From NCBI GenBank assembly GCA_903831305.1, contig CAIKXE010000009.1, positions 1 through 32,897 on the forward strand: DNA of 32,897 nt. The letters are read 5' to 3'. Positions 1 through 32,897 of the stretch are shown here, piece by piece (within the stretch, counting starts at the first letter, position 1; each line of letters begins with the position of its first letter). Made by a program: the position numbers and the translations under genes. A model generated the notes under the pieces. That model did no database searches and was not told where the DNA came from. It saw nothing but the letters and a program-made list of their open reading frames with translations. The DNA is from an uncultured bacterium (GTDB lineage: Bacteria; Patescibacteriota; Minisyncoccia; Phycocordibacterales; GWA1-40-21).

Positions 1-357
1 GGCCGTGGTAATCATCTGTTCACGGACGTTTGGCGGGATGACTTCCACGGGCTGACCGCGTTCGCGGGCTACTTGTTGTTGGAGTTCAAAGTAGGATTCG
101 GGGACGTCCTGGGGTTTGATGATATAGGCGTCGTAAATAGCCGGACGGAGCATTTCTAGGTTCCTTTCTTTGACCCGTTCGTCGGGATTCAAAAACACCT
201 TTTCTAGACGAGCCATGTAGGCTTCTAGACGCTCAGCGGGGTCATTGGGTAAGTCTTCACCGGTGAGGCGTTCTTGTTTGGCCACAGCATCGGTGACTTC
301 ATCAGATGTTTGGAGCTCGGGGATTTTGAGGTGCAGGGGGTGTTTGAAGTTTTCCAT
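1..357 (-). CDS. Hypothetical protein, N-terminal part only (runs off the window start)
   Basis: Not in the ORF track. I read an open frame from ATG at 357: MENFKHPLHLKIPELQTSDEVTDAVAKQERLTGEDLPNDPAERLEAYMARLEKVFLNPDERVKERNLEMLRPAIYDAYIIKPQDVPESYFELQQQ..., with no stop before position 1. TGtTATACT lies 6 nt upstream. Confidence 0.85.
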   Translation of the reverse strand, partial: MENFKHPLHLKIPELQTSDEVTDAVAKQERLTGEDLPNDPAERLEAYMARLEKVFLNPDERVKERNLEMLRPAIYDAYIIKPQDVPESYFELQQQVARERGQPVEVIPPNVREQMITTA

Positions 358-395
358 GAAGGAAGTATAACAAAGTTAACAAAAAAAACTAGGTG

Positions 396-1565
396 CTAAA
401 CAATGATTCCTCCGCCAAGACATACCTCCCCATCATAAAACACCACGGACTGGCCGGGGGTGGGGGCTTTTTGCGGATTAGTAAATTTTATAACTAGGTT
501 TTTTCCTGACTGAGTGAAACGGCACTTCTCCAGAGGTTGACGGTAACGAATACGGGCTGAATATTCTCTGGTAAAATCCGGAGCTTGGCCCAAGGTCCAA
601 TTCACCTCTTTTAATTTTATTTCCTTACTAGACACATCAGCTTCCAGGAGCGGATTATGAGAAACGGTTATAGTATTTTTCTTGAAATCTTTACTGATGA
701 CAAAATAGCGGTCTTCTGTGGTCGTTTTTTTAGTAATCTTAAAACCATGTCTCTGACCCAAGGTATAAAGCTCTACTCCCTCATGGGTGCCGATAATTTC
801 TCCACTTTCATTTAGCACTTTGCCAGACTTGGTCTTAATAAAATGCTTTAGGAACTCCGCCATCTCCACTTTACCAATAAAGCATAAGCCCTGGCTATCC
901 TTCTTCTCCGCCGTTTCTAGGCCAAACTTTTTAGCCAGCTTACGCACCACAAGCTTCTCCATATTTCCCACCGGAAAAAGTGTTTTGGATAATTGCTTTT
1001 GGGTCAAAGTCCAGAGGAAGTAACTTTGATCTTTATTTTTATCTTTACCAGCTAACAGACTAGCACGCACAAGCCGGCCACCAGAAAAAAGCTCAGACTC
1101 AGGTCCTCGGATCTCCTTCGCAGACTCGGCCAGACCATTCGCCTGACAAATTTTCTGATGTCCGGCCACCACTCTCGCGTAATGCCCGGTGGCCACATAA
1201 TCCGCGCCACGCTTCATGGTCCAGTCAAAAAATCCACCAAATTTCACATATTTATTACACATCACATCCGGATTTGGCGTTCGGCCGGCTTTATATTCCC
1301 CAATCATATAATCCACCACTTCTTTTTTATATTCTTTTTCCAAATCTAAAGTATAAAAAGGAATTTGCAGTTTGGCACAAACCCGCATAGCATCCAACCG
1401 GTCCTCCTTCATGGTACAGCCACCCCAAAAATCCGGTTGCCAGACTTTAATGAATACACCGGACACGTCATAACCAGCCTCTTTAAGTAAAGCCGCTGAC
1501 ACAGATGAGTCCACCCCGCCGGATAGGCCCACAAATACCTTCTTTTGATCACCTTTTTTAACCAT
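396..1565 (-). CDS. mnmA: tRNA 2-thiouridine(34) synthase MnmA
   Basis: SGGVDS PP-loop, GRTPNPDVMCN, ATGHYAR, KDQSYFL, DSQGLCFIG, YTLGQR, RIRYRQ, PGQSVVFY...CLGGG motifs. Confidence 0.97.
   Translation of the reverse strand: MVKKGDQKKVFVGLSGGVDSSVSAALLKEAGYDVSGVFIKVWQPDFWGGCTMKEDRLDAMRVCAKLQIPFYTLDLEKEYKKEVVDYMIGEYKAGRTPNPDVMCNKYVKFGGFFDWTMKRGADYVATGHYARVVAGHQKICQANGLAESAKEIRGPESELFSGGRLVRASLLAGKDKNKDQSYFLWTLTQKQLSKTLFPVGNMEKLVVRKLAKKFGLETAEKKDSQGLCFIGKVEMAEFLKHFIKTKSGKVLNESGEIIGTHEGVELYTLGQRHGFKITKKTTTEDRYFVISKDFKKNTITVSHNPLLEADVSSKEIKLKEVNWTLGQAPDFTREYSARIRYRQPLEKCRFTQSGKNLVIKFTNPQKAPTPGQSVVFYDGEVCLGGGIIV
1074..1165. repeat. Palindromic element with terminal inverted repeats, inside the mnmA reading frame
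   Basis: CCGGCCACCAGAAAA (1074-1088) versus the reverse complement of 1151-1165 (CCGGACATCAGAAAA), 13/15 match. It coincides with an unusually long peptide between ATGHYAR and LLAGKD. Confidence 0.65.
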
Positions 1566-1569
1566 AAAC

Positions 1570-2517
1570 CTATTTTAGGTATAATTCCTTATTTTGCAAA
1601 TGCTCGGCATAGGTCCGGGCATAATGCATATCCCCCTCTTTATCCGTCAGAAAATAAAGATAATCTGTTTTAGTTGGGGTAACAGTGGCTAAAATAGAGT
1701 CCAAACCAGGGTTAGCTATCGGCGTTGGAGGCAAACCTTTATACAAATAACTGTTGTAAGGAGAGTCAATCTTCAAATCCGCCAGTGTAAGCTCGGCTGT
1801 TCCCTTGCCGTTAATATATTTAAAGGAAGAATCAACCTGAAGTGGCATATTTAGAGCTAGCCTCTTCCATAAAATACCCGCCACAACCTTCCTAGACTCA
1901 GTTGTCCTAGCCTCCTCTTCAACAATAGAGGCTAACTTGATAATGTCCGCTAAAGGTTTTTTATAATTTGTAATTTCATTTTTTATTGTAGCAATCCGCT
2001 TATCAAAATTACTTTTCAAAACAGGGATAATATCTACAACTGATATGTTAGGTAAAAACAAGTAGGTATCGGGAAATAAATACCCTTCGTCCTTTTTTGA
2101 TTGCTCTATAAAATCCTTCTCGCTGATTTTTGAAAAGTTCTTGGCTACTAATTTTCCTATCTCAAAAATATTCAAACCCTCAGGAATAGTTAGCTTGATT
2201 GGCACGAGTCTAAAATCCCCTTTTGAAATACGGTAAGCAATAGACATTACTCCCTCTTTATCCTTTAGTGCATAATCCCCGGATTTGATACCCTTTGTGC
2301 CCCCGGTGAGTACAGAAAATACTTTAAACCAAAAGGGAGACTTGATAATGTTATTCTTAGCTAGGTCAGCAGAGAGAGCACTGAGACCCGTCCCTTTATT
2401 AACAGTAAAAACTGTGCTAGTAGGAAAATCACGGGGTGCAAAAAGTACTGAAGCACTTAGAACAAAAAAAATAAATATTGCGAGGAACAACACAGAAATA
2501 GTAAATCTCCGTTTCAT
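1570..2517 (-). CDS. mltG: Endolytic transglycosylase MltG (YceG family)
   Basis: N-terminal TM helix; LTIPEG, EGYLFPDTY, LASIVEEE, MPLQVD, SPYNSY..GLPPTPIANPG, YLYF motifs. Confidence 0.95.
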   Translation of the reverse strand: MKRRFTISVLFLAIFIFFVLSASVLFAPRDFPTSTVFTVNKGTGLSALSADLAKNNIIKSPFWFKVFSVLTGGTKGIKSGDYALKDKEGVMSIAYRISKGDFRLVPIKLTIPEGLNIFEIGKLVAKNFSKISEKDFIEQSKKDEGYLFPDTYLFLPNISVVDIIPVLKSNFDKRIATIKNEITNYKKPLADIIKLASIVEEEARTTESRKVVAGILWKRLALNMPLQVDSSFKYINGKGTAELTLADLKIDSPYNSYLYKGLPPTPIANPGLDSILATVTPTKTDYLYFLTDKEGDMHYARTYAEHLQNKELYLK

Positions 2518-2519
2518 AA

Positions 2520-3836
2520 CTAATTCTTAATTGGCAGATTAGGTGGCGGTTCAGACTTTTTAGAAGCAATTTTAGCGAGCGTTGGCGTGGCGGACACATT
2601 ACCAGGAAAGTGATAAATAGTGGCAAGCTCTTCCGTGTTCAGAACAAAAGCATTTTGTTTATAGTTTTGATAGGGTGGATAGAAAAAGGAGCGAAGGCGG
2701 TAGGCATCATACATCTTGCCCACTAATACTGCCTTTTTACGGTCAATTACCTTTTTAAGAAAAGGAAAAATAGTAGACGCATCCTTAAAGGGGTCACCTA
2801 CATCGGTCTTGGTTTGCAACTTAAAACCGTTCAGACTATTAGAGCTATACTGCCGCATGCTACCAATGAGACCAGAAATATATACCGGGTTAAACAGATC
2901 TTTTTCTGAGATATAAAATCCACGAATGCAGGTATCAAAAGCCAACTTACTAATACCGCGCTCAATGGCAGCGATGGTCTCCGTCTGGCCCTTGGTCATA
3001 TTGGGAAATTTAACGGTTTCTTTAGCCTTAACCACATCTGCGGCATTTACTTTGTCTGGCTCTTTATCAAACATTGAGCCGATCTTGATCTTCTTGATTT
3101 CGTCTCTGGCGGCTTTTCTCCAATCATCCTTTTTGGTCCATCTAAAGCTCTTCAGATCCTCCTTACCGTGCTTTTTAATCAAAATCTGAATCCAAATCTG
3201 TTGGCCTTTAGTAGCAGAACCTAGATATTCTAAAACGGCAGTCATAGGATCTATCCGGTATTCATCCTTCTGATCAGCATCCAGGCTATAATCCACATAG
3301 GTCTTGATCGGATAAATATCAGCCTTGGTTAAACCAAATTGCAAACCCCACATACTAAACTTGTTGATATCATAAATGAATTGTTTGACATAATCCTTCT
3401 CAGTGGGTACCTCGTAGATTTCTACGGTTGGATATTGAGCATAGATCTGAGCTTCAAGTAAATTTTTATACTTCTTCTCTGATGACCAGACATAAAAATG
3501 CACCTGACCCTCAATAGATACAAGCTCTAGCGAAAACCAACCCTGAACCTTTCCGTCAATATAAGCCTCAGTATAGTTTGCGGCACCTGACTGTTGCATT
3601 GCACCAAAAATAATCTCCATGGCTAGCGGTGACTTTTGAATATCCTTTGGAATTTTAATTTCTAAAAGAACTGGTTTCTGTTTAGACAGATACTTCAACT
3701 GAACCATCCTGACATATAAAACAATCGCTACATAAATCAGAATAAATGGAACATAAATAGGTGAAAAGACAAAAAGAATTTTATATAGCAGAGGCAGAAT
3801 CTCAGTATTAAACCTTGTAAGAAGTTCTAAAAGCAT
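2520..3836 (-). CDS. Conserved hypothetical membrane-anchored protein (Patescibacteria type)
   Basis: 438 aa ORF with N-terminal TM. Motifs LLEIKIP, WFSLELVS, IYAQYP, YPIKTY, LNTEELATIYHFP and C-terminal PPPNLP resemble, from memory, a CPR family often found near VirD4-like ATPases. Confidence 0.75.
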   Translation of the reverse strand: MLLELLTRFNTEILPLLYKILFVFSPIYVPFILIYVAIVLYVRMVQLKYLSKQKPVLLEIKIPKDIQKSPLAMEIIFGAMQQSGAANYTEAYIDGKVQGWFSLELVSIEGQVHFYVWSSEKKYKNLLEAQIYAQYPTVEIYEVPTEKDYVKQFIYDINKFSMWGLQFGLTKADIYPIKTYVDYSLDADQKDEYRIDPMTAVLEYLGSATKGQQIWIQILIKKHGKEDLKSFRWTKKDDWRKAARDEIKKIKIGSMFDKEPDKVNAADVVKAKETVKFPNMTKGQTETIAAIERGISKLAFDTCIRGFYISEKDLFNPVYISGLIGSMRQYSSNSLNGFKLQTKTDVGDPFKDASTIFPFLKKVIDRKKAVLVGKMYDAYRLRSFFYPPYQNYKQNAFVLNTEELATIYHFPGNVSATPTLAKIASKKSEPPPNLPIKN

Positions 3837-3871
3837 GCTCCTATTTTATCACAAACAAATTATCTTGCCAA

Positions 3872-3900
3872 ACAAAAATCCCCGATTAGGGGACTTTTGT
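3872..3900 (-). terminator. Probable intrinsic terminator
   Basis: Minus strand ACAAAAGTCCCC-TAATC-GGGGATTTTTGT: hairpin followed by T-run, immediately after the stop at 3902. Confidence 0.7.
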
Positions 3901-3901
3901 G

Positions 3902-4936
3902 CTACTTTACTATCTCGTATTTGCCGTCTTTGTTTTTCTTGAAATACTTAGGATTCTGAAGATTGATGACAATGGTATTTTCCTTCACATAGCGCTCTTT
4001 TAACACCTTTTGAATCACCTCAGCTTTGGTCAAAGGACCATTTTTTTCTAAAATTTTTCTAATCACATCTTTAACCACTCCGCTCATATAGCCCCATTCA
4101 GACAAGGCGTATAATCCCCGACCAACCAGGACAAAGCGTGGATCTTTGATAAGCTCATTATGACAGGTGGCCACATGGGCTTTGATCTTAAAAACTTCTG
4201 TGATGATCTTTACCACCTCTCTAAAGTGGATTGGGGAACCGTGTCTCCTGATGATCAAGTAAGCATAATCTCGCATACCCTTGGTGCTGATATTTGAGGA
4301 CTCGGTCTTACCCCATTCACCTAAAGTGTTCTTACCAATTTTTTTGGATAAAGATAACCAACGTCTGGCAATCTCATCATTGCGATATTTTTCAGACACA
4401 TCTTCTAATTGGCTTAAAAAGGATTTGATAATATCCGGCTCAGAAAGCAAATCTTCACTCTTCAGTGTCGCATATAGCTTTCTCAGGGCCTCATGTACCT
4501 TTTCAGACAAGTTACTATCAATAAACCAACGGTGTTTAAAATCTTCATCCTCTTTTATTTTATTAAAAGGATGTCCGGCCACTAACAGAAAGTTAATATG
4601 ACTCTGGACTGAGGCATCGGTAGAAATATAATCCAATAAATCTTGCTCGGTTACAATACCACCCAAGGAGTGAATAATCTTTTCAATTTCATCAAAGACC
4701 GGCTTCTCTTCAGTATACTGCTTGGACTTGCGAATAACGGCCAAAGCATGGTTTTCAATCTGGCGAACTCGCTCACGGGTGATACCATAGGTCTTGCCAA
4801 TAGCATCCAAAGTCATTGGTTCTGCACTTTTACCTAAGCCATATCTCTTAGTCATCACATCGCGAGAGCGCGGTGAAAGAGCCTCAATCAGGGTCTTGGT
4901 AGCTTGCTTTGGTTTGAAATTGACGATGGTTGACAT
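3902..4936 (-). CDS. Sigma70 region-4 HTH plus HARE-HTH (RNAP delta-like) winged-helix DNA-binding protein
   Basis: RYGL...TLDAIGKTYGITRERVRQIE is a sigma region 4.2. The C-terminal PIHFREV...TCHNELIKDPRFVLVGRGLYALSEW resembles HARE-HTH. No sigma region 2 is present. Confidence 0.8.
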   Translation of the reverse strand: MSTIVNFKPKQATKTLIEALSPRSRDVMTKRYGLGKSAEPMTLDAIGKTYGITRERVRQIENHALAVIRKSKQYTEEKPVFDEIEKIIHSLGGIVTEQDLLDYISTDASVQSHINFLLVAGHPFNKIKEDEDFKHRWFIDSNLSEKVHEALRKLYATLKSEDLLSEPDIIKSFLSQLEDVSEKYRNDEIARRWLSLSKKIGKNTLGEWGKTESSNISTKGMRDYAYLIIRRHGSPIHFREVVKIITEVFKIKAHVATCHNELIKDPRFVLVGRGLYALSEWGYMSGVVKDVIRKILEKNGPLTKAEVIQKVLKERYVKENTIVINLQNPKYFKKNKDGKYEIVK

Positions 4937-4982
4937 AAAATTTTGTTTAATAAATATTGACTAATAATAACGTCTTGCGTCT

Positions 4983-5011
4983 ACTATAGCACCCTTCCTA
5001 TTTTAAGTCAA
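4983..5011 (-). promoter_or_regulatory. Sigma70 promoter for the sigma4/HARE-HTH gene
   Basis: TTGACT-17 nt-TATAGT with a TGn extension on the minus strand. Confidence 0.65.
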
Positions 5012-5023
5012 ATTGAATTCTGG

Positions 5024-5062
5024 CGTCAACCTGGCGCGTTGTTGCAACGTTCAAGGTTGACG
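5024..5062. repeat. Imperfect palindrome (REP-like) downstream of leuS
   Basis: CGTCAACCT...AGGTTGACG arms with inner CGTTG/CAACG. Shares its CGTCAAC/GTTGACG arms with 29782-29802. Confidence 0.6.
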
Positions 5063-5067
5063 ACATT

Positions 5068-7971
5068 TTAATTTGTGATCAAAGAGAGTATCCTTTCTTT
5101 GATAAATAGCTTCTTGATTATCTCCTTACCGGTCAGCCACTTGGAGACATCATCCCGGGCAAAGGCGGCTTTTTCTACTTCCGCCTGAGTGGAGCCAACA
5201 GGCATTTCAAAGGAAGCACGAGGCTTACCGTTAATCTGAACCATCACCATAATCTTCTCAGAAATAATCTTTTTCTCATTATAATCCGGCCATTTTTCCA
5301 GATGGATGGACTTTTTATGACCGAGCTTTGCCCAGATCTCCTCCGTCATGTGGGGCGCAAAAGGAGCTAGCATTTTTAAAATTATCTCGTAATCCGCCTT
5401 AGTAATCTCTATTTTCTCCGCCAAATTCACCAGAATCATAAAAGCAGAAATAGCGGTGTTAAAATTAAAATTCACAATATCCTCAGTGACTTTTTTTATT
5501 GTCTTATGAAGTAACGTTTCAAATTTATGATCAACTTCCTGATTTCGGGATACCCTCGGAGCGATTAGTTCTGACGTTAAGCGGAGAGGGTTTCCCGAAA
5601 TCCTCTCTTGTAACTTCCACACCTTATCCAAGAACCGGCGAGAGCCCACCATGTTATCCGTACTCCAAGCAATCTCTTGTTCAAATGGACCCATAAACAT
5701 CTCGTACACCCGTAAGGCATCGGCACCCACATTTTTTACCACCTCATCAGGATTCACTACATTGCCCCAGCGCTTACTCATCTTCCTAGAGTCTGAGCCA
5801 AGGACCATCCCTTGATTTTTCAACTGCTTGAAAGGTTCCTTTTCACTCACCGCCCCGATATCAAAGAGAAACTTATGCCAAAAACGAGCATAGATCAAGT
5901 GTCTGGTGGCGTGTTCGGTTCCACCCACATATAGATCCACCCCATTCTTCATCCAATACTTTTCCTTCTTTTTATCCACTAACGCTTTTTTATTCTTGGG
6001 ATTAATATAACGTAAGTAATACCAGGATGATCCAGCCCACTGGGGCATTGTATTTGTCTCCCGCTTGGCCTTACCGCCACATTTAGGGCATTTAGTATTC
6101 ACCCATTTAGTAATAGCGGCTAATGGTGACTCCCCGGTCCCGGTGGGCTCATAAAATTTTACTTTAGGTAATTTGATCGGTAACTGCTTTTCTGGTACAG
6201 CCACCACACCGCATTTATCACAGTGCACTACCGGAATGGGCTCACCCCAATAACGCTGACGAGAGAAAACCCAGTCCTTCAGTTTATATGACACTTTTAC
6301 TTTTCCAAAAGCCTTAGTAATCTCTTTCTCCGCCTTCTCGTTATCCGTACCATCAAACTTACCAGAATTTATCAAAACGCCGGTGCTGGTATAGGCGGTC
6401 ACCTCCTTACCAATTCTTTCTAGCCAAATATCCATCTCCGCATGTGTCATAAAATCAACCGTCAGAGTCTTTAAATCTGCCCAAAAGACATCCGCCTGAT
6501 CAGCCTCCTCCTTGGAAATCGGTGCCCTCTCCTCATCCTTTAAATCAAAAGAAACCAGGGTAGTGTAAGAAACACGGTTCACATCCTTATGAGCCGCAAA
6601 ATATTCTGCTCGCACTTGCCCACCAAGGATTTTCCCGTTTGCTAGATTTTTATAACCGGTTTCCTCCAGGACTTCTCTTTTAGCCGCGGTTAAAATATCC
6701 TCACCATCCGTGCCACCCATCGGGAAAGTTCGCCAGTCATGCTTTTTCCACTGCAAACATAAAATTTTATTATCTTTAGGATTTCGGACTACCACTTGCA
6801 CATTTTGTCTCGTCACTTTCTCTTTACCAGGAACCGGAGGATTTCTCTTATCAATCCGCACTGGAATAATCACTTCCTTGATCGGCAAATTATATTTTGT
6901 CGCAAAGGCAAAATCTCGTTCATCATGAGCCGGCACCGCCATCACGGCGCCAGTACCATAATCAGCCAAAACATAATCTGACATCCAAACTGGCACCTTT
7001 TCACCCGTGGCGGGGTTTATCACAAACACCCCCTTGAGCGCTACACCGGTTTTACTTTTATTGACCGCGGTCCTTTCTATCTCCGTCTTAGTTTTAGCCT
7101 CGGCCATATATTTCTCCACTTCTGGCCAGTTTTTAATCTGTGTTTTTAGTTCCCCTACCAGCTTACTCTCCGGCGCCAGCACCACATAGGTCACACCAAA
7201 CAGAGTATCCGCTCTAGTGGTAAATACTTTGATACTTGATTTTGAGTCAACCACTTTAAACTCTAATTCTGCCCCCTCAGACCGGCCAATCCAGTTCCGC
7301 TGACTCTCTTTAACTGATTCTGGCCAATTCAAATCATCAATATCTTTTAAAAGTCTGTCAGCATAATCAGTAATTTTAAGTACCCACTGACGCATCGGCT
7401 TCTTTTCTACCACGGTACCACAGCGTTCACATTTACCATCTTCCAAATCTTCATTGGCTAGACCAGTTTTACAGGAGGGACACCAGTTGATCGGCTCAAA
7501 GCTTTCATAGGCTAAACCTTTCTTAAATAATTGTAAAAATATCCACTGGGTCCATTTATAATAATTTGGATCCGTGGTATTTATCTCTCTGGACCAATCA
7601 TAATTTAAACCGAGAATAGATATTTGTTCTTTATATCTTTTTACGTTTATTTTGTCAGAAATTACAGGATTAATTTTATTTTTAATCGCAAAATTCTCTG
7701 CTGGCAGACCAAAGGAGTCCCAACCCATAGGGTGAAGAACATTGAAACCGTGCATTCTTTTATATCTGGAGTAGACATCAGTTGCCACATATCCACGTGG
7801 GTGTCCAACATGCAAACCGGTTCCAGACGGATAAGGAAACATATCCAGGACATAGAACTTCTTACCCTTGGCTGTGTCCTTGGTTAAATTTACCTTCTTT
7901 TTCTCCCACACCTTGCGCCACTTTGGCTCGATTTTTAAATGATTATACTCCCCGCCTATTTGCTTTTTCAT
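5068..7971 (-). CDS. leuS: Leucine--tRNA ligase with an inserted NUDIX domain
   Basis: MFPYPSG.GLHVGH (HIGH), GWDSFGLPAEN, editing domain VFTTRADT/GTGAVMAVPAHD, DWVFSRQRYWGEPIP, KMSKR (KMSKS). Nudix box GGTDGEDILTAAKREVLEETG at about 6657-6717. Confidence 0.97.
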   Translation of the reverse strand: MKKQIGGEYNHLKIEPKWRKVWEKKKVNLTKDTAKGKKFYVLDMFPYPSGTGLHVGHPRGYVATDVYSRYKRMHGFNVLHPMGWDSFGLPAENFAIKNKINPVISDKINVKRYKEQISILGLNYDWSREINTTDPNYYKWTQWIFLQLFKKGLAYESFEPINWCPSCKTGLANEDLEDGKCERCGTVVEKKPMRQWVLKITDYADRLLKDIDDLNWPESVKESQRNWIGRSEGAELEFKVVDSKSSIKVFTTRADTLFGVTYVVLAPESKLVGELKTQIKNWPEVEKYMAEAKTKTEIERTAVNKSKTGVALKGVFVINPATGEKVPVWMSDYVLADYGTGAVMAVPAHDERDFAFATKYNLPIKEVIIPVRIDKRNPPVPGKEKVTRQNVQVVVRNPKDNKILCLQWKKHDWRTFPMGGTDGEDILTAAKREVLEETGYKNLANGKILGGQVRAEYFAAHKDVNRVSYTTLVSFDLKDEERAPISKEEADQADVFWADLKTLTVDFMTHAEMDIWLERIGKEVTAYTSTGVLINSGKFDGTDNEKAEKEITKAFGKVKVSYKLKDWVFSRQRYWGEPIPVVHCDKCGVVAVPEKQLPIKLPKVKFYEPTGTGESPLAAITKWVNTKCPKCGGKAKRETNTMPQWAGSSWYYLRYINPKNKKALVDKKKEKYWMKNGVDLYVGGTEHATRHLIYARFWHKFLFDIGAVSEKEPFKQLKNQGMVLGSDSRKMSKRWGNVVNPDEVVKNVGADALRVYEMFMGPFEQEIAWSTDNMVGSRRFLDKVWKLQERISGNPLRLTSELIAPRVSRNQEVDHKFETLLHKTIKKVTEDIVNFNFNTAISAFMILVNLAEKIEITKADYEIILKMLAPFAPHMTEEIWAKLGHKKSIHLEKWPDYNEKKIISEKIMVMVQINGKPRASFEMPVGSTQAEVEKAAFARDDVSKWLTGKEIIKKLFIKERILSLITN
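5541..5602. repeat. Palindromic element inside the leuS reading frame
   Basis: GATTTCGGGATACCCTC (5541-5557) versus GAGGGTTTCCCGAAATC (5586-5602), 16/17 inverted match. Encodes ISGNPLRLTSELIAPRVSRN in a loop of the anticodon-binding domain. Confidence 0.75.
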
Positions 7972-8013
7972 ATCCTAATACTACAACAAAACCCCCCGCC
8001 AAGCAAAGGCCAT

Positions 8014-8126
8014 ACCACCTCCCCTCGCGGACTCGGTACTCCTCCTTAGAAAAGGCGGAGCAAGCAAAACCTCCCCTTTCCCCTCCTTTTCTAAGTAGGG
8101 GTGACCATTCTGATGGACGAGGTGGT
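8014..8126. repeat. ~113 bp bipartite palindromic element (MITE/REP-like)
   Basis: ACCACCTC...ACTCCTCCTTAGAAAAGGCGGAG on the left is the inverted counterpart of TCCCCTCCTTTTCTAAGTAGGGGT...GAGGTGGT on the right. Each half also forms its own hairpin. Confidence 0.7.
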
Positions 8127-8132
8127 GATGTG

Positions 8133-8672
8133 TTAATCCTTAAACTTCTTGACCGCAAAATAGATAAGAGTACAAAGTGCCACAAAGAGGATAGCGACTC
8201 GGAGGGCATTACCCGCCTCAGACCAATAACGAATGGAGGCTATAATAATAGAAAGTAAACCTCCCATTGAGGCGGAAACTGACAAGATCCAATTAAATGA
8301 TAGCATAAAGCTAACAGCCACTAATAGTATTCCAAGACTGACTAAAGCAATAAAGATATTTTTTTCATAAGTGATTCTGGCGTCATTATAATCATTATTA
8401 CAAGTGAATTGTAGGTTACAATAACCGGCTGGGATGGTCTCACCTGGAATAGAAGGCTTACCATAATAATTTGCATCCCACTGACCTCCTTTAGCTAAGC
8501 AGGCGTCCTTGGTGGTAATAGCCTCAATCACTTGCTCTTGCTTACAGAATTGATCATATTGCGGAGCACTATAAATCAGAGAAATAGCGTAATTAAAAAA
8601 CATATTTATCACGATTACGATTCCGATAACTAATGACCACTTTACAATAGCTGGATATTTTTTTGGTTCCAT
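8133..8672 (-). CDS. Hypothetical membrane protein (about 4 TM, Cys-containing extracellular loop)
   Basis: One N-terminal and three C-terminal hydrophobic helices; loop with four Cys (FC..AC..YC...TC). Confidence 0.8.
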   Translation of the reverse strand: MEPKKYPAIVKWSLVIGIVIVINMFFNYAISLIYSAPQYDQFCKQEQVIEAITTKDACLAKGGQWDANYYGKPSIPGETIPAGYCNLQFTCNNDYNDARITYEKNIFIALVSLGILLVAVSFMLSFNWILSVSASMGGLLSIIIASIRYWSEAGNALRVAILFVALCTLIYFAVKKFKD

Positions 8673-8721
8673 TTGCTTAATTTGATTAAACTAATAATTG
8701 ATACATTATACCACAAAGAAG

Positions 8722-9840
8722 CTATATTTTGAATTCAATCACATCACCATCCTTTACAATATAGTCTTTTCCTTCAGTGCGGAGCAAGCCTTTCTCCCGA
8801 GCCAAACCATAAGAACCCGCTTCAATGAGCTTGCTCCACGGAATCACCTCGGCCCTCACAAATTTCTCCTTAAAATCCATATGAATAGCCGTGCCAGCCT
8901 CAGGGGCCGTCGCTCCACTCCGTATAGTCCAAGCTCGGCTCTCATCCTCACCGGTGGTAAAATAGGTTTGCAGACCGAGCAAGTCATAACCCGCTTTGAT
9001 CAAATCATTTATTCCATCATCTCCAAGTGAACCATGGTTCACTTCAGGTTGGAGAGCTTGTCGCATTTCTGTCTTCTCCGCACCTTCAAAATCCTTTAGT
9101 TCATTTTCTATTCCCGCGTCCACCATGACGTATTTAGAATCTGTTTCCTTAAAAAATTGCTGTAGCTTGGCCCAACGTGGATCATTCATCTCATCCAAAT
9201 TTTTACCGCCAGATTTTTTATTTAAAACATATAAAATAGGCTTCATACTAATCAAGCAAAGTTTCTTGGCCTCCACCAGCTCAAATTCATCAAGCTCTGC
9301 CTCCCGGGCCAACCGCCCTTCATCCAATAACTTTTTTATTTTTGTCAGTGCCGAATTTTCAATCACCGCTGTTTTACTGCCTTTTTTCATCTCGCTGACC
9401 AGGCTCTGCAACCGCTTTGAAGCGCTTTGTAAATCAGCCAAAATGAGTTCTAGATTAATGGTCTCAATATCTGACAGTGGGTCCACCGTATTAGCCACAT
9501 GAATAATATTGTCATCTTCAAAAATGCGTACCACTTCCGCAATAGCATCCGTCTCCCGGATGTTAGTTAGGAATTTATTACCCAGGCCCTCTCCGGCGGA
9601 AGCGCCTTTAACTAGTCCAGCAATATCTACAAACTCCACCGCCGCCGGTATTGTTTTAGCTGATTTTGAAAACTCTGATAGCTTCCATAATCTATCATCT
9701 GGCACCGCCACCACCCCCACAGACGGATCAATAGTACAAAAGGGATAATTCTCACACGGTACGGCCTTGCGCGTCAGCGCGTTAAATAAGGTGCTTTTCC
9801 CCACGTTTGGCAGACCCACGATTCCTATTGATGTACCCAT
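8722..9840 (-). CDS. ychF: Redox-regulated ribosome-binding ATPase YchF
   Basis: [71 protein letters not shown]. Confidence 0.97.
9025..9044. repeat. Perfect 20-bp palindrome inside ychF
   Basis: AAGTGAACCATGGTTCACTT equals its own reverse complement; it encodes EVNHGSL. Confidence 0.8.
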
Positions 9841-9888
9841 AGTATATAAGATACTTTAAAATAACTCAAAAGTAAAATTAAAGAACTA

Positions 9889-10263
9889 CTATAATCCAAG
9901 AACCTTATTTATCTTCAAGGCAAATTTCTTGGGAGTTCCAACTATTTTCTCCCAGATTTCCGTCACTCCCAGACTATTTAACTCCGCTATCACCCTGGTA
10001 AGCATTGAATTAGTAAAGGCAACCACCAAAACATCTTTAATATCCTCTTCCTTACGAATCGTCTTTAAAACATCAAATCCGCTTATATCTGTCATTATCA
10101 AGTCTAAGAGAATAATATCCGGCTTTATCTCACGAATACGCTCAACCACTTTGGCTGGGTTACTTTCTGTATAAAACTCAACATTCGGAGCATTTATAGC
10201 AAAAGACATTTTATAGAGTTCCAGCTGTTCCTTATCATCATCAATATATAATAATTTTTTCAT
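9889..10263 (-). CDS. Single-domain response regulator (receiver domain only)
   Basis: IDDD, PDIILLDLIM (phospho-acceptor Asp), GFDVL, FTN, EK. Confidence 0.92.
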   Translation of the reverse strand: MKKLLYIDDDKEQLELYKMSFAINAPNVEFYTESNPAKVVERIREIKPDIILLDLIMTDISGFDVLKTIRKEEDIKDVLVVAFTNSMLTRVIAELNSLGVTEIWEKIVGTPKKFALKINKVLGL

Positions 10264-10318
10264 ATGTTTTCTTGCCCGATCAAATTCAGATTTGATTTAG
10301 GGTAATTATTCTGATAAA

Positions 10319-11956
10319 TTAACTCTGCTTAGCAATTGGTAATTTAATATAAAATGTTGTCCCTTTATTAATAACAGATTCAAACCAAATCCGTCCACCC
10401 GGGTGGGCTTCAACAATCTTCTTAGCAATAAACAGGCCTAGGCCCGTCCCATAGGCATGAACATCAACCGCATTCTTGGCCCGGACAAACTTTTCAAATA
10501 GCTGACTGGCCTGATCCGCAGGTATGCCGATACCGCTATCAATTATCTTGCAAATAAAGTTACTACTGTCCTTGCTTATGTCCACTGTGACAAAACCCCC
10601 TTCTCGGGAATATTTTATTCCGTTATCAATAATATTTTGCAGAGCATGTTTTAAAAAGGAGTCATCAGTCATAATGTTCAAGTTTTCTACATCTGACCCA
10701 GCCTTAAACTGGTAATTCAGCTTTTTGGCTTCGGCCAAACTAGTGAGGTCAGTAAATATTCCTTTTACCAGCAAAACCAAATTAACCGGTTTGACTGTAC
10801 CTGGGGCAAAAGTAAAATTATCCATATCAAGCTCTGCTGCCTTCAAAATGTCATTCAAAATATCCGCCAATTTCTCAGATTTTTCATAGATACCAGCAAT
10901 AAACTGATCTTTTTGTTCCTTAGGCGCGTCATCCAAATCCCCCTCCTTTAGCATTGAGGCCATACCTCTTATCACAGAAACGGGGGTTCGTAGCTGATGA
11001 GACACAATGTCAATGAATTCTGACTTTATTTTAAGCAAGTGTTCAATCTCTTCCTTCTGTCTGATTTCCTTCTTAACGCTACGAACGATCATCCATCCAA
11101 CAAAGGAAAAGACAATTAAAGTAATCCCAGTCAAAACTCGATTTACATTCGTCTGAATAAAGAAAAACTGTGACCCAATCAGAATCGCCGACGCCCAGAC
11201 TAAGGCCTGAGTAGCAATAAGCTTAACATCGAACGTTTTGAACCTAATTATCGCATAAGTCAGAAAAATCATAAAAATATTCATACCAAACAAACCGTAA
11301 AATTCTATGTAGTAATTATCCAAATAAGTAGCAATAAAACCTAGGGAGGTGAATGAAAGTAAAAATAACTCTAAGCCAATAGAGATGAGAATTATTTCTC
11401 TCCTAAAATCTTTTTCGGCTTTCCTCCAACCCAAGATTGATAACAGTAAAATACCGAACATGATCAAATAACCTAGAAGGTAATAGTAATTCGTAAAGTA
11501 AAAACCTTCTGCGGCCTCGCAATTCACTACATCAAAGTGAGCGAGGTTGTAAATAGTTGGTGTTAAAAATATTATCGGTAGAAGCGTTAGAGAAATTATA
11601 GTTTTGCCGATAAATGGCATATCCTTTTTAAAAATAAAAACATAGAAAAAATAGAAACAGGTTACCTCAATTAGTCCAGCCGCTATTCCTAAAAGTGACC
11701 AAGCAACCATTGTCAGCACGCTGCTTGTACTCATCCAAGTAATCAAATCCAGCAATACCCAAAGGGAAAATAGGGCAGAAATCACAAAAAGGATCTTACT
11801 GAGAAAAAGTCTGCTTCTATACAGCACAACAATACCAACAGATAGAGCCACTACGACCGAAGGGACACAAACATACCATACCAATGACACTATATTTAAA
11901 TTGCTGTGGATATAGTCGTAACACGTTTGAAGATTGGTGACCAGGTTGAATTCCAT
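10319..11956 (-). CDS. Membrane sensor histidine kinase (multi-TM, HisKA_7TM-like, plus HisKA and HATPase)
   Basis: SHQLRTP H-box, NIIDNGIKYS N-box, DSGIGIP, GTGLGL, GTTF. Start re-called to ATG 11956 (MEFNL), which removes the overlap with the upstream gene and has TATAAT 6 nt upstream. Confidence 0.92.
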   Translation of the reverse strand: MEFNLVTNLQTCYDYIHSNLNIVSLVWYVCVPSVVVALSVGIVVLYRSRLFLSKILFVISALFSLWVLLDLITWMSTSSVLTMVAWSLLGIAAGLIEVTCFYFFYVFIFKKDMPFIGKTIISLTLLPIIFLTPTIYNLAHFDVVNCEAAEGFYFTNYYYLLGYLIMFGILLLSILGWRKAEKDFRREIILISIGLELFLLSFTSLGFIATYLDNYYIEFYGLFGMNIFMIFLTYAIIRFKTFDVKLIATQALVWASAILIGSQFFFIQTNVNRVLTGITLIVFSFVGWMIVRSVKKEIRQKEEIEHLLKIKSEFIDIVSHQLRTPVSVIRGMASMLKEGDLDDAPKEQKDQFIAGIYEKSEKLADILNDILKAAELDMDNFTFAPGTVKPVNLVLLVKGIFTDLTSLAEAKKLNYQFKAGSDVENLNIMTDDSFLKHALQNIIDNGIKYSREGGFVTVDISKDSSNFICKIIDSGIGIPADQASQLFEKFVRAKNAVDVHAYGTGLGLFIAKKIVEAHPGGRIWFESVINKGTTFYIKLPIAKQS

Positions 11957-11963
11957 TTGTTTA

Positions 11964-12716
11964 TTATATCTTATTTTTAAGATACTTGCTCGAATATGAG
12001 TCCCAATAAATATCATCCTCCGTTTCCTTTGGTAATAATCGGACTACAAGCGGCTTAATTTTGAAGACACCAAAAATACGCTCAAAGGCTGGAACTACGA
12101 CCTTATGAGTGAAATCTTTCTCTCTTCCGCTTTCTAGAAAGTTCTCAAATAGAATTCCATTTCTGATAAATAAGGCTAGAAAATAAACATAAAACTTTTC
12201 CGGGTTACAATCATATTTTCTCAGCCAATCAGAAAAGTCATAAATTTTGTTTCCGATATCTTTTTCTTGCTCGTTAAACAATTTATGATGAAAATCGGCT
12301 AAGCACTCTCCTCCCAGCGTCTTTATCTCCTTTATTCTCTTACCATTTGACTTATTGAAATCAATGACTAATTCCGTAACAATTTCCTTTCCTCCTCTTT
12401 TGCCAACTTTTCCCTCAAAGAACATCTTTCCCAAATGGTACTTTGAGGTGTTCTCTGGAGTAAAAATATCATCGGTAAACTCAGAGATGACATATTCCAA
12501 ACCGATTTTATTTACTAGTTCCTTGAAGAGAAAAAACTCAAAATTCGGACTCGCCACATGCCTGGCTAAATATGCTTTAGGACTGTCCAGGAGAAAATCC
12601 GGAATATCTCCACCTAAAAAATCATCCACTTTTTTCTTCAGCTCCTTGTCTTCCCATCTTCGCTGTATTTCTTCCTTCGCTTCTTCGAGCGGTGTATAGA
12701 TGTCATCCAGATTCAT
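11964..12716 (-). CDS. Hypothetical soluble protein, possibly an enzyme
   Basis: 250 aa ORF with host-like codon usage, 7 nt from the kinase start; no motif I can name. Confidence 0.8.
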   Translation of the reverse strand: MNLDDIYTPLEEAKEEIQRRWEDKELKKKVDDFLGGDIPDFLLDSPKAYLARHVASPNFEFFLFKELVNKIGLEYVISEFTDDIFTPENTSKYHLGKMFFEGKVGKRGGKEIVTELVIDFNKSNGKRIKEIKTLGGECLADFHHKLFNEQEKDIGNKIYDFSDWLRKYDCNPEKFYVYFLALFIRNGILFENFLESGREKDFTHKVVVPAFERIFGVFKIKPLVVRLLPKETEDDIYWDSYSSKYLKNKI

Positions 12717-12779
12717 ATTGGGTATTATATACCTTTTTTAGCCAAAAACTAGAGCTAGGGAAAAATTTAATTCAAAAAT

Positions 12780-12800
12780 AAAAGGTTCCTGCCACCTTTT
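12780..12800. repeat. Short imperfect palindrome (REP-like)
   Basis: AAAAGGT-TCCTGCC-ACCTTTT in the intergenic gap. Confidence 0.35.
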
Positions 12801-12813
12801 TCCATAATCTTCC

Positions 12814-13392
12814 TTACAACAGGTTGCGTTTGGACGTGATTTCTTCGATATCTCCCTTAGCCAAGTACTTTGGAATTTTTTCCCATTCTTCCAATACTTT
12901 TTCTTTCCCCATCTCACTACTGAACCAATTATCTCTGGTAAAACCGTAAATATCGTAGCAAACAGGAATTAACTCAACAGTTTTCGGAAAATGCTTCTTA
13001 AGAGTCATCAATGCCCTTCGAGAATGGTAATGCTTAACTATAGAAATTATCTTCTTGATGTTGGAAAAACCAATCTCTTTTTCTATTTTTTCTTTTGAAA
13101 ATAATACGTTCTCTAGAGAGTTTAGCGATTTATTCTCTAAGATCAGATCTTCTTTCCTAACACCCATTTTTAACAATTCCTTCGCCATTTCTTCGCACTC
13201 GTTCTGTCCCGTAGTTTTATTTATCCCCCCGCTTAATAATATTTTTGGAGTAAGGTCATCTTTGTATAATTTGTACGCAACTTCAAGAGGTTCGTGGTGT
13301 CTGGTGCCGAATACCATGGCTATATCCGCTTTTTGAGGGCGGGATTCCAAAAAAATATAGTCGGTAATTTCCTTTATTTCATCTTTGTTCAT
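12814..13392 (-). CDS. YdcF/DUF218 (ElyC/SanA-like) family protein
   Basis: AMVFG, ILLSGG, ECEEMA..L.KMGV, LENKSLNSLENVLFS, HYHSRRA. Confidence 0.88.
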   Translation of the reverse strand: MNKDEIKEITDYIFLESRPQKADIAMVFGTRHHEPLEVAYKLYKDDLTPKILLSGGINKTTGQNECEEMAKELLKMGVRKEDLILENKSLNSLENVLFSKEKIEKEIGFSNIKKIISIVKHYHSRRALMTLKKHFPKTVELIPVCYDIYGFTRDNWFSSEMGKEKVLEEWEKIPKYLAKGDIEEITSKRNLL

Positions 13393-13521
13393 AAAAAATA
13401 TTTTTCTATTAAGAAAGGATGCCTTGAATGATTAAAGATTTAGCATAAAAGCTCATCCGCTTTTTTAATTCTATGTCTTCCTGCCTTTGTTGTATTTCCT
13501 ACTTAGCTTCTTCGAAGTATA

Positions 13522-13899
13522 TTATTGATATATGGGGGTTGAGAGAGATAAGCATTTCTCACCTTCATCCAACGTGTCAGCCGAACAATAAGTGACCGTG
13601 CATCCTTTCTCTCCGTCTGTGCAAACTAAAGGATTGCAACCCTCCACCGCTGGGTCACAGAGTTCAAGATTGGAAGCCTTCTTTTCGACTTTTTTGTAAT
13701 ATTCTACATTCGCTGGATCACAAGTATCGTCACCTTCCGCACAAGGTAAGTAAAAACAGGATTCCGTACTTGGATCACAAGAAGCCTGGGCAGATACTAA
13801 ATAATCCTTTTTAACCCCATACATATAAACCGTCACACTAATAGTGCCAATCAAAAGTAAGAGAAAAACTGTCAGCAAGATTTTTGATTTCCGATCCAT
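13522..13899 (-). CDS. Small membrane-anchored cysteine-rich protein
   Basis: N-terminal TM, then ten Cys with CDP repeated three times. Confidence 0.8.
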   Translation of the reverse strand: MDRKSKILLTVFLLLLIGTISVTVYMYGVKKDYLVSAQASCDPSTESCFYLPCAEGDDTCDPANVEYYKKVEKKASNLELCDPAVEGCNPLVCTDGEKGCTVTYCSADTLDEGEKCLSLSTPIYQ

Positions 13900-13912
13900 G
13901 ACAATTATTATA

Positions 13913-14524
13913 TCAGAAAAAAACTAAAATAGCTCTAATAATCGTAATTATGACCTGCATAAGCAAACTCCAGCCCAAACAGCCAAAAATGGTGCTGAAA
14001 ACAAAGATAAAGTAGTCCCGCCGGTCCAGCTTCTCAAAGGAGCCGTGACGGAGGAAAATAGTAGTGATAAAAGAATCCTGCCAGACGGATAGGGTCACAA
14101 AAGCAAAGACATCATTCTTATTAAGCAACCAAATCATAAATTGCAGAAGCTTGGCCGGGAGGTACAGACTGAATCTTTTAATCAGGTTCTCATGATTACT
14201 AACTTGATGGACCCACAGATGACCTTTAGCTTTCAGAGCCTCCACTTCACTCACTCCAAACCAATCAACCTTCTTCCGATGATACCAAAACAGGATAATA
14301 AAGTTATTGATCAAAGCCATAATGATTAAAACCAAAATGCCGTAAAATCCGTAGAGGGACTGCAGTACCGGCCAGAGTACAAAATCAACGGAGAAATTAT
14401 AGGCCTCGTATATCCCCCACCCAGACATCACCTGAGCGGTCCGCTTTAGGTTTTTGGATATTAGAAAGATGATTATTCCGAGAATAACCAGACCCGTGAT
14501 GATGATTGTAATATCTTGTGACAT
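13913..14524 (-). CDS. Hypothetical membrane protein
   Basis: 203 aa with several hydrophobic segments. Confidence 0.75.
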   Translation of the reverse strand: MSQDITIIITGLVILGIIIFLISKNLKRTAQVMSGWGIYEAYNFSVDFVLWPVLQSLYGFYGILVLIIMALINNFIILFWYHRKKVDWFGVSEVEALKAKGHLWVHQVSNHENLIKRFSLYLPAKLLQFMIWLLNKNDVFAFVTLSVWQDSFITTIFLRHGSFEKLDRRDYFIFVFSTIFGCLGWSLLMQVIITIIRAILVFF

Positions 14525-14545
14525 TTATAGACTGTACAACTGCAA

Positions 14546-15385
14546 TTAAAATAAGCAAGCCAATATACTACTCAGTTCTTGTTTTGTACACTCTACACCT
14601 GGTGATTCAAAACTTGAGCGTGCGGCGCCATGCCAATCACTACCGGCTGTTGCCAACAATTTATATTTCCGGCTAAGACGTAAAAGACCACTTACTTCTT
14701 CTTTTGTATGTTTGGGATTATAGACTTCAATTCCCTTCAAACCAAATCTTTTAAAACTTTTAAGAGTATTTTCAAATTTCTTTTGGTCCTTTGAAAAGAG
14801 ACGACCTGGATGGGCAAGTACAGCAATACCACAGGAATCAGTAATAAGATTAATTGCCTCCAAGGGAGAGAGCATCCAGTCAGATTCCTCTTCAACAAAA
14901 GCCTCTCTAGACAATTCCTTTATTGTTGCTTTTGACTTAAGAAACTTTTTTAACTCAACTGCTATGGTGTTTCTACTAATATAGACTTCTGGATTCCTTT
15001 TTTTAAGATCAAAATAATCCAAATTCAGTCCCCTATATTTATTATTTAATTTTTTAATTATCTTTTTAGCCCTATCATTGTAGCCTTTCATCGTTTTATC
15101 TAACCCAACATTTAATCTATGCGTATCAAACTCTTCTGAATAACCTAAAATATGAAAAGATGTTCCCGTCTTATTGTCGAAGGAAGATACTTCAACCCCT
15201 TGTATAAACTTCACTCCACCTTTTTTAATCTTATGCAAAAGATTTTCAGATAACTTATGAATATAATTATGATCAGTAACGGAGAAAACTGCTATTTTAG
15301 TCTTAGTGACGAGTCGAAATAATTTGTCCAGGTTATCCTGTCCGTCAGAATAGTTTGAATGCAAATGTAAATCAATTAGCGGCAT
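14546..15385 (-). CDS. PHP-domain phosphoesterase (TrpH/YciV-like)
   Basis: DLHLHSNYSDG, VTDHN, GVEVS, HILGY, LAHP, GIEVY, GSDWHG. Start re-called to ATG 15385 (MPLIDLH). Confidence 0.92.
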   Translation of the reverse strand: MPLIDLHLHSNYSDGQDNLDKLFRLVTKTKIAVFSVTDHNYIHKLSENLLHKIKKGGVKFIQGVEVSSFDNKTGTSFHILGYSEEFDTHRLNVGLDKTMKGYNDRAKKIIKKLNNKYRGLNLDYFDLKKRNPEVYISRNTIAVELKKFLKSKATIKELSREAFVEEESDWMLSPLEAINLITDSCGIAVLAHPGRLFSKDQKKFENTLKSFKRFGLKGIEVYNPKHTKEEVSGLLRLSRKYKLLATAGSDWHGAARSSFESPGVECTKQELSSILACLF

Positions 15386-15409
15386 AGTTTTAAATAGTTT
15401 AAACGACAA

Positions 15410-15439
15410 CCCCCACTGTCATATCTTAACAGCGGGGGT
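15410..15439 (-). terminator. GC-rich hairpin between the NTase and PHP genes
   Basis: Minus strand ACCCCCGCTGT-9 nt-ACAGTGGGGGT with one G.U pair; the following U-tract is weak. Confidence 0.4.
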
Positions 15440-15459
15440 AAAAAACATCAAGAGCCAGT

Positions 15460-16218
15460 CTACGAGGTCGGTAGGTGGTCACAAGTCGCCTGGTACAGGT
15501 GAGCACTCTCCTGATTGAAAACCAGAGCGGCAAGACTCTCATACCAGGACATCAACAAGAGGCCCTTCTCAAAGTCAAAGGAACGCTTGCAGCCACGAAG
15601 GAAAGCTCTGGCAGGCTTGGAATCGACACCGTATGTTCGATCCAACGCCTCAAAGCATCCATCGATGTCTGATGGGGAGCTCAAGTATTCCGTCTTGTTC
15701 TGACAAGCATAGAACGTCAGGGCATTCCCTGCTCCGTGCAATAGCTTGCTGACAAAGATCCGGCCACTCTCCCCCTGCAAGGACCGAACGAGTTGCCGTC
15801 TGCAAATCGTCCGATTGTCATGTATGACGTAGGCGGTTAAGTCAGCGAACGAAAACATCCGTTCGTTCTTGGTTATGGGCAGTACAGAGAACTCACCCTT
15901 AACCAACACTCCCGATACTAGCGACGGGTTGTAGCGTGGATACCACAGTGGGGAACGTAAGTCGTCGAGCTCGTCGATGGTGTGAGGCACGAGGTCGATA
16001 TCATTACCTGTCGCCTCGACCAGTCGGTCACGCAGACTCAGCAAGAGCCTGTAGACGTTGCTGTCTACCACCCCGGAAACACTCGGGATGATAACCGCTA
16101 TGTCACAGTCGACCGACATCTCATCGCACAACCACGAACCGTACATCTTCGCCGACAAGACACAGTCAGACGCCACGAGAGTCTCACTGATCAGAGAAAG
16201 AGCGAGTTCCTTGTTCAC
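15460..16218 (-). CDS. Putative Pol-beta superfamily nucleotidyltransferase with a helical C-terminal domain
   Basis: MYGSW...VDCDIAVII (GS + DxD) and a later DIDLVPH. Start re-called to GTG 16218, which has AAGGAGG 8 nt upstream. Visibly more GC-rich than its neighbours. Confidence 0.7.
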   Translation of the reverse strand: MNKELALSLISETLVASDCVLSAKMYGSWLCDEMSVDCDIAVIIPSVSGVVDSNVYRLLLSLRDRLVEATGNDIDLVPHTIDELDDLRSPLWYPRYNPSLVSGVLVKGEFSVLPITKNERMFSFADLTAYVIHDNRTICRRQLVRSLQGESGRIFVSKLLHGAGNALTFYACQNKTEYLSSPSDIDGCFEALDRTYGVDSKPARAFLRGCKRSFDFEKGLLLMSWYESLAALVFNQESAHLYQATCDHLPTS

Positions 16219-16665
16219 AACAGCATCCTCCTTGTTGGTTTGTACTTTGCAGACTACCACGTCAGACACGGTCTTCTTTCCTACTCACCTACCTTTCATT
16301 ATTAATGGCCATTTCACCCCAAGATTTACATGGGGTATCTACAATTTAAGGTACCAGTTACACACTAAATTGTCAATGTTCGTCAAGATTGACAGACAGA
16401 AACAGAAAAAGACCTGATTATATGTCATTCTCAATTTTATCGTTTTTTCCTGCCAGCTTACCGCCAGGTAGAAACCCATAATCTACACCGGTCCGCAGCG
16501 GTGGAGGTATTTTTACCGTAAACTCAAGAGGGATGGCTAAATTATGGCTCAAATTATTACTGTAATCAGGTGGGGTTGTGTTCACTTCATGCCGATGGAT
16601 AATGACATCACTTAAAGATACCTAAAAAAACGACAAAAGTAAACTAAACAGAAAATAATCAAAAA

Positions 16666-19600
16666 TTAAACGGTGAAGCTCTTTCTGATAATACCATTTG
16701 AAGCATCAAATGGTTCTGAGGTAAATATTTCAGAATAACTCTCATCATCATTTTTCTTTTCAATTTTTACAAAATACTTTCCCTTAGGAACCAAACAGTA
16801 GTACCGGCCAATCTTGTCAGCCACCTTATTAGTAATCTGTACTTTAAGCTCGGCATCAAACACCCGAATAATAGCAAAGGAAAGTGGGCTACCATCTTTT
16901 TCAAGCAGTGTCCCCAGAGCTTTAAATTTTAGACCAAACTTTCTGACAATAGCTAATAAAAGATACAAGCCAAAAATGATTAGGTTATACGGTGCCGGTA
17001 CCAGAAAGATAGAAGCGACTGAGACCACAAAACCGACCCGGAAGGTCCAATCTGTAATCAGCCGGATCACCCTTTCACGCTTAGAATAAAACTTCATCAA
17101 TTTCTTCTTTCCCTTCACAAACTCGTTCCAGTCAAATTTGATTGGATCAATAGGGATATTTTTATTTATTAAAAGACTATCTCCTTCAAGCAAAAGTTCC
17201 TCACCAAAATAGAGATTATTATACATAGCGTCCTCCATCTGACCCTGCATCTTCTGTGAAGGAAAAGTATAATTTGTTTTACTGGCGGAAAGAATATATT
17301 TACCTGGAGTCACCAAAAAACCGTAACGACCATCCAAATCAGTGATGGAGGTATTCTCCTCCCCGGTACTAATATTTTTCAAAGTAACATAAGCAGGGTC
17401 AATCGGCTGTTTAGTCACACTATCATAAACCGTCCCCCAAGGGCGGTTTCTCTTTTTAAGCCCAAAGATACTCAAAAGCAATCCCCAGAGGCGAAACGGC
17501 ATTGATGCCAAGTCAATTAGCGATGTAGCAGCCAAACCACCGGACAAAACACCGACAGTGGCCACGACTTTAGTGACAGTACCGCCAGTCTGGCTTTCAA
17601 AAATCAGCTTAGCACCAGTAAATAATTTCTTAGTGCCAGAATTTATGGCGTCAACTAAAGCGTTTACCTCAACAATCTCTGATAACGAGGAATCTGTCTG
17701 ATTATCACTAGGTGAAATTACAGGTGATTCGGTAGGTGTGGGCAAAGTTGGTGACTCCGGAGTAACCGGAGCTGGTGTCACCGGTGGCGAGACTACTACC
17801 GGCGGAGTTGTTACTAAAGGGGGTAAAACAATAGGGGGAACGGTAACGACGGGTGGTGTATTAGTATGTCCTCCCCCACCTCCACCTGAACTATTGGTCA
17901 CAAAGGTCAAATCAGTGGAGGAAGAGGTGCCAGCTGAGTTCGTGGAAAAAGCCCGGAAGTGATATGTAGTACTAGGGTCAAGGCCAGTCACAGCAAAAGA
18001 ATAAGCACCAGTGCCATAAGAATCAGTGGTGGAAGTGGCGGTACCGTAAGCAGTAGTGAGGCCGTATTCAAAACCGCGGATAGTATTGTTTTCACCACCA
18101 GTATCCGTGATGTTACCATTTAGGGTGGCGAGGGTAGTGGTAATACTACTGGCGGCACTTACGGTGATGGTAGGAAGGACGATGACGGGAGGGAGGGCAT
18201 CCGTCACAAAGGTCAAATCAGTAGAGGAAGAGGTGCCAGCTGAGTTCGTGGAAAAAGCACGGAAGTGATATGTAGTACTAGGATCAAGGCCAGTCACAGC
18301 AAAAGAATAAGCACCGGTGCCATAAGAATCAGTAGTGGAAGTGGCGGTACCGTAAGCAGTAGTGAGACCGTATTCAAAACCGCGGATAGTATTGTTTTCA
18401 CCACCGGTATTAGTGATGTTACCATTTAGGGTAGCGAGGGTGGTGGTAATACTGGTAGCAGCACTTACGGTGATGGTAGGGAGTACGATGACGGGAGGAA
18501 CTACCACATTGTAACGGGAAAGATACACATGATTCCTAACACCATTTGATTGGACATAATCCATATAGACATTACCGGTAGTGGTAGAAACTACTAACTG
18601 AGGGGCACTAGCCGCATTGGCTGTACCAAGATCTATAGGATCCCCGTTCGCAAAGGTAGTAATCCAGGCTGAGGTGGTATTATCCCATATTTCAGCTCGA
18701 GTGCCATTATAACGAGAGAGGTAGATATGCCCAGCCTGGGCAAAGGTCACATAGACAATACCACTTGAGTCCACCCCTATCTGAGGGACGCTAGCAGCGG
18801 AGGCAACGGCGCTAGCTATCGGGTCACCATTGGTGAAGGTAGTGGTCCAATTAGTAATACCGTTATCCCAAATTTCCGCATCAGTGCCGTTATAACGAGA
18901 AATAAATATATTATCAATCGCACCTGCGCCTTTTACATAAGTCACATAAACATTATTTGTTGAGTCAATAGCCACTTGTGGTGTGGCAGCATACTCAGCC
19001 AGACCGGTATCAATAGGATCACCAGCACCAAAGGTAGTAATCCAGCCTGGAGTCCCATTGTCCCAGATTTCTACATTAGTACCATTATAACGAGAAAGAT
19101 AAATATAAGGTTGAGCACCATTATACTGAGCAAAAGCCACATACACTTTGCCCGTAGAATCCACCGCCAAATCATAACCGTTACCATTGATATTACTGGC
19201 TGTACCAGTATCTATCGGGTCACCGTTCGCAAAGGTAGTAGTCCAGCCCGCCGGTGCATCATTGTTCCAAATTTCAGCATTAGTGCCGTTATAACGGGAT
19301 AGATAGAGGTGCATTATACTCCCAGCATTATATTTAACAAAAGCCACATAGACTTTGCCGGTAGAGTCCACCGCAATCTTAGAACTTCCGGCACCAGTAG
19401 TTATACCGGTATCGATCGGGTCACCATTGGTAAAGGTAGTGGTCCAATTAGTAATACCGTTATCCCAAATTCTAACATCCGTCCCATTATAACGAGAAAG
19501 AAAAATGTGGACATGACCACCAGGAGCGGCGTCAGCCGTGTAAGTTACATAAACATTATTTGAGGAATCAATAGCGATCTGTGGACTAGCCGAAAAAAGC

Positions 19601-20157
19601 ATGGCCGTATTATCAATAGTAGTACCGTTAGCAAAAATATTAGTCCACACTCCCGGGGTGCTATCCCAAATATTTACACTTGTACCATCATAACGTGAAA
19701 GATAAATATTGGTACCCTGAACAAAAGCCACATAGACGTTATTGTTTAAATCTATCGCTAACTGCGGAACAGAAGCCGCTGAAGCGGTACCAAGATCAAT
19801 CGGGTCACCGTTCGCCAGGGTGGTGGTCCAACCCGGAGCCCCATTGTCCCAGATTTCTACATTAGTACCATTATAACGAGAAAGATAAACATGATTCTCA
19901 GATCCATTAGTCTGGACAAACACCGCGTAAACGACACCGTTGTAATCTACGGCTATTTGAGGAGTCAAGGAGGAGGCAGCAGGAAGCCCGACAGAATCTA
20001 CCGGATCACCATTAGCAAAGGTGGTGGTCCAGCCGGCTGGTGCATCATTATTCCAAATTTCTACCTCCGGCGGAGCGGCCAAAGCCGACTGAAAAGAAAG
20101 AGCAAACACAAAAAACAAAAATACATAAAAACCAAATTTTTTACAACCCTGTTTCAT
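16666..20157 (-). CDS. Large surface protein: signal peptide, 8 propeller-like repeats, 2 FN3-like domains, Pro/Thr linker, carboxypeptidase-regulatory-like domains and TM anchors
   Basis: Eight ~61-68 aa repeats (xIW...W...NGDPID...PQ.A.D...VYV.F....YLSRYNGT); two L.P.TTYHFRAFSTN repeats; WGTVYDS.TKQPIDPA and TDLDGRYGFLV motifs. Confidence 0.88.
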   Translation of the reverse strand: MKQGCKKFGFYVFLFFVFALSFQSALAAPPEVEIWNNDAPAGWTTTFANGDPVDSVGLPAASSLTPQIAVDYNGVVYAVFVQTNGSENHVYLSRYNGTNVEIWDNGAPGWTTTLANGDPIDLGTASAASVPQLAIDLNNNVYVAFVQGTNIYLSRYDGTSVNIWDSTPGVWTNIFANGTTIDNTAMLFSASPQIAIDSSNNVYVTYTADAAPGGHVHIFLSRYNGTDVRIWDNGITNWTTTFTNGDPIDTGITTGAGSSKIAVDSTGKVYVAFVKYNAGSIMHLYLSRYNGTNAEIWNNDAPAGWTTTFANGDPIDTGTASNINGNGYDLAVDSTGKVYVAFAQYNGAQPYIYLSRYNGTNVEIWDNGTPGWITTFGAGDPIDTGLAEYAATPQVAIDSTNNVYVTYVKGAGAIDNIFISRYNGTDAEIWDNGITNWTTTFTNGDPIASAVASAASVPQIGVDSSGIVYVTFAQAGHIYLSRYNGTRAEIWDNTTSAWITTFANGDPIDLGTANAASAPQLVVSTTTGNVYMDYVQSNGVRNHVYLSRYNVVVPPVIVLPTITVSAATSITTTLATLNGNITNTGGENNTIRGFEYGLTTAYGTATSTTDSYGTGAYSFAVTGLDPSTTYHFRAFSTNSAGTSSSTDLTFVTDALPPVIVLPTITVSAASSITTTLATLNGNITDTGGENNTIRGFEYGLTTAYGTATSTTDSYGTGAYSFAVTGLDPSTTYHFRAFSTNSAGTSSSTDLTFVTNSSGGGGGGHTNTPPVVTVPPIVLPPLVTTPPVVVSPPVTPAPVTPESPTLPTPTESPVISPSDNQTDSSLSEIVEVNALVDAINSGTKKLFTGAKLIFESQTGGTVTKVVATVGVLSGGLAATSLIDLASMPFRLWGLLLSIFGLKKRNRPWGTVYDSVTKQPIDPAYVTLKNISTGEENTSITDLDGRYGFLVTPGKYILSASKTNYTFPSQKMQGQMEDAMYNNLYFGEELLLEGDSLLINKNIPIDPIKFDWNEFVKGKKKLMKFYSKRERVIRLITDWTFRVGFVVSVASIFLVPAPYNLIIFGLYLLLAIVRKFGLKFKALGTLLEKDGSPLSFAIIRVFDAELKVQITNKVADKIGRYYCLVPKGKYFVKIEKKNDDESYSEIFTSEPFDASNGIIRKSFTV
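17897..18498. repeat. Tandem duplication with 306 bp period (two FN3-like domains)
   Basis: 17897-18192 and 18203-18498 are near-identical, with mostly synonymous differences. Confidence 0.9.
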
Positions 20158-20206
20158 TGCTACTATTATACCATAACTAAATTATATGAGAAGCGGTTTT
20201 AACTAC

Positions 20207-20317
20207 AAAAAACAAGAGTATTTAATTTTTGGACACGCATAATTTTCTGCTGAAAATTTGCTCAAGACTCCCGCCGTCGCGGTCCGTAGCTCCAAAAATC
20301 AAACACTCTTGTTTTTT
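20207..20317 (-). repeat. Long inverted repeat / structured element
   Basis: 27-bp arms at 20207-20233 and 20291-20317 (25/27). Both mismatches become G.U pairs in minus-strand RNA. Inner hairpin AATTTTC-TGCT-GAAAATT. Confidence 0.75.
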
Positions 20318-20324
20318 TCATTAC

Positions 20325-21521
20325 CTACTCACCCCCACCCCAAGTTTTCACCGTGGCGGTAGTGGTAAAAGTTCTGGCAACGTTTAGGATAGAATCTGTA
20401 ACAGCCTGGTCCACATTAGACATAGTCATAGACATACGAACAGTTCCCGCACTATTAGCACCAGTCAAATCCGTGAAGGTCAGTGAATAAACTTTTAAAT
20501 TAGGATTAGTAAGACGTATTGGAGTGCCTCCGGCTTCCATCTTCCACACGGCACAATTTTGCAGATAAAACACGGTAGGGTCCTTGGCCGGATCAATCAT
20601 TTTGAGAGAAAGAAGTGATGACACGGCATCCACACAAGAGTTTACTGACACATCTGGCCCCGGATTTGGATCCGGCTCGGGTGGAGTAGTATACAGATCA
20701 ATGATCATGGTCCGGCCGGCAATATTTACTTTCTCCGTAGTCTCCACCGAGCCCAAAACCAGGGTCACATCCAGGCTAGGGTTAGTGATTTCCAAATCAA
20801 TAGTCCGCCCCAAAGTGGAGGTGCTGAAGGTATCAGGTAAATCATAATTAATGTACAAACAATTTTGTACTCCATCAAGTAAAGGCAGACTACCGGTGGT
20901 TGTGGCCACTCCCAAAGCATCAAAAGGCATAGTGGTGGTACCAAATAAAATAGCGTCCACCGGTCTAGTGGCTGAACAACTACTCTCCGCTTTATAATAA
21001 ACAACCATATTGGTAATACTGCTAGTAGCTAGCGAGCCAACTTGCTTTATTTTAAAAGCGGTAGAGGTAGCATTACCTTGAGCCTGCATAGTAAAGGCAC
21101 CACCTAGGTTTAAACCAACCACGGGTGTGGTTGTGGTGGACACCTGGCTACCACTTTTACCTACGGTGACGATCGGCGGTGGCACTGACTCGGTACCAAT
21201 AGTGAGAGTCACTCCGTTTTCAATCGTCATAATACCAGAGTAAGTAGAATCTAATAGTAAATCACCCACGGACATATTAGCATTAAAACTGGTACTACTA
21301 CCAAAACCATTAAAAATTACACTATCAAAAATATCCGGCAAGGTGGCGCCACCAAAGCCCCCCGAGGTCAGCGACCAGTTAGTGGTGGTACTGTTCACCC
21401 CACCGAGCGGACCAACCCAATATTTATTGGCCGCCTCCACACCAGAAACAAATACAGCAAAAAAGCCAATCAGGCTGAAAGTAAAAATAATATACGTTAA
21501 TTTTTTTTTAGAAAAATTCAT
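20325..21521 (-). CDS. Secreted protein with an adhesin-type N-terminal motif and a minor-pilin-like C-terminal domain
   Basis: Sec-like signal (..VEA/A), YWVG...NWS.TSGG.GGA..P...D.V.F motif, Pro-rich linker, then DPTVFYL...RLTN..LKV.SLTFTDL...GTVR...TFTTTATVK. Confidence 0.75.
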   Translation of the reverse strand: MNFSKKKLTYIIFTFSLIGFFAVFVSGVEAANKYWVGPLGGVNSTTTNWSLTSGGFGGATLPDIFDSVIFNGFGSSTSFNANMSVGDLLLDSTYSGIMTIENGVTLTIGTESVPPPIVTVGKSGSQVSTTTTPVVGLNLGGAFTMQAQGNATSTAFKIKQVGSLATSSITNMVVYYKAESSCSATRPVDAILFGTTTMPFDALGVATTTGSLPLLDGVQNCLYINYDLPDTFSTSTLGRTIDLEITNPSLDVTLVLGSVETTEKVNIAGRTMIIDLYTTPPEPDPNPGPDVSVNSCVDAVSSLLSLKMIDPAKDPTVFYLQNCAVWKMEAGGTPIRLTNPNLKVYSLTFTDLTGANSAGTVRMSMTMSNVDQAVTDSILNVARTFTTTATVKTWGGGE

Positions 21522-21573
21522 TCAATTTTACTCCGCCCAAGTGGCTTAATACACGCTGTTTCAGAAAATCAAC

Positions 21574-21786
21574 TTATTCAGTAGCTGGGGTAGCGGAACT
21601 AGTGTTGCCAGTGGTAGCTGGGGTAATAGCTTTATTTAGGAAATTTACAATTTGCTCAATAGCTATGCTATTATTACGTACTTGTGTTTGCATGGAGACT
21701 ACAATATAGACTGAATAACCAACAGCGGTTAAAACAACCCCTACTAATATACCAATGATAGCCGTAATAACGATTTGTTTTTTCAT
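21574..21786 (-). CDS. Small single-TM hypothetical protein
   Basis: 70 aa with a TM helix, short amphipathic helix and T/A-rich tail. ATGGTATAAT lies upstream at 21821-21830. Confidence 0.75.
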   Translation of the reverse strand: MKKQIVITAIIGILVGVVLTAVGYSVYIVVSMQTQVRNNSIAIEQIVNFLNKAITPATTGNTSSATPATE

Positions 21787-21857
21787 ATAAAAAAATTAAC
21801 AATTAATAAACTTCCTTATAATTATACCATAGCTACTTTTCCACGCAAACAATAGCC

Positions 21858-24800
21858 CTAAAAATCCTGGAATTGCCACATCACAAACGAACTAAAAAGC
21901 CAATTTGTATTCCCGCCACTGTCTATGGACTGATTAGCCGTGATGCTGTGGAGAGCGGTACCATCCTTCACATTCACAAAAGCTACCGCCTCCGAGCCGT
22001 TATCATCAATATTGAATTTAGCTGTGCCGTTATCACTCACGGTGCGAAGTGACATTCTGCCGGCACTTGATCCACGGAGAGTGAGCCTCCCACTAGCGCC
22101 GATAGTCTGCGTGGTATCATCACCAAAAGTCAGGGTATAAGCGGTAGTGGTACTCTTAGTCAGATTATAGAAAGTGCTAGAGCCTAAGATACTTTGATTA
22201 CTGCCATCTAAAGTCACTGTCCCCGCTCGCGGGACAAAACCTCCAGCCCCAGCCGAATTAATAAAGTCACCGGCTAATTTCAAAATATAATTACTAGCTG
22301 TAACGTCCAGTGATCCAGCCGTGATGGTGAGATTCCCGTTCACATCAAAATTTGTGGCTGGTAGGTTAAAAGTGGTGCCGGTATTATTCAGATTTAATGC
22401 TCCGTGAGCGACGTTTAACATGGTTACGGCAGAGTCATCAGCCTGACCAGTATAGCTTGTGGTAGAAGTAGCGGACATCGTCACTGTCCCGGCATTGGTA
22501 AAAGTAGTTCCACTCAAACTAAGTGAACCGTTATTAATGAGAGTGGTCCCAGTTCCCACAGTAAGTGGCGTACCAGTGGCCTGTATAGTCAGAGTTTGTC
22601 CTGGATCAATGGTCAATTTTCCGGCTTTGGAGGCCGTGAGAGTAAAACTGCCAACGGTGGTATCTGTAGTAGAAGCAGAAATAGAGGTAACTATCCCAGA
22701 AGCAGTAGAGATATTATTATTGTTAATAATCAAGTCCCCACCGTTTGTTCCTTGGGCCTGAGTTTGTTTATAGACAGTACCAGCGGCACCATTAGTATTA
22801 CCAGATCCACCATAAGCAGTAATACTTGCCCCACCAAAACCACTAAAATCTGCCTGGCTGCCATCAAGGATAATTGCTATTCTACCCCCACTACCGGAAC
22901 CACCATTACCTCTATTACCACCATTAGCCCGAAGTGTTCCCGCTCCGGAAATAGTACCAGTAATAATATAGACACTTCCACCAGAACCAGTATCACTGCC
23001 ATTTGAGACCAGACCACCAGCACTTAAGGTTCCTGAAATACTAGTCAGACCATTAACATCAAGTAGAATTGCCCCACCACCAGCTGAGGCATAACCGCCA
23101 CTCCCCAGATTAACAGGTGCTGTTACCGAACCATAAACATGGCGAGTTCCACCTGTACTACCGAAATCGCCCCCCATTCCACCGTAGCTTCCACCATTAT
23201 ATATACCTATCGTTGGGGCACCTGGACCATACCACGTGGAATAACCTTTACCATCTACATTGATAGACCCATCCACAGTAAGGTCACCACCAATTGTAAG
23301 ATTCACCTTATACATTTCACCCTGAGCGGTAGTTCCATTTGCCGAGTGACTCATGACAGCTCCACTAGCTACCGTAACATTACCGGAAAAGGTCTGCGGA
23401 ACATCAGTGGTAAATTTAGCACCAGAGCCGACAGTAAATAATGTAGCGGGGTTAAAGGTGGAGGATGTCGCCAGCCAGAGGTTGATATTTGTATAACTAA
23501 AGGTATCAGAGGTGGTAAATGTACCACCGTTGATCTTGAGATAAGAATTATTATTATCACCGGTTAATGTTCCACCAGTTAAATTAACAACTCCACCAGA
23601 ATTGATTTGAAGTGTACTGGTAGTGCTTAATGTAATTGTATTAGTTAGAGGACTGAAAGTAACTCCGCTTTCTATTAAAAGATTTCCTTTATTTTGTAAA
23701 GTGATAGGGCCAGAAGGCAATTCAGTAATTGACGAAGTAACAGGGGTAGTAATATATGATGAGGCAACCAGATTACCATTATCAATTATAAGGGTACCGT
23801 TATTTGTCCCCTGTGCCTGAGTTTCTTTATATACTGTGCCCGCCGCAGCATCATATGTGTTGGTGACATTAGCGTTATCACCACCAAGCGCAGTAATAAT
23901 ACCCGAAAATGAACCAAAGTCTCCAGAATCCAAGACAACTGATACGCGTCCACCACCTCCAGCACCAGCACCAGCAGTATTAGTACCATCACCACCATCA
24001 GACCTAATGATACCACCACCATTTATTGTCGCCGCTCTAATATAAATACTGCCCCCTGATCCCGCACCACTACCATACCCACTAACAGTTTCACCCTGCG
24101 CGGTAACTATTCCATTCACTGCTATACTACCAGTAATATTTAATATTACTGACCCGCCACCACCACCAGCTGATGGACCTCCGCGCCCACCGCTTCCAAG
24201 ATTTATCGGAGCCGTAATTGAGCCATAAGTGACACCAGAAGATGAAGCCGAAAATAAAATACTACCAAGACCGCCATAGGCACCACCACTATAAATGATT
24301 GTGCCCTTACCGGGACCATACCCTCCATCATATCCCCTAGCATCCACATTGATTATGCCACCAGTGGATAAAGTGAAATCACCTCCCACATCCACCCAAA
24401 GAGCATGCGTTTCAGAGGTAGAGTTATCCGTATGAGTGAGCACTCCGTACGGCCCGACAGTCAAATTACCAGTGACAATCAGCCTTTTAGTACTCGTACC
24501 ATATGAAAGAGTTGTAGTAGAATTTGTAGAACTACCGATGGTCAGTGAAGCGATAGTAACCGAACCAGCAATCACACTCAAAGTGGGCGCATTAGTATAG
24601 CCACCATCAATGATCACGTCATCTGTGGTGGTAGGAACACTATTAGTATCCCAGTTGGCCGCGGTAAACCAGTCAGTAGAGGCTGAGCCATCCCAGATAT
24701 ATGGTCCAGAAAAAGGAAATGTCCAGTTTGTATTATTACCACCATCAGTACTAAACTGGGTAATGATAGCCAGACCGGAAGCGTTGGAGTTACTCACCCT

Positions 24801-27425
24801 GGCATAAGAAACACTTGATGTGCCAGCCGGCTCAATGTCAATGTTCCACTGATCCGTGCCAGTACCGCCAGAGCGAGATAAAATTATTTCATGGCCGCTC
24901 GTTCCTGTGATATTAAGCGCACCATTGATTGTCTGTGTACTACCACTTTCAAAAGCTAAAACCTTATCTGCCGTCACTGAAGTCAAATTATAAAAAGTGG
25001 TGTTTCCAGAAACAGTAGAGGTACCGGTTCCGCCAAACACTATTCTGGATGTTCCCGGCGTAAAGATTCCGCTTGCCCCAAGTGTCCAGTCACCACTCAC
25101 ACTAATAGCATTTGACCCTGGGACCAAAGTTCCTGCTGTCACTGTCAAACTACCAGCCAGAGTAGTGGTGGCATCTTGCAAAGCAAAAGTTCCCCCACTA
25201 CCATTTAATATTATATTATTAAAATTTTGTTCCCCGCTCGTTATACTTTTTGTTCCGCTCATGGCTGTGAAATCCACAGTTCCAGCATTGTGGGTAAATG
25301 TTCCGCTGGTTAATAACCAGGTGCCACCCACAGACATAGTACCGCTAGTACTGATGAGTGTCCCACCATTAATCGTCAAGTCATTTGATAATGTCACGGT
25401 GTGAGCTTGCTCATCCAGTGTCCCAGCCGTCACCAATAAATTTGCTACCGACAGATCTGCTGGTAAGGTGAAAGTTCCGCCTGTCCCATTTATTTTTAGT
25501 GTGGCATTAGTATAGGTCCAATCTTTAATATCCCTGGTGGTACCAGTTGCCACATATTCCACAGTTGAACCAGAATTAAGAACACTTGAACCGTTAGTTA
25601 TGGTCTCATCACCAGCCAGCCTTAAAGTGGCCCCACTTGCCACCGTCATAGCATTTGTGGTTGTTAGATTTTGTCCATTAAGACTAAATATTCCGGCATC
25701 AGTATTAACAGCATAAAAAGTTTTTGCTCCAGGTAAAGTAAATACTCCACCCACACCGTTGATTTTAAGTGTGGCATTTGTATAGGTCCAATTTTTAATA
25801 TCTCTGGTACTAGTGGTCGCGGTATATTCCACAGTAGAAGAAGCATTCAAGGTTGGCGCCGCTGGAAAAGTCCCTTGATCGCCGGTCAACTTCATAGTAC
25901 CAGCACTGGTTACCGCTGTCCCGCTGGATAAATTACAACCCCGAAAATCAATCACCCCACCATTGTTAATAGTTATGGCACCGTTTTGTGTCCAAGTACC
26001 TGATCCACAAGTGATATTTCCAGTATTACTTAATGCACCACCAGTGGTCGGCGAATCACCAACACTAAAACTTGTACCAGTAGCAACTGTCATAATAAGA
26101 TACGTTTGGGAAAGTGCCCACTTAACAGTTTTAAAGCTAGAATTAGGACCGATATTTAGATCAAAACCATAAGAGTTTCCAAGAGCGGGAATTTGCAAAT
26201 CAATATTGGGAGCAGTGATGGTTCCTGAGCCGGTATTGGTCATGGATATTCCATTAAACGTCCAGGTACCGGTGCCAGCGGTGATGGTCCCGGCATTACT
26301 TAGATAACCACCCGTAGAGGGTGAATCCCCCACGGTAAAGCTAGTGCCTGAGGCCACAGTAAAACTAATATAGTTTGCATACAGAGCCCACCCGACAGTT
26401 TTAAAATTTGAATTGGGGCCGATATCTATAGAGGCGGCTACTCCGCTACCTAAATTTGGAAAACGGAGATCAATATTAGGAGCAGTGATGGTTCCCGAGC
26501 CGGTATTGGTCATGGACCGGCCAGTAAAGGTCCAGGTACCGGTGCCAGCGGTGATGGTCCCGGCATTACTCAAGTTACCACCGGTTGATGGTGAGTCACC
26601 GACGGTAAAGCTAGTGCCTGAGGCTACGGTCATAACACGATAGTTTTGTGAAAGGGCCCAAATAACTGTTTTAAAGCCAGAATTAGGACCAATATCTATG
26701 GTAAAATCTACCGCGTTACCCAAAGCCGGAATCCGCAGATCAATGTTAGGAGCAGTGATGGTTCCTGAACCAGTATTGGTCATGGATGATCCATTAAACG
26801 TCCAGGTACCGGTGCCAGCGGTGATGGTCCCGGCATTACTTAGATAACCACCCGTAGAGGGTGAATCCCCCACGGTAAAGCTAGTATCAGCAGTTACATT
26901 AAAAGCCGTGGTATTAGCAGTCAAAGCCCAAGTTACCTTACCAATAGTCTGATTCGGAGCATCCAAGGTTTTTGCTCCACCAGTAAAACTCAGAGTCTCA
27001 CTGCCACCAGAGTATGTTCCGCCACTCACAGTAAAATTTCCCGATGAAGTAATAGTATATGTGCTAGGAGCAAAGGTACCGCTGGATTGAGTAAAACCCG
27101 TGACGGAGATAGACTTGCCAAGAGTGATGATTCCAGTATAACTAGAGCTGATAGTAAAAGTAGCTAAAGTACTTGACGCCGCCGTATCCCAGGTACAATC
27201 CTTGCTACCTGAGTTAAATACAATAACGTCATTATTCACCGGTGCGGTACCACCCCAGTTTGCGCCAGTAGAGGCATTGTTATCAGCTCCGCCACCAGTC
27301 CACGTTTTAGTGGCTGCACTGGCATTTCCCGCCAAAAAAAAGAGGCCAAAAAATACCCCGAGAATCACTAAATATTTTTTATTATTTTTAAAATAATTAT
27401 GCGTCATCTGCTTGAGGTAAATCAT
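21858..27425 (-). CDS. Very large secreted beta-strand/beta-helix repeat adhesin-like protein
   Basis: Signal peptide (..NASA/A), TWTGGG...NW and IWDG...W.TAANW motifs, G/T/S/N-rich beta repeats, two Gly-rich GGxYG..GSGG domains. Start re-called to ATG 27425, which overlaps the upstream stop as TAATG; ATG 27407 is an alternative. Confidence 0.87.
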   Translation of the reverse strand: MIYLKQMTHNYFKNNKKYLVILGVFFGLFFLAGNASAATKTWTGGGADNNASTGANWGGTAPVNNDVIVFNSGSKDCTWDTAASSTLATFTISSSYTGIITLGKSISVTGFTQSSGTFAPSTYTITSSGNFTVSGGTYSGGSETLSFTGGAKTLDAPNQTIGKVTWALTANTTAFNVTADTSFTVGDSPSTGGYLSNAGTITAGTGTWTFNGSSMTNTGSGTITAPNIDLRIPALGNAVDFTIDIGPNSGFKTVIWALSQNYRVMTVASGTSFTVGDSPSTGGNLSNAGTITAGTGTWTFTGRSMTNTGSGTITAPNIDLRFPNLGSGVAASIDIGPNSNFKTVGWALYANYISFTVASGTSFTVGDSPSTGGYLSNAGTITAGTGTWTFNGISMTNTGSGTITAPNIDLQIPALGNSYGFDLNIGPNSSFKTVKWALSQTYLIMTVATGTSFSVGDSPTTGGALSNTGNITCGSGTWTQNGAITINNGGVIDFRGCNLSSGTAVTSAGTMKLTGDQGTFPAAPTLNASSTVEYTATTSTRDIKNWTYTNATLKINGVGGVFTLPGAKTFYAVNTDAGIFSLNGQNLTTTNAMTVASGATLRLAGDETITNGSSVLNSGSTVEYVATGTTRDIKDWTYTNATLKINGTGGTFTLPADLSVANLLVTAGTLDEQAHTVTLSNDLTINGGTLISTSGTMSVGGTWLLTSGTFTHNAGTVDFTAMSGTKSITSGEQNFNNIILNGSGGTFALQDATTTLAGSLTVTAGTLVPGSNAISVSGDWTLGASGIFTPGTSRIVFGGTGTSTVSGNTTFYNLTSVTADKVLAFESGSTQTINGALNITGTSGHEIILSRSGGTGTDQWNIDIEPAGTSSVSYARVSNSNASGLAIITQFSTDGGNNTNWTFPFSGPYIWDGSASTDWFTAANWDTNSVPTTTDDVIIDGGYTNAPTLSVIAGSVTIASLTIGSSTNSTTTLSYGTSTKRLIVTGNLTVGPYGVLTHTDNSTSETHALWVDVGGDFTLSTGGIINVDARGYDGGYGPGKGTIIYSGGAYGGLGSILFSASSSGVTYGSITAPINLGSGGRGGPSAGGGGGSVILNITGSIAVNGIVTAQGETVSGYGSGAGSGGSIYIRAATINGGGIIRSDGGDGTNTAGAGAGGGGRVSVVLDSGDFGSFSGIITALGGDNANVTNTYDAAAGTVYKETQAQGTNNGTLIIDNGNLVASSYITTPVTSSITELPSGPITLQNKGNLLIESGVTFSPLTNTITLSTTSTLQINSGGVVNLTGGTLTGDNNNSYLKINGGTFTTSDTFSYTNINLWLATSSTFNPATLFTVGSGAKFTTDVPQTFSGNVTVASGAVMSHSANGTTAQGEMYKVNLTIGGDLTVDGSINVDGKGYSTWYGPGAPTIGIYNGGSYGGMGGDFGSTGGTRHVYGSVTAPVNLGSGGYASAGGGAILLDVNGLTSISGTLSAGGLVSNGSDTGSGGSVYIITGTISGAGTLRANGGNRGNGGSGSGGRIAIILDGSQADFSGFGGASITAYGGSGNTNGAAGTVYKQTQAQGTNGGDLIINNNNISTASGIVTSISASTTDTTVGSFTLTASKAGKLTIDPGQTLTIQATGTPLTVGTGTTLINNGSLSLSGTTFTNAGTVTMSATSTTSYTGQADDSAVTMLNVAHGALNLNNTGTTFNLPATNFDVNGNLTITAGSLDVTASNYILKLAGDFINSAGAGGFVPRAGTVTLDGSNQSILGSSTFYNLTKSTTTAYTLTFGDDTTQTIGASGRLTLRGSSAGRMSLRTVSDNGTAKFNIDDNGSEAVAFVNVKDGTALHSITANQSIDSGGNTNWLFSSFVMWQFQDF
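26020..26885. repeat. Tandem 270-bp (90 aa) repeats, three copies plus a partial
   Basis: 26281-26340 is identical to 26821-26880; the middle copy at 26551 is more diverged. Confidence 0.9.
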
Positions 27426-29632
27426 TAAAACTCCGGTGACTGCGCGCCGAAAATATTTAAAGTAGAAGTACCCATAGTAGCGATGAAGGACCAAATATCA
27501 CATTTACTATTGGTCGTGGTTTGTGTGGGGGCACTGCCACCAGACCAAGCAATAGTTCCGGGCCAAGTGATAGTCCCCGGGGTGCCGGCATCTGGATTAC
27601 ACACCACCAGTTTCAAATTCTGCCCGGCTTCATAATTACTGAAAGTCATAGTGATACCCGTGGTGCTGATGCGCACTAGCTGTTGGTTCCCCTCTCGCCA
27701 GTTTATGGTCATAGAAGATCCGGCGCTCAGTATTTTCTCCGACACTCGTATGGACCCCGTAGCCACCGTTAATACATTTCCTGGAGTGGTAGTGCCAATA
27801 CCGACGTTGCCAGTAGTTGCTTGTAATGTCATTGCTATTGTATTATTGGCTTGAAATACAACATTTTTACCACGAATCATAATATCTTCCCAAGTACCAC
27901 CAGTTCTATTATAAGATTGAAAAATTGAAGCTCCACTACCAGTTGTGGCATCTCCAAGAAGGGCATTGTAATCCGTACCGTATCTCATCTCAAAACCTAC
28001 TCCTGAAGTTGGAAATGTAAAACTACTATTAGCAAGACCTGAAGCTCTAAAGATCCCACTTACTTCTAGTTTAGCTTGAGGTGCCGTCGTCCCAATCCCA
28101 ACGTTACCAACATTATCAATCCTCATTCGTTCTTGTTCTGTTACTGAACTGCTTGGTGTTGTTGAAAATGTTATTCTTCCAGGCATACTTGAATCGCTGA
28201 TAGTTGAACCATCAACTGCAAAGTCAATTCTCGCTCCCGGTCTATAAACTGTTCCTGTTGTAAAACCGTTACCTCTAAAATAGCCCAGGCTATCGCCATT
28301 TTGTACTATGGTAGGAGAAGTAAGTGTCCCTCTCGAGCGATATAAATTAAAGTTAGGACTTGCAGATGCATCAGTATTATTGGCACGATAAAATCCTCCT
28401 GCGGCAAGCCATTCGCCATCGTCTATATAAGAACCAACTGTCCCTCTGACAGATAATTTTGCCCCCGGACTCGCTGTCCCTATTCCTACATTACCATTTG
28501 CGCCGACGGTAAACAACCGAGAATTTGTAGAAGATGACAAAGCAAAAATATCCGCTGACCCCGCCGTGCCATAAATGTCCAATTTAGCTACTGGAGTGGT
28601 GGTCCCAATACCGACGTTGCCAAGATTATTTGTTCCATTGTGTTGTAAAATTACATTACCATAACTACCACCACCGGTAGCACGGTTTCCACCATAAATA
28701 TATATTGGTCCACCATTTTGATAATTTACCGCAGTACTCACCGCATCTGCACCAATAATTTTTGACACAGCCGGAAGTTCGTCATAATAAGGAGTCGGTG
28801 ACCCTTGTAAGATAAAGGCTCCATTATCAGCATGGGCATAACCGTGCAAAGACAAACTAGCACCAATACCAGTGTTCGAACCCCCTGTCATAAAAAATCC
28901 ATTAACATCCCAGGAAGTAATACCGTATCCAGGGTTGATATACATATTGCCACCAAACTTACTAGTACCTGCTACATCCAACTTGGCGCCCGGTGCCGCG
29001 GTGCCTATTCCCACATTGCCACTATTATAATAGATAGCACTACTGGTGGTAGCCGTCCATTTACTACCCGCAAACGCTATGCCATTTTGACGCAACGTCC
29101 CCGTAAAGTTCACGTCCCCCGCCACGGTCAGAGGGTAGCCCGGAGTGGTGGTCCCAATACCGACGTTGCCGCCGTTTGTTTGAAGCACCAAAGACCTCGT
29201 CGAAGAATCAGTGTCTATATAAGAAGGGCTATGTGCGGTATCAGCCCCTTTGGAATATCCAAAATTGAATATTGGAATACCAATAACACTTAACTTTTGT
29301 ATTATTTTTGATTCATTTATCGCATAATTGACCTCTAATGGTGCCCCCGGACTCGTTGTCCCAATACCGACGTTACCATTGGCCCAGGACAAGGTGGTGC
29401 TACCAGTAGAAGAAATCAGTTGGCGGGCGTTGGTGTCAATACTAAGAACTGGAGTGCCGGCATTATCTAAAATCCCTTGGCCCATAATACGCAGGCCCCC
29501 AGTGCCCGTGGCATAAGTAACGGCTATGCCGATACTGACAGAAATAACTGTGACAAAAATAACAGAAATAAGAGTCTTCACCCGGTAAGAGGCCGAACCG
29601 ACATTGTTTTTTTCTTTCTCAAAATCGCTCAT
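27425..29632 (-). CDS. Membrane-anchored fibre-like protein with seven GNVGIGT repeats and a phage-tail-fibre-like C-terminal domain
   Basis: N-terminal TM; 7x GNVGIGTxxP; C-terminal TINW.EGN.Q...TFSN...G..L.L......ITWP..I.W.GG.APT.TT...K.DI.SF. Confidence 0.85.
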   Translation of the reverse strand: MSDFEKEKNNVGSASYRVKTLISVIFVTVISVSIGIAVTYATGTGGLRIMGQGILDNAGTPVLSIDTNARQLISSTGSTTLSWANGNVGIGTTSPGAPLEVNYAINESKIIQKLSVIGIPIFNFGYSKGADTAHSPSYIDTDSSTRSLVLQTNGGNVGIGTTTPGYPLTVAGDVNFTGTLRQNGIAFAGSKWTATTSSAIYYNSGNVGIGTAAPGAKLDVAGTSKFGGNMYINPGYGITSWDVNGFFMTGGSNTGIGASLSLHGYAHADNGAFILQGSPTPYYDELPAVSKIIGADAVSTAVNYQNGGPIYIYGGNRATGGGSYGNVILQHNGTNNLGNVGIGTTTPVAKLDIYGTAGSADIFALSSSTNSRLFTVGANGNVGIGTASPGAKLSVRGTVGSYIDDGEWLAAGGFYRANNTDASASPNFNLYRSRGTLTSPTIVQNGDSLGYFRGNGFTTGTVYRPGARIDFAVDGSTISDSSMPGRITFSTTPSSSVTEQERMRIDNVGNVGIGTTAPQAKLEVSGIFRASGLANSSFTFPTSGVGFEMRYGTDYNALLGDATTGSGASIFQSYNRTGGTWEDIMIRGKNVVFQANNTIAMTLQATTGNVGIGTTTPGNVLTVATGSIRVSEKILSAGSSMTINWREGNQQLVRISTTGITMTFSNYEAGQNLKLVVCNPDAGTPGTITWPGTIAWSGGSAPTQTTTNSKCDIWSFIATMGTSTLNIFGAQSPEF

Positions 29633-29781
29633 TTTTATATAAATATTTTCCCAATATAATTATTCCAAATTTCAAACCGGGCAAATCCCTTGCCTCTCAT
29701 AACTCAGTTATTATTATACCATAGCTGTATTTGTATACAACCACTTTTTGCACATTTCTTCTCTTTCTTCTCTTTCCCACC

Positions 29782-29802
29782 CGTCAACATACGACGTTGA
29801 CG
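29782..29802. repeat. Short palindrome related to 5024-5062
   Basis: CGTCAAC-ATACGAC-GTTGACG. Confidence 0.5.
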
Positions 29803-29823
29803 TCTACCAAAAATAACTTACCA

Positions 29824-29851
29824 TTGACATAAAAAGCAGAACTGCTATACT
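29824..29851 (+). promoter_or_regulatory. Strong sigma70 promoter pointing into the 3' end of the PemK gene
   Basis: TTGACA (29824-29829), 16 nt, TATACT (29846-29851) with a TGn extension. The spacer contains the palindrome AGCAG-AA-CTGCT. Confidence 0.75.
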
Positions 29852-29856
29852 GTGTA

Positions 29857-29907
29857 GACATATGGCTTCGGCCTCGCCCCCACCGCAAGGTGGGGGCAAA
29901 ATATTTT
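29857..29907 (+). ncRNA. Candidate small structured RNA with two tetraloop hairpins; 3' end unknown
   Basis: GGC-UUCG-GCC (29864-29873) and GCCCCCACC-GCAA-GGUGGGGGC (29876-29897) directly after the promoter. Both loops are the extra-stable cUUCGg and GNRA types in the + orientation. Confidence 0.6.
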
Positions 29908-30298
29908 AATCAAAAATCATCTTCTTCACTGATTTCATCAACTCCTGAAAAGTCTTATCTTCTAGCGTCTCAATCTTACGGATTAGTCTTTTTGTATCAA
30001 TTACCCTTATTTGAGACAAAACAGCAGTCGAATCTCTGCCTTCTATTTTTCCTAGATAAAAATAATACTTACCTATCTTTTTCTTACCAGTTAAACCAAC
30101 ACACAGAAAAGTATTTTTATTAAAACCCTTTATAACCAATACTGGTCGATCAAATTTCTGACCTGTACCATCCTGTTCAAAACCAACATTAACTCCTAAT
30201 GAGCACCACCAAATTTCTCTTTCATTGTAAAAAGGAAATTCTTGATTTGAATGGATACTTTTCTTTTCTAAATTCCACTTATCAAAATCTTTTTGCAT
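29906..30298 (-). CDS. PemK/MazF-family endoribonuclease toxin-like protein (orphan)
   Basis: REIWWCSLGVNVGFEQDG....FDRPVLVIK, VGLT, LSQIRVIDTKRL. Starts 3 nt after the gyrB stop, with no antitoxin ORF. Confidence 0.88.
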   Translation of the reverse strand: MQKDFDKWNLEKKSIHSNQEFPFYNEREIWWCSLGVNVGFEQDGTGQKFDRPVLVIKGFNKNTFLCVGLTGKKKIGKYYFYLGKIEGRDSTAVLSQIRVIDTKRLIRKIETLEDKTFQELMKSVKKMIFD

Positions 30299-30301
30299 TT
30301 A

Positions 30302-32398
30302 TTAAATATCCAGATTTGCGAGCTTGGCGTTGCTTTGGATGAAGGATTTGCGGGCAGGGACATCGGTCCCCATGAGCATATCAAACACTTTATCTGCCTC
30401 CTGACCATCAGAAATATGGACTTGCTTGAGCACGCGTTTTTCTGGATCCATAGTGGTCTCCCAGAGCTCCTCGGCATTCATTTCTCCAAGACCTTTATAA
30501 CGCTGAACATGTAGCTTTTCTACTTTTTTAGTTTTATCACCTTTCTGATTGTTCTCCTCCTCGGCCTCTTCTTCCTCCTCCTCCGGAATCGGCTCGCTAC
30601 CTTCTACTATCTCTACGTCCATGGGAATATCCTTACCAAAAATCTTGGTCTTTTCTTCCTCAGAATAAACATAGGTAATCTCTTTCCCTTTTTTTATTTT
30701 ATACAGTGGGGGCTGAGCAATATAAATGTAGCCACCTTCAATGAGCGGTCGGAAATAGCGGTAAAACAAAGTCAGCAAGAGGGTGCGAATATGCGCCCCG
30801 TCCACATCGGCATCGGTGGCAATAATCACTTTGTAATATCGCAACTTCTCCAGGCTAAAGGTATCACCAATGGCGGTGCCGAGAGCCAGCACCAAGTTTT
30901 TGATCTGCTCAGAACCAAGCATCCGGTCCAGGCGAGCGCGCTCAATGTTTAAAATCTTTCCACGCAAAGGTAATATAGCTTGAGTCTTCCTATCCCGGCC
31001 TGTCTTGGCGGTACCACCGGCCGAATCTCCCTCTACAATAAATAGTTCAGACTCCGTAGCATCATTGCTCTGGCAATCAGCCAGTTTTCCAGGGAGAGTC
31101 ATACCTTCCAGAGCCCCTTTACGCAAGATGGAGTCCTTGGCCGCTTTAGCGGCTTTTCTGGCCCGTAATGCCAAGGTCACTTTACTCACAATCGCCCGAG
31201 CATCCTCCGGATTCTCCTCCAGGAAGGCTTCAAAAGCGGTACCAAAAACATCCTCTACGGCACCACGAGCCTCCGTACTACCGAGCTTGGCTTTGGTCTG
31301 GCCCTCAAACTGAATCTCGCGGAGCTTGACGGACACCACGGCGGTCAAGCCTTCTAGCACATCATCTCCGGTAAAGTTGTCCTCGCTATCCTTGATAATA
31401 CCGTTCTTACGTCCATAACTATTTAAAATTCTAGTGAGTGAAGCCTTGAAGCCAGTGGTATGGGTACCACCCTCGGAGGTATAAATGTTGTTGGCAAAGG
31501 CCACCACGCGAGCGGAAATATCATCTACATATTGAAGTGCCACTTCCACAGACTCCACGCCTTCCACCTTCTTCTCCACATAGAAAATATTTTTATGAAT
31601 CGGTTTTTGGAACTGATTATAAAACTTGATGAGTGAATAAAGACCACCTTCAAAATAAAAAGTTTGTGATGGTGCCTCTACACCCAGATCTCGGAAATAA
31701 AAGACGTGAGCCTCGTCAAATTTCTCTGCAGTGTTACGAGCGTCAATCACGGAGATACGGAGACTCTTCACCAAGTAAGCTTGCTGACGCATATGAGAGA
31801 AAACTTTATTCCAGTCAAAGACCACGCCTTCCTTGAAAATAGTCTCATCTGGCTGGAAGAGAACGATGGTTCCGTGCTGTTTGGTGCTACCAATTTTTTT
31901 CACCGCGGCTTTACGCTTACCGCAAGAATATTCCTGCATATAAACACCACCATCCTTGTGAACGGTCACCTTCATATAGATAGACAAAGCATTTACCACT
32001 GAGGCACCCACGCCATGCAAACCGCCAGAGACTTTGTAACCCTCACCACCGAATTTACCTCCAGCGTGAAGCACGGTCATAATAGTTTCCAGAGCTGAGA
32101 CTTTGGTCTGTTTGTGAATATCCACCGGGATACCACGGCCGTTATCAGTGATTCGAACTTGGTTTTGCGGTAAGAGAACCACTTCAATATCATTGGCAAA
32201 ACCACCCATGGCTTCATCACGTGAGTTGTCAAAAATCTCCGTAATCAAATGGTGCAGACCATCGGGCCCCGTGGTACCAATATACATACCTGGACGGCGG
32301 CGCACTGGCTCTAGCCCTTCAAGCACGGTGATCTGCTCCGCCCCATAATGAGCCTCCTTCTCCTTTTTTACCTCTTTTTCTTCTTTTTCTTTGGCCAT
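30302..32398 (-). CDS. gyrB: DNA gyrase subunit B
   Basis: LEGLEPVRRRPGMYIG, DNGRGIP, HAGGKF, SGGLHGVGASVVNALS, EGDSAGG, PLRGKILN, DADVDGAHI, QRYKGLGEMN. Confidence 0.95.
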   Translation of the reverse strand: MAKEKEEKEVKKEKEAHYGAEQITVLEGLEPVRRRPGMYIGTTGPDGLHHLITEIFDNSRDEAMGGFANDIEVVLLPQNQVRITDNGRGIPVDIHKQTKVSALETIMTVLHAGGKFGGEGYKVSGGLHGVGASVVNALSIYMKVTVHKDGGVYMQEYSCGKRKAAVKKIGSTKQHGTIVLFQPDETIFKEGVVFDWNKVFSHMRQQAYLVKSLRISVIDARNTAEKFDEAHVFYFRDLGVEAPSQTFYFEGGLYSLIKFYNQFQKPIHKNIFYVEKKVEGVESVEVALQYVDDISARVVAFANNIYTSEGGTHTTGFKASLTRILNSYGRKNGIIKDSEDNFTGDDVLEGLTAVVSVKLREIQFEGQTKAKLGSTEARGAVEDVFGTAFEAFLEENPEDARAIVSKVTLALRARKAAKAAKDSILRKGALEGMTLPGKLADCQSNDATESELFIVEGDSAGGTAKTGRDRKTQAILPLRGKILNIERARLDRMLGSEQIKNLVLALGTAIGDTFSLEKLRYYKVIIATDADVDGAHIRTLLLTLFYRYFRPLIEGGYIYIAQPPLYKIKKGKEITYVYSEEEKTKIFGKDIPMDVEIVEGSEPIPEEEEEEAEEENNQKGDKTKKVEKLHVQRYKGLGEMNAEELWETTMDPEKRVLKQVHISDGQEADKVFDMLMGTDVPARKSFIQSNAKLANLDI

Positions 32399-32494
32399 AA
32401 TTTTAAAAATTTACACTCCTTAAAAAAGTGCAACATTCTTTACCCCTTAATTATACCAAATATACTTCCAAAAAGAAAGGAGGAAATTAGGGGG

Positions 32495-32897
32495 TTATCT
32501 CACCACGGCTTGTAATTCCGTCTTGGTTTTAGCAATGATCTGATCTTGGATTTTATTCACCTCCTCACCGGTCAAAGTACGCTCATGGGAACGATAAGTG
32601 ATTCGGAAGGTGTAGGACTTTTTGTCCGCCCCAAACTTCTTGGCATCCTCATATTCATCAATCAATTTTACCTCCTCAATGATATTTTCTGCAAAGTCAC
32701 GCACAATTTCAAAATAATTATTCAGATTTATATTTTTATCAATGATAAAGGAAATGTCTCTGGTAGTTTCCGGATACTTACTAACATCTTTATACTTACA
32801 ATTAATATCCTTAAACTGACTGGTGATACGCGGATCATCAGACCACAAGATACGGATATCTGGTATCTCCATCTTAATCATGGCAAGTCTATCACCA
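32495..32897 (-). CDS. pheS: Phenylalanine--tRNA ligase C-terminus: catalytic motif 3 fused to the FDX anticodon-binding domain (partial, runs off the window end)
   Basis: The frame continues to the window edge as GDRLAMIKMEIPDIRILWS (PheS motif-3 region), then SKYP...RDISF...EEVKLIDEY...KKSYTFRITYRS.ERTLT.EEVN (FDX-ACB). Confidence 0.85.
   Translation of the reverse strand, partial: GDRLAMIKMEIPDIRILWSDDPRITSQFKDINCKYKDVSKYPETTRDISFIIDKNINLNNYFEIVRDFAENIIEEVKLIDEYEDAKKFGADKKSYTFRITYRSHERTLTGEEVNKIQDQIIAKTKTELQAVVR

Follow-up and report, generated by a model that had tools for sequence, protein, structure and literature searches.

Our data indicate that a MazF-family toxin gene in a 32,897-nucleotide stretch of DNA from an uncultured bacterium (the whole stretch is referred to here as the window) is paired tail to tail with a gene for a small structured RNA, and that this RNA partner of the MazF clade is most likely an RNA antidote. 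The RNA belongs to a conserved family with covarying stems on a defined strand, and the family is associated exclusively with one clade of MazF toxins that has no protein partner. Tentatively, we prefer the reading that the two genes form a toxin-antitoxin module in which the RNA acts on the toxin mRNA, in a manner resembling that of type I systems, and we give this reading a probability of about 0.4.

Textbooks present MazF as the model type II toxin, with the protein MazE regarded as its partner. In the present case, an entire MazF clade lacks a protein partner and is tied instead to a conserved structured RNA that is absent from Rfam; the database name "type II PemK/MazF family toxin" probably assigns the genes of this clade to the wrong type, and the counting of "orphan" toxins in the tiny genomes of the CPR would change. 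If the RNA binds the protein, this would be a new way of silencing MazF, and a pair as small as 50 nt plus 130 aa would lend itself to being solved and re-engineered. If the RNA is antisense, type I control would not be confined to small membrane peptides. The locus would also connect an uncultivated phylum with a Campylobacter plasmid system that is tractable.

Results

The toxin gene occupies positions 29906 to 30298 on the minus strand and encodes a predicted MazF/PemK-family endoribonuclease of 130 aa that belongs to an N-terminally extended clade. Its product matches the Pfam family PemK_toxin (PF02452) over residues 27 to 127 with an E value of 1.1e-13 and a score of 51.7 bits, against a cut-off of 23.1; among the NCBIfam models there was only a weak MazF match, far under its cut-off, and PADLOC returned no match. 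The best sequence match in the PDB is B. subtilis MazF/EndoA (E 6.5e-9), and the top Foldseek matches of an AF2 model of the toxin (pLDDT 79.4) are all MazF proteins, namely, Mtb MazF-mt1, S. aureus MazF, and B. subtilis MazF (E 4e-7 to 2e-6, TM 0.6 to 0.75). Within the clade, R51-P52 is invariant and T70 is near-invariant (at least 90% conserved), and the PDB alignment places R51 and T70 on an Arg and a Thr of B. subtilis MazF, which we take to be its catalytic residues. Judged by profile, modeled fold, and these aligned putative catalytic residues, the predicted protein is a genuine member of the MazF family. The clade carries an extra N-terminal helix, residues 1 to 26, with the motif DFDKWN..KK; this extension is basic and is missing from the canonical, MazE-paired MazF proteins of the same genomes.

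The gene is preceded by gyrB (30302 to 32398, minus strand), the stop codon of which lies 4 nt ahead of the toxin ATG (TAA TAA ATG), so that the toxin is here probably cotranscribed with gyrB. Most toxin homologues, unlike the gyrB-linked window gene, have an extended -10 promoter of their own, 5 to 10 nt ahead of the ATG. The next gene downstream (27425 to 29632, minus strand) encodes a protein of 735 aa that matches nothing in Pfam, and neither the list of open reading frames nor Pfam revealed a MazE-like frame on either side of the window toxin. The preliminary description of this DNA was therefore right in stating that no protein antitoxin flanks the gene.

Just past the toxin stop codon, on the opposite strand, a promoter scan found the near-consensus extended promoter where that description had placed it. 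The -35 hexamer TTGACA (29824 to 29829) is followed, after a 16-nt spacer, by the extended -10 element TGcTATACT (29843 to 29851, with the TG at 29843 to 29844 and TATACT at 29846 to 29851), and the promoter as a whole (29824 to 29851, plus strand) matches the consensus at 11 of 12 positions in addition to the TG. On both strands of the 760,696-bp genome there are only nine sites with at least 11 of 12 matches and the TG, and two of these nine face the genome's two PemK genes.

The predicted small RNA that would start from this promoter is about 50 nt long (29858 to 29907, plus strand), with its 5' end placed at an A located 7 nt after the -10 element and its 3' end in a run of U residues extending into the toxin stop codon. 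It would begin with a single-stranded leader, ACAUAU (29858 to 29863, plus strand), for which the position frequencies at 122 loci give the family consensus (U)ACAAAU. Folding and the family alignments then give the P1 hairpin, GGC-UUCG-GCC, with its cUUCGg tetraloop (29864 to 29873, plus strand), and folding gives P2, a 9-bp hairpin of the form GCCCCCACC-GCAA-GGUGGGGGC (29876 to 29897, plus strand); both hairpins lie where they had first been noticed. The A/U tail, AAAAUAUUUU, is a palindrome (29898 to 29907, plus strand), the final bases of which are shared with the toxin stop codon at 29906 to 29908. The minimum free energy of the fold is -26.6 kcal/mol, compared with -14.6 ± 2.8 in shuffled sequences (z -4.3; none of 200 shuffles was as good).

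A terminator scan flagged P2 together with AAAAUAUUUU as a plus-strand terminator, so P2 is probably also the terminator stem of the small RNA itself. The initial view that the element is not a simple terminator stands insofar as the minus strand has no U tract after the stem, and it needs refinement for the plus strand. The covariance models of the family, R1 and R2, match positions 29823 to 29903 at 42 and 58.9 bits, respectively. Against all 4,227 families of Rfam 15, the whole window gave no match at the gathering score; at E values up to 10, the region from 29600 to 30400 gave four chance-level matches (E 0.11 to 8.2), none of them on the strand and span of the element. A scan of the window for tRNA and tmRNA genes found none.

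The genome has just one more PemK gene, C2:62975-63364. Its product is 45% identical (58/128) to the window toxin, and the gene too has a convergent TTGACA-16-TATACT promoter, followed by AUGGCUUCGGCC and a different GCAA-capped stem. R1 matches only these two PemK sites in the genome (79 bits at the paralogue, 42 at the window locus); its next match, with an E value of 0.29, is a plain mRNA promoter. In 61 related genomes, of which 26 are PemK positive, 54 of 55 distinct clade genes carry the RNA element by inspection. R2 matches are present in all 26 PemK-positive genomes; in the PemK-negative ones they are found in 4 of 35, where they are weak only (E 1.3e-3 to 6e-3) and are promoter-only look-alikes. 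Among R2 matches with E values below 1e-3, 47 of 52 are convergent with a PemK match and 6 to 170 nt from it. At loci from other species, the RNA lies directly past the stop codon on the opposite strand in 79 of 80 cases, the 80th being cut by a contig end. The clade comprises 1,684 protein clusters at an E value of 1e-5 or better and 504 loci in species-representative genomes, and the module is also present in bins that bear the labels of other phyla, among them a 2.25-Mb contig labeled Limisphaerales. A search of viral contigs yielded 45 pattern matches and no relative. The preliminary description had proposed examining the 150 nt downstream of the homologues' stop codons for promoter conservation, for GGCUUCGGCC, and for covariation in the stems, and the outcome was positive at every scale searched. 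The tail-to-tail pairing of MazF with the RNA is far beyond chance and is widespread in CPR/Patescibacteria.

To compare the RNAs, we applied a hairpin parser to 131 loci; it parsed 122 and failed on 9, and the counts per locus given here are out of 122. The -35 element is TTGACA at 53 loci and TTGACT at 44 (97 together), the commonest -10 element is TATACT (42 loci), the TG is present at 77, and the spacer measures 16 nt at 81. The distance from the -10 element to P1 is 12 nt at 81 loci and 11 to 13 nt at 109. Leader positions are conserved at 66 to 93 loci, and GGCUUCGGCC occurs at 54. The middle pair of P1 is G-C at 59 loci and C-G at 20, and the 5' arm of P2 takes 86 different forms among the 122, all of them paired. 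CAAAnUAUUUUA tails, similar to that of the window RNA, are found at many of the 80 loci from other species. At least 49 of the parsed loci have a further terminator hairpin, P3, that holds the toxin stop codon, and 34 of these are bidirectional; the strict rule for P3 missed about 15 further loci seen by inspection, and the parser's classes of 3' ends are rough, with 32 "other" ends that include many imperfect P3 stems. In the examples inspected, the P3 loop has 7 to 11 nt. In the class II RNAs, the sequences show a conserved tandem G-A motif, CGAG/CGAG, in P2, which we read as a feature typical of protein binding.

Covariation supports the stems. When all 53 RNAs (A1) or 18 RNAs (A2) were aligned with MAFFT, the P2 stems came out left-justified, and these alignments were kept out of the pair counts; R1 was instead built from seven seeds of equal geometry (A3), and realignment with the model gave A4 and A6. 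In A6, which like A4 is model aligned and hence leans to the structure of the model, 99.2% of cells are paired, versus 78.8% in shuffles, with 109 double changes versus 23 (none of 500 shuffles was as good); the figures for A4 are similar. Compensatory changes occur at all modeled P2 pairs (4/4 and 5/5), and 19 cells of A6 are G-U or U-G and 5 are nonstandard. The P1 loop reads UNCG or GNRA at 91 of 122 loci on the promoter strand and at 0 of 122 on the complement, which bears out the earlier suggestion that the loop identities point to a plus-strand RNA.

The canonical, short MazF genes of the same 61 genomes provided us with a control. At 80 loci of the RNA-linked clade, a search for a conserved flanking protein found the most widespread family of open reading frames at just 5. 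Of the eight canonical genes, seven have an abutting upstream frame of 81 to 87 aa, and four of these frames are Pfam MazE; a contig end truncates the eighth locus. None of the eight has the RNA beside it (0/8). In these genomes, the RNA and the MazE-type antitoxin are mutually exclusive partners of two MazF clades. Such exclusion is what an RNA antitoxin predicts and supports that reading. Furthermore, RNA genes are found beside truncated toxin remnants (L025, L051, and L053), alone (G052:C7, G054:C2, and G018:C6, with a degenerate copy at G009:C4), and in duplicate (L030 and L036), and no intact clade toxin without the RNA was seen among the clade loci examined. An RNA that outlives its decayed toxin, but not the reverse, is an asymmetry typical of antitoxins.

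Discussion

We propose the following model. The toxin would be a true MazF-fold endoribonuclease, and the RNA would be needed to keep it harmless. Made from one of the strongest promoters of the genome, convergent with the toxin gene, the antitoxin RNA would be about 50 nt long in the window and about 90 nt long in roughly half of the family; it would consist of an A/U leader of 5 to 6 nt, the cUUCGg P1, the GC-rich P2, and, last, a U tract or P3, the latter holding the toxin stop codon and acting as a terminator in both directions. With P1 and P2 as its stabilizing and terminating body, the RNA would anneal to the toxin mRNA where the two are complementary, in its 3' end at and just past the stop codon, and this pairing would lead to cleavage or decay of the toxin mRNA or leave the message without a stop codon.

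The geometry favors such a mode of action, as it is the one feature common with the homologues on Campylobacterota plasmids, where the last GC-rich hairpin lies 2 to 8 nt from the toxin stop codon, and a P3 loop of 7 to 11 nt would be suited to loop-loop contact. On the other hand, at the P3 loci the toxin mRNA is expected to stop short of P2 and P1, leaving the best-conserved part of the RNA with no complement there, and the UUCG and GNRA tetraloops that close P1 and P2 are poor starting points for RNA-RNA pairing. As the window RNA overlaps the toxin reading frame by a few bases, pairing would need the toxin transcript to read through, in a region without a sense-strand terminator. Pairing of the RNA with the 5' end of the toxin mRNA can be rejected, since cognate pairs were no better than noncognate ones (mean duplex energy -15.1 versus -14.9; 398 of 2,000 permutations as low as the cognate mean).

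Another scenario, reminiscent of type III systems, is one that we regard as possible but doubtful: the folded RNA would bind the MazF dimer and block its RNA groove. For example, the leader (U)ACAAAU or the A/U tail might sit in the active site with P1 and P2 as a clamp, the N-terminal helix of the clade might be an added RNA-binding surface, and convergence might serve linkage and terminator sharing only, details that share the same uncertain standing. The MazF-fold toxin ToxN is inhibited by an RNA, and MazF binds 5 to 9 nt of single-stranded RNA. Consistent with this scenario, the leader, P1, and P2 fall outside the overlap at loci with a P3 terminator, sequence is kept as well as structure (GGCUUCGGCC at 54/122 loci, leader positions at 66 to 93/122), the tetraloop caps suit a scaffold rather than a pairing partner, the basic N-terminal extension is found in the RNA-linked clade but not in MazE-paired MazF, and class II P2 stems carry the CGAG/CGAG motif. 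However, in this genome an unrelated strong mRNA promoter (C7:28223-28283), and likewise its relative, is followed by an ACAAAU-like start, so that leader conservation may partly reflect a promoter or start site preference. In addition, the geometry is preserved among the Campylobacterota homologues while the sequence of P1 is not, and the sole published relative, if it is one, was called antisense. It is also conceivable, if somewhat unlikely, that the RNA has taken the place of MazE so that control in the manner of type III operates from a locus built like type I and constitutes the main control of MazF in the CPR. The original proposal that the RNA binds or silences a MazF-fold nuclease is supported as to an RNA antitoxin, by the homologue test and the exclusion of MazE, and between its two modes we lean narrowly toward silencing.

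Readings that dispense with an antitoxin RNA fare less well. An improbable one makes the element regulatory or structural, either an insulator, made up of the convergent promoter and the hairpins, that shields the toxin gene from the gene downstream by transcriptional interference or as a roadblock, or the substrate, cofactor, or guide RNA of a ribonucleoprotein. A strong promoter does fire into the 3' end of the toxin gene, the hairpins stand exactly where the terminator of a gyrB-pemK unit would be expected, and the tight one-to-one linkage would also fit a ribonucleoprotein, yet both the mutual exclusion with MazE and the RNA genes that outlive decayed toxins would be left unexplained, and an insulator would need neither strand-specific tetraloops nor a fixed distance from the -10 element to P1. 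We consider it very improbable that the element acts at the level of DNA, as the end of a recombination or mobile element or as a bidirectional terminator with a chance promoter. Its occurrence in many genomic contexts and in bins labeled as other phyla would fit such an element and suggests that the module is mobile; nevertheless, the promoter is conserved across the phylum (TTGACA or TTGACT at 97/122 loci), the loop identities and G-U pairs are strand specific, and a flanking recombinase or other conserved gene is absent at the 80 loci. Finally, many loci have an AUG 5 nt from the predicted start (AUG GCU UCG GCC..., reading MASA...), which opens a 15-codon frame in the window, MASASPPPQGGGKIF, and might suggest a tiny leaderless gene for a peptide antitoxin. 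We reject this reading as exceedingly improbable, because the first 12 nt lack an ATG at 55 of the 131 loci, five frames stop after two codons (ATG GCT TAG), and the peptides, 2 to more than 25 residues long, are unrelated past the four codons fixed by P1; moreover, the stems vary by compensatory changes. With no frame conserved across loci, the earlier impression that the RNA holds no credible open reading frame was correct.

Comparison with known systems

In toxin family, fold, and the aligned Arg and Thr, the module resembles type II MazEF, in which a protein antitoxin gene adjoins the toxin gene and is usually upstream of it and overlapping, but MazE or any other conserved protein neighbor is absent, and canonical MazE-MazF pairs lack the RNA. 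With ToxIN, CptIN, and TenpIN of type III it has in common an RNase of the wider Kid/MazF-like fold and an RNA partner; unlike in those systems, the toxin is a genuine MazF (PF02452, with MazF proteins as Foldseek neighbors) and not ToxN/AbiQ, CptN, or TenpN, and the RNA is single copy, convergent, and predicted to be independently transcribed. No ToxI-like tandem repeat array was found upstream of the toxin.

A structured RNA associated with pemK genes has reportedly been described by Weinberg et al. in 2017, the pemK RNA motif (an Rfam family), located upstream of pemK in Firmicutes. The RNA described here is likewise structured and associated with pemK genes, but it is downstream and convergent, unlike that motif, and the window gave no Rfam match to the motif at E values up to 10. 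The main text of PMC5737381 contains no mention of pemK, PMC11768034 does not mention the window locus, and neither a CPR MazF whose only partner is an RNA nor the CPR RNA family was described in the literature that we searched.

Type I systems share the layout: a cis-encoded antisense RNA with its own promoter abutting the toxin gene is, at the level of sequence, what we find. The toxin departs from type I, being a soluble MazF-fold protein of 130 aa where a small, usually hydrophobic, peptide is the rule, and the complementarity that could support pairing with the toxin mRNA is confined to the 3' ends in cis. In txpA/RatA and bsrG/SR4 of Bacillus subtilis, which are type I systems, the antitoxin RNAs are convergent with the toxin genes and overlap their 3' ends. 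The module resembles these pairs in its strong dedicated promoter, convergence, 3' overlap, and, at about half of the loci, bidirectional terminator; it differs in that its toxin is a 130-aa soluble MazF-fold RNase and not a small hydrophobic peptide, its RNA is much shorter, and the conserved part of the RNA lies outside the overlap.

The closest counterpart may be on the Campylobacter jejuni plasmid pVir, for which Shen et al. reportedly described the type I toxin-antitoxin system CjrA/CjpT in 2016. The pVir homologue of the window toxin, WP_011117588, is 38.5% identical to it over 78% of its length (Pfam PemK, E 8e-8), has an F-D-x-W-N..KK N-terminal extension as in the window clade, and carries the annotation "type II PemK/MazF toxin" as an orphan. 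Directly past its stop codon, on the opposite strand, a TTGATT-17-TGaTATAAT promoter and three hairpins follow the layout of the window, the last hairpin being GC rich and ending 6 nt from the toxin stop codon; an RNA from this promoter would start near pVir position 31120 on the minus strand. PMC10470494, PMC7826846, and bioRxiv 10.1101/2020.01.02.893479 present CjrA as a small antisense RNA on pVir, the antitoxin of a type I system. Among the pVir genes listed, the PemK-like gene is the only one named a toxin. Its locus is likely the CjrA locus. The notion of a wholly different architecture, as first put forward, is weakened by this published antisense antitoxin of a plasmid that carries a PemK-like homologue with the convergent layout. 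The pVir RNA has neither the cUUCGg P1 nor the ACAAAU leader and scores only 12 bits with R2; the RNA family of the CPR is conserved separately, in hundreds of species.

RESULTS

The 32.9-kb window, one complete contig of a 760-kb genome in 13 contigs, carries all its large ORFs on the - strand. Among these, gyrB (30302-32398) ends 4 nt before a 130-aa toxin ORF (29906-30298; Pfam PemK_toxin, E 1.1e-13), whose ATG follows the gyrB stop (TAA TAA ATG; 30296-30304) without a promoter or Shine-Dalgarno sequence of its own. The gene on the other side of the toxin (27425-29632, -) has a 735-aa product without a Pfam match, and with these two neighbors the PemK gene has, as the preliminary description held, no protein antitoxin on either side. 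The 273-nt gap after the toxin ORF holds a + strand promoter, TTGACA-16-TGcTATACT (29824-29851), with 11 of 12 consensus matches, a fit that only nine sites with TG reach in the whole genome. Six bases after the -10 starts a leader (ACAUAU), followed by the short hairpin P1 (GGC-UUCG-GCC; 29864-29873), UC, the GC-rich hairpin P2 (GCCCCCACC-GCAA-GGUGGGGGC; 29876-29897), and a tail, AAAAUAUUUU, the end of which overlaps the stop codon of the toxin (29906-29908). Promoter, cUUCGg hairpin, and GCAA-loop hairpin were all found past the PemK stop on the opposite strand, as originally noted, and the predicted fold is far more stable than those of shuffled sequences (z -4.3).

An inverted repeat with TTGAC on both strands, CGTCAAC-N7-GTTGACG (29782-29802), is positioned 22 nt before the small-RNA -35 and might serve as an operator or as another promoter; the promoter scan also lists TTGACG-16-TACCAT at 29797-29824. 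A pair of very large ORFs, of 1878 and 735 aa (21858-29632, -), lies directly downstream of the toxin gene; the 735-aa ORF, the one that the Pfam scan covered, is rich in repeated GNVGIGT(T/A)xP motifs, so that both probably encode surface proteins.

The same genome encodes one further PemK paralog (C2:62975-63364), 45% identical to the window toxin. Facing it from immediately beyond its stop are TTGACA-16-TGtTATACT and AUGGCUUCGGCC on the other strand, with a different second stem that keeps the GCAA loop (CCCCC-GCAA-GGGGG). Rather than a hairpin arising by chance, the convergent element represents a gene family. Among 61 genomes, this one and 60 of the same order, the clade of N-terminally extended MazF/PemK toxins occurs in 26, in up to eight copies per genome. 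The 56 matches fetched represent 55 distinct genes, and by inspection the element is present at 54, the sole exception (L055) being a canonical MazF outside the clade. In the window's genome, a covariance model from 7 seeds found the sites linked to the two PemK genes and no others. A second model, from 49 re-aligned sequences, matched all 26 PemK-positive genomes and 4 of the 35 PemK-negative ones, there only weakly and at bare promoters; 47 of its 52 matches with E<1e-3 are convergent and 6 to 170 nt from a PemK match, while two lie at contig ends, one precedes a PemK gene, and two are solitary.

In a phylum-wide sample, 15 of 151 genomes carry the toxin clade, and strict filters returned four RNA matches outside the window's genome, each adjoining a PemK match. 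With filters off, the RNA model placed the element as expected in 18 of 23 loci fetched from this sample; by eye, about 20 have it (L083 lacks it, L081 has a partial one, and L090 is cut by the contig end). Species-representative genomes yielded 504 relatives of the toxin, and the RNA directly follows the stop in 79 of the best 80 loci, the 80th ending at a contig edge; related genomes are not independent, and such counts overstate statistical support. Collecting homologs and aligning the region past their stops, the check first proposed, thus revealed a conserved promoter and covarying stems. Named bins among these loci are almost all Patescibacteria. A few carry other labels (Verrucomicrobiota, in one case on a 2.25-Mb contig; Bacteroidia; Bdellovibrionales; and more) and contain the complete module, which suggests horizontal transfer of the whole unless they are mislabeled, as metagenome bins may be. 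Toxin and RNA occur together in bins labeled as other phyla at L121 and L122 (contigs labeled Limisphaerales and Verrucomicrobiota), L139, L160, and L165.

The toxin clade keeps R51-P52, T70, and LSQ.R.ID..RL, which align with MazF of Bacillus subtilis, the PDB entry that matches best by sequence (E 6.5e-9), and the top structural neighbors of the toxin model (pLDDT 79) are all MazF. The Pfam match does not extend to an N-terminal helix (residues 5 to 17, DFDKWN..KK), which is clade specific. By eye, residues 1 to 26 (DFDKW) superficially resemble the acidic C-terminal tails with a Trp (VDWG.P.G.EI) of MazE-like ORFs partnering canonical MazF in the same genomes (L186, L187, L190); this segment might conceivably be a MazE-like peptide built into the toxin. 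Most homologs have their own extended -10, TGnTA(G/T)AAT, only 5 to 10 nt before the ATG (upstream regions of L002 to L054), so that their mRNAs would be leaderless or nearly so, unlike the window gene placed behind gyrB. No conserved ORF was found upstream of the homologs' toxin genes.

Among the flanking ORFs, too, no family is shared by more than 5 of the 80 loci. Eight canonical short MazF genes (110 to 113 aa; Pfam 50 to 98 bits) occur in the same 61 genomes, and seven are abutted upstream by an 81- to 87-aa ORF (gap, -10 to +2 nt), the eighth locus being cut by a contig end; four of these seven ORFs match Pfam MazE and one weakly matches Phd/YefM. The RNA is beside none of the eight. Canonical MazF thus has an abutting ORF and the clade has the RNA, mutually exclusive partners in the same cells, and on this genomic comparison we conclude that the partner of the toxin clade is a predicted RNA, not a protein. 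RNA genes persist beside truncated toxin remnants, alone without a remnant, or in tandem, and no intact clade toxin without the RNA was found among the loci inspected; that the RNA outlasts the toxin, and never the reverse, is the asymmetry shown by an antitoxin.

Two RNA genes in tandem, both with promoters of their own, or an additional degenerate copy adjoining the toxin gene were seen at L030 (G013:C1:92015-92182), L036, and L016 (1923-1995). At another locus (L074; G014:C72:1-1696), an ORF fragment with an NYN (RNase-type) domain (153-431, +; Pfam E 2.3e-13) is faced by an RNA-like element (~395-496, -), in which a consensus promoter (CTTGACT-16-TGaTATACT) precedes two or three hairpins overlapping the 3' end of the ORF; the convergent small-RNA arrangement may therefore extend to further nuclease genes in these bacteria.

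DISCUSSION

In two alignments fitted to the covariance model (A4 and A6), which biases pair counts toward its structure, 99% of cells are paired versus 78 to 79% in shuffles, and double changes number 55 versus 11 (A4) and 109 versus 23 (A6), with 0 of 500 shuffles as high; sliding the alignments lowered paired cells to 35 to 63%. Among 122 parsed loci, P2 has 86 different 5' arms, every one paired, in stems of 4 to 12 bp. UNCG or GNRA loops cap P1 in 91 of the 122 on the promoter's strand and in none on the complement, and P2 in 71 versus 5, which upholds the proposal that loop identities favor a + strand RNA; an element acting at the DNA level is very improbable. The -10 lies 12 nt from P1 in 81 of 122 loci, so the likely start is the A of (U)ACAAAU, the RNA ends being positions that we infer. 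An unrelated strong promoter, TTGACA-17-TGCTATACT (G000:C7:28223-28283, L076; G007:C3:12342-12400, L072), has ACAAAU 6 nt further on and, after it, a Shine-Dalgarno-like AGAGGUG, so the RNA gene is not alone in having a leader-like start. In 55 of 131 loci no ATG lies near the start, frames stop after two codons in 5, and the peptides are unrelated beyond four codons forced by P1; a credible ORF is lacking, as had been claimed, and a peptide product is hardly conceivable. Judged by these patterns, the element is a predicted noncoding + strand RNA. Its 3' end takes two forms: in one, seen in the window, P2 precedes a U-rich tail running into the toxin stop codon, and in the other an A-rich linker leads to a third hairpin, P3, which contains the stop codon, has U tracts on both strands, and would thus be a shared bidirectional terminator.

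We put the probability that this RNA is an antitoxin at about 0.75 and regard some other role for it as unlikely. It may, tentatively, act as an antisense RNA at the 3' end of the toxin transcript: the geometry is kept in another phylum, where the last GC hairpin on plasmids of Nitratiruptor, Helicobacter, and Campylobacter jejuni (pVir) ends 2 to 8 nt from the stop, the P3 terminator hairpins inspected have loops of 7 to 11 nt, and CjrA of pVir is termed an antisense RNA antitoxin in two papers (PMC10470494, PMC7826846). However, in P3 loci the toxin's own terminator comes before the best-conserved part (leader, P1, and P2), and this part is capped by tetraloops, which are poor at pairing; toxins of the clade carry a basic N-terminal extension, and the RNA lacks cognate complementarity to the toxin's 5' end. 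These same four points speak for direct binding of the RNA to the toxin protein, a reading that we consider rather doubtful, and the leader calls for caution here, as its ACAAAU start also follows the unrelated promoter.

In its working the module would resemble a type I or type III system, but it departs from defining features of both. In contrast to type I, the toxin is not a small peptide; in contrast to type III, it is not a ToxN-family protein, and no repeat array was found at the locus. Unlike MazEF, the module has a MazF but no MazE. The window RNA matched no family in Rfam, and full-text literature searches, with the supplements of a 2017 RNA-motif survey (which may hold a pemK motif) outside their range, found no account of CPR bacteria in which a MazF is paired only with an RNA. 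The closest published case is the RNA antitoxin/toxin pair CjrA/CjpT of pVir. The PemK-like gene of this plasmid is by sequence a homolog of the window toxin with the same layout and is a candidate for CjpT; if CjpT is this homolog, the CPR loci would represent a large new branch of the little-known family of CjrA/CjpT.
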